Origin: an uncultured virus (IMG/VR IMGVR_UViG_3300034106_004008)
Taxonomy: Duplodnaviria; Heunggongvirae; Uroviricota; Caudoviricetes
Length of the DNA stretch: 64,000 bases
Reading direction: 5' to 3' (one strand)
IMG/VR virus record: IMGVR_UViG_3300034106_004008
Location: 1-64,000 of that record
Shown here in pieces: positions 1 to 64,000 of this stretch. Position 1 is the stretch's first letter. Each line of letters starts with the position of its first letter. Position numbers and translations under genes: made by a program. A model generated the notes under the pieces. It worked only from the letters and a program-made list of their open reading frames with translations. It did no database searches and was not told the DNA's origin.

Positions 1-40
1 ATGTTTCAATACCTGAGTGATTTATTTAAAAATTAAAACT

Positions 41-217
41 ATGAACATATTAGACATTGCTAAGATCATAACCATCATTTGGTTCTATGCAACAGGATCC
101 TTCATGCTTGTTGCTAAAGTTAACGGTACTAAACCCATCATCGCCATGACAATTAAATTTATGACAGTTGTATCTATGGTTTACATCACACTTTTTTTAC
201 TTAATGTTGTAAAATAA
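41..217 (+). CDS. small membrane protein
   Basis: ORF 17..217, ATG at 41 preferred; two hydrophobic segments. Confidence 0.6.
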   Translation: MNILDIAKIITIIWFYATGSFMLVAKVNGTKPIIAMTIKFMTVVSMVYITLFLLNVVK

Positions 218-227
218 ATTAAAAATT

Positions 228-1679
228 ATGAAAAAAATATTAATACTATTCATTTTGATGTTTGGCCTATTATGGCTAATATCATGTAAAGACAGAACCG
301 AAAGCGTTGGAGATGTTGTTGGAAAACGATATCTCCGAAAAGAAATTCACACACCAGAGGCACAAATGGACGTTGAAGCCATGGACAAAGCCTTTAAAAT
401 TATGCGTAATATGCCTTGTGATAACCCATTGAGTTGGTATTATCAAGGTGCAATTCATTGGGTTCCCGACACAATCTTATATAACCCACTGTGCCCAAGC
501 TATAAGACCCCAGCCGATTTAAAAGAAGCTTGGGATAATTGTACACATACACCAAGTGGTAAAGAAAAAATTCATTTCTTGGTTTGGCATAGATTATACA
601 TTCACCATTTAGAAAAGATAGTTAGAAAATTGTCTGGATATAAAGATTTCGCATTACCTTATTGGGGCTACACAAATAATTTTGACTACGACAAATTTTT
701 ACAAGAAAAATTCAGAGATCCGAAATCATCCCTATATGAACGTTGTAGATTTGATAGCTTGAACTATGGTTATCCTATTGCAGGTGAAATCCAAAGAGCT
801 TTGGAGACAGATAAATTAATGAGTTACACCTCATACGAAATGTTTAACTCGCAGATTAACAATGCCCCACATGGTGCGATGCACGATTACATCGGCGCTG
901 GTAATGTACAAACTGGTAAGTTGTTCAACAACCCAATCACTGGTAAAATTAGTGAGACAGGGTTGATGGGTTGGGTTCCGACAGCTGGGTTTGATCCAGT
1001 TTTCTGGACACATCACTCAAACATTGATAGACTATGGCAGCAATGGACTAATTCTCCGAATGGGGAGAAAGTTACATTGGAGATGTTAAAATCAGCTGAC
1101 TGGTCTTATGTTTTCTTCGATGAGAATGGTAAGAAAGTTACCTATACAATGGAAGATGTGATAAAGATAATATACAAACTTGATTATGATTATGATGATG
1201 TTGAGGTATATGAAAAAGCTGATCAACCGATGATGGCTAGAGCATACAACAATGTTTTACATAGCAATAATTTCAGCATACCAATTAATGGTCAAATCAC
1301 AGATGCTGTCACACAGGTTACGCCAACAAGTGGCCAGCTAGGTGCGCCAAATAGAGTTAAATTAGTATTAACCGTTTCATTCACGAAGATACCTAAAGGT
1401 GTCTATGAGGTTTACGTTAATCGAAATAAATTAACAACAGCACACCCGAATATGGTTGAGAGCTTCGCGGGTTATATGTCTTTCTTCGGAGCCGATCATA
1501 AAATGCCTGGTGAGTCTTGTGAAAAGGGTTGTTGTAGAACACTCAACGCTGACGGTAGACCAACAATGCAATTTGAATTTGAGGTCAACTCATCTAACAG
1601 ATACCATGTTGAAATTTATAAACATAACGGTATTCACACTGGTGATTTAATTATCGAAAACATAAAGATTAAAATTTAA
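228..1679 (+). CDS. tyrosinase / polyphenol oxidase (type-3 copper), predicted lipoprotein
   Basis: CuA-like H..CTH..FLVWHRLY and CuB-like PHGAMH..DPVFWTHHSNID motifs; signal peptide with lipobox LISC. Confidence 0.9.
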   Translation: MKKILILFILMFGLLWLISCKDRTESVGDVVGKRYLRKEIHTPEAQMDVEAMDKAFKIMRNMPCDNPLSWYYQGAIHWVPDTILYNPLCPSYKTPADLKEAWDNCTHTPSGKEKIHFLVWHRLYIHHLEKIVRKLSGYKDFALPYWGYTNNFDYDKFLQEKFRDPKSSLYERCRFDSLNYGYPIAGEIQRALETDKLMSYTSYEMFNSQINNAPHGAMHDYIGAGNVQTGKLFNNPITGKISETGLMGWVPTAGFDPVFWTHHSNIDRLWQQWTNSPNGEKVTLEMLKSADWSYVFFDENGKKVTYTMEDVIKIIYKLDYDYDDVEVYEKADQPMMARAYNNVLHSNNFSIPINGQITDAVTQVTPTSGQLGAPNRVKLVLTVSFTKIPKGVYEVYVNRNKLTTAHPNMVESFAGYMSFFGADHKMPGESCEKGCCRTLNADGRPTMQFEFEVNSSNRYHVEIYKHNGIHTGDLIIENIKIKI

Positions 1680-1683
1680 TACA

Positions 1684-2289
1684 ATGAAAAAGTTTAAAGT
1701 ATCCTACACATTAACTTACAAAATTACTGATTACGATTTGTTTGAGGAGTTAGAATCGGATGAGTCAGCGTGGGTTAGATTTTTAACAGAACTACTCGAT
1801 TCAATCAGATTCTCAGAGGATTTCACCAAGAAATGGATATCCACCGAGGGTGATGAATTATACTGGGATGATGAAGAAGAGCATGGTATTGCCGAGGTTG
1901 TTGTTACCGTTGAGGATAATTTTGATGGTGATGTTAAATGGTGGAACGAGTTGCTACCAATGTTGAAAGAAACTTGGGACATGCCAATCAAAGAAGATGC
2001 TGAATCATTCGATGTGGATGATTTTGCAACATCAATATCCGAGGGTGGCGCTTTCTGGAACATTGTTAAATGGGGAAGCACGATCAGAGTTGAGGAAGAT
2101 TCCGATGGTTGTCTTTTTGAATATGACGATGAAGCACGTGAGCGATACATCGGAAACATTCACAATGTTGAAGATAGTTTGCAAATAATCAACGCCGAGT
2201 TTATAAACGCCAAAGGCGAACACTACGAACTATTGGATTGGGTTAATACTAAAGAAGAGGTTTTAAGTTACATAGAAAAAATTAATTAA
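1684..2289 (+). CDS. acidic hypothetical protein
   Basis: 201-aa ORF in operon, very D/E-rich. Confidence 0.75.
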   Translation: MKKFKVSYTLTYKITDYDLFEELESDESAWVRFLTELLDSIRFSEDFTKKWISTEGDELYWDDEEEHGIAEVVVTVEDNFDGDVKWWNELLPMLKETWDMPIKEDAESFDVDDFATSISEGGAFWNIVKWGSTIRVEEDSDGCLFEYDDEARERYIGNIHNVEDSLQIINAEFINAKGEHYELLDWVNTKEEVLSYIEKIN

Positions 2290-2367
2290 TGCATACATTA
2301 ACGATACTGGTAATACTATGGTATTTTTTCCTGGTGCTACCGAATGCTCGTAAAAATAAGAAATAAT

Positions 2368-2607
2368 ATGACGGCAGAAGAAATAATTAAAAATAGCAAA
2401 AGAAAATATGAGGTCGGTTTCACTAGTGATGAGATCGTCACAATGTTAGTCGATAACGATATTGACCCAGACAAGTTTTACACTGCACTTGGTGTGAACA
2501 CAATTACAATGATTGATGGTAATTTCGTTACATATTTTTGGGACATTGAAAGAGCATTAGATTGTGTGATCAACGACAGAGATATGGACATAACAGAGTG
2601 GGACTGA
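2368..2607 (+). CDS. hypothetical protein
   Basis: ORF 2344..2607; ATG after A-rich leader at 2368. Confidence 0.65.
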   Translation: MTAEEIIKNSKRKYEVGFTSDEIVTMLVDNDIDPDKFYTALGVNTITMIDGNFVTYFWDIERALDCVINDRDMDITEWD

Positions 2608-2608
2608 T

Positions 2609-2863
2609 ATGACATTACTTGAACTAGCGGATAAAGTTGCTGAGATTGAAAGGAAATACACTGATAGGTCTGACTTCCGAGTGTCCGTTAGTGTAACACA
2701 CGATAGAGTTGTGCGATACACAATCGAACACACCGCAAAAAACAGAACGGTTGGTACGGGTTGGGGTGCGACTGATATAAAAGAACTTTTAACTAAGTTT
2801 GAAGTTGCTATGGCAGCTAATTATACTTTCGCATCCCCAAAGAATGATGACATTTCAATATGA
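2609..2863 (+). CDS. hypothetical protein
   Basis: tightly packed ORF. Confidence 0.7.
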   Translation: MTLLELADKVAEIERKYTDRSDFRVSVSVTHDRVVRYTIEHTAKNRTVGTGWGATDIKELLTKFEVAMAANYTFASPKNDDISI

Positions 2864-3108
2864 TTGGTGAGTTCATAAAGTACCAGGGCAATCATTATAT
2901 TGTTACGGATGATCAATTAAAAGATGGTGATGAGTACATCACAATCGATGGTGTAAACCACAAAGTAGTTTGGTATTACGAAACATTCGGTACACACGTT
3001 TCCGTTTACTATGACATGATCTTTATGCCTTATGCGACTGGTGTTACGCATACATTTATTTCACAAGATTTAGTGGCTGTCCAACCAATGGACAGCCCAA
3101 GGGGGTGA
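2860..3108 (+). CDS. hypothetical protein
   Basis: ATGA overlap with previous gene. Confidence 0.7.
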   Translation: MIGEFIKYQGNHYIVTDDQLKDGDEYITIDGVNHKVVWYYETFGTHVSVYYDMIFMPYATGVTHTFISQDLVAVQPMDSPRG

Positions 3109-3137
3109 ATTGTTTTACTTAGATTTTCAATACGATT

Positions 3138-3398
3138 ATGCTGAATGAGAGATTTATAATGCTTGACAAGATGGTTCTTTTGGTTGATGATAAAAAACCA
3201 AATAGAATCGGTGATCAATACGTTTGGATATCAAACGATGAGAAACATATTATAGAAAATTCCGATGCGTTGAAACAAATAGATGAGAAACCATCAACAT
3301 TTTTTTCGCGCCACAAGATGATTAATATTGTCTGGTGTTTTATACCAGAAGATATCAAAAAAAATTATCTGGTTACAGTCAAATATAATTTTGATTAA
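3138..3398 (+). CDS. hypothetical protein
   Basis: ORF in operon. Confidence 0.65.
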   Translation: MLNERFIMLDKMVLLVDDKKPNRIGDQYVWISNDEKHIIENSDALKQIDEKPSTFFSRHKMINIVWCFIPEDIKKNYLVTVKYNFD

Positions 3399-3463
3399 AA
3401 TGTTTCAATAAGATTTGGATATTTAAAAATATTTCTTTATATTTGTGACCTAAAATAAAAATT

Positions 3464-4018
3464 ATGGTCAGCGAAAAATCAGCGATTAAGGCAAAATCAA
3501 CCGAATTTTACGAAATTACACAGAACAACAGTGGTGGTTCATTCATCACCGATGATAAACTATGCCACAGATTGTACATTGAGGCCGTTTCGGAGGATGA
3601 GGCTCTAAGAATTGCCGAGGACTTGGGTTGTTATTGGAATGGTTGTGATGAGGGTATGGATTGCCCTTGCTGTGGCGATCGTTGGTACCCAGCATCTTAT
3701 GCCACCAACATCGAGGAGATGAACACAAAATGGAATGGTTACGAGGTTTCTCAATGGCTGACCGATGGTAAAAAAGGAACCATTCAGAAAGATGTCGCTA
3801 TTAAAAACTTGAAGAGCCAATATCCTGGCGCCACTTGGTTGGTTGAACCAATTGTTGAAAATAAATATAGTTCAACAAGAGTTGTTGGTAGACTTAAATT
3901 GGATAGCATTGAGCAGTATGCGCAAGTTATGGCTAACCTCTATGGGTGGACAAAACCTGATTGCAGAATTTTTTATAAAGATGGTACAATAAAAGAAATT
4001 TATACAAATAAAATATGA
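3464..4018 (+). CDS. conserved phage protein (QNNSGGSF / DCPCCGDRW motifs)
   Basis: motifs recurrent in phage hypotheticals; TATATTTG promoter element upstream (~3438-3445). Confidence 0.75.
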   Translation: MVSEKSAIKAKSTEFYEITQNNSGGSFITDDKLCHRLYIEAVSEDEALRIAEDLGCYWNGCDEGMDCPCCGDRWYPASYATNIEEMNTKWNGYEVSQWLTDGKKGTIQKDVAIKNLKSQYPGATWLVEPIVENKYSSTRVVGRLKLDSIEQYAQVMANLYGWTKPDCRIFYKDGTIKEIYTNKI

Positions 4019-4380
4019 GTGGAGGAGCATTTGATTACGACCAATATAAGATTCGCAACATTGCTGATAGCATTGAAAGTGAAATAGAACGAAGTGGCAG
4101 ACCTTTAACCGATGAGGAGTTCAGAGAAAAGGTTAGATGGTATGGCGTTGAGTATTTTGAAAGATACCCAGATGAGAGAACCCACCACAAATATCCCGAT
4201 GAGGTCATCAAAAAATTCAGGGATGCTGTAAAGATTTTGAGAATTGCTGAGATATACGCACAGCGTGTTGATTGGTTATTGTCTGGTGATGATGGTGAAG
4301 AAACTTTCTTGAAAAGATTATCTGATGAACTAAATAAATTGGATTACAGTATTGTCATAAAGGATGACACTAAGAAGTAA
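4015..4380 (+). CDS. conserved phage protein (MSGG.FDY ... DWLLSGDDGEE)
   Basis: recurrent phage motif; overlaps previous stop. Confidence 0.75.
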   Translation: MSGGAFDYDQYKIRNIADSIESEIERSGRPLTDEEFREKVRWYGVEYFERYPDERTHHKYPDEVIKKFRDAVKILRIAEIYAQRVDWLLSGDDGEETFLKRLSDELNKLDYSIVIKDDTKK

Positions 4381-4383
4381 TTT

Positions 4384-4740
4384 ATGTCTAAAGAATGGTT
4401 ATTAAATGATGAGTATGGAACCTACCTATTGTGTGATGATATCATTGATGTTGGTGACCATTATGTTATTTTATTCAACAATGAACTTGAAGAACCATTT
4501 CCCAAAACCGAAGAGTTTAGATATCCAAAAATCAAATCGAACTTTTCATATGAAAGATTCAAGGTTATTTGGTTTTATGAGAAAGATAAATTAATAACTC
4601 GTGTTAGATGTGATGAAGATGTTGAGAAAGAATTGACCAGAGCATTGACAGAAGAACTAATGAGAAATATCGATGCTGAAATAATCAGAAGAATAAGAGA
4701 AGAATTTAACAACATTCGAAATGAAAATATTCAAGGGTAA
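4384..4740 (+). CDS. hypothetical protein
   Basis: ORF in operon. Confidence 0.7.
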   Translation: MSKEWLLNDEYGTYLLCDDIIDVGDHYVILFNNELEEPFPKTEEFRYPKIKSNFSYERFKVIWFYEKDKLITRVRCDEDVEKELTRALTEELMRNIDAEIIRRIREEFNNIRNENIQG

Positions 4741-5287
4741 AAATAAAGGGATGATCCACACAATGGATATAAGGTTGGATGACCTGCGAGCGGTTTTCTT
4801 TCCAAAGAATTTCCATGAAAAGTATGGCTACCTAGGCTATGTTCCTTTCGAGGATGCTTACGAGAAGCGTGGAATGATTCACGCATTGGTAATGGCAATG
4901 GATGCTGAAGCCAAACCCTGGTGGTGCCCAAGGTGGTTCCTAAGGTTCTTGCATTTATTTGGATCGGATAACTCAATCGTTAGAGTAAGGAACAGGTTCT
5001 TACATAATATTGAGAGAAAAATAACCAAGGGGATTCGAATGTGGGATTATAAAACTAAATGGTCTGATTACGATTTGAGAATAAGCATAGGGGCACCGAA
5101 GCATCTTCAGGATTTGGCTGATGCGATAGAACATTATGTATATCACAGAGGCTACAAAGCCGAGCTGGTTGAGAACATAAAGGAAATGGAACCGACATTC
5201 GATAAGGACTGGTATAGCTTATGTGAACTAAAAGATTATTATGAAAAACTGAAAGGGGAAACTGAAAACGATGAAACATCTGATTAA
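4721..5287 (+). CDS. hypothetical protein
   Basis: 188-aa ORF in operon. Confidence 0.7.
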   Translation: MKIFKGKNKGMIHTMDIRLDDLRAVFFPKNFHEKYGYLGYVPFEDAYEKRGMIHALVMAMDAEAKPWWCPRWFLRFLHLFGSDNSIVRVRNRFLHNIERKITKGIRMWDYKTKWSDYDLRISIGAPKHLQDLADAIEHYVYHRGYKAELVENIKEMEPTFDKDWYSLCELKDYYEKLKGETENDETSD

Positions 5288-6101
5288 TATATTTAAGCAA
5301 TATAAGTATGAGTTATTATTAATATACACTTACATGTTAATTGCCGAGGGTTTGCTTTTATTGCAACCCTATTTTCTTGGAAAGACGATTGATGGTTTGT
5401 TGGTTGGTAACTGGAATTGGTTGATTGGTTTGGTTCTGGTTTACGCTGGATCAACCATGTTCATATACAAGAGAATGGTTTATGACACAAAGGTATACAC
5501 AAAGATATATAACAACATCGTGATGGAGTTTATACATAAGACCGATGTTGATAACTCATCTAAGGTAGCCAGGACAGATATGGCTCACCAGATTGTGGAT
5601 GTTCTCGAGAGTTACGTTCATTATTACATTTCCGTTATTGTCACGGTTCTGGGTAGTTTGGTTTTTGTGATGAGGGGAAGTTTGATAACAGGTTTCATTG
5701 TGTTGGGTTGTGTGTTCCCAATTATGTTTATTGTGTTTAAGTTTTACAAGAAGATAAAACAAGCAACTGTTGTTGGGAACAATCAATATGAGAAAAAAGT
5801 TGATGTTATCAATCGTTCCAATAAGGATGAGATAACAAGTTTCTTTAACAGAAGAAGAAAGTTATGGATATACGGTTCAACATTACAAGGAAAGAATTGG
5901 TTCTGGGTGAATGCGGTTAAATATACATTTCTTGTGACAGCTTTGATTGTCTTCATCAAGACATCTGACAAGTTATCTCAAGGGGATATCATCGCAATGT
6001 ACTCATACATCAGTAACTTTTTGGTCTCATTAATGTCGATACCAGTTGGTGTTGAAGCATACTCAAGAATATTAGACGTATTAAAAAGAATACAATGTTA
6101 G
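5271..6101 (+). CDS. ABC transporter six-transmembrane-domain protein (no ATPase)
   Basis: LLQPYFLGKTIDGL..RMVYDTKVYTKIY pattern, ~6 hydrophobic helices, no Walker motifs. Confidence 0.7.
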   Translation: MKHLINIFKQYKYELLLIYTYMLIAEGLLLLQPYFLGKTIDGLLVGNWNWLIGLVLVYAGSTMFIYKRMVYDTKVYTKIYNNIVMEFIHKTDVDNSSKVARTDMAHQIVDVLESYVHYYISVIVTVLGSLVFVMRGSLITGFIVLGCVFPIMFIVFKFYKKIKQATVVGNNQYEKKVDVINRSNKDEITSFFNRRRKLWIYGSTLQGKNWFWVNAVKYTFLVTALIVFIKTSDKLSQGDIIAMYSYISNFLVSLMSIPVGVEAYSRILDVLKRIQC

Positions 6102-6331
6102 TACACATACCAGTTGAAGAGTTGGACATAAACCCATCTTGGGCAATAAATAAAATAATTGGCGTTTCAATTGATTACGCTGATAGCACGGTTCACGCTA
6201 TTTTTTATGGTGAGGCTGAGTCCGCGATAATATTTCGTCTTAAATCGTATGGTATGACTTTGGACAATAGATGTTGTGGTTATCATGTATCACATGGGCC
6301 AGCTGGAATCTTTATAAAATTAACGAAATAA
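6095..6331 (+). CDS. hypothetical protein
   Basis: ORF overlapping previous stop. Confidence 0.65.
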   Translation: MLVHIPVEELDINPSWAINKIIGVSIDYADSTVHAIFYGEAESAIIFRLKSYGMTLDNRCCGYHVSHGPAGIFIKLTK

Positions 6332-6368
6332 ATTTGCGTATTAAAAATTCCTGTTATATATTTGCGAC

Positions 6369-6542
6369 ATGCGAGACGCAACAAACATAAAGGATAAGGA
6401 TTTTTACATCGATGGTGTGAAAACCAAGGCAACCAATGTCTGGATAACCGAGCGTGGCGAAATTTTCGTTTCATTGAAAGCACACGGAAATTGTGAGTTG
6501 AATATTTCAGCAAAGGATTTAAAAAAATACACAAAAAAATAA
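6369..6542 (+). CDS. small hypothetical protein (probably leaderless)
   Basis: 57-aa ORF below the track cutoff; ATG 4 nt after TATATTTG. Confidence 0.6.
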   Translation: MRDATNIKDKDFYIDGVKTKATNVWITERGEIFVSLKAHGNCELNISAKDLKKYTKK

Positions 6543-6548
6543 TATATC

Positions 6549-7409
6549 ATGAGAAGAGCATATCAAAACGTATCGTTCATCGTTGAGGGTGATAACTTTT
6601 ATGGGGTATCACTCGGTTGGGATTTCACATCGGAACACGAATGGGGAATCAGGGGAATCAAAAACAAGTTTGGATTGAAGTCCGACAAGACAAACATCTT
6701 GGGGATTAAGAAACCATTGCTTGGGATTGATAACCGAAGAATGACAATCGGTGAGGTTCTGTTCAAAGAAGATAAAGACCTTTGTGTGTTGACATCTGAA
6801 AGACCATATGGGTTGAAGGAGAAGTATAAGGCCAAGGATCTTTTGGGCTATGACATTAAGAATGTTTACAACGACCTTGAGTGCGCTTGGGACGAGGGTG
6901 ACTTTTGTATCGCTAGCAAGAACAAGGAAGATTTCCCTAAGATGAGGGAGTTGTATGAGGCGTTCAAGAATAAGAACATCGCCATCACATTTCTAAAGTC
7001 TGAGGTGCCAGCGTTCTCAAATTCATCATTGTCCGTTCTCATTCTGGATAAGTTGCCACAAGACGTATTGGATGAGATGTACAACGTGGATAAGGAAGCA
7101 TATGATCTCATTGAGTATGAGAAAGAGATTGGCGTCACCAAGTTGAAGGAGGAGACAAGACGTAACAGTGGTTACAAAGGTAATAAGTATTTTATGGCTT
7201 GTTCACCGAGGTGGATTGATTATAAGGATGCTGTTGCGAGGGAAGAGAAGAAGAGAAAAGCGAACACGGAGTATGATATTATGTTTTGGGTGAACTACTC
7301 TGACGATGATGATAACTTTGGTTGGTACACCGCTGAGGAAATCATCAAATGGTTGTCCACACCAGGATTGAAATTGAAGTCTCTTAATGCGGAAAGGGAA
7401 ACAGCATGA
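6549..7409 (+). CDS. hypothetical protein
   Basis: 286-aa ORF. Confidence 0.8.
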   Translation: MRRAYQNVSFIVEGDNFYGVSLGWDFTSEHEWGIRGIKNKFGLKSDKTNILGIKKPLLGIDNRRMTIGEVLFKEDKDLCVLTSERPYGLKEKYKAKDLLGYDIKNVYNDLECAWDEGDFCIASKNKEDFPKMRELYEAFKNKNIAITFLKSEVPAFSNSSLSVLILDKLPQDVLDEMYNVDKEAYDLIEYEKEIGVTKLKEETRRNSGYKGNKYFMACSPRWIDYKDAVAREEKKRKANTEYDIMFWVNYSDDDDNFGWYTAEEIIKWLSTPGLKLKSLNAERETA

Positions 7410-7633
7410 GAAAGATATTAATTGCGGTGATTTTAATCGGATTGGTTTCTTGCACACAATCAACGGTTGAGAAGAGACAAACAAACATTGTGATCAACAA
7501 CGGACATTCCAAATTAAACATTGTTGAGATTGAGGGTTGTGAATATTTCTTTGCTGATTATGATAGGGGGGCGATCTTTGAACATAAGGGTAATTGCAAG
7601 AATCCCATTCACCCAGAACATTTAAGGAAATAA
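7406..7633 (+). CDS. small lipoprotein
   Basis: signal peptide with lipobox LVSC; HKGNCKNPIH C-terminus. Confidence 0.7.
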   Translation: MRKILIAVILIGLVSCTQSTVEKRQTNIVINNGHSKLNIVEIEGCEYFFADYDRGAIFEHKGNCKNPIHPEHLRK

Positions 7634-7635
7634 TT

Positions 7636-7806
7636 ATGGCAGCGCTATGGTTTAAAATTGGAATTGGTTTCATCGTGGGGTTGAGTTATCTTGGTGCGAG
7701 GAAAACGCACAGGGATATAAAGAGGGGTGATGTGCAATGGGTGGCTTGGAAAGGAAAGCACGATTCGATTTATTACGAGAAGCAAAAACGTTTGAACAAT
7801 AAATAA
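7636..7806 (+). CDS. small membrane protein
   Basis: ORF 7594..7806, ATG 7636; N-terminal TM. Confidence 0.55.
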   Translation: MAALWFKIGIGFIVGLSYLGARKTHRDIKRGDVQWVAWKGKHDSIYYEKQKRLNNK

Positions 7807-7809
7807 AAC

Positions 7810-8079
7810 ATGGACAGTAAATTCGATGAAACGACACGGACGGTTGTTGTTCAGATGACACGAAGGGATGGGATGTCTTATTTTAATATTGTACAACCCA
7901 AAGAACAGGATGAATTAACTCTTCATGAGATAAGAATGATTCTGGCTGGTGCAGTCGCTCTGACAATAAAGAGTTCTGACAATGATGCCAAGGCAATGCG
8001 TGAGGTGATTGAATATCTTGAGCGGGAGTTTGTGGATGTGGATAGTTTCAACGATCATATGGTAAAAGTAAAACAATAA
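7810..8079 (+). CDS. hypothetical protein
   Basis: ORF in operon. Confidence 0.7.
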   Translation: MDSKFDETTRTVVVQMTRRDGMSYFNIVQPKEQDELTLHEIRMILAGAVALTIKSSDNDAKAMREVIEYLEREFVDVDSFNDHMVKVKQ

Positions 8080-8089
8080 AAATTTGGTT

Positions 8090-8314
8090 ATGACAAAAAA
8101 ATTTGCATCGTTATTAATTTTGTTCTTGGTTTCCTGTTCGCAACCAGACCCGAATAAACCGTGGGAGGTTGTTGGAATCAAAGATATTGGTGACAACCAA
8201 TGCGAATACATGGTGGTTCAATGGGTTAAGGTTGGTTTGCCATACAGAGATGAGTTTATTGATACTTGCGGAAAATATTATTTCAGTCAAAATATTAAAA
8301 TAGATAAAAAATAA
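8090..8314 (+). CDS. small lipoprotein
   Basis: lipobox LVSC after hydrophobic stretch. Confidence 0.65.
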   Translation: MTKKFASLLILFLVSCSQPDPNKPWEVVGIKDIGDNQCEYMVVQWVKVGLPYRDEFIDTCGKYYFSQNIKIDKK

Positions 8315-8320
8315 AAACAC

Positions 8321-8569
8321 ATGGATAATCAAGAATTAATGAAGAAATTAACGGAGATGGTGTGGGAGACACCAAATGATTCCGAATTGGGTGAAAAGGT
8401 TCGCAGTCTGGTTGACAATAATAAACCAAAGGATAACACCGTGGAGTACCAAGGAAGAACACCACAACAAGTTGAGGATAGCGAGAAGATATCCGTATTA
8501 TCAATGTTGGTGACGGCTGGGTTGATCTTGATGTTGTTGGTGATGGGTGTGTATGGAATGAAACAATAA
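8321..8569 (+). CDS. membrane-anchored hypothetical protein
   Basis: C-terminal TM. Confidence 0.7.
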   Translation: MDNQELMKKLTEMVWETPNDSELGEKVRSLVDNNKPKDNTVEYQGRTPQQVEDSEKISVLSMLVTAGLILMLLVMGVYGMKQ

Positions 8570-8572
8570 AGG

Positions 8573-8869
8573 ATGATTGGAAGAATAAGAACAAAGTGGT
8601 TTAGAATGACCTTTGTGTTGAGACACAGGTGGGAGAAGAACAAGGGTATGGATAATTACACCGTATGGAAACTCAGAAAGGAATATGAACTGGGTATCTG
8701 GGTAAAACCATATCTTGCGGTTGGAAAACCAACTGGCCCATGGGTGGCGAAGAAGGTGTTCAGCAAAGATAATCATGTCAGGGGTTATATGATTGGATTG
8801 GATCTGATTGTATGCAAAACCTGGGTTGATATTTCTGGGGGGAGAGTTCTTGAGATTCCAATGGATTAA
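8573..8869 (+). CDS. hypothetical protein
   Basis: ORF in operon. Confidence 0.65.
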   Translation: MIGRIRTKWFRMTFVLRHRWEKNKGMDNYTVWKLRKEYELGIWVKPYLAVGKPTGPWVAKKVFSKDNHVRGYMIGLDLIVCKTWVDISGGRVLEIPMD

Positions 8870-8886
8870 AAAAATAAATAAAAACA

Positions 8887-9165
8887 ATGAGAACATACGA
8901 CAGAACACATTCGTTGATTAAGATGATTATGGTATTCACGATCATCGCCGTGATTGCTTTGGTGGGCTCCAGAGCATATTTTATTTACAAGGGGGTCAAG
9001 TCAAACGAAACCTTGTATCAGGTAAGCGTGAACAATTTTCAAACCATGGAGACATATTTCACCAGAGAATATACCAGGGATGAAAAGAGCGGGTGCATTA
9101 CCTTTAAGGATGGATTTGGAATTAAACGCATCGTCTGCAACAATTATACAATAACCGAATATTAA
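8887..9165 (+). CDS. membrane-anchored hypothetical protein
   Basis: N-terminal TM. Confidence 0.7.
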   Translation: MRTYDRTHSLIKMIMVFTIIAVIALVGSRAYFIYKGVKSNETLYQVSVNNFQTMETYFTREYTRDEKSGCITFKDGFGIKRIVCNNYTITEY

Positions 9166-9305
9166 AAAATTATGTGGGTAAGAAAAACACCAAAAAAGTG
9201 GCAAAATCTATTTGAGATAATTATAGTTATATCATTAATTATAACTTATGGATTACTTGTTAAAGCTATAATAAATGAAATACATCCAATGTAAAATAAT
9301 AAGAT

Positions 9306-9536
9306 ATGGGTATAGGTTATTCAGGAACGCAAGGATGTCTTTACAGTTGTGGGGAATCTTGCACAGGAGAATGTAAGGAATCGAACAAGGAAACATTGCC
9401 AGATGCAAAACTATCGGACGTGGAAGCGCTGAGGTATTTCTTTGAGAAGTATTTGTTCACGGTTGAGAATGGAAAACCGAGTCAGAGGGCTGCGAATAGA
9501 TTAAAAGAATATATTGATATCGTACAGAAGAAGTGA
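9306..9536 (+). CDS. hypothetical protein, Cys-rich N-terminus
   Basis: CxxxCxxxCxxxC pattern. Confidence 0.6.
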   Translation: MGIGYSGTQGCLYSCGESCTGECKESNKETLPDAKLSDVEALRYFFEKYLFTVENGKPSQRAANRLKEYIDIVQKK

Positions 9537-9829
9537 ATACAATAAGAGTGAATCATATGAAAGGTGTATTCATTCTTCAGGAGCTTGAGAATGGAATTCA
9601 CAGTCTGAAAGAAGGAGATGAGTTTGTATACATGAAGGGTAAAAAAAGAATACTCACATGGTACAGCTCTCTGGCTGAGGATGAAAATATCATGAAGGTT
9701 GTATGGAAGTACGGAGTGAAAAACTGTAATAAATACACCAGAGTATTCGAGGAGAAAACATACCTTCAGTGGATTGAATACAATAAAATGATAGAGGCTA
9801 CCACAGCAGCACGAAGTGCGCTTAAATAG
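9533..9829 (+). CDS. hypothetical protein
   Basis: GTGA overlap; last gene of + run. Confidence 0.6.
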   Translation: MNTIRVNHMKGVFILQELENGIHSLKEGDEFVYMKGKKRILTWYSSLAEDENIMKVVWKYGVKNCNKYTRVFEEKTYLQWIEYNKMIEATTAARSALK

Positions 9830-9904
9830 CCTTAAAATGCATTCATTTTACATTATATTGCCCAGGATCCCATGTGAATTCTGCCGAGAAACACACATAC
9901 CCGC

Positions 9905-9975
9905 AACTGACTGAAAATGAGTGCATTCAGATAACTCACTGACAGTCACTGAATTACCTGATAATCAGTTACTTA
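9905..9975. repeat. three copies of near-palindromic CTGA-N3-TCAG motif
   Basis: ctgaaaatgag 9911, ctgacagtcac 9939, ctgataatcag 9958 in non-coding gap. Confidence 0.55.
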
Positions 9976-10106
9976 CACTATTTCCCACAATCCCCCACTT
10001 ACCCCCACAAAATCCCATTTCCCACCCAGGAACAAGTGAAAAAAATTTGAGCCCCTCGACAGTTTTCGATATATTTTTTTTAAATTATTAAAAAAACGGC
10101 GTAAAT

Positions 10107-10400
10107 TTAATCGAAAATGCCCTCGATGGCGTCTATGACATGGGATATGAATGAGGTGTAATGGAAGGGTGCATACAGGATGCATAACCACGCGAAGTCG
10201 GAATCGTAAACTGTACTGCTGGTGAAAAAGAAACACCAGATCAGAACCACGATCGGGGTCGCGAATAACAGGTTCGAAGTTGTCAGTGGAATCAGTGCGA
10301 TCAAGACCGAGGTCATGAACACCCAGAATGTGAATTCTCCGCCCATGATAAAATACATGGCGACCAAACCCAATGTATAGGCTGTATTTATTGCATTCAT
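10107..10400 (-). CDS. membrane protein
   Basis: hydrophobic 97-aa ORF with its own promoter copy at 10417-10448. Confidence 0.7.
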   Translation of the reverse strand: MNAINTAYTLGLVAMYFIMGGEFTFWVFMTSVLIALIPLTTSNLLFATPIVVLIWCFFFTSSTVYDSDFAWLCILYAPFHYTSFISHVIDAIEGIFD

Positions 10401-10551
10401 ATTATTTTAATTTAATCAAAGATAACACATTAAAATTTAATGTGCAAATTTTTTTAAAAAAAAATAATGTATTCGAGTTAACAACGGGCGTTTTCTATTC
10501 ATTCATACTATTTATTTGTATACAAAAAAATAAACAAAAACAGTATTGAAA

Positions 10552-10803
10552 ATGAAGGACACACTCATCACCCAATTAACGGATACACTAACTAAAAAAC
10601 CTGAATACGGAATATTATCATCAATGTTATCAATCACCATGAGTGCAACAGATCTCCTACAATTGATCGGTGTGATCCTCGGTCTTTTCATCGCGGTGAT
10701 CACAGCCATCCTGAAGGTGATGGAACTCAGGGACAGGATACGTGAGAAAAGAGGTTTACCAACCAGAAAGACCAGACGCAAGAAAGAAGCGGATGACGAA
10801 TAA
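10552..10803 (+). CDS. holin-like small membrane protein
   Basis: hydrophobic helices, highly charged C-terminus, TATTTAT motif upstream. Confidence 0.5.
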   Translation: MKDTLITQLTDTLTKKPEYGILSSMLSITMSATDLLQLIGVILGLFIAVITAILKVMELRDRIREKRGLPTRKTRRKKEADDE

Positions 10804-10861
10804 GTGAATACATAAAAAAACTGAAAGGTGAATTCTAAAAGGGTTCACCTTTTTTATTTAT

Positions 10862-10981
10862 ATATGAATTCTAAAAAAGTTACGGATATGAATTCTGGAA
10901 GATCCAGCAATATGAATTCTAAAAATTATACGGGGTTGAATTCTAGTAGAAACTTAAACTTGAATTCGAGAACAGAACCTG
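10862..10981. repeat. 24-bp-period tandem array with TGAATTC core
   Basis: GAATTC at 10866, 10890, 10914, 10938, 10962 (exact 24-bp spacing), plus 10830. Confidence 0.85.
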
Positions 10982-11049
10982 GGAGGACTTTTTGAAATCA
11001 AAAACAAAACAGAGAGAAAGGGTTGCCTCCCAGGCCTGAACTCTTAAGG
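10965..11049 (-). ncRNA. candidate small hairpin RNA
   Basis: promoter copy 11054-11085 with no ORF downstream; perfect 9-bp stem CCTGGGAGG (10978-10986) / CCTCCCAGG (11026-11034). Confidence 0.5.
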
Positions 11050-11113
11050 ACTACAAATGTAATACAACTTTTTTTATTATGCAAGTTTTTTTGAAACTTT
11101 TTTTATCTTTTTT

Positions 11114-11665
11114 TTAATCGAACTGAAATGGGGCGAATTCGTCAAGCGCATATATCCAGATCGCCAGATACTTTTCCACCAGAACATAATTGAATTCCCC
11201 AGCTCTGGCGTCCATGGCACTCATGAGAAGTTCGATCCTTTCATCCAGACAGCTGGTGAGATCCAGAATAAATTTTTCCTGGTTGATCCCGAAAAGATAT
11301 TTCTCCAGAAGCATTTCCTCCAGATCATCCACCTCACTGTTATTATTGGTGAGGATGTTCAAAGCATTTTTGCTGAGCTCGTGATCCAGATATACAACAC
11401 AGGGTTCCTTCTTAATTTTATTACTGATCTTCCCCCTGAAAAATTCGGATGTATTAATTTTAATATATTTGATCGGGGCCATCTTCTCCTCGTCCACCGA
11501 TGGCAGACTCAGGAATTCATTCCTGGTTCGATCGAACGCCGCCTTTACTTCAGCAGCCTCAAGATCATCTATATGATCACCTAGGATTAACACGTTAAGT
11601 GAATCCTCAAATGGTGACGTGAATTCAGCGATCACTTCTATCGCGCTTCTCTCATCTCCGCCCAT
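11114..11665 (-). CDS. hypothetical protein
   Basis: 183-aa ORF. Confidence 0.7.
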   Translation of the reverse strand: MGGDERSAIEVIAEFTSPFEDSLNVLILGDHIDDLEAAEVKAAFDRTRNEFLSLPSVDEEKMAPIKYIKINTSEFFRGKISNKIKKEPCVVYLDHELSKNALNILTNNNSEVDDLEEMLLEKYLFGINQEKFILDLTSCLDERIELLMSAMDARAGEFNYVLVEKYLAIWIYALDEFAPFQFD

Positions 11666-11669
11666 GAAT

Positions 11670-12035
11670 TCAGATCACATTTAAATAACATTTATTATTC
11701 GTCATGATAACCGAATCTGCATTCAGAATCGATTCGTCCGAGCTCTTGATCCTGAACGTTTCCATCTTGTATGGATTGTAGTAGATCTCCTCACCCAGGT
11801 TCGCGGCCCCAGAAGCAAGCTTGAATTCTTGGCAGCATACGAATGCATGTACATTCTTTTGCTTCGTCTCCAGAACCCTGGCCCGTCCAGCCTGAGATAC
11901 CCTGAACGTTACGCCGTAAGCTTCTAGATCCTTGACATGCTGATACAGACGGTACCCTCTCTTCTCCTGGTTCCATCTCATCACACTGAAACAGTCTCTG
12001 TGTAGATTCCTGTATATCTTGAATTCTGGTCTCAT
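11670..12035 (-). CDS. conserved phage protein (YRNLH..FSV / KNVHAFV / YNPY)
   Basis: recurrent phage motif set. Confidence 0.8.
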   Translation of the reverse strand: MRPEFKIYRNLHRDCFSVMRWNQEKRGYRLYQHVKDLEAYGVTFRVSQAGRARVLETKQKNVHAFVCCQEFKLASGAANLGEEIYYNPYKMETFRIKSSDESILNADSVIMTNNKCYLNVI

Positions 12036-12343
12036 TCGTATTTCTCTTTAATATAAGTATCAACGATCTCCGTCAACTCCGCCCATGGCATAAGTTTTCT
12101 CATCAGATCAGGTCGTCCTGGTTCACCAAAGATGATCTCACCTGAATCGATATACCCATAACAACCCTCGAAGTCAAAATCCCGATCGCGTTTATAAGAC
12201 AGGCCGTAATTCTTAAGGTAACTAGGGGCCACATCCAAGATCCTGGCAGCTTCAGCATATGAGGTGGCCCAGCACAGTTTAAATGTCTGGTACCCTCTGT
12301 ATATTACAGAGGTCTCGTATATTTTTCTTTCTTTCTTACTCAT
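12032..12343 (-). CDS. hypothetical protein
   Basis: overlapping operon ORF. Confidence 0.7.
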   Translation of the reverse strand: MSKKERKIYETSVIYRGYQTFKLCWATSYAEAARILDVAPSYLKNYGLSYKRDRDFDFEGCYGYIDSGEIIFGEPGRPDLMRKLMPWAELTEIVDTYIKEKYE

Positions 12344-12653
12344 CGAATTGTCCCGCTTCTTTTGCTAGTTTATAATTCAGTTTCATGGTTGGTGAGATGT
12401 ATTCCCAGACGCCCGCCTCGAGCGCTTCGAAGAGACCAACGCTAGCAAAGTAATTGTTCGATACCAATTCTAGCCCGCTGTTGTCCCTGTCATGCGGGTT
12501 AGATTCAACCCTGCGATACATCTCAACATTGCCGTTATCATCTCCTTCCTGGTAGTTACAGTAGAAGACGAAGTCTTCGGTTATCAGACCCTTATGGAAT
12601 CGACCGTTCCAACGGATGATAAACTTTGGATAATTGTTTTGTTTTGCTTTCAT
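12336..12653 (-). CDS. hypothetical protein (probably leaderless)
   Basis: ATG 4 nt after promoter TACCTTTG. Confidence 0.75.
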   Translation of the reverse strand: MKAKQNNYPKFIIRWNGRFHKGLITEDFVFYCNYQEGDDNGNVEMYRRVESNPHDRDNSGLELVSNNYFASVGLFEALEAGVWEYISPTMKLNYKLAKEAGQFDE

Positions 12654-12714
12654 ATGACAAAGGTATATGAATTTAATTTAACTTGCAAGTCTGAATGCAA
12701 AAAAAAATAAGGGG

Positions 12715-13458
12715 TTAGTTACAACCCCTTACTACGAAACCTGTATCATCTTTCTTTGCTTCACCCTTTGCTTTCAACCCCACGACAACACCATTGCCAT
12801 GTAAGAAAGTAAGATCGTGCTCGTCACCATTGATAACCTTTGCATTGTTGTATTCAGCGGGAAGTTCTGTCTCGTCCTTAACAGCGAAAACAACAGCGAC
12901 ATTGAAACCAAGTGCGAGTGCTTTGTCCGCTTCGCGTTGGTTGTCCTCTGTCTCCGCCCTGGAAAAGGTAAGGTGATAGTTCGCAGGCAATTGCTTTGTC
13001 AACCTTGAATAGATCTTTGTGTAATCGTAAAATTGCACATCAGGAAACATTTCCATGACATTTTTAAAACCACCCACTGGAATGTTCTCGTAAGGAATAT
13101 CAGAGGTACCATTGAGACGAACGCACATTGCACCCGCACCATGTTTTTTAATACCCTTTTTAATTTCCTTAACAACATCGTCCATGAAGTTCACCTTGTC
13201 ACGAAGAAAGTATTCAGTCTTATTCAGACGACCTTTCATGACATTGCTAAACTTGCCACGACCCGCTGTGAAGAGACATGACTTCGAACAGCCTGCTGTG
13301 GCTTTCGGGCAAATGTTCTTGCCAAGCGTGTTTTGTTTTTCTGGTGACATATACAGGATATAGGTTGTATACCCCAGTTTTTCACCTTTCTTTGTCTTTG
13401 CATTCTGCGTACCAAACAGTGTGGTAGGCTTCTTGTACGTGTACCCTAGATTAAACAT
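12715..13458 (-). CDS. Gp88-like protein (Cys-cluster, radical-SAM-like)
   Basis: CPKATAGCSKSC, VRLNGTSDIPYE, QFYDYTK, NYHLTFS, GLKAKG motifs; ATG 13458 after promoter. Confidence 0.75.
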   Translation of the reverse strand: MFNLGYTYKKPTTLFGTQNAKTKKGEKLGYTTYILYMSPEKQNTLGKNICPKATAGCSKSCLFTAGRGKFSNVMKGRLNKTEYFLRDKVNFMDDVVKEIKKGIKKHGAGAMCVRLNGTSDIPYENIPVGGFKNVMEMFPDVQFYDYTKIYSRLTKQLPANYHLTFSRAETEDNQREADKALALGFNVAVVFAVKDETELPAEYNNAKVINGDEHDLTFLHGNGVVVGLKAKGEAKKDDTGFVVRGCN

Positions 13459-13600
13459 GATTTTTATTTTTGATTTCGACACAAAGATAAGTGCAATAAA
13501 TTTAATGTGCAAATAAAAATGAAAAAAGTTTTTTGTGATAAAGTTTGCGAGTTAAAAATATATGGTGTATATTTGCTCTCGAAATCAAAAACAATATACT

Positions 13601-14446
13601 ATGCCAAACTGGTGCGAAAATCGTTTAGAGGTATCGGGTGATACCAAAGAATTCAAACAATTCCTTGCAATGGGAATTACCGAAGAACCTGTGCGTTACA
13701 GCAAAACAGGTGAAACAGAACTTGTCTGGAGAATGTCGAACTACTTACCGACACCAGAACCACTTTCCAGAACCATATCACCACCTCGTGATTGTGAATG
13801 GGTGAACGAGTGGGATGTGAACCACGCAAAAAATCGTATCGAGAAACAACAAGAGTTGATCGCTGATCTGGAGAAAAAACTTCTGGAGACCACAGACAAA
13901 ACCGACAGGGACTTCATCAACAACCAATTGAATGAAGCAAAGATACCAATTGAAATTCCAGAACTAATTGAATGTGCCAATGGTACAGAAGAGAAGCGAG
14001 AGGCTCTTATTGAAGAGTATGGGACTGACAACTGGTACGACTGGAATGTTATGAACTGGGGAACAAAGTGGGATTGCTCGTCAGAGGAAATGGGTTTCGA
14101 TACAGATAACGAAAACTATATTACAATTAACTTCAACTCCGCCTGGTCGCCACCAATCAACTGGTTGGGAAAAGTTATCAAAATGTTTCCGAACTTGAAC
14201 TTCAAACTGGTGTTTATGGAAACTGGAAACTGGTTCGCGGGTTGTGCTTACAGCGAGGATGGTGAACTTATGTTAGCGGAGGGTGAACCAGAATATGTTT
14301 TGGATGGCGTTGTATATAACTACAATGTTGAACAAAGAGTTTATGTTGGTGAGGACGGAAATGTAATTTCGGAAGAAGAATGGAATGATGAGAACTCTTG
14401 CTTCCCAGAAAACCCATTCGATAACTTTGATACACCTTGGGAATAA
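13601..14446 (+). CDS. DUF1281 / YubB (Api92) ferredoxin-like domain protein
   Basis: MPNWCEN, WYDWNVMNWGTKWD, FNSAWSPP motifs. Confidence 0.8.
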   Translation: MPNWCENRLEVSGDTKEFKQFLAMGITEEPVRYSKTGETELVWRMSNYLPTPEPLSRTISPPRDCEWVNEWDVNHAKNRIEKQQELIADLEKKLLETTDKTDRDFINNQLNEAKIPIEIPELIECANGTEEKREALIEEYGTDNWYDWNVMNWGTKWDCSSEEMGFDTDNENYITINFNSAWSPPINWLGKVIKMFPNLNFKLVFMETGNWFAGCAYSEDGELMLAEGEPEYVLDGVVYNYNVEQRVYVGEDGNVISEEEWNDENSCFPENPFDNFDTPWE

Positions 14447-14524
14447 TGTAATAAAATTAACTGGGGGAGAAAAAAACTTCCCCAGTTTCTTGCATATTAA
14501 ATAAATTTAAATTACCTTTGTCAT

Positions 14525-14758
14525 ATGATAATAATTGGAAGACCCATTGAGGGCATATCGTTAAATGGTTTGGAGTACCTTATGAATGAGGACAACACAG
14601 ACTACAAGTATTTCAACAGCAAACGGGAAGCAATGGACTTTCTGAATTCTTTGTCGGAAGATGTTAAACTCACCGATGAGGAGTTGGAGGATTCATTCAT
14701 GTTTCTGGATACTGAAACTGATTTTGAAAACCCAGATGTATTTACCAAAGGTGCGTAA
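14525..14758 (+). CDS. hypothetical protein (probably leaderless)
   Basis: GISLNGLEYL motif; ATG 4 nt after promoter. Confidence 0.75.
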   Translation: MIIIGRPIEGISLNGLEYLMNEDNTDYKYFNSKREAMDFLNSLSEDVKLTDEELEDSFMFLDTETDFENPDVFTKGA

Positions 14759-15002
14759 ACTAATATTTGTATTCACTGTCCTGGTGACAGGGTGTGTCCA
14801 GAGACCACCGAAGTCAATTCATGTGGTGCCACATGTGATTAAGAAAGTTGACACGATCGAACAGTACGATCCAACAACACTGAATTACAAGAAGCGCTAC
14901 CGATATGAATTCTGGGACAGCACAGCTCCAGTTACAGTTGATCCTCAACATGCCCGTTACAGGGTGGGGGACACAATTGAATACACATACTACCAGTATT
15001 GA
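14751..15002 (+). CDS. putative lipoprotein
   Basis: GTG start at 14751 gives signal peptide ending VTGC. Confidence 0.55.
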   Translation: MRKLIFVFTVLVTGCVQRPPKSIHVVPHVIKKVDTIEQYDPTTLNYKKRYRYEFWDSTAPVTVDPQHARYRVGDTIEYTYYQY

Positions 15003-15058
15003 TTTTTGTTTTTGATTTAGTGGTGAAGAGACGGTTCCAGAAATGGAGCCGTTTTTTT

Positions 15059-15541
15059 TTATATTTTTTTTAAGTCGAAGCTCCTGATGTTCATGATCTG
15101 GCTGTAATAGAATTCAAGTAGATCGCGTTTGTATTTGTCCAGATGTTTTTGAGCTTCGCTGTAATCCAGATAAGTATCAACCTGGTTCTCGCCGATCACG
15201 TACCAGTCGATGTAACACTTAAGCTCAGGAGAATTCATGTAAGCTTTTTTAATATACTGTACAAAATATCTGGGTTCGAATAGATCCTTCACCTGGAATA
15301 TCTTTATTACAGATTCCTGGTAGTGTTCATTGTTCTGGAAGATTTCCTTCACAACATTCTGAGCTGTCTTCAGCTCCTTATAAAGTTTTGCTTCTTTGAA
15401 TTCCACAGAGACAACTGGTTTGCTCTGGTACTTTCTGGTGAAAACTGAGTACGATCTATCTGGGGTGATCACGACAATTAAATATCGTTCACCGTCTGTT
15501 ATATCAAAAGATCTCTCATTTAAAATCTGGGACTTCACCAT
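15059..15541 (-). CDS. hypothetical protein
   Basis: 160-aa ORF; TATTTAT upstream; ILNE near N-terminus. Confidence 0.7.
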   Translation of the reverse strand: MVKSQILNERSFDITDGERYLIVVITPDRSYSVFTRKYQSKPVVSVEFKEAKLYKELKTAQNVVKEIFQNNEHYQESVIKIFQVKDLFEPRYFVQYIKKAYMNSPELKCYIDWYVIGENQVDTYLDYSEAQKHLDKYKRDLLEFYYSQIMNIRSFDLKKI

Positions 15542-15598
15542 CCATGATAAATATAACGTCCCAGATAAAAAAATAAAGGGGCTTTTAAGCCCCGTTAA

Positions 15599-15826
15599 TT
15601 ATTCTTCTTCTGGTACGGTGAATATCCCGATGTCTGGTACACAAACTTCTTTACCTGCAAGCTCATCTATTGAATACTTGCGACCGTCATCACCCTCGAA
15701 CATCATATCGTCAGTCCAGTCCTCAACATTGTTCAGGGCCGCGAAGATGATATCACCTTTCATTGAACTTTCTGTTCTACCCCAGTTATCTATAACCTCC
15801 GAGTAGTAAATGATTTTTATCGCCAT
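15599..15826 (-). CDS. hypothetical protein
   Basis: ORF followed by terminator. Confidence 0.7.
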   Translation of the reverse strand: MAIKIIYYSEVIDNWGRTESSMKGDIIFAALNNVEDWTDDMMFEGDDGRKYSIDELAGKEVCVPDIGIFTVPEEE

Positions 15827-15830
15827 AAGA

Positions 15831-16400
15831 TTAATTTATTTGTCCAATCCTGAATGTCCAAGTCATATCCATTGAATGACCAAAGTAAGCATCGGAATAC
15901 ATATCGCTGTAATGTGTTTCCTGAAACAAGGTCATACCTGATTTATCTTCCCAAGTTTCTTGGTGATGTCTGCTAATCTCAATCCCATGATACTCGGAAG
16001 CCAACCTGATTTCCTCATCAATCTTATCGTTCCAAACTTCCTTTGCCTGTTGTTCGGTGTGGAACTCGATAACACTCTCATCAACCCACTCGGAAAAGTC
16101 AGCCACATAGTGTGTAACATTTTCAGGAACTTCAACGCTGTCCACACGATAGTAATGATTACACTCGTTAAGCATCGCATCAAGTTCCTCATCGTAACCA
16201 CAATCGAAACGAACACAATCTTTGGTTTGTCCGAATGAGTACGCCTCATCTTCCTCCAATTCGTTCTTCATACAAATATCCAACAGCGGTTTAACTCTGT
16301 TGTTGTAGAATGTTCTTGCTTCCTCCTTTGTAGGAAAGAAATAAACTTCGCTGTCACCTGTCAGGTGTTTGGCGACCATCACAAAATTAAGTAACTTCAT
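15831..16400 (-). CDS. acidic hypothetical protein
   Basis: ATG 16400 after promoter copy 16424-16455. Confidence 0.75.
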   Translation of the reverse strand: MKLLNFVMVAKHLTGDSEVYFFPTKEEARTFYNNRVKPLLDICMKNELEEDEAYSFGQTKDCVRFDCGYDEELDAMLNECNHYYRVDSVEVPENVTHYVADFSEWVDESVIEFHTEQQAKEVWNDKIDEEIRLASEYHGIEISRHHQETWEDKSGMTLFQETHYSDMYSDAYFGHSMDMTWTFRIGQIN

Positions 16401-16501
16401 ATTATTGTTTTTGATTTCGATAACAAAGATAAGTAAATTAAATTTAATGTGCAAAAAAAAAGAGGGAATTTCTTCCCCCTTTCTTTCAAGTGTATTGTGA
16501 G

Positions 16502-17314
16502 TTAGTTAGCGAACTCCTCCGCCAAGTTCCACAGGCCTTTGTTAATCAGGACATTCATACGAATGTTGCTGATAGGGCGTGAAGCACGAGGCTTCTGCCC
16601 CTCGCCTTGATGTTGGAAGCCACCCTTGATGAGTTTCTCCTGAACTCGGTTGTAAACTCTCCACAAGTCAGGGCCATTGTCCTCAGGACGAACTGCTTTC
16701 AGGATTTCATCAACTGATACATTCTTCATTACTTTCTTGGTGTCCAAAGCGTTTGTCTTTGGGTTGATGTACTCAGGGAAGCGGATAGCGAATGCTCGCA
16801 TAGCGAACTCGGTTTGTGCCTCCTCACTCATAATCACACCCTCGAAGCGGTTGATTGTATTGAACACAGTTGGTAGGTTCTCAGTGATGTTGTTGATTAA
16901 TCCCTTAACCTCATCGAATGTTGTACCCATGTGACGAATACGGAACTTGTTGAATGTTTCATCAGCAACCACCAAGCCGTTCGAACAGATGATGCGGAAG
17001 ATACCCACATGAAAGTTCAATGAGGTTGTGCGGTCGTGAGAATTCACTAACAGGATTTCAGGAACATTCCCCTTAACACCCAGTGAACCGTAGTTGTCAT
17101 TACGGAAGCGCAACATGTGCTTTGTGGTTTCAGGGTTCTTCTTCGACTTTTGTTGCATAGCCGAGTGAACATCCCAACCCATTCCACCAAGACCGTCAAT
17201 GATTTCAGCGGTGGTCATGAATTGGTAGTGCTTTGACACACCGTCCTGAGCACCGTCTTCAGGCATACGGAAAGCCGCAGGTGCAAGTTCTTTGATTTTT
17301 TCGAGTTCGTACAT
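16502..17314 (-). CDS. DUF932/DUF945 phage-plasmid family protein
   Basis: LVNSHDRTTSLNFHVGIFRIICSNGLV and DLWRVYNRVQEKLIKGG motifs. Confidence 0.85.
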   Translation of the reverse strand: MYELEKIKELAPAAFRMPEDGAQDGVSKHYQFMTTAEIIDGLGGMGWDVHSAMQQKSKKNPETTKHMLRFRNDNYGSLGVKGNVPEILLVNSHDRTTSLNFHVGIFRIICSNGLVVADETFNKFRIRHMGTTFDEVKGLINNITENLPTVFNTINRFEGVIMSEEAQTEFAMRAFAIRFPEYINPKTNALDTKKVMKNVSVDEILKAVRPEDNGPDLWRVYNRVQEKLIKGGFQHQGEGQKPRASRPISNIRMNVLINKGLWNLAEEFAN

Positions 17315-17421
17315 TTTATTTTGGTTTTTAATTATGATACAAAGATAAGTGGAATAAATTTAATACGCAAACTTTTTTACATTTTTTTTTGATCCGATCC
17401 AGAATTCAGGAAAAGAGGGGA

Positions 17422-18039
17422 TTAACCCCTCTTCTGATATCCTATAACAGCGTCAAGAATTTCAACATGGTTGTCGGACACAACAATCTTTCCTCGGTCA
17501 TTGCTGTCCTCGCCAACCCATTCAATCTCGCCATTGAGTTTGATACCCCATGGCTCAAAGAAATGGGCGATAAGATACTGCAACCATTCGGTGTAGTGGT
17601 AAAACTTTTCGTTACCATCCCATGATAGTTCAGTACCATCCTCGTTAAGCACCCATTGCAACCAAAGACCTGGCTGTTTGATTTTATCAGCGTTGAGTTC
17701 GGTTTGTAATTTATCACGCAAAACCCAATCGCCTTTGTATTCTCCCCATCCAATCTCGCCACTGGCGCTGTTGTGGTCGATAACACTATCATCGCCATTC
17801 TGACCCTTGAAACCATCTGCCCCAACAAAGTATTCCCCTTTGAAACCATAGATATCGTCAGGGTTGTTCTTGTCTTTAGCAAATGGATTGCCATGTTCCC
17901 CTTTGTAGAGTTCCATGAGTTTGTTAACATCGCGTTTCATTCTGCGAGTGTCAGCGAGTTTATCCAAGTAGTTCTTCTCTACGATGGTCGCTGGTCGGCT
18001 CAAAGACAATGAGCCAAAGAAATCGGTTGAATATCCCAT
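17422..18039 (-). CDS. conserved phage protein (MGY.TDF.G / WDGNEKFY.Y.EWL)
   Basis: recurrent phage motifs; own promoter and terminator. Confidence 0.8.
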   Translation of the reverse strand: MGYSTDFFGSLSLSRPATIVEKNYLDKLADTRRMKRDVNKLMELYKGEHGNPFAKDKNNPDDIYGFKGEYFVGADGFKGQNGDDSVIDHNSASGEIGWGEYKGDWVLRDKLQTELNADKIKQPGLWLQWVLNEDGTELSWDGNEKFYHYTEWLQYLIAHFFEPWGIKLNGEIEWVGEDSNDRGKIVVSDNHVEILDAVIGYQKRG

Positions 18040-18095
18040 ATGTTTTTTGATTTTGTTGGTACAAAGATAAGTGAAATAAATTTAATGTGCAAATT

Positions 18096-18674
18096 TTATT
18101 GCAAAAACTTTTCGAGGTTTGTGTTGTAAATCATTTCCCCCTCAACAAGTTTGGCTTTGATACCATCAACAACAACCTTGAAACGAGCATTACCGATACT
18201 CTTCACAACATCTTCAAGTGTCTTTGCACCTTTCCAAGATACTATCTTGTAATTGGTTGAACGAGGGTTACCATAAAGGATTGCTTTCTTTGTTTGGCGT
18301 TCAATACTTTTCATAAAGTTCAGGCGTTCACAAAGGAATTCAACTTGGCTGTCAAACCTGAAATCATCAGCAACCCAATCATTCTTACCATTGGGCATTT
18401 GCGGGTGCGGTTTGTTGTAATCATCAGCAACAAACTGGGCGAAGTTCTGCTCGGTCAGGAAGTCCTCAAATGATTTCATCATCGCTTTGTGCTTTGCATC
18501 GAAACCATAGGTACGAATGTCAGGGCAACCACCCCAACCATCATTGTTCAGGTAACCTACTTTCTTGTTGTCGAAGTAGATGTCGCAGAAGAAACCACCC
18601 AAGTCGTGTCCGAAGTTTTCTTTCACATTCTTGATTGACACTCGGTCAGTAATTGATTTTGGTAAAATATTCAT
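18096..18674 (-). CDS. hypothetical protein
   Basis: NDGWGG motif; own promoter. Confidence 0.8.
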   Translation of the reverse strand: MNILPKSITDRVSIKNVKENFGHDLGGFFCDIYFDNKKVGYLNNDGWGGCPDIRTYGFDAKHKAMMKSFEDFLTEQNFAQFVADDYNKPHPQMPNGKNDWVADDFRFDSQVEFLCERLNFMKSIERQTKKAILYGNPRSTNYKIVSWKGAKTLEDVVKSIGNARFKVVVDGIKAKLVEGEMIYNTNLEKFLQ

Positions 18675-18788
18675 TTTGTTTTTGATTTTATGAATGCAAA
18701 GATAAATGAAATAAATTTAATATGCAAATTTTTTAAGAAAAAAAAAGCCCCCTGAATTGATCAGGAGGCTCCAACCTAAAAACCCAAT

Positions 18789-19403
18789 TTAATCCTCATC
18801 GGTAGTTTCGTTCCAATCACCCCAATCCAAATCATCGTTATCCTCCTCATCATCGTTACCGATAAAGACAATGCAGAACGCAACATACTCACCCTCATCG
18901 TTCTTGATACCTGTGACTGCATAAGAGCCATCACCATATCCTGAAGAAGAAACAACACCATTTGGTAGGACACCCCAATTTTCTTCACCAAGTGTTAAAT
19001 GACAACAAGCACCATACCAAGCATCACCCTCGTTAGTACCCATTCCAAAGTCACCACCGAAGTCGTATTGTGGTAAATCTTTCGCACTATCATCTTTGCG
19101 ATAGTTGGCGTGGTCGAAGAAACCGAACTGACCACTATCAACACCCGCACTGAAAGGCATTTCGTGTCCACCACCATTCTCAATGGCTTTAACTATACTT
19201 GGGTCTTTGATAGCCGCTTCCAAGTTGTAAACCCAAAGACGAGCGATACGCTCACCCCAAGAGCCTTCATCGGAAGTTTCAATACCCGCTTCCCAATTTC
19301 CGTTTTTCACATTACTCACGATACCCTGACACCAAGTCGGGATTTCGTAACAAGGGTCGGAACACACCATTGTACCTGAAGTTACTTTGAATACTTTTGA
19401 CAT
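18789..19403 (-). CDS. DUF4241-like protein
   Basis: SDPCY, GVDSGQFGFFD, SGYGDGSY motifs. Confidence 0.75.
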   Translation of the reverse strand: MSKVFKVTSGTMVCSDPCYEIPTWCQGIVSNVKNGNWEAGIETSDEGSWGERIARLWVYNLEAAIKDPSIVKAIENGGGHEMPFSAGVDSGQFGFFDHANYRKDDSAKDLPQYDFGGDFGMGTNEGDAWYGACCHLTLGEENWGVLPNGVVSSSGYGDGSYAVTGIKNDEGEYVAFCIVFIGNDDEEDNDDLDWGDWNETTDED

Positions 19404-19442
19404 ATTGTTTTGATTTAGGTTACAAATATAAGTGTAATAAAT

Positions 19443-19697
19443 TTAATTTGCAAGTACTTGGGCATATTTTTTTGCAAATTCTTTAAGTTGCTCAGTTTCT
19501 TCCGCCGTTAACTCAGGAAGTTCTTCCTCGTTTGCAATTGTGATATCCCAGGAATCAAATCCAATGTTTATATCTTCCGATAAACAACAGGTGAGATTAG
19601 CCTCGTAGGTTTCACCGTTCTTGTCAAATTGTACATCAACGGCGATGTAAATTGTCCTACTCATAACCTCAAGGTTGGTTCCAACTAAAAGTTCCAT
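19443..19697 (-). CDS. hypothetical protein
   Basis: own promoter; stop lies inside next promoter copy. Confidence 0.75.
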   Translation of the reverse strand: MELLVGTNLEVMSRTIYIAVDVQFDKNGETYEANLTCCLSEDINIGFDSWDITIANEEELPELTAEETEQLKEFAKKYAQVLAN

Positions 19698-19757
19698 ATT
19701 ATTTTGTTTTGATTGGGACAAAGATAAGTATAATTTTTTTAACTTGCAAATGTGAAT

Positions 19758-19865
19758 CTATCTTTTTTTGGATGAGGGTTTTGGCACACGGCCCTGTTTA
19801 GTTGTTGGTTTGCTTACATACTTGAATGTACTCTTCGTGATTTTTACTTTTACTGACTTAGACAT
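19758..19865 (-). CDS. small basic peptide
   Basis: MSKSVKVKITKSTFKYVSKPTTKQGRVPKPSSKKR; TnnnTTTG-like element upstream. Confidence 0.45.
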   Translation of the reverse strand: MSKSVKVKITKSTFKYVSKPTTKQGRVPKPSSKKR

Positions 19866-19953
19866 ATGCTCTGTTATTAATTGATTTTACAAATGTGATA
19901 AAAAAAAAGGGAGATTTTAAAAACCTCCCCTTTGTGGAATGATAAGAGGAATA

Positions 19954-20577
19954 TTAATTGTGCATATCAATTTGAACCGCCCACCACTGCTCGGGGTTCT
20001 CCAAAGCCTGCGAGGGGTCGTTCGTGTGATTGACGACATCGTAGACATTACTCTCGAAAGAGAAATTATCATACTTTAAGTCACGATAGATACCTGCGTA
20101 GTACCCTGACATATCGTACTTGTCCGCACTATCTTTCTTGGCCTCAATCATTTTATTCCAAATGGTTTCAGCCTCCGCCACCATATCTTTCTTCCAATCC
20201 TGAATGACGGGAATGCAATCAGTCAACGGGAGACAATCATCCTCAAATCCGTCACTGATATAACTGCTGCGAGAATATGGGTTCTGACCTTTCCCGCCAA
20301 TGCTTTCCCAAATCTCTTGCAAACCCTGTGCTTGCTCCTCAACCATTTTGGTTGACAAGAATGGGCTATCCTCATTTGGATATGCTTGTTCGAAAAGAAC
20401 CTTTGCTTTCTCGTAGAAAGTTTTCGATAGGGTGTTCAGGTTACCGCTCCAACGGCCACCGATTACGAACCAATCCCATACATCGCCATCCCCATAGTGG
20501 TCAAGAAACTCGTTGGCTTGGCCAATGGCGTCATCGCGGTCATCCGCTTTTACTAATAAGATTACTCCTTTGTGCAT
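19954..20577 (-). CDS. conserved phage protein (WDWFVIGGRWSG ... DMHN)
   Basis: recurrent phage motif; own promoter and terminator. Confidence 0.8.
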   Translation of the reverse strand: MHKGVILLVKADDRDDAIGQANEFLDHYGDGDVWDWFVIGGRWSGNLNTLSKTFYEKAKVLFEQAYPNEDSPFLSTKMVEEQAQGLQEIWESIGGKGQNPYSRSSYISDGFEDDCLPLTDCIPVIQDWKKDMVAEAETIWNKMIEAKKDSADKYDMSGYYAGIYRDLKYDNFSFESNVYDVVNHTNDPSQALENPEQWWAVQIDMHN

Positions 20578-20622
20578 ATATTTTGTTTTTGATTTATGAA
20601 TACAAATATAAATGGAAAAAAT

Positions 20623-20967
20623 TTAATGTGCAAATAATTTTTCAAGTGCAATTCTTCCATTCACCATGTTCTCAATCATGCCGCGAGATATCGTAGCTTC
20701 CTCACCCAACATCATATCAACATAGTCGTCAAGACAAATCCCTGCGCACCATGTGACGGTAGCTGTTCTAGATGTAACCTTCGTCACCTGATACCAAGCT
20801 CGACCGTCAGCGACAGGCCTGTAAAAGTAACGGTAAAGTAAGGGTTCACCTTTGGCTTCCTGAGCTTTGTCAATGTCCTGTAAATGTTTCAGGTTGATTT
20901 CAGAATTCTTGATGCACTTGTCGATGTCTGACCAATCATCAATTGGAGCTTGCTGTTTATATTTCAT
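20623..20967 (-). CDS. hypothetical protein
   Basis: VADG.A.Y motif; own promoter. Confidence 0.75.
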   Translation of the reverse strand: MKYKQQAPIDDWSDIDKCIKNSEINLKHLQDIDKAQEAKGEPLLYRYFYRPVADGRAWYQVTKVTSRTATVTWCAGICLDDYVDMMLGEEATISRGMIENMVNGRIALEKLFAH

Positions 20968-21073
20968 TGCTTTTGATTTTGAATACAAATGTAAATGTAA
21001 TTTTTTTAACCTGCAAATTTTTTTTTGTCTAATTTGCTTGACATTTATCTATTTTTTGTTTAATATTGTGGAC

Positions 21074-21244
21074 ATGAAAAGAATTCTCATGACACTTGCA
21101 ATTGTCGCTTCAATGTTGACAGTTGTATCTTGCGGATCGGAATCCACCGAGTCAACAACAGCTACGGACTCAACCGCTGTTGTTACCGATACCACAAGCG
21201 TAGACACTACGAATGTTTCCACAACCACAGACTCGGTACAATAA
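21074..21244 (+). CDS. small Thr/Ser-rich lipoprotein
   Basis: lipobox VVSC then low-complexity T/S/D tail typical of Bacteroidetes lipoproteins. Confidence 0.75.
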   Translation: MKRILMTLAIVASMLTVVSCGSESTESTTATDSTAVVTDTTSVDTTNVSTTTDSVQ

Positions 21245-21277
21245 AAAATGAGGGGATGTAAAAGTCCCCTCTTTTTT

Positions 21278-21562
21278 TTATATACAGGGTAAGAATTCAG
21301 ATGGTTTGAAACCATCCTTGTTCCACTTGAAGTTCTCAACGAGTTCCTTCGATACAGTGTGACTCGCTTCATTCCTTCCATCAAAACGATATTCTTCATT
21401 GGCGCAGTTCTCAAGCCATGCCAGACATAGTTTTGTGAATGACTGTTGAAGTGTGCGATGTTCCCTGTTCATTTCCTCAATGAATTCCTTCTCTTTGCTC
21501 GAGAAACTGTTCAGGTAATTGGTTACGGTTTCTACCGTTTCTTTTGCTGTGGGCTTTGACAT
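21278..21562 (-). CDS. conserved phage protein (HRTLQQ / DGRNE)
   Basis: own promoter; recurrent motif. Confidence 0.8.
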   Translation of the reverse strand: MSKPTAKETVETVTNYLNSFSSKEKEFIEEMNREHRTLQQSFTKLCLAWLENCANEEYRFDGRNEASHTVSKELVENFKWNKDGFKPSEFLPCI

Positions 21563-21617
21563 ATTTGTTTTGATTTAATGATGCAAATATAAGTATAATT
21601 TTTTTAACCTGCAAATT

Positions 21618-21830
21618 TTATTCAGGAATTGGTGATAAAATTTCACCAGGTAGGATTGGATTGTCGTTCCAGTCCATCCAGACACAGTACTTGTTCCCGT
21701 TATATTCATAAAGAAATTCCTGAGACCCGTTTGATTGCATCTCATTCTCTTCGTTAACATCACAGGGCCACCTGTCGATCAGGTTTCCTTCTTCAACAAT
21801 ATGTGCTGTCAGGGCTTTACAGGTCGTCAT
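21618..21830 (-). CDS. hypothetical protein
   Basis: ATG overlapping upstream gene end. Confidence 0.6.
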   Translation of the reverse strand: MTTCKALTAHIVEEGNLIDRWPCDVNEENEMQSNGSQEFLYEYNGNKYCVWMDWNDNPILPGEILSPIPE

Positions 21831-22032
21831 AATCCTCGATTGAATTGGTTTCACACTCACCTGTTTCCGTATCAACATTAAAGGTGTTCTCAAAGTTCTC
21901 ACAATCTTTCACCAGTACATTCCAGTTTGGATTGTTCTGAATGTTTGCGATAAACTGCCTCGCGGCGTCTGTTGGGTTCTCCGCTTCGTATGTAAATGAA
22001 ATCACACACTCGTAAAATTTTGGTTTAGCCAT
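21817..22032 (-). CDS. hypothetical protein
   Basis: own promoter. Confidence 0.7.
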   Translation of the reverse strand: MAKPKFYECVISFTYEAENPTDAARQFIANIQNNPNWNVLVKDCENFENTFNVDTETGECETNSIEDYDDL

Positions 22033-22179
22033 TTCGTTTTGTTTTGAATGCAAATATAAATGAATTAAATTTAATGTGCAAATCTGAAATCAACTTTTTT
22101 TGCTGTTGATCCTGGTATAATCAGAAAAGGAGACACTAGGTCTCCTCTTCATCATCAAAACAAAACATCACACAAAGAC

Positions 22180-22482
22180 TCACCTCATAGGTGCGGAATT
22201 AATTTGGTACCAAACATGCTCGTAAATCGCGACCATATCATCAGTGTCCAAATCCATGTAATCCCATACCTCACCTGTTTCGGTTTTAACGAATACTCCG
22301 CCGTTGTCGTAACCAATGGTTTCAACTTTCATCGTACCTTCTGCTGTCGATATGGCAATGCCTTCGTTCTTGCAGTTGTAAATGGCTGGCGGAATCGCGG
22401 GCTTAAGTAAAGCTTCGGTTTGTTGGGCTAGCCTCACCCGAATCTTGCCAACCTCTTCATTGAAATCAGTATAGTTTGTCAT
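22180..22482 (-). CDS. hypothetical protein
   Basis: own promoter and terminator. Confidence 0.75.
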   Translation of the reverse strand: MTNYTDFNEEVGKIRVRLAQQTEALLKPAIPPAIYNCKNEGIAISTAEGTMKVETIGYDNGGVFVKTETGEVWDYMDLDTDDMVAIYEHVWYQINSAPMR

Positions 22483-22511
22483 TGTGTTATGCAAATATAA
22501 GTGAATTTAAT

Positions 22512-22832
22512 TTAACTCGCAAACTTGTCTTCAAGTTTTTTCAACTCATTTTCGAATTCATCCATCATACTATCAGTATCAAACACAGGCTTCCCTGTTT
22601 CATCATCCTCATAGTAGTAAACACCAACCTGAATGCTCTCAGGGATTGCATTCTCGTCCTCGTCACGGACAACCTTGCGAACAAGCGGTTCGAGAATGTT
22701 TTCGAATTCATCCGTATTCAAAGTGGTCATATCCATTGGGAGTTTATCCTCAACAGCCATTTGAACAAGGGCTTCTTTTATTTTCAGGGCGTAGTTTGAA
22801 CATACAGCCGCTGTTCTCATTGATTTTTCCAT
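22512..22832 (-). CDS. hypothetical protein (probably leaderless)
   Basis: ATG 4 nt after promoter; ends FAS* inside next promoter. Confidence 0.75.
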   Translation of the reverse strand: MEKSMRTAAVCSNYALKIKEALVQMAVEDKLPMDMTTLNTDEFENILEPLVRKVVRDEDENAIPESIQVGVYYYEDDETGKPVFDTDSMMDEFENELKKLEDKFAS

Positions 22833-22886
22833 ACAGCAAAGATAAGTATAATTTTTTTAATGTGCAAATTTGAATACAAAAAGATT

Positions 22887-23081
22887 TTAATTGTCGAATT
22901 CAGGGTCGTAGGGACATTCATTGTCGTACCAAATTTCCTCGATGTTTTCATTCAGTTCTTCCTGAACCTTCTGAATGAATTTAGGTCTGGCAGAATTCAA
23001 AATCTCTTCCTCACTTGCATTCTCATCCACGATGACTCTTGTCATCAGGGATATTGTAACCAGTTTTGCTACCTTACTCAT
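22887..23081 (-). CDS. hypothetical protein
   Basis: ATGA overlap. Confidence 0.7.
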   Translation of the reverse strand: MSKVAKLVTISLMTRVIVDENASEEEILNSARPKFIQKVQEELNENIEEIWYDNECPYDPEFDN

Positions 23082-23293
23082 ATCGCAACCTCCTCAATCT
23101 TGGTTAAGAAATAATCGTAGTAATCGTTGAAGATGTCTTGTGCTTCCTCTGTATAGATTGAGCAACCATTGTCCTCACGATACATTTCATCCTCATCCAC
23201 GATAAGACCCTTTGAGAACATCTCATCCTTTGTGGCTTCGTTGGCTAACTCACTTGCGAGTTCCAACTTGTTGATTTTAATAATATCTTCCAT
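23078..23293 (-). CDS. hypothetical protein
   Basis: YTEEAQDIFN motif; own promoter. Confidence 0.75.
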   Translation of the reverse strand: MEDIIKINKLELASELANEATKDEMFSKGLIVDEDEMYREDNGCSIYTEEAQDIFNDYYDYFLTKIEEVAI

Positions 23294-23346
23294 TGCGTTT
23301 TTGATTTGGAGGCAAATGTAAATGAAATAAATTTAATGTGCAAGTA

Positions 23347-23646
23347 TTAAAACATTTTTTCTTTCAACTCATTCGCTTTAGCGTAGTGCTTCTCAATTTG
23401 CTTCGCGAAACTAACCAACCTTGCTTTGGTTTTGGCGTATGCAAAGAACTGGCACATCTCACTATCAAACTTAATACCGCTACAATTCACATTGCGTTTA
23501 ACGGCTTCTTCGAAATCGTATGCACTTTCATATTTATGTCCGATGACCTCGGCTTTGGGAAAGCCCGTTATCGTCCATTCAGCCCCGTCCCAATCACCTT
23601 TATAGATTGACAGACCGATACTCGTGTTTATGTCTTTTGTTTTCAT
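23347..23646 (-). CDS. hypothetical protein (probably leaderless)
   Basis: ATG 4 nt after promoter. Confidence 0.7.
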   Translation of the reverse strand: MKTKDINTSIGLSIYKGDWDGAEWTITGFPKAEVIGHKYESAYDFEEAVKRNVNCSGIKFDSEMCQFFAYAKTKARLVSFAKQIEKHYAKANELKEKMF

Positions 23647-23652
23647 GTTGCG

Positions 23653-23922
23653 AATGTACATACAATATTTTTAACCCGCAAACTTTTTTACATCCATCAA
23701 CTGATTAATTTGCGAGAGCGATGCTTTAAGAAATAATTGTCTGAATACCTGTTCATCCATACAAACCCCATTGATGATATATTCCATTGTTTCCCCATCC
23801 ACATCAATAGCTAATAGATGTTCGATAATGTGGTCTGCTGATGATTTTTGATTTAAATCCATTTTAATTGTTTTGTAATACAAATGTACATACAATATTT
23901 TTAACCCGCAAACTTTTTTACA
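23653..23922. repeat. exact 40-bp direct repeat (23653-23692 and 23883-23922) flanking one gene
   Basis: aatgtacatacaatatttttaacccgcaaacttttttaca twice, 230 bp apart. Confidence 0.9.
23671..23862 (-). CDS. hypothetical protein
   Basis: DVDGETMEYII motif; between the two 40-bp repeats. Confidence 0.7.
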   Translation of the reverse strand: MDLNQKSSADHIIEHLLAIDVDGETMEYIINGVCMDEQVFRQLFLKASLSQINQLMDVKKFAG

Positions 23923-23997
23923 AAAAAATTTTTTTTACAGTAAAATTTGCAAGTTAAATTTATCACACTTATATTTGCATCATCAAAAAACAAAGCA

Positions 23998-24468
23998 ATG
24001 GACTTATACAAAGCACAAACACTCGCAAACGAACTCATGCAAAAGCATGGTATCAAACAACAAGGTTGGCGTTTCACCTTTGACAACGCAAGACGCAGAT
24101 TTGGTTGTTGCAAGTACCGAGCAAAGGTAATTACATTATCAAAGTATTTAACACATTTGAACGATGAAAAAGAAGTTAGAAATACAATCCTACACGAGAT
24201 TGCACACGCCCTCACACCAGGTCATCACCACGATAGAGTATGGAAAGCCAAAGCACAAGAAATTGGTTGCTCAGGCGATAGATGTTATAGTGGTAAGAGT
24301 GTTACAACGCCCGAATCACGCTATATTGCAGTTTGTTCGGGTTGTGGTCATACTCATAAGAAACATAGAGCAACACGCAATACATCTTCTTGCGGTTTTT
24401 GTTCGGGTGGTCGCTATAACCCTACATACAAATTGGAGTTCAAATTAAACCCAAAGTTTTTGGGTTAA
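23998..24468 (+). CDS. SprT-like zinc metalloprotease domain protein
   Basis: HEIAHA zinc motif, RRFGCC, C-terminal CxxC..CxxC. Confidence 0.88.
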   Translation: MDLYKAQTLANELMQKHGIKQQGWRFTFDNARRRFGCCKYRAKVITLSKYLTHLNDEKEVRNTILHEIAHALTPGHHHDRVWKAKAQEIGCSGDRCYSGKSVTTPESRYIAVCSGCGHTHKKHRATRNTSSCGFCSGGRYNPTYKLEFKLNPKFLG

Positions 24469-24529
24469 AATTTGCACATTAAATTTATTGCACTTATATT
24501 TGTATCATAATCAAAAACATATAATACCT

Positions 24530-24862
24530 ATGAAAAAAAATGAAGTTATTAAGTTAGTGAACGAGTCCGCAGGTTCATTGTTCACAAAGGAAGATGTCAT
24601 CAATCTTATTAACAAGGTTGAGGGTGAAAGTTCGGTAGACCTTAACGAGTTACGCGAAAGAGTTATCGCGATCGTTGAGGAAGCGGATCCAAGTGATATT
24701 GAAATCAGTGGATACCGCACTACATTCCGAATTACCAACGGAAACGAGATTGAGATTGATGATGCCGATTTTGATGCATCACATTATGTGAATGCAATCA
24801 CACACGACATCGGAGAGTTGTTCAGCAACATTGAAACAAAAGAAGAAGAAGTGGTTGAGTAA
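24530..24862 (+). CDS. hypothetical protein
   Basis: own promoter and terminator. Confidence 0.75.
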   Translation: MKKNEVIKLVNESAGSLFTKEDVINLINKVEGESSVDLNELRERVIAIVEEADPSDIEISGYRTTFRITNGNEIEIDDADFDASHYVNAITHDIGELFSNIETKEEEVVE

Positions 24863-24968
24863 TAAAACATTGAAAAGAAAGGGGAAGAAATTCCCCTTTT
24901 TTTTATCTTAAAATTTGCACATTAAATTTATTGTACTTATCTTTGCATCAACAAAAACAAAACAAGAT

Positions 24969-25484
24969 ATGATAAAAAATCTTTTCACCAAGGAGTCGCT
25001 TTCGGTTAGCGTGAACCGATTGAATGAAAACAAAATCCGTTTATGTATCAGTTCGGACTATTCGGGTTCATCACGCAAGTCGCAGTTGTATGTGAACGAG
25101 AAACGAATTGCTGAGGAAGTTGAAAACTTTTGGAAGTCAATCAAGACCAAAAAGTTGTTGTCAATGTCAGTATCATTCAGCGAAATTGATTGGTACGATG
25201 ATATGACCGACATTTACGAAACACCGATTGTTCGTATTGAGAGAGGTTTGAAGAAAGCAAAGGTATCACACCAAGAACACGGCTCAATACCAAAAGATTG
25301 GAGTGCTGATTTGTATTGCACATTCGCTGATACAACAACCAACACACCGATACTTGAAGTGGTTAAGAGTGCTTTGGGTTCATTCTTTGATAGCGAGGCG
25401 GAAAAGAAGTTCATTAAAGACCTTAAACCTTTCTTGCAGAAGAAGAAAACAAATGCGGGTTGGGAAGTTGAATACGCTTATTAA
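24969..25484 (+). CDS. hypothetical protein
   Basis: own promoter and terminator. Confidence 0.75.
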   Translation: MIKNLFTKESLSVSVNRLNENKIRLCISSDYSGSSRKSQLYVNEKRIAEEVENFWKSIKTKKLLSMSVSFSEIDWYDDMTDIYETPIVRIERGLKKAKVSHQEHGSIPKDWSADLYCTFADTTTNTPILEVVKSALGSFFDSEAEKKFIKDLKPFLQKKKTNAGWEVEYAY

Positions 25485-25577
25485 TCCGTAACGATTGAAT
25501 ACAAAGGGGATAAGAAATTATCCCTTTTTTTTGTAAAAAAATTTGCACATTAAATTTATTACACTTATCTTTGTACT

Positions 25578-25928
25578 ATGAAACAAACAATGAGAGAAAA
25601 ACTAATAGACGCCATTGTGGATATGGCGGGGGATGAAATCGAAACACCGCAAGATATGGTTAAGTATGCGAAGATGTCCGATGAACAATTGGTTGATGAG
25701 GTTATCAACATTGCGGAGTATTATCGCAGAGAGAGTAACGAAAGCACCGATTTTGAAATACCCGAAAGGTTAATTGCTTGTAAAACTATTTTGTTTGAAA
25801 TGAACAATGATTTGAAAGATTACAAAAACCAAAAGGGTATCGGAACGATGAGTGATGTTGAGTGGGGTGATTTGTTTATTGAAAGGATTACCGCTTCATT
25901 GATGTCTTACGAAAATTTGTGGAAGTAA
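25578..25928 (+). CDS. hypothetical protein (probably leaderless)
   Basis: ATG 4 nt after promoter. Confidence 0.75.
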   Translation: MKQTMREKLIDAIVDMAGDEIETPQDMVKYAKMSDEQLVDEVINIAEYYRRESNESTDFEIPERLIACKTILFEMNNDLKDYKNQKGIGTMSDVEWGDLFIERITASLMSYENLWK

Positions 25929-25929
25929 T

Positions 25930-26163
25930 ATGGCAAAAGCATTTAAACCTTCGGTGAGTTATAGAAACCAACAAGGAAAAGATGTTTCTTTGAGGGTGAA
26001 TACATACGCAGAAGTTAAGAAGCGTATGAATGCATTTATGAACGATAGTTTTGATGAATACATTTGCGTTTACCGACACAGGAGAGGTGAATGGGGCGAA
26101 TGGTTTGAACACTGGATTAAACAGGGTAAAAAAAATGTAATAATAAAACAAGGGTGGCAATGA
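25930..26163 (+). CDS. hypothetical protein
   Basis: RRGEWGEWFE motif; operon. Confidence 0.7.
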   Translation: MAKAFKPSVSYRNQQGKDVSLRVNTYAEVKKRMNAFMNDSFDEYICVYRHRRGEWGEWFEHWIKQGKKNVIIKQGWQ

Positions 26164-26324
26164 TGAACATTTGGATAGACAATAACACAGGGATTACCTA
26201 TAAAGGTGATGAAGCAATGGTAGAGTTTTTGCGTTCCCAAGGTGATGAGAACTATAATAGTGTTAGTGATGAGTATCTTATAAATGAAGCACACTCACAA
26301 GGTTGGATAAAATTATTGAATTAA
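26160..26324 (+). CDS. small hypothetical protein
   Basis: 54-aa ORF with ATGA overlap, below track cutoff. Confidence 0.55.
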   Translation: MMNIWIDNNTGITYKGDEAMVEFLRSQGDENYNSVSDEYLINEAHSQGWIKLLN

Positions 26325-26379
26325 AATTTGCACATTAAAAAAATTACACTTACCTTTGTATTCATAAATCAAAACAGAT

Positions 26380-26985
26380 ATGGGACAGTATTACAAACCT
26401 TGTATTCTCGCTGAAAAGACGGGCGATGATGAAAAAGAAACGGTCTTAGGGTGGATGTATTCACACAAGTACAACAACGGGCTCAAACTTATGGAGCACT
26501 CGTGGATGCGTAACGATTTTGTGAACACTTTTGAAAAGTTGTTATCACCGAGAGGAAAGTTTAACAAAGCCCGTGTAGTTTGGGCTGGTGATTATGCAGA
26601 CGGGGAAAAAGGTTTAACTCACCAAGACGAAGAGGGGAAAGTTAGAGAGGTTAATCTTTACGACCTTTGCGATGATGATAACGAGCTCGCACCTACCCGT
26701 GTTAATCGTTCAAGGTATCAGTACATTATCAACCATACCAAAAAGCAGTATGTTGATAAAACAAAAGTACCCGTTAGCGATTATTGGGAAGATAAGAACG
26801 GGAAAAAGTGGCCGTTCACAATTCACCCTTTACCTTTGCTAACTTGCGAGGGCAACGGGCGAGGCGGTGGAGATTTTAGAGGGGATGAAAGAGGGCAGGT
26901 TGGAGTTTGGGCTCGTCATTCAATTTCGGTTGGAAATAGAATACCGAAAGGATATACAGAGTTCATTTTTGACCTTACAGAATAA
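26380..26985 (+). CDS. conserved phage protein (MGQYY / GLKLMEHS / HPLPLLT.EGNGRGGGD)
   Basis: recurrent phage motifs; own promoter and terminator. Confidence 0.8.
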   Translation: MGQYYKPCILAEKTGDDEKETVLGWMYSHKYNNGLKLMEHSWMRNDFVNTFEKLLSPRGKFNKARVVWAGDYADGEKGLTHQDEEGKVREVNLYDLCDDDNELAPTRVNRSRYQYIINHTKKQYVDKTKVPVSDYWEDKNGKKWPFTIHPLPLLTCEGNGRGGGDFRGDERGQVGVWARHSISVGNRIPKGYTEFIFDLTE

Positions 26986-27157
26986 TATATTGTTGCGTTT
27001 TTTGATTACAACAATAGGGGGCGGTGGAAACATTGCCCCTTTCTTTTTATGGATCCACCAGGTTTGAAAAGTTTTTTAAATTTTTTTGTGATAAAATTTG
27101 CGAGTTAAAAAAATTACACTCATATTTGCACCAATCAAAAACAAAAAATAATTCTTT

Positions 27158-27985
27158 ATGAAAAAAACAGAGAAAATCGGGCGTAAAAATTCAAGGAATT
27201 TTGCGTTCAAAACCTTACTCAAAGAAACGATTGAGTATGATGTGAATGGTAATGTAATTTGTTACCCTGCGATTGTTGAAACAACTAATTATGAGTTGTT
27301 AAAACTATTAAAGTTTAACCGAAAAGTATCACCTTCTCATGTCCAAAAAATGGCTTCAAGCGTTACACAATTAGGTGCAGTTCTTCGTGATGTGGTTGTT
27401 GTTAAAATCGGTATGTCTTACAATGTGGCTGATGGACAACATTTAACCACCGCCTTAAAGGGTGTTGAATTACCTATTCGTTGCAAACTTATTGAGGTGA
27501 AAGACGAAAAGGAAGCGTTGATTGTTGTAACGAAATTAAATAGCAGTTCTCGTAATTGGGGTATATCCGACTTTATTTGTGGTTGGTCGGATTTCAACAA
27601 AGATGTAAAAGTTATTAGTCAATTAACGGAGGATTTCTCTCTCACCCACACAACGATTGCCGCTTTGCTCACAAATTCAACCACCGCTTTGGCAAAGAAG
27701 CAAATCATAAACGGGAGTTTCAAAGTTGTTGATATGCAAGAAGCAATTAAGCGTATCAATGCGATTGATTTCTTCTACAATGCAACGGGGTTTGTTCGCA
27801 GTCAATATGCGACAACGGGGTTGATTAACTTTATGGGTAACTTGGGAGTTGAGAAATACTACAAGAGCCAAAACAAGTTTATTGAATGTATTAAAAGGGG
27901 TATGAAGAAACGCGACTTTAACGGAAAAACCTATGGTCGCAAAGAAGATTACCTTGAATTTTTCAACGCTTGTTGGAATAACTAA
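27158..27985 (+). CDS. ParB-like N-terminal domain protein
   Basis: NRKV..HV and VADGQHL motifs. Confidence 0.6.
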   Translation: MKKTEKIGRKNSRNFAFKTLLKETIEYDVNGNVICYPAIVETTNYELLKLLKFNRKVSPSHVQKMASSVTQLGAVLRDVVVVKIGMSYNVADGQHLTTALKGVELPIRCKLIEVKDEKEALIVVTKLNSSSRNWGISDFICGWSDFNKDVKVISQLTEDFSLTHTTIAALLTNSTTALAKKQIINGSFKVVDMQEAIKRINAIDFFYNATGFVRSQYATTGLINFMGNLGVEKYYKSQNKFIECIKRGMKKRDFNGKTYGRKEDYLEFFNACWNN

Positions 27986-28133
27986 AAGTATGAACAAGAT
28001 AAGGGGGCGAAAGTCCCCTTTTTCTTTTTAACTTGATTGCCAGAGAAAAGAAAAGTATTTCAAATTATTTTTTGTGAATACTTGCAAGTTAAATTTATTA
28101 CACTTACATTTGCACTATCAAAAACGAAACAAT

Positions 28134-28811
28134 ATGAAATTAGTAATCAACAATGTAGAGTTCCCCTTTGACTTGGGGTGTCGTGTTCTAAAACTGAAAC
28201 ACAAAGAGGATTGTCCAATGGAACAACTTGAAGATTTTTGGAACGATATTGTTCCCTTGTCTTTCAATGAGATTGCACGATTAAACAACCTTGAACAAAG
28301 GCGAATTGGTGTTTTACATTTGGGTTTGGACAAAATTGTCGCTGATGTAAACCCAAAATTGTTATCCAAAAAAACACTCAAAAAATCAACCACTTGGGTT
28401 GATACCAATGGTAAATTGGTTGAACACAAGTTTAACGATACTTATGAATTGTACGAGGTTGAGGGTAGTTATTTTAACGAGGGGTTGAATGGTAGGGGTA
28501 TGGAAAGTTGTCATTATGTCCGTTGCAAAGATACAAGCACCGATAGAGAATATCTTATTTGGGTTGATTTGCAGTCCGTATATCGCACAAACGATTTGGG
28601 GGATATGTGGAAGTTTGACAAAAAGAAAGTAAACGCTATACAATGTATTGCGTGGACTATCCAAACCGATATTCCAATGGGTAAGATTGAGAAGATTATC
28701 CGACAAGGGGATTGTATTATGATTAAACCAAAGGGTAAATACCAATCTTTGGGTAGTGCAAGACACTTGACCGAGAAAGAGTACAAAACATTACTTGTTG
28801 CAGAAAGTTAA
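28134..28811 (+). CDS. conserved hypothetical protein (DUF6745-like)
   Basis: NLEQRR, RCKDTSTDREY..WV, AIQCIAWT, RQGD motifs. Confidence 0.6.
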   Translation: MKLVINNVEFPFDLGCRVLKLKHKEDCPMEQLEDFWNDIVPLSFNEIARLNNLEQRRIGVLHLGLDKIVADVNPKLLSKKTLKKSTTWVDTNGKLVEHKFNDTYELYEVEGSYFNEGLNGRGMESCHYVRCKDTSTDREYLIWVDLQSVYRTNDLGDMWKFDKKKVNAIQCIAWTIQTDIPMGKIEKIIRQGDCIMIKPKGKYQSLGSARHLTEKEYKTLLVAES

Positions 28812-28873
28812 AAAAATACTTGCACATTAAAAAAATTATACTTATCTTTGTACCAATCAAAAACATAAATGAT

Positions 28874-29143
28874 ATGAAAAAGAGTTTAACAAAGCACACT
28901 TTGTTGGTGGGCGAGGGAACAAACCAACACACACTCTATGGCAATTTCGCTATGGACTTGCAAGAGAAAACCGATTTCCCCGAAGTCCTTGTCAAAGAGG
29001 ATAGTGAACTGAAACACGAAAAACCGAATGGTGCGTGGAGTAACGAACACAAAACCTTGTTAGTGGACAAAGGGGATTGGAAAATGGGTAAACAAGTTGA
29101 GTACAACCCATTCAGCCAACAAGTTACACGAATTTGGGATTGA
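28874..29143 (+). CDS. conserved hypothetical protein (GEG..QH / LKHE / QVEY.P)
   Basis: motif of the family that usually neighbours DUF6745-like genes. Confidence 0.65.
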   Translation: MKKSLTKHTLLVGEGTNQHTLYGNFAMDLQEKTDFPEVLVKEDSELKHEKPNGAWSNEHKTLLVDKGDWKMGKQVEYNPFSQQVTRIWD

Positions 29144-29266
29144 GGATTTTGTTTGTTTATTTGATAAAGAAAAGAGGGTGGAAAGAAATTTCCCCCTTTT
29201 TTTGTGTTAAAATTTGCGAGTTAAATTTATTACACTTACATTTGCAATATCAAAAAACAAAACAAT

Positions 29267-29683
29267 ATGGCTAATCCGTTAATTCATTCAAAGTCCAGCG
29301 TTAAGCGTTGGGGTGGTAAAGTGGAAGATTACTTGGCTATCCACGAACTTATTGATAGTCCGAAAGCGACTATGAACAACAATTCAGCAAGGGTATTAAC
29401 ACACAATACTTGGTTTGCTTACACAATCATTCCAAAGGTGTTTGGTTACAATATAACCAATTCAAGTGGTAGAAGTGTAGACACGATTGATATTGCTATG
29501 TTGCATATCTTGGAAGATTTCCGTATGAAGTTTGTGCCGACTGCACAGGACTATCTTAAACACTTTGATTTGCCCGATTGGATACACAATGGGGTTAAGT
29601 TGGTGGACAACCCCGAAAGTATTGAAACTGCAAATGTTTTCTTGGATAAATTAAGAAAAGAGAACGAAGAACTTGCAAGTTAA
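29267..29683 (+). CDS. DUF6915-like protein
   Basis: ANPLIHSKSSVKRWGGKVEDYLAIH..D motif. Confidence 0.7.
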   Translation: MANPLIHSKSSVKRWGGKVEDYLAIHELIDSPKATMNNNSARVLTHNTWFAYTIIPKVFGYNITNSSGRSVDTIDIAMLHILEDFRMKFVPTAQDYLKHFDLPDWIHNGVKLVDNPESIETANVFLDKLRKENEELAS

Positions 29684-29726
29684 ATTTATTTCATTTATCT
29701 TTGTACCAATCAAAAACAAAAACGAT

Positions 29727-30383
29727 ATGCAAGAAATTATTGAAAAATGGAAAGCCCAAAAAATCGCTTTCGCTGAATTTCATTTCAGTTGTGGTGGCGA
29801 TAGTATGAATGACACAAACCTTTTGTTCCACGATAAAAAGGGCGAGATTGTGAATGATGAAAGTGGTTTAACTGACTACTTTGACAATGAGGTTTACAAC
29901 CAAGTTCAGTTTTATGAAGCGTCTGACGGACACTATATGGGCGAAAGTGGTATTGTCCGTATTGAATTGAGTGATGAAGAAGATGATTTCACTTACTCAA
30001 AATCGGCTCAATCGGAGTGGTGCGAAAGGTATAGTGGTAATGTACTTTGTGAGGTTACAAAGGAACAAGCCGACTTTCTAACTGAATACATTGGTGGTAT
30101 GTCGCACACTAATTGGAACGGAAAGAATACTGACTACAAAAAGGATTTCATTCTTACCGAAGAAAACGAACAAATGATTGAGCAGTTGCACGAAAGTTTC
30201 CAAGATTGTGCAAACGATTGGACACCCGAACACAAGGGCGAAATTACTGATGATAGCGTAAACTACAATACGGCAGAAGATGAGGGCGAGAATGGTTTAG
30301 AGGTTGTTGAACAAGAGGGCAAGTTGTATGTGAAGTTGTATGTTGATTGTGAGGTTTACGAGTATAGTGATAGTGATGATTAA
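29727..30383 (+). CDS. DUF6878-like acidic protein
   Basis: FSCGGDS motif; next to DUF6915-like gene. Confidence 0.55.
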   Translation: MQEIIEKWKAQKIAFAEFHFSCGGDSMNDTNLLFHDKKGEIVNDESGLTDYFDNEVYNQVQFYEASDGHYMGESGIVRIELSDEEDDFTYSKSAQSEWCERYSGNVLCEVTKEQADFLTEYIGGMSHTNWNGKNTDYKKDFILTEENEQMIEQLHESFQDCANDWTPEHKGEITDDSVNYNTAEDEGENGLEVVEQEGKLYVKLYVDCEVYEYSDSDD

Positions 30384-30483
30384 ACCATAAAACTGTGGGT
30401 AAAAAAAGGGGGCGAAAGTCCCCTTTTTATTTGCATATTAAATTTAATTCACTTATCTTTGAACTATCAAAAACAAAACGAGT

Positions 30484-30732
30484 ATGAGCAAACCGAAATT
30501 TTATCAAGCAGTCCTTCAAGAAGTGAATGGAAATGTACTTGACCTGGTGTACCCACATTTGAAAGGAAAGGGACAAATGACAATGACCGAGAGAATGGGG
30601 AGTGAGAATGCAGAATGTGAACAATGTGGCGAGAATGAATGGTGGTTGTTTCCCAAAGAAAGTGTTATTGTTGCACAAGGTGGAAAACCTTATATTGAAT
30701 GCTTAAATTGTGGGCATGTTACTCACTTGTAA
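30484..30732 (+). CDS. zinc-ribbon protein
   Basis: CEQC..CLNC. Confidence 0.7.
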   Translation: MSKPKFYQAVLQEVNGNVLDLVYPHLKGKGQMTMTERMGSENAECEQCGENEWWLFPKESVIVAQGGKPYIECLNCGHVTHL

Positions 30733-30769
30733 ATTTGCACATTAAATTTAATTCACTTATCTTTGTATT

Positions 30770-30886
30770 ATGAAATTGAAAAGGACAGCACACGATTACT
30801 TTTATTACTTTGTTGTGATATTTGGAGTGTTGGTAATAACACTACATTTTATTGCCCTTATCTTTCGTATATTAACTAAACTATAA
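30770..30886 (+). CDS. small membrane peptide (probably leaderless)
   Basis: 38-aa hydrophobic ORF; ATG 4 nt after promoter. Confidence 0.5.
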   Translation: MKLKRTAHDYFYYFVVIFGVLVITLHFIALIFRILTKL

Positions 30887-30890
30887 CGCT

Positions 30891-31112
30891 ATGAGTATGT
30901 ATTCAAACTATGACTATTGGTTGCGAAATTTGAGTTCAAATAACTTTCACCAAGAAGAAGCAAACTTAATGTGGGTTATTGAATACAAGGGTGCGAAGAA
31001 AGAAGCGATTGAATGTGCAAAGAACAAGTTGAATACTCTCATAAAAATCAAAGAAGAACGCCAAGCGTATGAACAACATATACAAAAAGGAAAACACCTA
31101 TTTGGTGTTTGA
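30891..31112 (+). CDS. hypothetical protein
   Basis: ORF in small operon. Confidence 0.65.
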   Translation: MSMYSNYDYWLRNLSSNNFHQEEANLMWVIEYKGAKKEAIECAKNKLNTLIKIKEERQAYEQHIQKGKHLFGV

Positions 31113-31308
31113 AAGAGGAACAGACCAACCCTTGCGTTGGAAGTCCGATAACAAATTGTTTTTTGCGGGAAGCGTTGATGACGCACTTGAGGGTTTACCT
31201 CATGGTGAGTTTGTCGCGATCCAAGTTAGCCAGTGTTCAAAGGAAATACAAACCGAGTATGAACAACTGATTGACGAGAAAATAAAAAGTGGTGAAATCG
31301 AAGTTTAA
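31069..31308 (+). CDS. hypothetical protein
   Basis: ORF in small operon. Confidence 0.65.
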   Translation: MNNIYKKENTYLVFERGTDQPLRWKSDNKLFFAGSVDDALEGLPHGEFVAIQVSQCSKEIQTEYEQLIDEKIKSGEIEV

Positions 31309-31359
31309 CTTGCGAGTTAAATTTATTGCACTTATATTTGCATCATCAAAAACAAACCT

Positions 31360-31677
31360 ATGAACAAAGATAAATCATACCGACACAATCTTCGCATTGA
31401 ATTGCAACGAAAGGAAATCATTGAGGATATTAAGACCGAAATGATATGCAACAACGCACAAGAGATAAACCTGCATGGTGGTATTATCTTTAACTACATT
31501 GATGACCAAATGAACGAGGTTATTGGTGGGGTTACACTTGATGAACGAGTGTTTATTGATAGTGGACACGATATGGACACCATTTCTTTGCAAGACCTTT
31601 CAACCGACCAACTTATTTGTTTGTTGAAGATGATTGAGGAAAAGGAATTTGAGGTTACGGAATTGCTTGAAGAATAA
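31360..31677 (+). CDS. hypothetical protein
   Basis: own promoter. Confidence 0.75.
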   Translation: MNKDKSYRHNLRIELQRKEIIEDIKTEMICNNAQEINLHGGIIFNYIDDQMNEVIGGVTLDERVFIDSGHDMDTISLQDLSTDQLICLLKMIEEKEFEVTELLEE

Positions 31678-31753
31678 TTTTAATTTTTTTGCAGTAAAAT
31701 TTGCAAGTTAAATTTATTGCACTTATATTTGCATCATCAAAAAACGATACAAT

Positions 31754-32269
31754 ATGAACAAAGAACAAATCATCTTCAATGCGATTAACGATGGCGGAAG
31801 TGCCACCTTCGCAACAATCATTGCCAATGTTGAACAAGACATGGTAAAAACAGGTAATCCTTTGCGTAAGGCGAATGTTACCAAACTTGTAAACTACAAG
31901 TTTTTGCTTAATGCTGTGTACCAAAATGCAGTAAACAATCAGCGTGTTCGTGAGGGCAAAGAAGCCGATTTTCAAGCCAAAAGTAATTGGCACGAGAAAG
32001 TTTACGATAGCAAGAATGGTGCAATCGTAAGAAGCAAGAAAGCACAAGACAAAATGTATTTGTCGGGCATTGTTGAAAGTGCAGAAGTGTTGCAATACTT
32101 TGTTGATGGCAAAGAAGCCACCGCAGAAGAAGTGGAAATCATCAAGAACTTTAAGCGAGTTTCAAGTGCCGCAAATCAAGGTGTTGCAGATGAAGTAATC
32201 TTCCGCACAATCAAGATTGAGGGCATTAAGGAAGTGAGAGCCAACAAGAATGTAATCGCTTTCAAGTAA
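31754..32269 (+). CDS. hypothetical protein, paralog of 42125..42646
   Basis: shared KTGNPLR..TKLV.Y..LLNA.YQN.VNN.R.REGKEADF. Confidence 0.85.
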   Translation: MNKEQIIFNAINDGGSATFATIIANVEQDMVKTGNPLRKANVTKLVNYKFLLNAVYQNAVNNQRVREGKEADFQAKSNWHEKVYDSKNGAIVRSKKAQDKMYLSGIVESAEVLQYFVDGKEATAEEVEIIKNFKRVSSAANQGVADEVIFRTIKIEGIKEVRANKNVIAFK

Positions 32270-32294
32270 GCGAGAAAGCCGAAACAAGAAAAGG

Positions 32295-32400
32295 GGAGCA
32301 ATCCCCTTTTTTTTTATTTAACATAATACGAGAGTAAAGGGCAGGTTCCCTTAGAACACCCCAGCCACCTTTTGAGTGCCCGCCCTTCCTTAATTGGACA
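32295..32400 (-). ncRNA. candidate structured small RNA
   Basis: promoter copy ~32404-32435 on -, no ATG ORF; AAGGGCGGG/CCTGCCCTT stem enclosing two short hairpins; ends at shared terminator. Confidence 0.55.
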
Positions 32401-32530
32401 ATACAAAGGTAAATGTATTTTTTTTAATGTGCAAACTTTAATGTAAGTTTTTTTTATCTTTTTTTTGTGATAAAGTTTGCAAGTTAAATTTATTTTGTTT
32501 ATCTTTGTATCAACAAAACAAACAAACAAT

Positions 32531-32848
32531 ATGTTATTAATCGGATTAAAAACAGACTACACCTGCGTTGGAGTTTATGACACCGACTATTCAAGCGTTC
32601 GCCACCAACAAACAGATATTATCGCAGGTAGTCCAAGCGACACAAAGGAAACCCTTTCCGAACTTTACCACGAAATGGTTAAAAAAGCCGAAAGAAGTCA
32701 AAATAAGTTAAGTAAGATTGAAAATGAATTGGAGTATTCTAATATGACTGAAGCGGAGTATCTTCGTAAAACAACTAAACTATTGGCTGATATTAAGATT
32801 TTAAAGTATGACCGAGTGTTGATTGTTGATGGTATTATTTTGAAATAA
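32531..32848 (+). CDS. hypothetical protein
   Basis: own promoter. Confidence 0.75.
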   Translation: MLLIGLKTDYTCVGVYDTDYSSVRHQQTDIIAGSPSDTKETLSELYHEMVKKAERSQNKLSKIENELEYSNMTEAEYLRKTTKLLADIKILKYDRVLIVDGIILK

Positions 32849-32901
32849 AATTTGCAAGTTAAAAAAACTACACTTATCTTTGTATCAAGAAATCAAACGA
32901 T

Positions 32902-33201
32902 ATGCACAAAGCGACATTGAACTATTGGAACCCAAGAAACGAAACGGTTGTAACCGAAACGGGTTTTTGTTACCTTGATAAGACATCGGTTATCACCAGT
33001 ACAAAGGAAATTGCGGACATAACCGAGATAGGTTTGTTTGAACAATTCTATAAACTGAATAATCGTTTAAGATATTGCAACGGGAGTTATTACAAGTTTC
33101 AAGACAACGAGTGGGAACAAAAGTACCAAGCGTGGTTAAAGTCCGATGACTATAAAAAGAAATCGTTTGACCTTTACTACGGGAACGGAGTTGTTGATTA
33201 A
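32902..33201 (+). CDS. hypothetical protein
   Basis: own promoter. Confidence 0.75.
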   Translation: MHKATLNYWNPRNETVVTETGFCYLDKTSVITSTKEIADITEIGLFEQFYKLNNRLRYCNGSYYKFQDNEWEQKYQAWLKSDDYKKKSFDLYYGNGVVD

Positions 33202-33237
33202 TTTGCACATTAAATTTATTTCGTTTATCTTTGTGAT

Positions 33238-33453
33238 ATGGAAAACGAAATCGATCAATTAAAGCACCGCCTTGCAATGGTTAAAGATGACTTGGATGTT
33301 ATCCGAAAGTTTATCTATGAGAACGGGTTGGCAAAACAATTTGAGCAACCAACGGGAATGGCTGACGAGTGTTGGACACACTTAAACAACATTGAAATTG
33401 CTTGCGACCTTTCAACCGATGAACCATTAAGTTGGAAACCATTTGCGAGTTAA
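33238..33453 (+). CDS. hypothetical protein (probably leaderless)
   Basis: ATG 4 nt after promoter; ends FAS* inside next promoter. Confidence 0.75.
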   Translation: MENEIDQLKHRLAMVKDDLDVIRKFIYENGLAKQFEQPTGMADECWTHLNNIEIACDLSTDEPLSWKPFAS

Positions 33454-33477
33454 ATTTATTATACTTATATTTGCATT

Positions 33478-33708
33478 ATGTTTCAAGTACAATCAAATCA
33501 ATACATACCCCGTAAGGGTAAAAGCACACCGAGTGGTATGCCTATGTGTGCGACATACTATTATGTTACCAACGAACGAGGGCAAGTGGTAAGCCACAAA
33601 ACCTTAAAACCTTATAGAGGTAAGGACTTGGCTAACTATTGGTTTCACGATAAACAAAGTGCTGAAAACTTTGCAAATAAATTGAATGAAAATTTGCAGG
33701 TTAAATAA
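33478..33708 (+). CDS. hypothetical protein (probably leaderless)
   Basis: ATG 4 nt after promoter. Confidence 0.7.
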   Translation: MFQVQSNQYIPRKGKSTPSGMPMCATYYYVTNERGQVVSHKTLKPYRGKDLANYWFHDKQSAENFANKLNENLQVK

Positions 33709-33744
33709 ATTACATTTATCTTTGTATCAACAAAACGAAACGAT

Positions 33745-34095
33745 ATGAAAGCATTTAAGATTAACACCGCTGACCGCAAAATCGAAGAAATTGAAATCAA
33801 CGATTGGAAAGACATTGCACCTGCTATTGGTAATGGTTGCGAAACCTTCGCTTGTCCTGTAACATTCGAGAACAACGACACAATCTACACCGATGATGAG
33901 GGGTTGTATCATCCGTTTGATGGTGGGTTTATGATGGCGGACTGGCAATACCCTATTGTAGGAAACGCTATCTTACAAGGTACTGATGATGATGGCGAAA
34001 GCACCGAGCCAATCACAACAAAAGAAGAATTGGAAGCAATGGTTATTTGGGTGGACAAAGCCACTTGCGACCGATGGGCTGCACAATTTAACTAA
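33745..34095 (+). CDS. DUF3846-like protein
   Basis: YTDDEGL and PIVGNAIL motifs. Confidence 0.6.
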   Translation: MKAFKINTADRKIEEIEINDWKDIAPAIGNGCETFACPVTFENNDTIYTDDEGLYHPFDGGFMMADWQYPIVGNAILQGTDDDGESTEPITTKEELEAMVIWVDKATCDRWAAQFN

Positions 34096-34152
34096 AAAAC
34101 TTGCGAGTTAAATTTATTACACATATCTTTGTATCAACAAAAACAAACAAAT

Positions 34153-34392
34153 ATGTTAAAAGTAACCGACTTCGCAAAAGATTACCACGATGACCGAGAA
34201 AGGGCATTCAAAGTGTTGAGCAGTTGTAACAACTTTTTGCAACTGAAAACCGCAAGAAATTACTTTGAGGCGGTAAAACAAAAATGGGGTTATGCCCAAA
34301 GTATCAATCCAACAATTAAACTTATGGTTGATACCGATGAAGAGAAGTTTATCAAAAAACTTCAAAGTATGGAAGTATCATTGATTTGTTAA
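34153..34392 (+). CDS. hypothetical protein
   Basis: own promoter and terminator. Confidence 0.75.
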   Translation: MLKVTDFAKDYHDDRERAFKVLSSCNNFLQLKTARNYFEAVKQKWGYAQSINPTIKLMVDTDEEKFIKKLQSMEVSLIC

Positions 34393-34532
34393 ATTGCTTG
34401 TTTGTTTATTTGATGATTGGGTGGGGGAAATCCCCACCCTTTTTTGTTTATAACAATGTGGATAACTTAGATCCCTGAAATTTGCAAGTTAAATTTATTT
34501 CATTTATCTTTGTATCAACAAAAACAAACAAA

Positions 34533-34808
34533 ATGGCAATCAAGCAAACGGACATTCGTTTAATGGAGCTAAAGAGTAAGTTGGTTAAGTTTAATGACCG
34601 AGCAACAGAAATTTTGGGTGAGAAAACAACATTGATGTTTAAGTTGGAGAACGGGCACATACACCCTATTCTTTGTCTTATGAAAGTACACGCACTGGAC
34701 TTTGAGATGTGTCTTATCAACGAAGAAGTTAATGAACTTAAAACGGAGTTTGAAACAATACAAATGGTTAGCGAACTTAACATTGATTTTTCAACCGAAG
34801 ATTTTTGA
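34533..34808 (+). CDS. hypothetical protein
   Basis: own promoter. Confidence 0.7.
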   Translation: MAIKQTDIRLMELKSKLVKFNDRATEILGEKTTLMFKLENGHIHPILCLMKVHALDFEMCLINEEVNELKTEFETIQMVSELNIDFSTEDF

Positions 34809-34870
34809 GGTAAAATTTGCAAGTTAAATTTATTTCATTTATCTTTGTATCATAATCAAAAATAAACAAG

Positions 34871-35227
34871 ATGAAAAAAGTATTCTTTATCGCAGTTGTG
34901 TTGTTCGGAGTAACAACCGCAAAAGCACAAACAACCAACAAGGTTGATGTTGTTGACACCCTTGAAACTTGCTCAAAGTTAGCACAAAACAAACTTACTT
35001 TGCCAACAAACATTTCCGAAGAAATGACAATTTCAAGGAACGCAAGTAACGGAACATTAGTTGCTACATTCACAAAGCATTTGGCAGAAAGTGATATTGA
35101 GTTGGTTAAAAACTACATAAACTATTATTATGAAAGGTGGCAACCAAAGGGTAGTAAATATAATAGTTCAGCACCCGATATTGACAACAAAAAAAATAAG
35201 TGTGTCATAACATTCTATAAACTTTAA
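34871..35227 (+). CDS. secreted hypothetical protein
   Basis: Sec signal MKKVFFIAVVLFGVTTAKA-Q. Confidence 0.75.
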   Translation: MKKVFFIAVVLFGVTTAKAQTTNKVDVVDTLETCSKLAQNKLTLPTNISEEMTISRNASNGTLVATFTKHLAESDIELVKNYINYYYERWQPKGSKYNSSAPDIDNKKNKCVITFYKL

Positions 35228-35338
35228 TTCTTTCCGATTGAAAAAAGGGGTGGAGAAATCCGCCCTTTTTTTTTGTGTTAAAATTTGCAAGTTAAATTTA
35301 TTTCATTTATATTTGTATCAACAAAAACAAACAAGCAA

Positions 35339-35743
35339 ATGGAAACTTTAATCAAAGAAACAAAAAGAATTTTAGCGGGTTGGGATATGCCCGAAGTTGA
35401 AGATGAAATGGAAGCACAAATCTATTGGGAAGATTTTGTGTACGAAGTAAAAACAATGATGAAGAAAATGCGTACAAAGAAATTCTTTTGTTACGGACTT
35501 TCTTTGACTTGGAGAAATGTTGCAGGGTACACCGAATTTGAAACGGATAGTGCAGAAACTTTAATCCGTAAACTTGCACCGAACACTGGGGAGTTTACAA
35601 TGTTGTTTCACCCGACCGACAACAAGGGTATCATTGAAGTTGTTATTTCTCACCACGATAAACCAATGGGGGAAACAATGTACCTTATGTCGCAGTCAAT
35701 GGAAAAGAAACAAGGTATCAAAGAAACATATTTTGACCGCTAA
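35339..35743 (+). CDS. hypothetical protein (SHHDKPMG)
   Basis: own promoter and terminator. Confidence 0.78.
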   Translation: METLIKETKRILAGWDMPEVEDEMEAQIYWEDFVYEVKTMMKKMRTKKFFCYGLSLTWRNVAGYTEFETDSAETLIRKLAPNTGEFTMLFHPTDNKGIIEVVISHHDKPMGETMYLMSQSMEKKQGIKETYFDR

Positions 35744-35831
35744 TTGTGGATAAGAAAGGGGAAGAAATTCCCCTTTTTATTTGCACATTAAATTTATTTC
35801 ATTTATTTTTGTTATATCAAAAACAAAACAA

Positions 35832-36152
35832 ATGGAAAATTTTAATCAAGTATGTGTTTGGCACGGAACAATTGTTGGAAAGAGTTGTGCCAAAGATTTT
35901 GAAAATTGGCTCAAAGAAGAGTTTAATGTTCGCGGAGTTTATTGCGAAGAAGTTTTAACTTTGCCAACACCTGGCGAAGAGGGAACAGGTGGAAGAAACG
36001 ATTTGTTCTTTCGTGTCCACGATGAAGATGTTATGAAGTTCGCAGTACCACGATTGCAGATTGGTATTCGTTGGTGGGAAGATGTTTTGAACAACGGAAA
36101 CGAAGTTTTATATCCGCAAGAAACATTGGACAAATATCCAAAAACTTGGTAA
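35832..36152 (+). CDS. conserved phage protein (GTGGRNDLFF / GIRWWED)
   Basis: own promoter. Confidence 0.78.
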   Translation: MENFNQVCVWHGTIVGKSCAKDFENWLKEEFNVRGVYCEEVLTLPTPGEEGTGGRNDLFFRVHDEDVMKFAVPRLQIGIRWWEDVLNNGNEVLYPQETLDKYPKTW

Positions 36153-36225
36153 AAATGTGTTGAAAACTTGTGAGTTAAATTTATTATATATACCTTTGCA
36201 CTCACAAAATTAGGAAAAAGAAAAA

Positions 36226-36429
36226 ATGGAAAACACAAAAACTTGGTACGAGGTATTTCGCACAAATGATGATGAAAGCACCGAAACCATATTCGCTGAT
36301 GAAAACTTGGAAACTTGCGTAAAGGTTTACCGAAAGGAAAAGATTACCGACAAGACAATCAAAATTGACAAATGGTTGTCCGCACCTTTCTTGGAATTTC
36401 CAATCCCTTACCAATCAATACTGAATTAA
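36226..36429 (+). CDS. hypothetical protein
   Basis: own promoter. Confidence 0.7.
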   Translation: MENTKTWYEVFRTNDDESTETIFADENLETCVKVYRKEKITDKTIKIDKWLSAPFLEFPIPYQSILN

Positions 36430-36431
36430 CA

Positions 36432-36602
36432 ATGGAACATTCGGTATTGATTGTTGAGGAGATACGGCTCAAAGAACGATATAAAACTTTGTCCGAGTTG
36501 TGGGAACCTAATAGCAAACATAGAACCCACACAAAGATTTCAAAAGAAATGGATAAAGTTTTGGATCGATTAAAAGAAATTAAAAAAATACTTGCGAGTT
36601 AA
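36432..36602 (+). CDS. hypothetical protein
   Basis: ATG 36432; ends LAS* inside next promoter. Confidence 0.6.
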   Translation: MEHSVLIVEEIRLKERYKTLSELWEPNSKHRTHTKISKEMDKVLDRLKEIKKILAS

Positions 36603-36644
36603 ATTTATTACACTTATCTTTGCTGTATCAAAAAACAAAACGAT

Positions 36645-37019
36645 ATGAACAATCCATTTCCAAAAGCACCTTCGGGTAGCTACAAACAAATCCTTATTGA
36701 GGGTTTAAGAAACATTGGTGAGAACAAGGTAGCTGATGAATTCGCCAACGGCAGTATGAAACTTGCAATCGTTTCAAGTATCACGGGAAGCGTTAAGTTA
36801 TTCCCCGAACTGAACGAGGTTTGCGAGAGGGCATTGAATGCAGTTGATGTGAATGACAATGTTCGTTATTACTTTTGGGGTATTGCGAACGGACAATTTG
36901 CAATCGCTTCAAGCAATGTTGATTTCATCTATAACAAAGATGATAAAGAAGCGGAAGCGTATGCAAAGATGAGAGCTAATTTGAGCGACAAAGAGGTTAT
37001 ACAACCTTACTTTTCATAG
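36645..37019 (+). CDS. hypothetical protein
   Basis: own promoter and terminator. Confidence 0.75.
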   Translation: MNNPFPKAPSGSYKQILIEGLRNIGENKVADEFANGSMKLAIVSSITGSVKLFPELNEVCERALNAVDVNDNVRYYFWGIANGQFAIASSNVDFIYNKDDKEAEAYAKMRANLSDKEVIQPYFS

Positions 37020-37122
37020 AACTTGATTTGTTTTCATATTTGAAAAAGGTGGGCGGAGAAATCTGCCCCTTTTTTTTGTATTAAAATTTGCAAGTTAAAT
37101 TTATTTCACTTATCTTTGAACT

Positions 37123-37341
37123 ATGAAATCAAACAAGCAATACGATGTGTTAAGTCCCGATGGGTTTAGCATTCATTTCAGCGACACTTACAATAGTGTT
37201 GAGGAAGCAAAGAACGCCTTAACTGAATGGAAGAAGCGTTACGAGTTTCAAGGTTACTATTCATCAACGAACTATGGTAGAATTCCGTTAGACGAGTTGG
37301 AAAACTATTGTGAAATCATTGAGGTTGAATTATGCGAATAA
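37123..37341 (+). CDS. hypothetical protein (probably leaderless)
   Basis: SPDGF..QGYYSS; ATG 4 nt after promoter. Confidence 0.75.
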   Translation: MKSNKQYDVLSPDGFSIHFSDTYNSVEEAKNALTEWKKRYEFQGYYSSTNYGRIPLDELENYCEIIEVELCE

Positions 37342-37496
37342 ACAAGTTTAGAATTCGGAAAGCGTGGGAATGCTATCTGAATGGAAGGAAACAAAAACGA
37401 AGCATTTACTGGTCAATCCGTTTGGCCCTATGGTGGTTTAACTCTGGGTATAACTTTGTTGGGGATAAAAAAATTGAAACAAAGTTTGCAAGTTAA
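37332..37496 (+). CDS. small hypothetical protein
   Basis: 54-aa ORF below track cutoff, ends FAS* inside next promoter. Confidence 0.5.
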   Translation: MRINKFRIRKAWECYLNGRKQKRSIYWSIRLALWWFNSGYNFVGDKKIETKFAS

Positions 37497-37713
37497 ATTT
37501 ATTTAACTTATCTTTAAACTATGAAAAGATTAACAGCAAGACAAAGAATGGTTTGTTTGGGGCAATTAATTCTTTTTTCACCACTTATTCTTTATAGCAT
37601 TTGGGTGATTTGTAAACAACGATATAACTAAAATATGGCGAAAGCAAGGTAGAAAGAACGTAATAGTTAAACAAGGTTGGCGATGAGTACAATATAAGAA
37701 AAACTTTTAAGTT

Positions 37714-38055
37714 ATGAAAAGACAGGAAATCATAGACAAGTTGGTAGATAACGACATCAACACAATCATATCGGAACACGAACGAGGTGACAATAGTTAT
37801 GTTGCCAGTATATTTGAATACGGGATGAAAGGGTATGCGAATTTCACCGATAAAGAATTGGTTACTGAATACAAGGAAATTTTTGATGAGGTTATTGAAA
37901 TTGAATACGACCTTTATTGCGAAAATTGTGGTTGGATTGGTGGTAAGGATGAGTTGAAATCGGTAATGGTTGACAACGAACATAATCCACAAGACCATAC
38001 TTTGTATGAGGAAAAAGTTTGTCCTGAATGTGGTAAAGATAATTTTGCAGAATAA
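37714..38055 (+). CDS. zinc-ribbon protein
   Basis: CENC..CPEC. Confidence 0.75.
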   Translation: MKRQEIIDKLVDNDINTIISEHERGDNSYVASIFEYGMKGYANFTDKELVTEYKEIFDEVIEIEYDLYCENCGWIGGKDELKSVMVDNEHNPQDHTLYEEKVCPECGKDNFAE

Positions 38056-38093
38056 AATTTGCACATTAAATTTATTTCATTTATCTTTGTGTT

Positions 38094-38237
38094 ATGAAAA
38101 ACGAAACACAAGATTGGAAACAAGGTTTGTCAGAAAGACACATTGCTCAAATCATTCGTAGGAATATGATAACAAGGAGCAAACCTTCGGGTAAAACATA
38201 TAACCGAAAAAAACTTAAACAAAAGTTTGCAAGTTAA
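38094..38237 (+). CDS. small basic protein (probably leaderless)
   Basis: 47-aa ORF; ATG 4 nt after promoter; ends FAS* in next promoter. Confidence 0.6.
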   Translation: MKNETQDWKQGLSERHIAQIIRRNMITRSKPSGKTYNRKKLKQKFAS

Positions 38238-38277
38238 ATTTATTTCGTTTATCTTTGAACTATCAAAACAAAAAAAT

Positions 38278-38475
38278 ATGAAAAAAGTTAAAGTTATCCC
38301 ATTCGTGCTTTCAATCCTTGGTTTGATAACCATTGGAGTAAGCGTTGGACTTGCCCTGCAATCAAAGGGTTACATCAAGAACGAAGAGTTTGCATTCTTC
38401 TTCGGAACAGGTTTATTGTTTCTATTCATTTTATTCCTTTCTTTGAATGCGAATAAAAATGATTTCACTTGGTAA
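38278..38475 (+). CDS. two-TM membrane protein
   Basis: own promoter; two hydrophobic helices. Confidence 0.7.
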   Translation: MKKVKVIPFVLSILGLITIGVSVGLALQSKGYIKNEEFAFFFGTGLLFLFILFLSLNANKNDFTW

Positions 38476-38512
38476 AAAATTTGCACATTAAATTTATTTC
38501 GTTTATCTTTGT

Positions 38513-38675
38513 ATTAAATAACAAGTAGAAACAATCCCGCCCCAGTTTCTTGTTTCGTGCACGGGAAGGATTTATAAGGTGGGTGAGAACGGATGACGTT
38601 TGTCTTTTGTAATCCGTCAATAAACAGAAAAAGGCAAAATGCATTTAATTGGGGAAAGAAATTTCCCCTTTTTTT
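38513..38675 (+). ncRNA. candidate structured small RNA
   Basis: between promoter 38480-38511 and terminator ~38650-38675; no credible ORF; stems AACAAG-TA-GAAAC/GTTTCTTGTT and ACGGAT/ATCCGT. Confidence 0.5.
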
Positions 38676-38738
38676 GAATTAAAATTTGCAAGTTAAATTT
38701 ATTTCACTTATCTTTGTATCAACAAAAACAAACAAACA

Positions 38739-38891
38739 ATGAAAGATATTAAAGAAATGTTCATCACGCTGAATGATTTTCGCAAGGAAGATCCGAAAGA
38801 GTTTTATGGTTCAGTCGCCTTTATGATTTTTATGTCTGCGTTTCTTTACGCATCACTTTGGTTCGCGGCAATCATTGAGGGGAGAGTTTAA
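38739..38891 (+). CDS. small membrane protein
   Basis: 50-aa ORF with own promoter and C-terminal TM. Confidence 0.65.
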   Translation: MKDIKEMFITLNDFRKEDPKEFYGSVAFMIFMSAFLYASLWFAAIIEGRV

Positions 38892-38927
38892 TTTGCATAT
38901 TAAAAATAAAATGTTTATATTTGTAGT

Positions 38928-39305
38928 ATGAAACAAATACTTTTAACACTCATTTGCTTAACTACCTTTGTTGGAGTTAAAGCGAGTACAAACCCGAAAG
39001 AGCCCAAACTTGTTTTGGAGGTTCACTACACAAACGAAACGGATATAGCCAAACTAAACGCTTTGCAGTCCGACCCCGAATTTTGTTGTGTCTTTGATAT
39101 TAAAGTGGCGAAAACCACAAAGGAAAGTTACACCGAGATAAGACACAAAGAAACAAATGTTTTGCTGGGAACATTCTATGGTGCAACACCTTCGGTTGAT
39201 TTTGTTATGGAGATATACAACAAACAACTTACACCCGAATATGTTGAGTACATTGTACCACGAATATTGTTGCTTGAAAAGACAATGCAAGTAACGAAAG
39301 ATTAA
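38928..39305 (+). CDS. secreted hypothetical protein (probably leaderless)
   Basis: signal peptide ending VKA; ATG 4 nt after promoter. Confidence 0.72.
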   Translation: MKQILLTLICLTTFVGVKASTNPKEPKLVLEVHYTNETDIAKLNALQSDPEFCCVFDIKVAKTTKESYTEIRHKETNVLLGTFYGATPSVDFVMEIYNKQLTPEYVEYIVPRILLLEKTMQVTKD

Positions 39306-39418
39306 GTTTGATTTGATACGAAAATTGGAAGAAAGAAATTTCTTCCTTTTTTTTTGCAAAAAATTTGCACATTAAATTTAATCTATATACTTTTACATCA
39401 TAATCAAAAACAAACCCT

Positions 39419-39607
39419 ATGAAAAAGTTATTTATTTTATTGTTGGTTTCAGTTATGGCAACGGGAACAAGTTTTGCAAACGATGGTATCAAGTTAAAGA
39501 AACATAAAAAACGCACAAAGTATGTTCAGTGCGATGCGTACAAAACACACTATGCACCGATTAAACCTGAAAGACACAAGCACCACACTTGCGATGCTTA
39601 TAACTAA
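39419..39607 (+). CDS. small secreted basic protein with two CDAY motifs
   Basis: signal peptide ending SFA; QCDAY..TCDAY. Confidence 0.7.
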   Translation: MKKLFILLLVSVMATGTSFANDGIKLKKHKKRTKYVQCDAYKTHYAPIKPERHKHHTCDAYN

Positions 39608-39691
39608 AAAAAGAAAGGGGAAGAAATTCCCCTTTTTATTTGCAAGTTAAATTTATTTCATTTATCTTTGCATCAACAAATCAAACAAACA

Positions 39692-39919
39692 ATGGCAAAA
39701 GTAAATTTAGACAAACACATTTGGGAGGGTTGGACAGTTCGCGACTTCATCAACGACTTGGAGCCAACATTCAATCAAATTCAATCAAACGCTTCAAGTT
39801 GGGGTAACAAAGGTTTCACAACAAAAGAAGAGGTTAAAAAGTGGTGCATGGAAAATCAGCCGTACTACAAAAAACACATTCCCGATGTTGTAAACTATTT
39901 CGCGGAAAAGATAAAATAA
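39692..39919 (+). CDS. conserved phage protein (IWEGWTV / NQPYYKK)
   Basis: own promoter and terminator. Confidence 0.78.
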   Translation: MAKVNLDKHIWEGWTVRDFINDLEPTFNQIQSNASSWGNKGFTTKEEVKKWCMENQPYYKKHIPDVVNYFAEKIK

Positions 39920-40033
39920 ATTTGTTGTTCATAATGTTTGAAAAGGGGGTAAAGAAATTTACCCTTTTTTTATGTTAAAATTTGCAAGTTAAATTTATTT
40001 CGTTTATCTTTGAACTATCAAAACAAACAAACA

Positions 40034-40246
40034 ATGTTAAAAATAATCGTAGCCAAATTCAGTAGCAAATGTGCCGCAAGTGGTAAAAGACTACAAAAGG
40101 GGGACACAATTGTTTATGATGTAAATCGTAAATTAGCGTACCACCCAAGTTATTCCCCAAGTGAAACAATAACGGATGAATCTCGTTATGTTCAAGCCCA
40201 AGAAGAAGCCTATTTTGATAGGTTTTGTCAAACAAATAACATATAA
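40034..40246 (+). CDS. hypothetical protein (AKF.SKC..G..KGD.I.Y)
   Basis: own promoter. Confidence 0.72.
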   Translation: MLKIIVAKFSSKCAASGKRLQKGDTIVYDVNRKLAYHPSYSPSETITDESRYVQAQEEAYFDRFCQTNNI

Positions 40247-40420
40247 AAAACTATGGGACTATTAATAGCTTTAATTCTTGTTGCTATCGGTTCGTTTGTC
40301 AGCAACAAGTTAGATTAACCGAACAAAAAAGGGGGACAAAAAAGTCCCCTTTTTTTATGTTAAAATTTGCAAATGAAATAAATTTAACATATCTTTGTGT
40401 TATCAAATCAAACAAAACAA

Positions 40421-40972
40421 ATGAAAAAGTTAATTTTCTCAATCGCACTCGGAGTTTCTTCAATGGTTGCAAACGGACAAATGTTGGTAGGAACAAACAC
40501 AAAGTTAAACGATATAACCCTGGGGGTTGACGCAAACAATTGGGGTTACTATGGTTCAGTTTCTTATGGTTGTATTAAACAAGGGGAACAAGCACCTTTG
40601 TTTCAATATGATTATGTTGCACCCGAACAACACCCACAATACAACAATTACGAGGTTAGAAACATATCAACAAAAGAAACAAACACAAAGTTGTTGGTTG
40701 GTAAAGTGTTGAACAATGATAACGCAGTTCGGGTTGGGGTTCACGCAGGGTTAAACTTTAATCAAAGAGAAACATACACAAACTACACAAAAACAAGTGT
40801 CGGGGAGTTCAGCGTTTTAAGTTGTCGCAAAAACATAAACACTTTGGTTGGGGGTTTGTATCTTAACTATTATGTTGGTTGGGTTAGGGTTGATATAAAC
40901 ACACAAAAACAAGTTAGTGCAAACTTCGGGGTTTTTATTCCCTTTGTTAAATCAAAAGGTTGTTCATATTAA
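40421..40972 (+). CDS. secreted, possible outer-membrane beta-barrel protein
   Basis: signal peptide ending ANG-Q; alternating beta-strand pattern with aromatic residues. Confidence 0.55.
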   Translation: MKKLIFSIALGVSSMVANGQMLVGTNTKLNDITLGVDANNWGYYGSVSYGCIKQGEQAPLFQYDYVAPEQHPQYNNYEVRNISTKETNTKLLVGKVLNNDNAVRVGVHAGLNFNQRETYTNYTKTSVGEFSVLSCRKNINTLVGGLYLNYYVGWVRVDINTQKQVSANFGVFIPFVKSKGCSY

Positions 40973-41264
40973 AAGAATAGGGTTGTGGATCAAAAGAGAG
41001 GGAACAAAAAAAGTTCCCTTTTTTTTATGTTAAAACTTGCAAATGAAATAAATTTAACTTATCTTTGTATCAACAAATCAAAATAAACAATGAGTATTCT
41101 ATTCGTCTTAACGCTTTTTTGCGGTGCTTTGTTAATCATGGCTGTGCTAATGTAAACAAAAGTGCTAATGCAAACAAAGGGGAAGAAATTCCCCTTTTTT
41201 TATGTTAAAACTTGCAAATGAAATAAATTTAACTTATCTTTATATCAACAAAACAAACAAACCT

Positions 41265-41405
41265 ATGAAAGATTTCTTTATTATCGGATTGCCCATATTT
41301 TTTCTTACCATTTGGCTATCAATAGTTATAGTTCGTAAACTTAACAATTGGTTTTGGGGTAATCCAAAAGAAGACAAATATAAAATTTCGGGAAGAAATT
41401 TTTAA
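41265..41405 (+). CDS. small membrane protein
   Basis: own promoter and terminator; one TM. Confidence 0.6.
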   Translation: MKDFFIIGLPIFFLTIWLSIVIVRKLNNWFWGNPKEDKYKISGRNF

Positions 41406-41512
41406 GGTAAACAAGAAACAAAGAAAGGGGAAGAAATTCCCCTTTTTTTTATGTTAAAATTTGCAAGTTAAATTTATTTCGTTTATCTTTGAACTATCAA
41501 AACAAACAAACA

Positions 41513-41746
41513 ATGACAACAACATCACTTTTTCAAATCGTAGTATGCCTTCGCGGCTTAGAGTTCGAGAAAAAAACAGGAATGAAAATGAGCCGAATTT
41601 CAGCGAGGGATTGTGCCAAACGAATTTTGGGTTACAAAACAAATCAAAGACCGACCTATGAGGTTTTAATCGCTCAAATGACCGAGTTAAAAACAAAGGC
41701 GGAACAAATCGCCCAAACGGAAGACCCAGCGGTTTTGGTTTGGTAA
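41513..41746 (+). CDS. hypothetical protein (GL.FE..TGMKMSR)
   Basis: own promoter and terminator. Confidence 0.75.
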   Translation: MTTTSLFQIVVCLRGLEFEKKTGMKMSRISARDCAKRILGYKTNQRPTYEVLIAQMTELKTKAEQIAQTEDPAVLVW

Positions 41747-41935
41747 GGTAAACAAGAAACAAAGAAAGGGGCAAATCGCCCCTTTTTTTATGCTCAGATT
41801 AAACGAAAGGAACAAAGGTATATGTTCGTATGGTTTAGTTGTTAGAGTGTCTTAAAACGGCTTAAAATGAGTCAAAAAAAAAACAAAGAAATTTGTGTTA
41901 AAGTTTGCAAGTTAAATTTATTTCATTTACCTTTG

Positions 41936-42035
41936 TATTGTTGTTAAAGACAACGGGCGGGCTGAACAAGTCGGGAGAGTATACTCCAACCTACACGATA
42001 CTTTTTGTGTTTAATGTTTTGCCCGAAAAGTTAAA
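41936..42035 (+). ncRNA. candidate multi-stem small RNA
   Basis: promoter 41904-41935, no ATG ORF; stems GTTGTT/GACAAC, CGGGCGGG/TTTTGCCCG, GGAG/CTCC, ACACGA/TTGTGT. Confidence 0.55.
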
Positions 42036-42124
42036 CAAAAAAAAAGATAAAAAAATTTGCGTTAAAATTTGCGGGTTAAAAAAATTACACCTACATTTGT
42101 ATCATCAAATCAAAACAAACAGAT

Positions 42125-42646
42125 ATGCAAAACAAAAAATCACAAGTAATCGCAAGCCTTATCAATGACGGAGGCAGTGCAAAGTTCGCCCAAGTATTAG
42201 CAGTGGTTGAACAAAAAATGTTAAAGACGGGCAACCCTTTGCGTAGTGCCGTTATCACCAAGTTAGTTGACTACAATATGTTGTTAAACGCTAACTATCA
42301 AAATATGGTGAATAACGCCCGTATTCGTGAGGGTAAAGAGGCTGACTTCGTAGCCAAAGAAAATTGGTTTACGCCCGTAAATGACGGCTTTAACGGCTCT
42401 ATCGTAGCAAAGAAAAGCGACCTATCGTGTGAGTACTTAAAGTTCGCTTGTAACACTTCTAAAACGCTTAAATACTTCGTTGACGGGGTTGAGGCAAACG
42501 CTGAACAAGTTGAGGTTATCAAGCAGTTCAAACAAAAGCCAAGCAAGGCAATCAATCAAGGTTTGGATAATGATATTGTTATCCGTACTATCAAGGTTGA
42601 GGGTATTGAGAATATCAAGTGTGGGGAAAAGGTTATCTTCGGATAA
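42125..42646 (+). CDS. hypothetical protein, paralog of 31754..32269
   Basis: shared motifs; last cassette of the array. Confidence 0.85.
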   Translation: MQNKKSQVIASLINDGGSAKFAQVLAVVEQKMLKTGNPLRSAVITKLVDYNMLLNANYQNMVNNARIREGKEADFVAKENWFTPVNDGFNGSIVAKKSDLSCEYLKFACNTSKTLKYFVDGVEANAEQVEVIKQFKQKPSKAINQGLDNDIVIRTIKVEGIENIKCGEKVIFG

Positions 42647-42670
42647 CCTTTAACCACATAAACAAATAAT

Positions 42671-42697
42671 GTTATCCACATCACAAGTGTGGATAAC
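42671..42697. promoter_or_regulatory. hairpin formed by two inverted perfect DnaA boxes
   Basis: TTATCCACA 42672-42680 and TGTGGATAA 42688-42696. Confidence 0.6.
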
Positions 42698-42741
42698 TTT
42701 GTTTTATATAAACTTGCACATTAAAAGAAAATAGCAGTATA

Positions 42742-42810
42742 GGGGGTGGTACACCCTCCCCCCTCCCGTATCCCCCTCCCTACCCCCCGTTTATGGGGGG
42801 CAAAGGGGGG
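42742..42810. other. G/C homopolymer-rich non-coding junction
   Basis: ggggtggtacaccctccccctcccgtatcc...gggggg-caaa-ggggggg in an otherwise AT-rich genome. Confidence 0.8.
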
Positions 42811-42868
42811 CTCAAATATCTAAATGAAGTATTTCTGAAAAAAATTTCTGGGGGTACTTTTTTCTGGA

Positions 42869-43589
42869 AAATCGACCCTTGTTCTGTGGGGAATCATTTT
42901 TTCAAAAAATTTCTGGGGAATTTTTTTTTCTCAGATTTTCAACCTGAATCCTTTTCCTGAATAGTATATCATGTTAAAGCGTCTGACATCGATCACATAA
43001 CTGCTCTTTGCGTTTCCCTGGTCGTCATTCTTTCTGTTAAGGTACTCATGAAGGGGAACCTCTTTGTTCTCAATCATCTTTTCAATGTCTGATGCCTTTG
43101 TGTAAAAGATGGCCCTCATGGGGAATGTCTTCACATCGTATTTAACCTCATCCTTTCTTGTCACGTCAAAGAACAATACAACGTTCTTTCCAACGCTTGT
43201 GTACTTCTTCTTGTACCTCAGGTAATCCTTATGGTTATATGTGATGGCCCACTGAGGATCGATATCGTAAAGCGTCTCAGATTTAAAGAATGGTGTGTCT
43301 TGTGTCTTAAGATCTCCTGGGGCTCCATTCACAACCAAATCGTGTGTATGGATCAAATTCCTTATCTGGATTAATCTTCAATGTAACCAATCCATTCAAC
43401 CCGTTTATGAACTCAACAAACGCTGGTTCTTGTACATCCGATGCTTCCTTGCAATATGAAAGTTTATCCTCGGTATTTGTGTTCTGTAATATCATAAAAC
43501 AAAAGTAATAAAAAAACCATAAACTAAAAAGTGACCCTTGTTTTATTTTCAAATCGTTTTCTCAAAAAATTTCTGGGGGTGTTTTTTTT
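42869..43589. repeat. imperfect ~60-bp direct repeats (42869-42929, 43527-43589)
   Basis: both carry gacccttgtt..aatc.tttt.tcaaaaaatttctgggg; third partial copy at ~42837. Confidence 0.75.
42931..43495 (-). pseudogene. frameshifted putative PD-(D/E)XK-type nuclease
   Basis: two ORFs join as INPDKEFDPYT-HDLVVNGAPGDLKTQ if one CA is added to the CACAC run at ~43342-43348; D..DLK resembles a nuclease core. Confidence 0.6.
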
Positions 43590-43631
43590 ATCCATTTTTC
43601 AGATATTTATAGTAAATTAATTGATTTTACC

Positions 43632-44315
43632 ATGAATAATACCTTAAATGAAGAAGTTTTAAGAATACGCCAGATGATGGGCCTTAATGAGAATCTAAAC
43701 GAGTTCGTTGATTCCGTTAAAATAATTGATGATGGCTTTGGACGTATGGAACCAATAATTAAAGGTTTATCAATTAATAATAGTGCTCGTAATGATTCTT
43801 GGCAAGAAAATCCAACAAAAGCAAAAGAATTTGTGGAAGCTTTTAATAAACTGGTAACCGATTTTGTTGAGTCAGACCAAAAATATACTGGGTCAATACC
43901 AACAGAACCAGAAGAGAAGAAAAAATATGTGATTAGTCAAATAGATCAAAGAATATACGGTTTCATGTTTAATCGTGGCTCTGGATCTTTTGTTAGAGCT
44001 TATTCAGACCCATATAAAACTCAAGTGGTTAGAGTACTTGAAAAGTTAACCAAAGAACTTGGTTTAACTTATAGTAATGGAAAATTAAATAGTTTTTTAA
44101 ATAGAATGAGTGAGGAACCAATCAATGAAAAAATAATCACAGCTGCTGATGTGGACTGGATTCAAGGTGGAATTGGTGCTAGTGCTGATGACTTCATTGC
44201 GAAAGCCAAAGAAAGTGGTATTGGTAAAGAAGGACTTTTAAATTACTTTGAAACTTTGGTTGAGAAACATTATGGTTTAAGTGAGAACATGGACTCACCA
44301 ACCGTTGGAATATAA
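43632..44315 (+). CDS. putative virion-internal protein with N-terminal LNEE..R..MMGL tag
   Basis: tag shared with other TATTTAT genes. Confidence 0.75.
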   Translation: MNNTLNEEVLRIRQMMGLNENLNEFVDSVKIIDDGFGRMEPIIKGLSINNSARNDSWQENPTKAKEFVEAFNKLVTDFVESDQKYTGSIPTEPEEKKKYVISQIDQRIYGFMFNRGSGSFVRAYSDPYKTQVVRVLEKLTKELGLTYSNGKLNSFLNRMSEEPINEKIITAADVDWIQGGIGASADDFIAKAKESGIGKEGLLNYFETLVEKHYGLSENMDSPTVGI

Positions 44316-44470
44316 TTCATAACCCCACAATTTTTACAAACCCTTTATTCCGAACACCCTCCTGGGGATGGTGACACATTATGGTAATTTTTACCCCCGT
44401 TGCTTTTAATTTAGTTTACAGTAAACAATTTACTGTAAACACGAATATTTATATTTAAACAAATAGAGAC

Positions 44471-45022
44471 ATGTTTAAATATATTTCAGAAATCATCTCA
44501 AAGATCTCCATGAAACAGCGTCTTGCTGCTCTTGGGATTGTTCTTTTGTCCATTGTGATTATCTCAATTGGCCCTAAGCTTATCGAAGGTCTTACCCAAG
44601 ATAATGAGGAATTATTACACAAGGTGGAAAACCAAAAGGTTATGATAAAGAGCCTTAGTGACAGGGTGAATGAACTTAATGATATTGTTATCAGCAATCA
44701 AACCGTTTGCACGGACAGATTCATATCTCGTGAGAAGGAAATTCTTGAGATGTTGACCAATATGGAGAGTGAAGCTCAAAAGACACATAATAAAGTTGTT
44801 TCAACCTCAACCAGCTCACCAGTTCGTTTCGAAAGAACTCTTCGCATGGAAACTGGCGGTTCTGGTTCTGGGGACGGTGAGGTATCAGCCATGATAATGC
44901 CACGTGAACCTGAACCACAGGTGACAACCATCGTTAAGACCGATAACTCCAGTCTTCTTAAAATGGTTCGCGGGATGAAACAGAATGTTGAAAAGAATAT
45001 AAATGAAAATGGATCGAACTAA
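44471..45022 (+). CDS. membrane-anchored coiled-coil protein (possible spanin-like)
   Basis: N-terminal TM then coiled coil; TATTTAT upstream. Confidence 0.55.
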   Translation: MFKYISEIISKISMKQRLAALGIVLLSIVIISIGPKLIEGLTQDNEELLHKVENQKVMIKSLSDRVNELNDIVISNQTVCTDRFISREKEILEMLTNMESEAQKTHNKVVSTSTSSPVRFERTLRMETGGSGSGDGEVSAMIMPREPEPQVTTIVKTDNSSLLKMVRGMKQNVEKNINENGSN

Positions 45023-45129
45023 TCGATCCTTTTTTTTCTATAATAAAAATTGTCTTTAATGTTTTTACCCGTGGTTGAACCAGGAACTTGCTGCCCAGAA
45101 TGTGAAGGTAGCGTTTGTCTTTGCGAAGG

Positions 45130-46704
45130 TTAAATAAGAATCTTCATCGTAGCTTTTATTCTCTCTATCTCTTCTTCCAATTTCTTTTTCTTGTTTGCGA
45201 TCTCGTTGTAATCCTTCGCGATTTCTTTGTTGGAACCAATCATATCCTTTGGATCCATATCTATCAATTGTTCCATCGTGAAATATTTGTACGATGTGTG
45301 TTCGTTCTTGTCAAGCACAACATCATCAATTGGAAATTCGTTTGTGTAGAATACGTTTAATTCACACTCGTTGTTGTAAATATATTTCTTCAGTGGTTTG
45401 AATGATTTCAACTCAACACCAGCTTCTTCTCTGATCTCTCTCACGATTGCTTCCTCTGGCGTTTCATTCTTTTCAATTCCACCACCAAGCATTCCGTATT
45501 TTCCTGGATTTGTTGTTTCGTCTTCGCTTCTCTTGAACAACAACGCTTCGTTGTCAATCACAATGAAAAGCAAAGCAACTCTCTTCATCTCCTTGGCTTC
45601 ATTCAAGCTGTAACCCTCTTCCTTTGTCTTGCCCCAAGATTTTCCCTTTCCTGGTGTTCCGCATGATGCTGGTGTTGGTCTGCATGATGGGTACTTGGCT
45701 CTCACCTCACCCTTTTGTCTTCCACAAGCCTTGCATTTTTTCTTTCCGTCAACTTTTCTGCATGTGTTGCAATCAACCCATCCTTTGCTTCCGCCACCAC
45801 CTCTTCTTGAAAACCATCCGTGAAGTCCGCTCTTTTTCTCCTTTGAGAAATCGGTTTTCTTCGCTTCATGCATTCCACCGTCAGTCTCCAAATAAGCATC
45901 CACCCATGTTTGAAGTTCATTAAAATCTGGAGCATATTCTTTTCGACCCCTCTTCCACGTCAAAGCATCGTGAGCCTTGGCGATCAAACCTTGCATTTCC
46001 TCTGGTGCGTTGTCAATCATTTGGATCTCCTCTTCCTTCAAACCTCTCCATATCTTTCCTCTTCTGCATTGAACGATTGCACCAGATCTATATGCTGATG
46101 GTTTGCTGTATTTTCTTCTCGCTATTCTTAAACAACGATCGGCTTTTTTCTTTTCCTCATATAAATTTTCATTCAATTCGAACTCATGTGATCCGTCTGG
46201 TTTAACAAAATACTTGTCAATTAACATTCTTGTGTTTTCTCGAGCAAACAACTCTGGATCGGATATAACATCAGATAATCTGATCGCCTTTTCCTCTGGA
46301 TCACCCCAATCGGATTGCATTAACAAAACATCCTCTGGTTTAATCACAACGGCTGGAATCTTATCAGCACCTGCGCGGTCATATGCGTATCTTCTATGGT
46401 TTCCATCGACAACCAAATATTTTGATTGGTCGAAGGGGTGTTGAATAACAAGTATTGGTGGCAGCTCTTCACCAGATTTCAAGGCTTGAACCATATCATC
46501 GACATTGGAACTTTTATCCATGTATTCCATATCCTTAAACGGTTCATTTGCTATGGTGTCATTTAAATTAATATCATCAACCTTTCCGTAATGTTCGTTA
46601 TCATTAAACACCTCAGATCCAACACCGTTTGCGTATATTTTCACATCCTCGGACATAATGCCCATCATGGATTGCATTTTCTTTATTTCCTCAGTTAGTT
46701 TCAT
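45130..46704 (-). CDS. multidomain protein: ParB/sulfiredoxin-like + Cys/Lys-rich domains + NUDIX hydrolase
   Basis: LPPILV..YLVVDGNHRRYA; GGGIEKNETPEEAIVREIREEAG Nudix box; true start MKLTEE at 46704 behind TATTTAT. Confidence 0.85.
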   Translation of the reverse strand: MKLTEEIKKMQSMMGIMSEDVKIYANGVGSEVFNDNEHYGKVDDINLNDTIANEPFKDMEYMDKSSNVDDMVQALKSGEELPPILVIQHPFDQSKYLVVDGNHRRYAYDRAGADKIPAVVIKPEDVLLMQSDWGDPEEKAIRLSDVISDPELFARENTRMLIDKYFVKPDGSHEFELNENLYEEKKKADRCLRIARRKYSKPSAYRSGAIVQCRRGKIWRGLKEEEIQMIDNAPEEMQGLIAKAHDALTWKRGRKEYAPDFNELQTWVDAYLETDGGMHEAKKTDFSKEKKSGLHGWFSRRGGGGSKGWVDCNTCRKVDGKKKCKACGRQKGEVRAKYPSCRPTPASCGTPGKGKSWGKTKEEGYSLNEAKEMKRVALLFIVIDNEALLFKRSEDETTNPGKYGMLGGGIEKNETPEEAIVREIREEAGVELKSFKPLKKYIYNNECELNVFYTNEFPIDDVVLDKNEHTSYKYFTMEQLIDMDPKDMIGSNKEIAKDYNEIANKKKKLEEEIERIKATMKILI

Positions 46705-46712
46705 AACTAGTT

Positions 46713-47021
46713 TTATTCTTCTTTTATCTTTAATAAATAGATTGGAATTGTTAAAATGCCAAATAAAAAACAGGTTAATGCAATTTCTTTTGTGTCCGTA
46801 TGAAAAAGCTCGTGGGACATCCATAAGGTATTGGCTGATAACCAAAAGGCCATCATCATCTCGAGCCACCTTTCCGACCCCTGTTTTACTGTTATGAGTA
46901 TTGTTGATAATATTATGGTTGGTATCGCGAAAGCCAATGAGAGTTCGCCCTGACCCAACATCCAGAACATATCCTTTGCGATCCACAATGGGATATGTAT
47001 TCTCTCAAAAAGTTTTACCAT
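46713..47021 (-). CDS. membrane protein
   Basis: HIPLWIAKDMFWM motif; about 4 TMs. Confidence 0.65.
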   Translation of the reverse strand: MVKLFERIHIPLWIAKDMFWMLGQGELSLAFAIPTIILSTILITVKQGSERWLEMMMAFWLSANTLWMSHELFHTDTKEIALTCFLFGILTIPIYLLKIKEE

Positions 47022-47076
47022 GTTCATAAATATTTTTGGATTTGACAAACTATTTATCAATAAATTGTTTTTTTCT

Positions 47077-47694
47077 ATGAAAAAGAATACATTAAATGAA
47101 GAAATTGCGAGACTCCGCAAAATAATGGGTCTTAATGAAGAAATTGATCTATCAAAGGTGGATAATCCAAATGCATACACCGATGATATTTTTAACTATA
47201 ATTCCGAAAGAGGTGGCGAGGAAATGGAAAGTGATTTCGATTTCGAAAAAGCCGCGATCGAATCCGCAAGTGGTGAAAAAGTTGTTCAAAGAGAGTTTGA
47301 CGATTATGACAGACCATTATATTATAGTTTAGCTGATGATAATGTACATTATTTTATAGGTGATAGTGATGATGGTAAGATAATCATTAAATACAACGCT
47401 GAGACGGGCGAACGTTACCCAATAGGTAAGTTGGATCATTACGATGAACCAAGAACTGAAATATTTCAGGAGGGTAGAAGTGAGAAATACGATGATTCGC
47501 ACGGATCACCATATGATCGCGGTCACGCCGATTCATATTACAGAAGACCCAAGAGCCCACATAAGTATCCAGAAGGAACTTACAAAGGTGAGAGAATCAC
47601 CGATTTAACACCAGAAGAAATCGAAGCGTACAACGCTGGTTATGAAGACAACGAAAGATTTGGTGATTATAAAGATTGGGGCGGAGAAGATTAA
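47077..47694 (+). CDS. putative virion-internal protein with LNEE tag and C-terminal HGSPYDRG.ADSYY domain
   Basis: tag plus recurrent phage domain. Confidence 0.75.
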   Translation: MKKNTLNEEIARLRKIMGLNEEIDLSKVDNPNAYTDDIFNYNSERGGEEMESDFDFEKAAIESASGEKVVQREFDDYDRPLYYSLADDNVHYFIGDSDDGKIIIKYNAETGERYPIGKLDHYDEPRTEIFQEGRSEKYDDSHGSPYDRGHADSYYRRPKSPHKYPEGTYKGERITDLTPEEIEAYNAGYEDNERFGDYKDWGGED

Positions 47695-47728
47695 AGATAA
47701 AAAGAAAAAGGGGCTTTCGCCCCTTTTT

Positions 47729-48544
47729 TTATTTCTTTAATAACTCATACGCTCTGGCCATTCTGGTCATCCCGATTCCACCACCATATCTTGGGAAGAA
47801 ATTGTGCTTCAAGAATTCCTCAAGCTCAGCCTCAACCCTTTCTTTTCCGAATAACTCGAACAACTTGGCGCAATACGCACCGTTCTCAATAGCATAAAAC
47901 ATTTCTCTCATCTTCTCAACATCGCAGCTTCTCTCGGCGGATCCAATTGTTTCCTGTCCGTAAAGAATCACATCAACCTTGTTGAAAATCCCATCGTTAT
48001 TGTGTTTCATGTTCCAGAATGGATTTGTTCTGATTGGGAAGTGTTGTAATGAAACAACATTACCCTTTTCATTCCACATTCTGGATTCATGCTCATCCTC
48101 AAGAATTGGTACCCCACCGTATTCCTCACACACATCATCGTATTTAACTTGAACCATCTCATCACCAAATCCAAGATAAGCCAAAAGGTCGCCTTCCATT
48201 TTGATTAAATCCTCCATGGTTCCCTTTGACTCAAACTCAAACATTGGGAAGATAAGCTCATGCCTTCCTGGGATTGGGTTCTTTTCTTCTCTGTACGATG
48301 TTGATACGCAAAATACGCCATTCCATTCTGGATTCTTTAACAACTCATACTCAAGCCACATCTGTCCAGTCTGTGGCAACGGCCAGATCAAACCACCATA
48401 CTCGAACGTTTTAACCGAGTGTGGGTTCTCACAAGCCGCGAGAATTGATAATCTTGATTGTGTTGGCACTTCCTTGAATCCTCTTTCAAGAAAGAATTTG
48501 CGCATCTTCTGCACGAGTTCATTGTAAGTTTCTGTGTTTTTCAT
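47729..48544 (-). CDS. class II aaRS catalytic-domain paralog lacking anticodon domain; probable asparagine synthetase (AsnRS-like)
   Basis: PLPQTGQMWLE, motif 2 YREE..RH..F.MFEFE, ETIGSAER, motif 3 GGGIGMTR. Confidence 0.8.
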   Translation of the reverse strand: MKNTETYNELVQKMRKFFLERGFKEVPTQSRLSILAACENPHSVKTFEYGGLIWPLPQTGQMWLEYELLKNPEWNGVFCVSTSYREEKNPIPGRHELIFPMFEFESKGTMEDLIKMEGDLLAYLGFGDEMVQVKYDDVCEEYGGVPILEDEHESRMWNEKGNVVSLQHFPIRTNPFWNMKHNNDGIFNKVDVILYGQETIGSAERSCDVEKMREMFYAIENGAYCAKLFELFGKERVEAELEEFLKHNFFPRYGGGIGMTRMARAYELLKK

Positions 48545-48572
48545 TTGTTTTTTTTTGTTTAATTTTTGGCGC

Positions 48573-48602
48573 AAAAAAAAATCCTGTCAAATGACAGGAT
48601 TT
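48573..48602 (-). terminator. intrinsic terminator in leader of AsnRS-like gene
   Basis: 11-bp inverted repeat AAATCCTGTCA/TGACAGGATTT followed by U-run on -. Confidence 0.75.
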
Positions 48603-48652
48603 CCAATTACTATTTTATTATTATTGTTATTGTATTTTCTTCTGAATCTCAT
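48587..48652 (-). CDS. putative Asn-rich attenuator leader peptide MRFRRKYNNNNNKIVIGNPVI
   Basis: 21-aa ORF with five consecutive Asn codons; stop inside terminator hairpin. Confidence 0.55.
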   Translation of the reverse strand: MRFRRKYNNNNNKIVIGNPVI

Positions 48653-48831
48653 AGTTGTATCAAACCTTCTGTAACCAATAAATTATATGCTTTTTGCACA
48701 ACATCACTGTGATCTTTCACATGCGTTGTTTTGTAAATATAACCAACCTTTTCACGAAGTAAATCGATAAATCCGAGATCAAACGCTTGGTGGTAGATTT
48801 CTTCTGCTATTTCTTCGTTGGTCATCGACAT
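48649..48831 (-). CDS. hypothetical protein
   Basis: 60-aa ORF; TATTTTTG upstream. Confidence 0.65.
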   Translation of the reverse strand: MSMTNEEIAEEIYHQAFDLGFIDLLREKVGYIYKTTHVKDHSDVVQKAYNLLVTEGLIQL

Positions 48832-48918
48832 TATATTCTGATTATTTTACATATATATCACAAAAATAAGAAAAATTCATTTAAAAGAAAAATTTTTTCG
48901 CAACCGCCTTCGGCGGTT

Positions 48919-49632
48919 TTAGACCTCGGCATTTGGTGCGAATATTTCGTATTCGTCTTCTGACAAAATTAGATGGTAAGTACCACTCGGGTTGTACTTC
49001 ATAATCTCGTCCTCGTCCCTTATAAAATCCTGGTGAACACCGCCCGTTGATTTAAATATGATGTTCATAACTTTTGGATTCATAATGAATGTGTCATCGA
49101 CAGTTGTTTCAAAAATAACTGGGACATTCACAGCACTCTCGAATGATTTGCCCTGAAATGATGATGCGTAGAACAAGGATGCACTCCAACTACTAACTTC
49201 TCTTTTTGGGGTATACTGGTAGGGTGTTTTAAATTTAACCGCACCGTTATCCAAAACATCATGTTCTGGGTTTTCTTTTATGAATTTGGATAGCTCTGGT
49301 AATTTAACCGATGTTCCTCTGTAAACTTTTTCACCATACGGTGGGTTGAGAACCTCTGGAAAATATTTTTTTAGTTTAATTAAATCGGATATTGTTGATA
49401 CAACGCCCATCTCGGATTTTTCTGTTGATTGAAATGTCCAATCCTTTATTTTGTCAACCAGGTTATCCTCGTATGGGGTATTCTTTTCAATTGGTTTGTT
49501 TTGAATTTTTGCAATTATTGGATTTGAACCAAACAAAACATCACCAACCGATTTTTTAATTGATTGTGGAATGGTAACCTCGGATAAACCGATCATGGTT
49601 TTCATTCTTAATATCTGCTCGTTTAAATTCAT
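48919..49632 (-). CDS. ADP-ribosyltransferase (R-S-E type) with N-terminal LNE tag
   Basis: VYRG, SSWS, DEDE catalytic-type motifs. Confidence 0.7.
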   Translation of the reverse strand: MNLNEQILRMKTMIGLSEVTIPQSIKKSVGDVLFGSNPIIAKIQNKPIEKNTPYEDNLVDKIKDWTFQSTEKSEMGVVSTISDLIKLKKYFPEVLNPPYGEKVYRGTSVKLPELSKFIKENPEHDVLDNGAVKFKTPYQYTPKREVSSWSASLFYASSFQGKSFESAVNVPVIFETTVDDTFIMNPKVMNIIFKSTGGVHQDFIRDEDEIMKYNPSGTYHLILSEDEYEIFAPNAEV

Positions 49633-49695
49633 ATATAATATAAATATCTCGAGTTATTTTAAACTTTAATACTATTTATTGTAAAATATTAAATT

Positions 49696-50790
49696 ATGTC
49701 AGTTCCAGTAACTATACAATACGGTACCGCACCAACGATTGATCAATATCATAGAATTGGTAAATATTGCTATGGCCACATTAATGAAGGGTTTAATTTT
49801 CAAGACGGAAATTCAACGGGTCTTACTTGGAGACCAGGTTATCCTGCGGGTAATTTTGGTGGCGAAAAATATTATATCGTATCAAGAGGAAATGTAGAAG
49901 GTGTTGGCGGTGAGCCCACGATTCCAACATATCACGTCACTGGTAAAACCAATGCGGAAATTGTACACATAATTAATAGTTTGCATTCAATAAAAATTGA
50001 TGGCACGTATTATAGTGACGTGGATGTTGCCAAAAGATACGTTATTGAAAATGAAAATTTAAATCATTTTTTGGCTGATTTATCAAAATACAAATACGCT
50101 GACACCCCTAATTTAATGTTAAATATTGATTTCGGTAATCTTAATTGCGACATTCTTGAGACTAATTTAACAAAATGTTACGATTTGGTTCAAGCAACTG
50201 ATGGTGTAATAGAAAGATGGTTTACAAAAAATGTCGCTGGAAATATCTCCACATCAATACAAACCGCGGGCGATAATTCAACTTATAATAGAAGATTTAA
50301 TGCGGCAAATTTATACATAGATTTAGATTCATCCAATGCGGCTTCATATATAGCACCCCTTAATACTTCATCTGGTGAGTCTTTTATGTTTGCGTTGAGG
50401 CTCAGATTCACACCGCAGGCCAGTAATTCACCAGCAATAATTTATGCTGATGGGGGGATTACGAGACTTAGATATGATATTGCTACAAACGTATACCAAT
50501 TTACTATGGGTGCTGATACCGTATCAATGAGTGCACAAGTTAATACTTGGATAACCCTTATTTTTGGTAGAAACGATGCTGGTCAACTATTTATTGCTGA
50601 TGATAGTAATGAAAATTATGTACAACAAGTTGGAACAACTGAACTGATATTTGATAATATTTTCAGATTGGGCTTAACAGCTGGGGGTGATATAAGAATA
50701 GGTTCATTCCAATATTGGAAAGGGGGTAATTATGACGCAAATAAATGGAACGAAGTTCACAATTACCAAATGTTAAACAAATGGTCTTAA
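49696..50790 (+). CDS. putative structural protein, C-terminal beta-sandwich (LamG-like)
   Basis: G/N/T-rich composition; TATTTAT upstream. Confidence 0.5.
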   Translation: MSVPVTIQYGTAPTIDQYHRIGKYCYGHINEGFNFQDGNSTGLTWRPGYPAGNFGGEKYYIVSRGNVEGVGGEPTIPTYHVTGKTNAEIVHIINSLHSIKIDGTYYSDVDVAKRYVIENENLNHFLADLSKYKYADTPNLMLNIDFGNLNCDILETNLTKCYDLVQATDGVIERWFTKNVAGNISTSIQTAGDNSTYNRRFNAANLYIDLDSSNAASYIAPLNTSSGESFMFALRLRFTPQASNSPAIIYADGGITRLRYDIATNVYQFTMGADTVSMSAQVNTWITLIFGRNDAGQLFIADDSNENYVQQVGTTELIFDNIFRLGLTAGGDIRIGSFQYWKGGNYDANKWNEVHNYQMLNKWS

Positions 50791-50791
50791 A

Positions 50792-51409
50792 TTAAAAATT
50801 AATCAATTTTTTCATATTAATAATCGCCTCATCCAGGCGATTATTTTTATTTTCTGATATTGGGTTTGCTGGGCCACGATTTGTTCCAAAGTCATAAGCA
50901 CCAGTATTTGATATTGGATTTGCTTTTCCTCTGGTTGTACCAAATTCGTATTTACCAGTATTTGATATTGGATTTGCTTTTCCTTTTTTAACTCTATCTG
51001 GTACTGGACTATTTGAGGCTGATGTCCCACCACTTGAACCACTTGATGTGCTCGATGTGCTTGACGAATCCTCTTCATTAATCTTAGGATCCCTGTACAT
51101 ATCTTCCTTGTGTGTGAAATCACGATTATCACCTTTATTAAAAACAAAACCAAATCTCTGGTAGAAATCTTTCAATCTGTTCACATTTCCACCATAACTG
51201 CTTGATGGTGTTAATGTTAATTTATAACCGTGTTGATCAGCAAGACTTGTTAAATCGTTCATAAAAGAAGTACCAATACCAGTTCCACGCATGTTAGGTG
51301 GAACCATAAATCCAGTGAGATATATCCTTTTGTGCTTTTCATTTGGGTATAACTCAAACCTGATGTCTGGGTACTTTTGTTTTAATTCGTCTTCGATATG
51401 ATGATTCAT
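50792..51409 (-). CDS. GNAT acetyltransferase with C-terminal (K/R)G(K/P)ANPI repeats
   Basis: VPPNMRGTGIGTSFM acetyl-CoA motif, FYQRFGF; three ANPIS repeats. Confidence 0.8.
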   Translation of the reverse strand: MNHHIEDELKQKYPDIRFELYPNEKHKRIYLTGFMVPPNMRGTGIGTSFMNDLTSLADQHGYKLTLTPSSSYGGNVNRLKDFYQRFGFVFNKGDNRDFTHKEDMYRDPKINEEDSSSTSSTSSGSSGGTSASNSPVPDRVKKGKANPISNTGKYEFGTTRGKANPISNTGAYDFGTNRGPANPISENKNNRLDEAIINMKKLINF

Positions 51410-51529
51410 TGAAATGTGTTACTTAGATAAATATCCAGCGCAAATAAAAAAGGTCGGAGTAGCGAATTCCGACCTTAGTTTGTCCATAACCATGAACGAT
51501 CCTAAAATACCACTCTAAGGTGGAATATC

Positions 51530-51766
51530 TTAATAATCATCTAACTCTTCATTATCGTTCTCATCATATTCACCACCTTCGATGTTGTCCATAATCATAT
51601 CGATCTGGTCAATTGTTTCTGAGATGTAATCGACAATGTTTCTTTGTAATTCTTCTTGAAGATAAGATGATTTGGTTGATTCTAATAATTTCTCACTACG
51701 AGTTTCTAAAATTGAATTGAGTTCTTCTTTTAATGCTAAAAGTTGTTTTATGGTTTTTCCGTGCAT
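51530..51766 (-). CDS. acidic coiled-coil protein
   Basis: TATTTAT upstream. Confidence 0.65.
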   Translation of the reverse strand: MHGKTIKQLLALKEELNSILETRSEKLLESTKSSYLQEELQRNIVDYISETIDQIDMIMDNIEGGEYDENDNEELDDY

Positions 51767-51811
51767 TTATTTATTTTTGGAATAAATATATCACCGTTTA
51801 GTAAAAGATTT

Positions 51812-52009
51812 TTAATCAATTCTGATAAGGCACGATATTTTTCTATATTCTTTATTCTCAAACATTTCATAAATTTTGTGAGAAATCATATCCGAAAAAA
51901 TATAAGCATCAACTTTAGGAGAGAATAAAAGTTTTAAAGATTCAATACCATCTTGCTTGTAATGACTTTTTATCCTTTCAAAATCTATATGCCTTTTATT
52001 AAAACCCAT
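51812..52009 (-). CDS. hypothetical protein (MGFNKR)
   Basis: 65-aa ORF. Confidence 0.65.
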   Translation of the reverse strand: MGFNKRHIDFERIKSHYKQDGIESLKLLFSPKVDAYIFSDMISHKIYEMFENKEYRKISCLIRID

Positions 52010-52243
52010 TTTACCTGGAAATAGAAAAAACTTTCAAAAACTCTTTAAGAGATAATTTTTTTAACTCTGAAAAATATTTTGCCGCAGCTAGCCTTGAACC
52101 AATATTATTTAAAGTTTTAATCGGTTCTCTTTTTTTGTCATTTTTTGAATAAAAAAAATACGTCATAGTGGTAAGGTTTATTTATATGTAAATATACGAA
52201 ACTTTAATTAAAAGCAAACTATTTATCATTAAAATATCACATT

Positions 52244-53419
52244 ATGAGAAGTACTATGGATGTTGTTGAATATTACAAACCATACAGAGATGAAACGCCA
52301 TTTGAAATGGGTGGTGAGAAATGGGTGTATTGCTGGGGTAAATACCCAGACGGTAAAATTGATATAGCCGTTTACAGATATGCAACCGACTTGGCTTACG
52401 ATTATAATGATTTTAGAGTTGCCATGGGTATTGATAAAGATGAAAAAAGTTTACAGGAAGGTGTTGATCGAAAAGAAGCCCAATACTTAAAAAAGGGTGA
52501 TATAATTACCAGTGGTGAAGAAATAGTTTCAGTTTCAAGTGGGGCTAAAACGCCGAGTGGAAAAGTTGAGGTGACATTAAAAAACAAACAGGGTAAAATA
52601 AGAACATCAGTTTGGGGTAAAACCACCAAGATTGGTGTTAAAACCAATGACGATAAAAAAAATATAAATGAAAATATGGAAAATACAATTAACCAAAAAA
52701 TAGCTGAATTAAAAACAATTCAAACTCAATTAGATGAGGCGTTAAAAACTTATAAAGAATCAATAGCTGATTTGGAAACACAAAAAAGCGCTTTGGTTCC
52801 AGAGGTTATGGATGCATTTAAAGGTCAGACCCAAGGTGCCGAAAAACTAAAAATTTCAATAGATGAGATGTTGGTTGAAATAATCCAGGAATCTGAAAAA
52901 TTAACAACATCATATAAAGATGCGTTTGAGACTGCGTTAACAAAAGTTAACGAGAACACTAGAAAAGTTCTTGAACAAATTTTAGAAAACTCTAAAGTAG
53001 CCTCAAAGGTTAAAGGCCAATTAAAGATTGATGGTTCGAAAGTTTTTGAGGGTGTTGAAGAAATGTTCGGAAAAGTTAAACAGTGGTTGAGTAATGCTTA
53101 TAGCAGACTAACAGGTTTCACCAAAAACGCTCAAGATGGTGTTGATGAGATTGAAGCTATGATAAAAGATTACGAAGAACAAGAGACTAACAAATACGCT
53201 GTACCAAGTATGGATGATATTGAATCGGGCGCTGTAAGAGAAGACGGTACTTTTGCTGAAGGTGAAGATAAGCCAATGGAAGAGGGTGGTCAGGAAGAAG
53301 TTAAAGAAGAGGGTTCTTTTATGAAAATGAGAGCTGGTGCTGAAGGTAAAGTTTACGAAGAAGATGAGAAACTTAACGAGGCGATTAATAGATTTAAAAA
53401 GATTATTAATTACATTTAA
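52244..53419 (+). CDS. putative virion-internal multidomain protein with C-terminal LNEAINRFKKII tag
   Basis: internal LQE/INE sites, coiled coil; TATTTAT upstream. Confidence 0.75.
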   Translation: MRSTMDVVEYYKPYRDETPFEMGGEKWVYCWGKYPDGKIDIAVYRYATDLAYDYNDFRVAMGIDKDEKSLQEGVDRKEAQYLKKGDIITSGEEIVSVSSGAKTPSGKVEVTLKNKQGKIRTSVWGKTTKIGVKTNDDKKNINENMENTINQKIAELKTIQTQLDEALKTYKESIADLETQKSALVPEVMDAFKGQTQGAEKLKISIDEMLVEIIQESEKLTTSYKDAFETALTKVNENTRKVLEQILENSKVASKVKGQLKIDGSKVFEGVEEMFGKVKQWLSNAYSRLTGFTKNAQDGVDEIEAMIKDYEEQETNKYAVPSMDDIESGAVREDGTFAEGEDKPMEEGGQEEVKEEGSFMKMRAGAEGKVYEEDEKLNEAINRFKKIINYI

Positions 53420-53421
53420 TT

Positions 53422-53577
53422 ATGGCAGCTAAAAAAGGGGGATCAACTTCAAACGCAAAACTTTTTAGGTCTAACCCAAAAAGAAAAAGACCTGGCGTTC
53501 ACTCAAAAACAAAAGCAAGCAAACATAAGGCGTCAAAAAATTATAAAAAAAGGTACGCTGGACAGGGAAGAAGATAA
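53422..53577 (+). CDS. small highly basic protein (..KKRYAGQGRR)
   Basis: 51-aa K/R-rich ORF below track cutoff. Confidence 0.65.
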   Translation: MAAKKGGSTSNAKLFRSNPKRKRPGVHSKTKASKHKASKNYKKRYAGQGRR

Positions 53578-53602
53578 TAAATGGGGGTTTTTAACCCCCA
53601 TT

Positions 53603-54988
53603 TTAATTTTCGTACACTAGGAAGTATAATTCTTCTTTTGGTCTGGTAACAGCCACATAGTGGACATTTTTAGCTTCCTGATTAATCTCACCACTATTTG
53701 TTAAAAAACTATATTCTTCGAAATCATAGTCCGTTTCAGCCAACATATCAGGGTCGATTGAATTGATGATAATACATCTTGGGAATTCACGACCTTTACT
53801 TTTGTGAATACTAGTTACAAAAACATCTGATTCTTGATTTTCCTTAATAAAATTAATCAAATTAAAGGTGTTTCCGTAGTAAGGCGAAACCGAATCAATT
53901 TTTTTCTTTAATGATGGGTTAACTTTACCCTCATTAATCTTTTCAATGTCTTGAGGTGATATAAAATTAAAATAACGCATTTTAATTTTTTTCTTAAGGC
54001 ATTCTTTTTCAATTTCTTTTATCACATTGTTTGTTCTAGCCAATACCGTTAAAGGTTTGCCGTCATTCATCATGTTATACATCATAACATCGTTGATTAG
54101 ATTATCATGTATGTAGCCATCTTCTTCGTGATGTGGAACCGCTACTAGACTACTATATCGATTTGAGTTTTCAACTATTTTTTTTGTTGACCTGAAATTC
54201 TTGGTTAGTGTCATTTGAGTTACTGTTGAGTTTTTCATTAATAAATTCTCAATTTCTTCACAATTCGCACCAGAAAACCCATATATTGATTGGTTCTTAT
54301 CACCAATCAAATGATATTGCTTGGCTTTAATCGCCAATAGTATCTTCATTTGAAGTGTTGACGTGTCTTGGTATTCGTCAACGAAAATATAATCATACAA
54401 ATTCTCAAAATATCCTTTATATTTAGCATTTCTTGAATACTTCTCGGTATCAATTAACATATCAGAAAAATCTCGACTCTTAGTTTCTTTAATGAAAGCC
54501 GAATATTCATCATAAAAACTAGGTTTCATGACTTTGATGTTATCCGCATTTTGCAATTTATAAGCTGAAAACCCAGCGGATATCTGAGCACCCTCTTCGT
54601 AGAATCTATCTACATTTCTGGCGTAATCCATTTTAATTTTCATCGGATCCTTTGGGTGTGGTTTGTATTTGTCCTTATACCAGTTAGTAAACTCATAAAA
54701 GGTCACAATTGGCTTAAAAAGCCCCATTTTACCCAAAATTGAGCTTGTGAAGCTATGAATTGTGGTTATTTTAACGTCATGTTTTATCCTCGATCTTAGC
54801 TCATTAACAGCATCGTTCGTGAAACTAAAGAAGATAATTCGACTGGGATCGACTCCATCTTCAATCATTTTATTCAACCTACCAACAGTTGAGTGTGTTT
54901 TACCTGAACCAGCGGTTGCGGACAATATAACAGAATCGTTCCCGTTATAGTTAATAAATTTAAGTTGTTCCTCGGTGTATTTGCTCAT
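53603..54988 (-). CDS. UvrD/Rep-family SF1 helicase
   Basis: ATAGSGKT, FTN, VDEYQD, GDKNQSIYGF, NFRS, SIHKSKGREF, YVAVTRP. Confidence 0.93.
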   Translation of the reverse strand: MSKYTEEQLKFINYNGNDSVILSATAGSGKTHSTVGRLNKMIEDGVDPSRIIFFSFTNDAVNELRSRIKHDVKITTIHSFTSSILGKMGLFKPIVTFYEFTNWYKDKYKPHPKDPMKIKMDYARNVDRFYEEGAQISAGFSAYKLQNADNIKVMKPSFYDEYSAFIKETKSRDFSDMLIDTEKYSRNAKYKGYFENLYDYIFVDEYQDTSTLQMKILLAIKAKQYHLIGDKNQSIYGFSGANCEEIENLLMKNSTVTQMTLTKNFRSTKKIVENSNRYSSLVAVPHHEEDGYIHDNLINDVMMYNMMNDGKPLTVLARTNNVIKEIEKECLKKKIKMRYFNFISPQDIEKINEGKVNPSLKKKIDSVSPYYGNTFNLINFIKENQESDVFVTSIHKSKGREFPRCIIINSIDPDMLAETDYDFEEYSFLTNSGEINQEAKNVHYVAVTRPKEELYFLVYEN

Positions 54989-55058
54989 ATTCTACCTAAT
55001 TTTCTACAAAGGTATGAAAAAATTTGGTTATTACCAAACCTTTTATTAATTTTGTCCC

Positions 55059-55631
55059 ATGAGTTCAATTTTTACATACGATAATTATTTTACACCTTAT
55101 GTCAATAAGTTTGCTAAGGTGACCCTTGATACCGATAGACGCACAAAGTTAGCGACTGTTATTGGAAACCGCATAAAGGAGCGAGAAAAATCCAAAGGTA
55201 GAAAATTATTTGAGCAAGAAATTACGATTTATCGTAAAACTTACATGCAAACCGCAGGTGATTTGGTTTTAGAACAACATCTTGGTTTATACAATATAGT
55301 TGATTACGACAAAATTTTTGATGATAATCGAATTTCGTTTTTAAATCAAGCTGCACCCAAAAAAAATATAGATGTTGTCACATTCAATTATGGATTATTC
55401 CCTATGGTCTATAAAAAGACATATCGGAAATCGATTTTTATCTGTATGTTAAGTAAGACCGATTTTTATATATGTGGTGTGGGTACACCAAATATAATTG
55501 ATATGTATTCCAGATCTGACTTATTGGTTTCGGATTATTATAAAGCGAGGGGTAAATCTGGTTTTTACGGGTTTGAAAGATTAACACCAATATCTTCGAA
55601 TTTGGGTGACTTTATTGAACTTATATCGTAG
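55059..55631 (+). CDS. hypothetical protein (probably leaderless)
   Basis: 190-aa ORF; ATG 4 nt after TAATTTTG. Confidence 0.75.
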   Translation: MSSIFTYDNYFTPYVNKFAKVTLDTDRRTKLATVIGNRIKEREKSKGRKLFEQEITIYRKTYMQTAGDLVLEQHLGLYNIVDYDKIFDDNRISFLNQAAPKKNIDVVTFNYGLFPMVYKKTYRKSIFICMLSKTDFYICGVGTPNIIDMYSRSDLLVSDYYKARGKSGFYGFERLTPISSNLGDFIELIS

Positions 55632-55657
55632 TTGTTGATATTTATATGTAAAAAAGT

Positions 55658-56260
55658 ATGAAAAAAACATATAGAATATCTGAAACTCAATTTGCTGCCA
55701 TACTCAGTAAAAAACAAAAAGACAAACAATCTAACGAATCAGCTAATATGAATGAGGCTGACGCATCTAATAATGTTTTTAGAAACGAATTGAAAAGTGG
55801 TTCCGATATTGATCTAGATATCGATATGGAAGCTTTATTTAAAAACATAGCAAAACCAGGGACAAGGGGGGCAACTGTGATTGTGGATGGTGTTGAGTAT
55901 GACACATATATAACATTTCGTGGGGCCGTTGCCAACTATTCAATTGAAATAGAATACAGGTCATATGGTATTAAAGATGTTTATTTATCACCTATTAGTG
56001 TTTTGATTTATGGCTCATTGGAATTAACTGGTGATGATGATTCTTTTGAGAAAGACTTTGAATTAGAGTTCGATAGAAGTGGTTTAAAAACAAACACTTT
56101 AAGTGGGACTATGGATTTGGGTGGAAAAAATATTGAAATTCCATCAATGGATACTGAGGTTGTATTTGAATCTAATAGAACTTATGAAAGTGGCGATGCT
56201 TTTTATACTCAAGCCATCAGCGGTAGATTACAACCAAATAAAATTATTTTTGAATATTAA
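55658..56260 (+). CDS. putative virion protein (YRISE.Q N-terminus)
   Basis: TATTTAT upstream; N-terminus like 57254. Confidence 0.7.
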   Translation: MKKTYRISETQFAAILSKKQKDKQSNESANMNEADASNNVFRNELKSGSDIDLDIDMEALFKNIAKPGTRGATVIVDGVEYDTYITFRGAVANYSIEIEYRSYGIKDVYLSPISVLIYGSLELTGDDDSFEKDFELEFDRSGLKTNTLSGTMDLGGKNIEIPSMDTEVVFESNRTYESGDAFYTQAISGRLQPNKIIFEY

Positions 56261-56294
56261 TTGATTACATTTTAAAGCTTCATATATTTATATG

Positions 56295-57216
56295 AAAGCC
56301 TCGTGTGGCTATTAACCTTGGGTACTTGTTGCCCTTGAGTCGTGATGAGCGACAAAAAGGTTAGTATAATAAAAATAAAACGAGAAAAAAAATGTACACA
56401 ACAAACTATTCGTTCGGTTTAAACCCGAACCCAGAAGCCTACATCACAAAAGGCAAAAACAGAATCAAACAGCACGATGGTGTTGTTTATCTTGACAACC
56501 AAGATCAATTTGAGATCGAGGTATTTAATCCGAAAACAATTTCGGTTTTAGCGAAAATAAAATTAAACGGTAATTACATCTCAAACAGGGGCTTGGTTAT
56601 TAAACCTGGTCAAAGAATTCATTTGGATCGTTATTTCGATGATGCTAGAAAATTCTTATTTTCCACTTATATCGCAGATGGTGATGAGGATGTGATAAAA
56701 CAGGCCATTCAAAATAACGGATTGGTTGAAATCGAATTTTACGATGAAACGGTTTTATCTGGAATAGCATCAACAAGTTCTGGATTTGGTGGTTATCCGT
56801 GGAATCAACCTCCAGTTATTTATTACAATAACACAAACCCAAATCCAAACACAATAACGTGTTTTGATAACACAGCTAACTATTCAGCTGGTATTACGTA
56901 TACCTCAGATGTGGTTGGTGTTTCAGCTTCATTAAAATTAAACTCAAATAAAAGAAGTTTAACAAAAAGTATTGAAACTGGTCGTGTTGAAAAAGGCGAA
57001 AAATCAAACACTAAATTCAAAGATGTTAACATGGATTTTAGTTCATATGCAACACATTCAGTGACTTGGAAAATTTTACCGAACTCACAAAAGCCAATTG
57101 AGGTTGGTGAGTTAAGAAATTATTGCACAGGTTGTGGTGTTAGAATAAAAAAATCAAACTGGAAATTCTGCCCAACTTGCGGTAATCAATTACAATAAGC
57201 CGCCACACGAGGCTTT
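56295..57216. repeat. perfect 15-bp inverted repeat enclosing one gene
   Basis: AAAGCCTCGTGTGGC 56295-56309 / GCCACACGAGGCTTT 57202-57216. Confidence 0.85.
56392..57198 (+). CDS. conserved protein with C-terminal zinc ribbon
   Basis: ETGRVEKG motif; CTGC..CPTC. Confidence 0.8.
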   Translation: MYTTNYSFGLNPNPEAYITKGKNRIKQHDGVVYLDNQDQFEIEVFNPKTISVLAKIKLNGNYISNRGLVIKPGQRIHLDRYFDDARKFLFSTYIADGDEDVIKQAIQNNGLVEIEFYDETVLSGIASTSSGFGGYPWNQPPVIYYNNTNPNPNTITCFDNTANYSAGITYTSDVVGVSASLKLNSNKRSLTKSIETGRVEKGEKSNTKFKDVNMDFSSYATHSVTWKILPNSQKPIEVGELRNYCTGCGVRIKKSNWKFCPTCGNQLQ

Positions 57217-57253
57217 TATTATTATTTAAGATATTTATATTAAAATATAGATC

Positions 57254-57838
57254 ATGGCTAAATACAGAATAACCGAAGACCAATTACAAAAATTGTTCGA
57301 GAAATTAGAAATGAAGAGAGTTCAAGAGATGGATAATTATAATTACCCAGCTGGCTCAGATACGCCAGACGCCCCATGGAATCAAAGTGATCCGCATATG
57401 AGTGATGCAATAACAGCTAGTGGTGATTATGAATTAGTTAGTGTTACTAGTGGTGAATACCTTTTAAAAAACAAAAAAACTAACGAATTGTTATATACAA
57501 TGGATGAAGTTTGGGATGATCAAAACAGCGACATAAAAGATGAATTATGGGACTTTTTAGAAAGGGCTCAAGAAGAGGATGAGGATGAGGATGGTAAATA
57601 TTTAACAACCGCTAGTGATTGGAAGGAATATGTAGATGATGACCAAATTGGTGATGCTTTGGAGAGTTATTTAAATTATCATACTAAAAAGGGTAAAAAC
57701 TTAGGTATTGGTAATATGGATGAGTGGACTACTGGCGCTGCATTTTTCCTAATTGTTACATGTGAAAATGTTGATGACGAGGATGGGATTTACAACGAAA
57801 ACTTGCGCAATGAAGCAAAACAAACGCTTGGTTGTTAA
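57254..57838 (+). CDS. putative virion protein (YRITE.Q N-terminus, NYPAG..DAPWN)
   Basis: TATTTAT upstream; acidic. Confidence 0.7.
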   Translation: MAKYRITEDQLQKLFEKLEMKRVQEMDNYNYPAGSDTPDAPWNQSDPHMSDAITASGDYELVSVTSGEYLLKNKKTNELLYTMDEVWDDQNSDIKDELWDFLERAQEEDEDEDGKYLTTASDWKEYVDDDQIGDALESYLNYHTKKGKNLGIGNMDEWTTGAAFFLIVTCENVDDEDGIYNENLRNEAKQTLGC

Positions 57839-58233
57839 GCTAAATCTTTAAATAAATCAGTTTGATCTTTGGGTACCTCAACATAAGCATGGGTGTAACC
57901 TAAATTCTTTAAAGCAACCATTCTGTGTCTACCATTTTTTATACCTAATTTACCGTTAGATATACTTGTTTCGGTTGGTTCAAACATCATAGTGTACGAC
58001 CACCTCTCACCCGTTTTTGGATGAATTGATCTGGGATCTTCTGAAAACTTTTCAATGTAATCCATTGAGTTTTTAATTCTACCCTGACTAAATAATAATT
58101 TTGTATCTGGCCCAACATAAAAATCTGGGTCATCTTTTTTTAAACGATTTAAAAATTTATCAACGTCAACAAGTATTAAGGTATTTCTACCTGGATAATT
58201 AATTGCGTACCTTTCTTTTGGTATAAATTTCAT
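57835..58233 (-). CDS. ParB/sulfiredoxin-like domain protein
   Basis: IKNGRHRMVALKNLG motif. Confidence 0.6.
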   Translation of the reverse strand: MKFIPKERYAINYPGRNTLILVDVDKFLNRLKKDDPDFYVGPDTKLLFSQGRIKNSMDYIEKFSEDPRSIHPKTGERWSYTMMFEPTETSISNGKLGIKNGRHRMVALKNLGYTHAYVEVPKDQTDLFKDLA

Positions 58234-58298
58234 TTTACAAATTTAGTTATAAATATCTGAACAAATGCGATTGTAGAGATATTTATAATAAAAAGGAT

Positions 58299-58838
58299 AT
58301 GATCACAACTAAAAAAGATTTGGTGGAATTATTCCACGAAAATAGTCCAAAAATGGAAAGTGAAGAAATCAAAAAAGAATCTGGTTTTACGAATAAAACA
58401 ATCGCATCTTTAATAGATGAGGTTTGCAATATGCAAACTGGTTATGGTATAATCGATGACTTGAGTTTTGTTGATGAACGTTTATATGAGGGCGTTTTAA
58501 CCGAAATAGCTTTAGAAAAAATTGTTAACGAAGCTTTGTATGAATATTATACAATGACGGAAAATTTAGATGAGGCTGAATATAAAGGTAGAAAGGTAAG
58601 TTTGGGTAAGATTATGCGTGGTGATCGTAAAAAATATAAAGTACACGTTAAAAACGCTAAGGGTAATGTTGTAAAAGTTGAATTTGGTGACCCTAATATG
58701 GAAATCAAAAGGGATAACCCTAGACGTAGAAAAAACTTCAGAGCAAGACACCATTGCGATAACCCAGGCCCAAGATGGAAAGCGAGATACTGGGCTTGCA
58801 GAACATGGTCAACAAAACCAGTTTCAAAAATGGTGTAA
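58299..58838 (+). CDS. phage protein with basic C-terminal domain (FGDPNM..RRKNFRARH.C..YWAC)
   Basis: recurrent phage domain after LDEAE. Confidence 0.75.
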   Translation: MITTKKDLVELFHENSPKMESEEIKKESGFTNKTIASLIDEVCNMQTGYGIIDDLSFVDERLYEGVLTEIALEKIVNEALYEYYTMTENLDEAEYKGRKVSLGKIMRGDRKKYKVHVKNAKGNVVKVEFGDPNMEIKRDNPRRRKNFRARHHCDNPGPRWKARYWACRTWSTKPVSKMV

Positions 58839-58839
58839 T

Positions 58840-59106
58840 ATGAATCCATTTACACTTAGTAAAGGTAAGATAATCGAAATGGTTAATGAGTACTCCTTCA
58901 ATGGTAAATATGAAGGGGATATGGTTAGAGTTGGCTCTTTTAGGAGAAGAGATCTACCTAATGCGATTATGACAAATGTTTTAAAGGCAATTACTAATAC
59001 AACAGGCCAAAGAGCAACTTCAGTAAAATATAAAAAAGGTGCCTACGATGATGTTGAAATTAGATTATTTGGGCAGTTGTTAACCTATTTATCTGGTAGA
59101 TGGTAA
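58840..59106 (+). CDS. hypothetical protein
   Basis: ATG 58840 just after previous stop. Confidence 0.6.
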   Translation: MNPFTLSKGKIIEMVNEYSFNGKYEGDMVRVGSFRRRDLPNAIMTNVLKAITNTTGQRATSVKYKKGAYDDVEIRLFGQLLTYLSGRW

Positions 59107-59107
59107 T

Positions 59108-59533
59108 TTAAAAAGTAATTTTACACCTACCGATGTATTTTGATTTATCTAGATCAATTTTTTCGTTGGGGTAATCTTCTTCATCAAACCATTCCAAACC
59201 ACAATTAACACTCGACCCAAAAATTAAATTCGAGTATTTTTCCATAAAACTTTCGTCTTTACCAATCGGTATATCTATCTCAACACCAGATAATTTTATA
59301 AAAGTATATTCGGATTTATTGGTTCCACCATCGATTGCTTTGCCAAAAACATATTTAATGTTGTCTTTGTGTTCAATAAAATTAGCGAATAAATTTTTGT
59401 AGTTAATTTTTAGATTACAAACAATATTCTGGTGGTATGCCATACAGAGATACTCCGCCACAACAAACGGTACTTTGTAATTGTATAAACTTACAATACT
59501 ATCAATTCTATCACTAATCGTTGCTAACGACAC
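59108..59533 (-). CDS. hypothetical protein
   Basis: overlaps the kinase gene end. Confidence 0.65.
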   Translation of the reverse strand: MSLATISDRIDSIVSLYNYKVPFVVAEYLCMAYHQNIVCNLKINYKNLFANFIEHKDNIKYVFGKAIDGGTNKSEYTFIKLSGVEIDIPIGKDESFMEKYSNLIFGSSVNCGLEWFDEEDYPNEKIDLDKSKYIGRCKITF

Positions 59534-60083
59534 TATCAGGCAATAACAAATCTATTTTATTGTATAACTCATCTAAGGTACCTTCATTATTGAGAATGTT
59601 GGTCACACCCTCAATTAAATCCATTTCTTTCTCAGATGCATGTTCGTCACCGCCGTTTAAGTTAGGACGTTCAACTCTCCAAACAGTACCACCCATTTTT
59701 AAAATAGCGTCAACTTCATGCTGAAATCTAACATCACAAATCACAACATCCAGGTTTTTATTTTTTTGATACCACTGTTCAAATCTCTTAACCCAAAACC
59801 CACGACCAATGGATTTTAATTCTGGGATGTATTCTGGCATATCATATTGGAATACTTCAGTTCCCATGATTTGTAAAACGAGTCTTGGTGTTATTCCCCA
59901 GGTTGGGTCAATAACGTCTTTTGCGTCACCAAATACTTGATCTTCAGTGAACCCGAACAATTCCATAGCCCCACGTTTTATTGGGTTTGCAAAACTGTAT
60001 TTTGTAAAATTTTTATTTTGTACAAGATAATCGCCAGATGTATCTTTACCTGAGCGTTTTTTTCCGATTATTCCAATTAACAT
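59514..60083 (-). CDS. deoxynucleoside monophosphate kinase (T4 gp1-like)
   Basis: GKKRSGKDT P-loop, SFANPIK, PRLVLQIMGTE, DVRFQHE, HASE. Confidence 0.9.
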   Translation of the reverse strand: MLIGIIGKKRSGKDTSGDYLVQNKNFTKYSFANPIKRGAMELFGFTEDQVFGDAKDVIDPTWGITPRLVLQIMGTEVFQYDMPEYIPELKSIGRGFWVKRFEQWYQKNKNLDVVICDVRFQHEVDAILKMGGTVWRVERPNLNGGDEHASEKEMDLIEGVTNILNNEGTLDELYNKIDLLLPDSVVSND

Positions 60084-60166
60084 ATGTGTAATTTATTTAC
60101 ACAAGAATAATAAAAAAAAATGATATAAACAAATAAAAAAGGCCAGAAATTTCTGGCCTTTTTCTA

Positions 60167-63100
60167 TTAGATTGTTGGAATCTGTTTTTGTCCGTTTTTA
60201 CTGATGTCATCAAGAAGTTGTTTCATAACCTCCATCATATTAGTGGAATCCAATTTCATATCAGTGTTTCTACTAATGATCTGAGCGGCTTTTTGTGCCA
60301 GTGCTATTCTTGCGGATTGATTGATTTTTGATAAATCATAATTACCAACCGTATCTGGTAAAAACCTTTCTGGTGTACCTGGATTAAACTGTGGGGCCTG
60401 AGCTTGTTGTTGACCTTGTGGTTCTTGACCTTGCCCTTCAGCACCAGATTTTATGTCTCTTAACATTCTTCTGTACGCTGTAACATCCATATCGGCACGA
60501 TTAATTAATTGAACCATTTTTTGTTGTGGTACATTAGCCAGTGCGCCCAAAACTGTTTGTAAAAAGTTTGCTAATTTAACGCGATTTACTTGTTGACCAT
60601 ATGCTTGTTTATACTCAGAAGCTATCTTAGTGCTTAAATCTGGTACAACTCTAGCTAATTGGGTGAAAATTCTACCACTATCGCTATTTTTTACAGCATC
60701 TTGTCTACCTTGTTCCATTTCAGGTTGGTTTTCACCAAACTCTTTTAGAACACTTTCAATTATTGAATTTAGGTTGTCATGTGCTTCAATTAATTCCATT
60801 AATTCAATAGATTCTTCAAGACGTAAAGGTTCTCTTCTAAAATCTAAATCTGTGAATCCATCGCCTTGTTGTCCACTTTGTCCAGAGCCAGTTCCTTGTC
60901 CAGATCCACCACCTTGATTTGATCCACCTTGTCCAGTTCCAGTTCCTTGACCAGATCCACCACCTTGTTGTCCGCCTTGTCCAGTTCCAGTTCCTTGACC
61001 AGATCCACCACCTTGTTGTCCACCTTGTCCAGAGCCACGATTTGATCCAGATGTTAAACCACCCTTTTTGGCCAAATCGATTAAATATGAAAATATTGCA
61101 TAAAAACTTTTGATCAGGTTAGGAAAGTTTTGTAAGAACTCTCTTCTTGCGTTATAAACAGCGTTTGCTTGCGATTTACTTGGGGTTCTTACAGCAGCCT
61201 CTGATAGTTTATTGATGCCAATGTTTTTAAGTTGATCCATTATGTTATTACCATTCTTAAATTGAGTGGCGTAAACAGCTTTATTAAAATCACTTACAAA
61301 TATTTTTAAACTTTTTGGGTCAGATTTCAATAATTCGTTAATATCAATACCAACAACTTTATCATCGGTAATTTTATTAAATATTGGATTTGATTTTGCT
61401 TGTGCAACAAGTTTGTTTAAATTCTTATCACCAGAATTAAACTTATTAATCATTTTAATCAAATTACTTAAACGCATAACATGTGTTTTAAATAATTTTA
61501 ATTGATTTTGACTTAACCCTATGTCGGCTAAGCCTTTATCACTTGTATCAACATTAGTCGCTCTTGTGTTAATCGATCTCATTAAGCTACTATCAGCTTC
61601 TGCTAACATATCCATGTCACATAATGATTCGTATAACTTCAAATCCTCTTCCATTAATTTAAGGATATCGTCAATGTCATTAGGTTGTGTTACTTTACTA
61701 GTTACACGTCCACCACCGCTATATTGTTTAGTTGCATTTCCGCTACCGCCTTTTCCGTAGGTATCAGTGTTTGTTTGCGCTTTGAAATTAAAAATGTCCT
61801 GAAAATATTTTTTAAGATTGTCGTAAAGTTGCTTGTTATTTCCACCACCTTGTTGTTTATTATCTCCACCATCATCTTTGTTAGGATCATCAACAACATC
61901 TGGGTTATCTTTTGTACCTTCAATAGGTCTGATATATTGAACCAAATCATTCATTATTTGTGCACGTGATGATTTTCTACCTTTGTATCTACCCAATGCC
62001 GTTGCAACCGCACCAGCGGCTAACAAAATACCTAAACCCTTTAATATTGGTGCGGCAACAATTGCTTTAGCACTTTTAATTGTGGTTGTTTTTGCAACCC
62101 AAGTTGTGAAGGCCTTAGTTACCATACCAACTAAGTTACCGCCAGACACCGTAACTAAAGTGTCACCAGCCATTTTACCCGTACCAGCCCAAGTTCCAGT
62201 AAAAACTTGTTTTAAGGTTGTTCCATGTTCAGTTGGGTTTGCAACGATAGCTGATAATGTTTCTTTAGCCGCAACTGGATCTCTGAATATACCACCTTGT
62301 TGTGTTATAATATCAACACCAGTTTGTGCATTACCACCACCTAAAGTTTTAAGTGCTTCTACAACATCATTTGGGTTAGAGGTTGGGCTTAAACTAAGAC
62401 CCAAAGTTCTATTCATGATTTGAGTCATACCCTCACCTGGTTTTATATTACCAAGTAATTCCTGAGTTGTTTGTTTGACCGTTTCTGGTGTCATTGTGGT
62501 AATCTTTTCTGGTGGGAAAATATATTCAATTAACCAACTCAGGGCACCAAATGACGCTCCAGCGCCTAATAAAGCCAATGGTAATTTCCACGACTTTAAA
62601 GTTTTCATTCTTTCTGTATTATACGCTTTTAAATCACCACTTTTAATTGCTGCTTTAGTGTCAGCAAATTTACCAGCAACTTTAGCTTTAGTTGCATCTA
62701 AATCAGCTTCATATAATTCATCTTGACCATCTTTTCTAACGATCCTATTACCATTGAGTTTAAATTGAGAATTCAACCAATTACAAAGTTGTTCGGCTGA
62801 TTGACCGTGTGGTCTTACACCATAAACACCTTTGTACATATCACTATAAAAACCATAATCACTTTCAACTTCATCGGGTGTAATCCAATTTTCAGTACCA
62901 ATTTCCTCATTCTCATTAAACACACTAAACGCAGCTGTTAAATCAACATCTAAATATTTTTGTGTGTAAGCTCTTAAATCCTCAATAATCGCATTTGCGG
63001 CATCAACTGGTAGATAACCTTTATCGTTTGGTTTTAACTTAGTTGCAGCCACTAATGAATCATATAAAGTTGCAATTTCAATAATAGTATCCAAAAACTG

Positions 63101-63424
63101 TTGTTGACTTTTGTTATTAGGAAATTCTGGATTAGATTGTTTGATACTTCTATCTAATTCTTTGATTTTTTCATTACCTACTTTATCAAGTAAGGCTGTT
63201 ATCTGTGCTAAAGCCTTAGCATCGGTTTGTGATTTACCGAATATTTTACCACCAGCTTTATATCTACCCAATTTTGATAAGGCATATTTTACATTTTCCC
63301 AGGTACCTTCATTTAAAAGTTCATTTATTTCTAAATTAAGTAACTCGGACTCAGATAACAAAGGAAGACCCATATGTCTTCTCATGTCATTTACTTCATT
63401 TAATACATTTGGTTTTGTTGCCAT
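60167..63424 (-). CDS. large putative virion-internal / ejection protein with hydrophobic helices and Gly-Gln repeats
   Basis: 1085 aa; N-terminal LNEVNDMRRHMGL tag; two hydrophobic segments. Confidence 0.75.
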   Translation of the reverse strand: MATKPNVLNEVNDMRRHMGLPLLSESELLNLEINELLNEGTWENVKYALSKLGRYKAGGKIFGKSQTDAKALAQITALLDKVGNEKIKELDRSIKQSNPEFPNNKSQQQFLDTIIEIATLYDSLVAATKLKPNDKGYLPVDAANAIIEDLRAYTQKYLDVDLTAAFSVFNENEEIGTENWITPDEVESDYGFYSDMYKGVYGVRPHGQSAEQLCNWLNSQFKLNGNRIVRKDGQDELYEADLDATKAKVAGKFADTKAAIKSGDLKAYNTERMKTLKSWKLPLALLGAGASFGALSWLIEYIFPPEKITTMTPETVKQTTQELLGNIKPGEGMTQIMNRTLGLSLSPTSNPNDVVEALKTLGGGNAQTGVDIITQQGGIFRDPVAAKETLSAIVANPTEHGTTLKQVFTGTWAGTGKMAGDTLVTVSGGNLVGMVTKAFTTWVAKTTTIKSAKAIVAAPILKGLGILLAAGAVATALGRYKGRKSSRAQIMNDLVQYIRPIEGTKDNPDVVDDPNKDDGGDNKQQGGGNNKQLYDNLKKYFQDIFNFKAQTNTDTYGKGGSGNATKQYSGGGRVTSKVTQPNDIDDILKLMEEDLKLYESLCDMDMLAEADSSLMRSINTRATNVDTSDKGLADIGLSQNQLKLFKTHVMRLSNLIKMINKFNSGDKNLNKLVAQAKSNPIFNKITDDKVVGIDINELLKSDPKSLKIFVSDFNKAVYATQFKNGNNIMDQLKNIGINKLSEAAVRTPSKSQANAVYNARREFLQNFPNLIKSFYAIFSYLIDLAKKGGLTSGSNRGSGQGGQQGGGSGQGTGTGQGGQQGGGSGQGTGTGQGGSNQGGGSGQGTGSGQSGQQGDGFTDLDFRREPLRLEESIELMELIEAHDNLNSIIESVLKEFGENQPEMEQGRQDAVKNSDSGRIFTQLARVVPDLSTKIASEYKQAYGQQVNRVKLANFLQTVLGALANVPQQKMVQLINRADMDVTAYRRMLRDIKSGAEGQGQEPQGQQQAQAPQFNPGTPERFLPDTVGNYDLSKINQSARIALAQKAAQIISRNTDMKLDSTNMMEVMKQLLDDISKNGQKQIPTI
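60870..61040 (-). repeat. in-frame 48-bp tandem repeat (GQGGQQGGGSGQGTGT) x~3
   Basis: visible in DNA and translation. Confidence 0.85.
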
Positions 63425-63431
63425 GTTTAAC

Positions 63432-64000
63432 TTATTGTTTATTTAAATTATTCTTTACGTTTTGTCTTGCTCTCTCCAGAATTGAAATTATTCTTTGTTC
63501 CATTAAAACCTCACCACCATGTTCGGTTTCATGTTTAACCAAAGCATCATAAATCTTATCACCAAAATATTCGAGATCATCTTTTGAATTTAAACTAGGT
63601 CTCGCCTTAAATTGATTTTCGTTTAATAATATTTTTAGTTTTTGAATAAATTCATTTGAATCATTATAATCATGAATAAAAACATAAGCAGCTTCGCAAA
63701 AATCAAATGCAATCTCTTCTGGATTATTTCTCATCTCGTAATTCAAGTCAGCCATATCTAAAATATGTATAACTGTTTTATCAGATAATAAAGATTCGTA
63801 AAAATTAGATTCTGAATCACCATCTTCACCTTCGGTTACTGGTTCTTCAGCTGGAGTTTCAGTCGGAACCTCTTCTTGTGGTTCCTGGTCTTTATTCTCA
63901 ATTTTATTCATAATATCAGTTTTATCCTCGTCACTTAATTTATTGATATCGGTTGCTGATATAATTGAATTTAATGTGTATTTAATATCCTCTGGTTCGA
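63432..64000 (-). CDS. acidic hypothetical protein, 5' end outside window
   Basis: frame stays open from 63911 to the window edge (EPEDIKYTLNSIISATD...). Confidence 0.75.
   Translation of the reverse strand, partial: EPEDIKYTLNSIISATDINKLSDEDKTDIMNKIENKDQEPQEEVPTETPAEEPVTEGEDGDSESNFYESLLSDKTVIHILDMADLNYEMRNNPEEIAFDFCEAAYVFIHDYNDSNEFIQKLKILLNENQFKARPSLNSKDDLEYFGDKIYDALVKHETEHGGEVLMEQRIISILERARQNVKNNLNKQ

Follow-up and report, generated by a model that had tools for sequence, protein, structure and literature searches.

A conserved asparagine-codon leader ORF and terminator ahead of a phage AsnRS-like catalytic-core gene: a candidate attenuator of the terminator-occlusion type

A 64 000-nucleotide stretch of an uncultured Caudoviricetes virus, a large lake phage (IMG/VR IMGVR_UViG_3300034106_004008, positions 1 to 64 000; hereafter the window) carries on its minus strand a short ORF with an uninterrupted run of asparagine codons, which ends inside a terminator hairpin just before a gene related to asparaginyl-tRNA synthetase (AsnRS). 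The locus raises the question of whether leader and terminator control this gene and, if so, which signal they read and in which direction. A preliminary description made from the sequence had answered that the phage senses Asn-tRNA and regulates its own asparagine enzyme.

The anatomy of the locus is largely as first described. The leader ORF (48652-48587, minus strand; 21 codons, MRFRRKYNNNNNKIVIGNPVI) begins with an ATG that overlaps, as ATGA, the TGA of an upstream 60-amino-acid ORF, P0002 (48649-48831, minus strand). It contains five consecutive Asn codons, AAT AAC AAT AAT AAT (48631-48617), located 17-29 nt 5' of the hairpin stem, and its own stop codon (TGA, 48589-48587) straddles the junction of hairpin loop and 3' arm. 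The hairpin belongs to an intrinsic terminator (48602-48573, minus strand), recognised by sequence, fold and covariation, with a 5' arm AAATCCTGTC (48602-48593), the loop ATTT (48592-48589), a 3' arm GACAGGATTT (48588-48579) and a run of nine T residues to 48573, followed by GCGCC. The stop inside the hairpin and the T-run had been described correctly, but the stem has 10 bp, not 11. The terminator alone folds with -12.9 kcal/mol, the region has a fold z-score of -3.9, and in the window's minimum-energy fold the terminator is the sole strong element. An A-rich spacer without a Shine-Dalgarno sequence (48572-48545, minus strand) leads from the T-run to the gene (47729-48544, minus strand), whose ATG at 48544 lies 42 nt past the leader ORF, as had been reported, and 28 nt past the T-run. 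Directly 3' of the gene, a two-way terminator hairpin (47703-47730) is shared with a convergent 224-amino-acid ORF on the plus strand (47020-47694).

Two promoter-like sites lie nearby on the minus strand. TTTACT-16-TATATT, within P0002 (48736-48763), is built like the promoter found ahead of the leader in relatives. TTGACA-17-AAAAAT (48562-48590) matches the consensus at 10 of 12 positions, with its -35 hexamer in the hairpin loop and 3' arm; it is a possible second promoter that could drive the gene independently. P0002 is restricted to the window's own near-identical clade and shows six synonymous and two non-synonymous differences from L002.

The preliminary description had cautioned that AAT runs are common in AT-rich DNA; the Asn-leader pattern in the window exceeds chance. 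A run of two or more Asn codons was present in one of 138 random ATG ORFs of the window (8-26 codons, AT content of at least 0.68), and that single ORF has at least five Asn and is evidently the leader itself. Among the window's genes, 6 of 109 have Asn-Asn within their first 20 codons. A short ORF ending inside the hairpin together with a gene 28 nt downstream was found at one of 23 terminator-like hairpins in the window, the other terminators lying about 62 nt ahead of the next gene. Rfam gave no family at gathering score, the Phe_leader match (25.3 bits against 55, E 0.14) covering the terminator part only. A nucleotide search of phage records returned no match, and PHROGs annotation of 40 window proteins assigned almost no functions. 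Two metatranscriptome runs (word shares 0.12 and 0.06) yielded six short contig pieces, at 47958-48457 and 48537-48566, which are confined to the coding-region side and leave the leader and terminator outside their cover.

Comparison with relatives showed that the leader ORF and terminator are a real conserved unit tied to the synthetase-core gene. In 54 of 64 distinct IMG/VR upstream regions, a short ORF ends at, or reads through, a terminator before the gene. In 51 of these the stop of a short ATG ORF falls between -15 and +16 nt relative to the start of a perfect hairpin with T-run. In three further relatives the ORF continues past the hairpin and ends no more than 9 nt from where the gene begins; such a hairpin is absent from eight of the 64 regions. 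Stems vary between clades yet remain complementary, with double changes in six of six predicted pairs. The spacer between T-run and ATG measures 10-50 nt (median 36), and in the clade of L034, L060, L068 and L079 it shrinks to 10-13 nt, leaving no room for a separate promoter there. Among 2.9 million viral contigs, an 18-mer that joins the end of the stem to the T-run and GCCCATA was found 37 times, and 34 of these occurrences directly precede the synthetase-core gene.

A promoter-like site of the form TTGAYT/TTTACA-16/17-TATATT stands just upstream in 51 of the 56 terminator-bearing regions; its distance to the leader ATG is exactly 8 nt in 28 regions and 11 nt in eight. With the start site placed from this hexamer spacing alone, most relatives' leaders are probably leaderless, starting 8 or 11 nt past a sigma70-like -10 box. 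The window's leader is instead coupled by ATGA to the 60-amino-acid ORF, without a promoter immediately before it as relatives have; it would need re-initiation after that ORF, which counts against reading it as an attenuator. Cellular homologues, mostly from Patescibacteria, are likewise preceded by putative short ORFs next to a terminator. These ORFs stop -8 to 0 nt from the terminator, which stands 0-50 nt ahead of the gene, but they lack Asn richness. A T-rich stretch is often found just upstream of the stem in these cellular loci, where phage leaders are instead A-rich. One Asn-rich ORF ahead of a cellular homologue (L120) was rejected, as it sits within a divergent gene on the other strand.

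The proposed search for Asn-codon leaders upstream of homologues gave a positive answer in the phage relatives. Of 676 leader codons read in frame, 129 are Asn codons; the two remaining frames give 52 and 31. In dinucleotide shuffles that kept the frame open, 41.2 +- 5.4 Asn were expected and 73 observed (z 5.9), a value reached by none of 500 shuffles. Lys was at expectation and Ile depleted in the same shuffles, leaving Asn as the sole enriched residue. The excess persisted for the codons 5' of the hairpin alone (68 against 36.3, z 5.5) and with the lowest-Asn member of each clade (63 against 36.2, z 4.9). Of the 21 leader clades, 12 have runs of two or more Asn where 3.5 would be expected, the clades being delimited by eye and their sequences related to each other. 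AAT and AAC are mixed inside the runs, a synonymous AAC/AAT change distinguishes L050 from L051, and in relatives the runs are mostly found 10-33 nt ahead of the stem. This in-frame enrichment makes sensing of Asn-tRNA plausible and to that extent supports the original proposal. Some clades are poor in Asn (1 in 41 in L003, 0 in 7 in L011 and 1 in 15 in L053). Because the short ORFs of cellular homologues are not Asn-rich, Asn may be an add-on, or may not be the main signal.

The controlled gene encodes a 271-amino-acid protein which, by profile, fold and motifs, is a stand-alone class IIb (AsnRS/AspRS-type) catalytic core, in agreement with its earlier assignment to the class II synthetases. 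It matches Pfam tRNA-synt_2 (PF00152) at 3.9e-13, and its AlphaFold model has a pLDDT of 96.6. In both the fold and the profile comparisons AsnRS and AspRS rank highest; the best fold match is AsnRS (E 2e-18, TM 0.72-0.81), in a comparison without the power to separate AsnRS, AspRS and asparagine synthetase A. Class II motifs 2 and 3 are present in the aligned motif blocks and the fold, and the Q..Q..LE block is of the Asn/Asp type, which we take to contrast with Lys-type enzymes. The N-terminal anticodon-binding OB-fold domain is absent, the alignment starting at about residue 140 of AsnRS. The preliminary description had favoured an archaeal-type asparagine synthetase and had named an EpmA-type ligase as the identity that would speak against it. 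Sequence comparison places the enzyme closest to AsnRS and supports neither: the family profile matches AsnRS at 5.7e-14 against 2.4e-5 for archaeal asparagine synthetase, E. coli-type AsnA is not among the matches to that profile, and two EpmA models (NCBIfam equivalog; cut-offs 264 and 286.9) give 23.7 and 21.4 bits, respectively. A word-index search gave at least 8000 scored family candidates, all at E <= 0.001, with 678 cluster representatives, and IMG/VR has at least 595 relatives. Members come from phages, Patescibacteria, DPANN archaea and intracellular bacteria; nearly all of 150 listed representatives are about 270-300 amino acids long. A tRNA-Asn(GTT) gene follows the homologue in three Prochlorococcus phages, which links the family to Asn.

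The gene contexts concern pyrimidines. Family members fused with DHODH (DHO_dh) and with OMP decarboxylase (OMPdecase) were found, and 16 of 80 cellular loci have a pyrE-like, pyrF or pyrD gene no more than 6 kb away. ATCase and DHOase models passed their cut-offs in none of five possibly incomplete carrier genomes, and pyrF was present in four of the five. Because of these fusions and operons with pyrD, pyrE and pyrF, and because no ATCase or DHOase was found in the carrier genomes, pyrimidine synthesis is a likelier role for the enzyme than asparagine synthesis. The enzyme identity in the first proposal was probably wrong.

The direction of control turns on the RNA. As the preliminary description had remarked for the window, there is no clear antiterminator, and none is conserved in the folds of 21 representative leaders. 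When these were folded without the 3' arm, the 5' arm was wholly unpaired in 15; in five of the remaining six the upstream fold reached just -0.3 to -5.5 kcal/mol, against -9 to -15 kcal/mol for the terminators, and in L028 two arm bases were paired within a fold dominated by a different hairpin. A weak candidate antiterminator in the window, in which the 5' arm pairs with bases that precede the leader ATG (-5.5 kcal/mol), was rejected because it is not conserved. The lack of a conserved antiterminator, together with the stop codon on the hairpin, suggests a design like that of pyrBI/rph-pyrE, not trp. In E. coli, termination fell from about 90% to below 10% when a stop codon 28 bp ahead of a terminator was brought to 5 bp from it, and the effect depended on translation (PMC4824070). 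A ribosome stalled at the Asn codons, which lie 10-33 nt 5' of a hairpin that carries the stop, would free the terminator and not block it, so that control is predicted to run opposite to the classical biosynthetic logic. That logic, with the gene switched on when Asn is short, requires an antiterminator; the direction it implies, which the preliminary description had left open, is probably wrong.

We propose, with confidence evenly balanced between acceptance and doubt, that the unit attenuates transcription in a ribosome-dependent way, by terminator occlusion, and that plentiful Asn-tRNA means ON. Transcription from upstream would meet the strong intrinsic terminator 28 nt ahead of the gene. 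Alongside it the short leader ORF would be translated, starting leaderless in most relatives and by ATGA coupling to the 60-amino-acid ORF in the window, with its stop on the hairpin. A ribosome keeping pace with RNA polymerase would reach this stop and cover the 5' arm; the hairpin would stay open and the gene would be read. Scarce Asn-tRNA would slow the ribosome on the Asn run, off the hairpin, and transcription would end (OFF). The product under control would be an AsnRS-derived core lacking the tRNA-reading domain and tied by fusions and operons to pyrimidine synthesis.

A bolder version of this mechanism, which we consider speculative and rather unlikely, sees the unit as a kinetic switch with two inputs that acts on a pyrimidine route not yet described. 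The core would use asparagine and ATP toward dihydroorotate or orotate, keeping its Asn pocket and bypassing the carbamoyl-phosphate synthetase, ATCase and DHOase steps, which are feedback-controlled. The leader would license the enzyme when Asn-tRNA is plentiful, a condition that would mean a surplus of substrate and no starvation of the phage's own Asn-rich translation, and a slow polymerase at low UTP might be the second input. If true, this would be a phage-carried substrate-sensing (feed-forward) amino-acid attenuator that links amino-acid status to nucleotide supply.

Occlusion could also be real without Asn being what is sensed. The attenuator would then respond to polymerase speed relative to the ribosome, through UTP supply as in pyrBI/pyrE or through general translation capacity, and the Asn codons would merely tune ribosome pace. 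The pyrimidine contexts of the family, the cellular homologues with short non-Asn ORFs at the terminator and often T-rich sequence before the stem, the several Asn-poor phage clades and the U-rich hairpin loops and tails all agree with such a sensor, but it leaves the Asn-only enrichment (z 4.9-5.9) and the Asn-Asn runs (12 of 21 clades against 3.5 expected) to be explained. Upstream of the stem the phage leaders are A-rich, not U-rich, and the cellular short ORFs may be due to chance; on balance we find this explanation doubtful. There may, on the other hand, be no attenuation, the hairpin ending an upstream mini-transcript (a small RNA, a micro-peptide unit or the 60-amino-acid operon) and insulating the gene, whose own promoter would overlap the terminator. 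This would account for the TTGACA-17-AAAAAT match that begins within the hairpin, for the recurrent TTGNNN at the junction of loop and 3' arm and for the TTGCCC conserved past the T-run in relatives; -10-like hexamers are always available in AT-rich spacers, and terminator-then-promoter is the usual layout elsewhere in the window. The spacing is nevertheless tight (28 nt here and 10-13 nt in one clade, against about 62 nt for other window terminators), and a promoter 50-80 nt ahead of the terminator would be purposeless. Simple insulation would moreover leave unexplained the frame-specific Asn enrichment and the ORFs ending on the stem across unrelated leaders, and 34 of 37 occurrences of the unit precede this one gene. 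We judge it improbable.

A trp/his-type biosynthetic attenuator in line with the original proposal, in which ribosomes stalled at Asn codons under Asn shortage would open the terminator and so switch on a phage asparagine synthetase, draws on the Asn-codon run in a short ORF ahead of a terminator, on the tRNA-Asn(GTT) gene after the homologue in the Prochlorococcus phages and on a fold that also resembles archaeal asparagine synthetase A (3rl6, TM 0.73-0.77). It lacks a conserved antiterminator, and its stalled ribosome would free the terminator, given the stop on the hairpin, the position of the Asn codons 10-33 nt upstream and the stop-codon experiment in PMC4824070. The profile is far nearer to AsnRS than to asparagine synthetase A, E. 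coli-type AsnA gives no match, and the fusions and operons indicate pyrimidine genes; we hold this reading to be very unlikely.

Searches of open PMC papers and bioRxiv found no asparagine attenuator, none in phages, and none joining an amino-acid codon run with terminator occlusion. If the predicted direction is right, a codon run here signals plenty, not shortage, the reverse of the classical logic. The family of the controlled gene is very large and uncharacterised, its contexts suggest an unknown entry into pyrimidine synthesis, and the leader offers a simple handle on what the synthetase-core enzyme consumes.

Classical leader-peptide attenuators (trpL, hisL, pheL, thrL, leuL, ilvL) serve Trp, His, Phe, Thr, Leu and Ile/Val. 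Like them, the phage unit combines a short ORF, predicted to be translated, that has tandem codons for one amino acid with an intrinsic terminator behind it, and the ribosome would read the signal. Unlike them, it has no antiterminator or alternative hairpin, and its stop lies on the terminator (-15 to +16 nt of the stem start in 51 of 64) rather than well upstream; the predicted direction is inverted, and the enzyme is probably not biosynthetic for the sensed amino acid. In E. coli and Salmonella, the pyrBI (pyrL) and rph-pyrE attenuators need no antiterminator, and a ribosome close behind the polymerase keeps the hairpin from forming. The phage unit shares with these an ORF that ends at, or continues through, the intrinsic terminator immediately upstream of the regulated gene, the lack of an antiterminator and a regulated gene apparently of pyrimidine synthesis. 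It differs in that phage leaders bear tandem Asn codons, mostly begin 8 or 11 nt past a -10 box and show no evident U-rich polymerase pause tract before the stem; it is also phage-carried and is not homologous to pyrL in sequence. PMC4824070 mentions the experiments of Roland et al. on the pyrBI attenuator, and the passages of PMC6524683 considered here deal with reiterative transcription, not pyrBI attenuation.

On the side of the enzyme, the Q..Q..LE, SYR.E, RH, E.E and E..G...R blocks align with those of AsnRS (PDB 2XTI, 8TC7, 1X54, 9SH8), from which the phage protein differs by the missing anticodon-binding OB domain, an identity of about 20% and a score of 17.7 bits with the NCBIfam AsnRS model against a cut-off of 414. 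With archaeal asparagine synthetase A, an AsnRS paralogue (PDB 3P8T, 3RL6, 3REU), it has in common the stand-alone core, of 285-294 amino acids in those proteins, and a similar fold (TM 0.73-0.77, rmsd 2.6 A); the sequence relation is much weaker (2.4e-5), and the phage protein's relatives are found with pyrD, pyrE and pyrF.

The 76.7-kb virus record to which the window belongs has a completeness rating of 26%, and the window itself has a GC content of about 35%. On its minus strand, a 60-aa ORF (48831-48649) ends in a TGA that overlaps the ATG of a 21-codon leader ORF, MRFRRKYNNNNNKIVIGNPVI (48652-48587). A terminator hairpin (48602-48579; 5' arm AAATCCTGTC, loop ATTT, 3' arm GACAGGATTT), directly followed by nine T's ending at 48573, contains the leader's own stop, TGA (48589-48587), at the point where loop and 3' arm meet. 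A 28-nt A-rich spacer then leads to the 271-aa enzyme gene (start 48544, end 47729, same strand), directly after which stands a two-way terminator. What the preliminary description says of this layout is correct except for the stem, which is 10 bp rather than 11.

Three controls within the window agree that the leader/terminator layout is not a product of chance. Asn has a share of 6.5% in the window's genes, and NN occurs within the first 20 codons in 6 of 109 genes. Among 138 random short ATG ORFs (8-26 codons, AT at least 0.68), only one carries NN or a longer run; it has at least five Asn codons and is evidently the leader itself. Hairpin-plus-T-run sites number 23, and only at the leader terminator does a short ORF stop within the hairpin and a gene begin 28 nt further on. 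The others sit 5-27 nt 3' of a gene, with the next gene, where present, mostly ~62 nt downstream.

We scanned IMG/VR, where 595 stretches encode relatives, and retained the best 80 of these; exclusion of the window's own clade (loci L002 and L006) left 64 distinct upstream regions. In 51/64 regions, a short ATG ORF (45 codons or fewer) has its stop at -15 to +16 nt relative to a perfect hairpin with T-run; three have an ORF of 41-44 codons that passes through the hairpin and ends 9 nt or less from the gene start, one has the hairpin without a short ORF, eight have no such hairpin and one has too little upstream DNA. Two of the 51 (L019 and L066) form one clade with the hairpin-only locus L014; in this clade a 93-aa upstream gene stops 13-16 nt short of the stem. 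In relatives, the T-run and the ATG are 10-50 nt apart (median 36). Stems vary among clades with complementarity kept (e.g. AATCCTGAC, AATCCCTTC, AATCCGTC, AATCCTCC, AAGTCCCTA and GAGGACT), and double changes occur at 6/6 consensus stem pairs. An 18-mer made of the stem end, T-run and GCCCATA was found 37 times in the viral collection, 34 times directly before the enzyme gene; the remaining three are unrelated GC-rich terminators. Leader and terminator very likely constitute a real cis-regulatory element.

The short ORFs at these terminators are enriched for Asn in frame, and Asn-codon leaders, which the preliminary description had suggested seeking upstream of homologues, are present there. 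In the 40 distinct leader peptides, 129 of 676 in-frame codons are Asn, compared with 52 and 31 in the two other frames. By eye, we assigned these peptides to 21 clades, of each of which one member was tested against shuffles constrained to remain open in frame. Mononucleotide shuffling of the lowest-Asn members gave 38.1 ± 5.7 expected against 69 observed (reached in 0/2000 shuffles), and dinucleotide shuffling of the first members gave 41.2 ± 5.4 against 73 (z 5.9; 0/500). Since AATCC in the stem can be read as Asn-Pro in some frames, we repeated the test with codons upstream of the hairpin only, which yielded 68 observed versus 36.3 ± 5.7 for the first members (z 5.5) and 63 versus 36.2 ± 5.5 for the lowest (z 4.9). 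In the dinucleotide test Arg came next (z 1.9), Lys was as expected and Ile was depleted (z -2.8). Runs of NN or longer appear in 12/21 clades, against 3.5 ± 1.7 expected. AAT and AAC are intermixed within runs, with synonymous AAC/AAT changes between close relatives, which argues against plain repeat slippage. Asn-poor leaders provide counter-examples (L003, 1/41 codons; L011, 0/7; L053, 1/15).

A TTGAYT/TTTACA-16/17-TATATT site lies just upstream in 51/56 terminator-bearing regions, and the ATG follows it after 8 nt in 28 regions and 11 nt in eight. Judged by this close spacing, the leader in relatives is probably at or adjacent to the transcript 5' end. The window's clade is unlike the rest, having no such promoter before the leader, which is instead coupled to the 60-aa ORF. 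Between the window and L002 this ORF shows six synonymous and two non-synonymous differences, with no change in leader or terminator.

Several further features were recorded. Near-identical terminators, AAAGGGGAA GAAA TTCCCCTTT, recur in the window at 24878-24904, 41176-41201 and 41424-41450 (plus strand) and 39606-39635 (minus strand). In the 39.9-41.8 kb region of the plus strand, a shared TTTTTATGTTA motif comes after several terminators, often with the next gene start ~62-64 nt on, an arrangement that resembles a terminator-promoter cassette repeated between small genes. A 618-aa ORF (45130-46986, minus strand) has a weak ParB N-terminal-like region, scoring under the Pfam cut-off, as well as a NUDIX hydrolase domain at its C-terminus, and a 205-aa ORF (50792-51409, minus strand) matches positions 2692-2807 of a PHROG profile of 3925 positions without assigned function. 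The closest genome-collection matches (L085, L086 and L087; 71-81% identity) are short contigs in Bacteroidota MAGs (Spirosoma, Cytophagaceae, Fluviicola), and L087 has the same terminator. These contigs may come from phages and have been binned along with a host, a weak hint of a Bacteroidota host. At cellular loci within L093-L162 (e.g. L097, L104, L111, L119, L129, L135, L144, L160), a GC-rich hairpin plus T-run precedes the gene; candidate short ORFs have their stop at -8 to 0 nt relative to the stem, often with a T-rich stretch just upstream.

The enzyme matches Pfam tRNA-synt_2 (3.9e-13) and PHROG 29758, a profile without assigned function, and scores far under the cut-offs of the NCBIfam EpmA, AspRS and AsnRS models. 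With its AlphaFold model (pLDDT 96.6), Foldseek placed AsnRS and AspRS on top, archaeal asparagine synthetase A appearing about equally good. A 41-member family profile ranked AsnRS (5.7e-14) above archaeal/eukaryal AspRS (1e-10), EpmA (6e-6) and asparagine synthetase A (2.4e-5). Alignment of the motif blocks starts only at about residue 140 of AsnRS, so the anticodon-binding domain is absent. The family comprises 678 representatives (50% clustering). One relative (53% identical) is joined to dihydroorotate dehydrogenase (DHODH) and another (47%) to OMP decarboxylase; the fusion proteins P0132 and P0146 measure 661 and 588 aa. Three of 12 Pfam-annotated cellular loci have the order core, phosphoribosyltransferase, OMP decarboxylase, plus DHODH in one, and tblastn with those three neighbours as queries detected pyrE-like, pyrF or pyrD genes within 6 kb in 16/80 cellular loci (pyrE-like/pyrF/pyrD operons at L108, L122, L143 and 13 others). 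In five carrier genomes, which may be incomplete, ATCase and DHOase models exceeded the cut-off in none, carB in two and pyrF in four; the pathway models were positive in all 14 control genomes. Fusions, operons and ATCase/DHOase scores that stay under the cut-offs suggest an undescribed entry into pyrimidine synthesis. The NCBIfam score speaks against an EpmA-type ligase, which the preliminary description had named as a refuting outcome. The asparagine-making enzyme proposed there also loses ground: on the same evidence, with the profile ranking, the enzyme more likely feeds pyrimidine synthesis via an uncharacterised reaction than makes asparagine. A link to Asn remains in the AsnRS-like pocket blocks and in a phage neighbour: in Prochlorococcus phages P-SSM7 (L082, 2278-2364), P-SSM2 (L083, 2286-2373) and P-SSM5 (L084, 2265-2352), an unusually long (87-88 nt) tRNA-Asn(GTT) gene lies within ~10 nt after the homologue, which is annotated 'tRNA ligase'. 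The window holds no tRNA genes. We found no description of the enzyme family, no Asn-codon attenuator and no phage leader-peptide attenuator in open PMC papers and bioRxiv.

Folds of 21 representative leaders revealed no competing alternative hairpin, and the early impression that the window lacks a clear antiterminator was borne out. Once the 3' arm was removed, the 5' arm was unpaired in 15/21 leaders. Of the remaining six, five had an upstream fold of only -0.3 to -5.5 kcal/mol, versus -9 to -15 for the terminators, and one, L028, paired two arm bases in a fold that consists mainly of another hairpin. The leader stop codon lies on the stem or just before it. According to Li et al. (PMC4824070), a terminator a few bp past a stop codon is almost fully repressed in E. 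coli, and termination is back to full beyond ~30 bp; it fell from ~90% to under 10% when the stop was shifted from 28 to 5 bp away, and repression was abolished without translation. The Asn runs lie mostly 10-33 nt upstream of the stem, so a ribosome stalled there would leave the hairpin free. This geometry predicts that a leader translated to its end would allow read-through into the enzyme gene, and that ribosomes lagging at Asn codons, or failing to start, would permit termination. From sequence, we infer that control is ON with complete leader translation.

The full model, an occlusion-type attenuator with an Asn leader, has in our estimate an even chance of being right. Polymerase speed or UTP, instead of Asn, may be the signal for the same occlusion switch, consistent with cellular homologues, mostly Patescibacteria, in which candidate short ORFs that are not Asn-rich abut a terminator lying 0-50 nt ahead of the gene. 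A separate second promoter possibly drives the enzyme gene in the window, where a TTGACA-17-AAAAAT match starts within the hairpin, and relatives have TTGCCC after their T-run; spacers of 10-13 nt in one clade, however, speak against it as a general explanation. A classical starvation-induced attenuator fits least. The pyrBI and rph-pyrE attenuators share the stop/terminator geometry seen here, and the leader device resembles them in design, unlike the trp and his attenuators, which are built differently.
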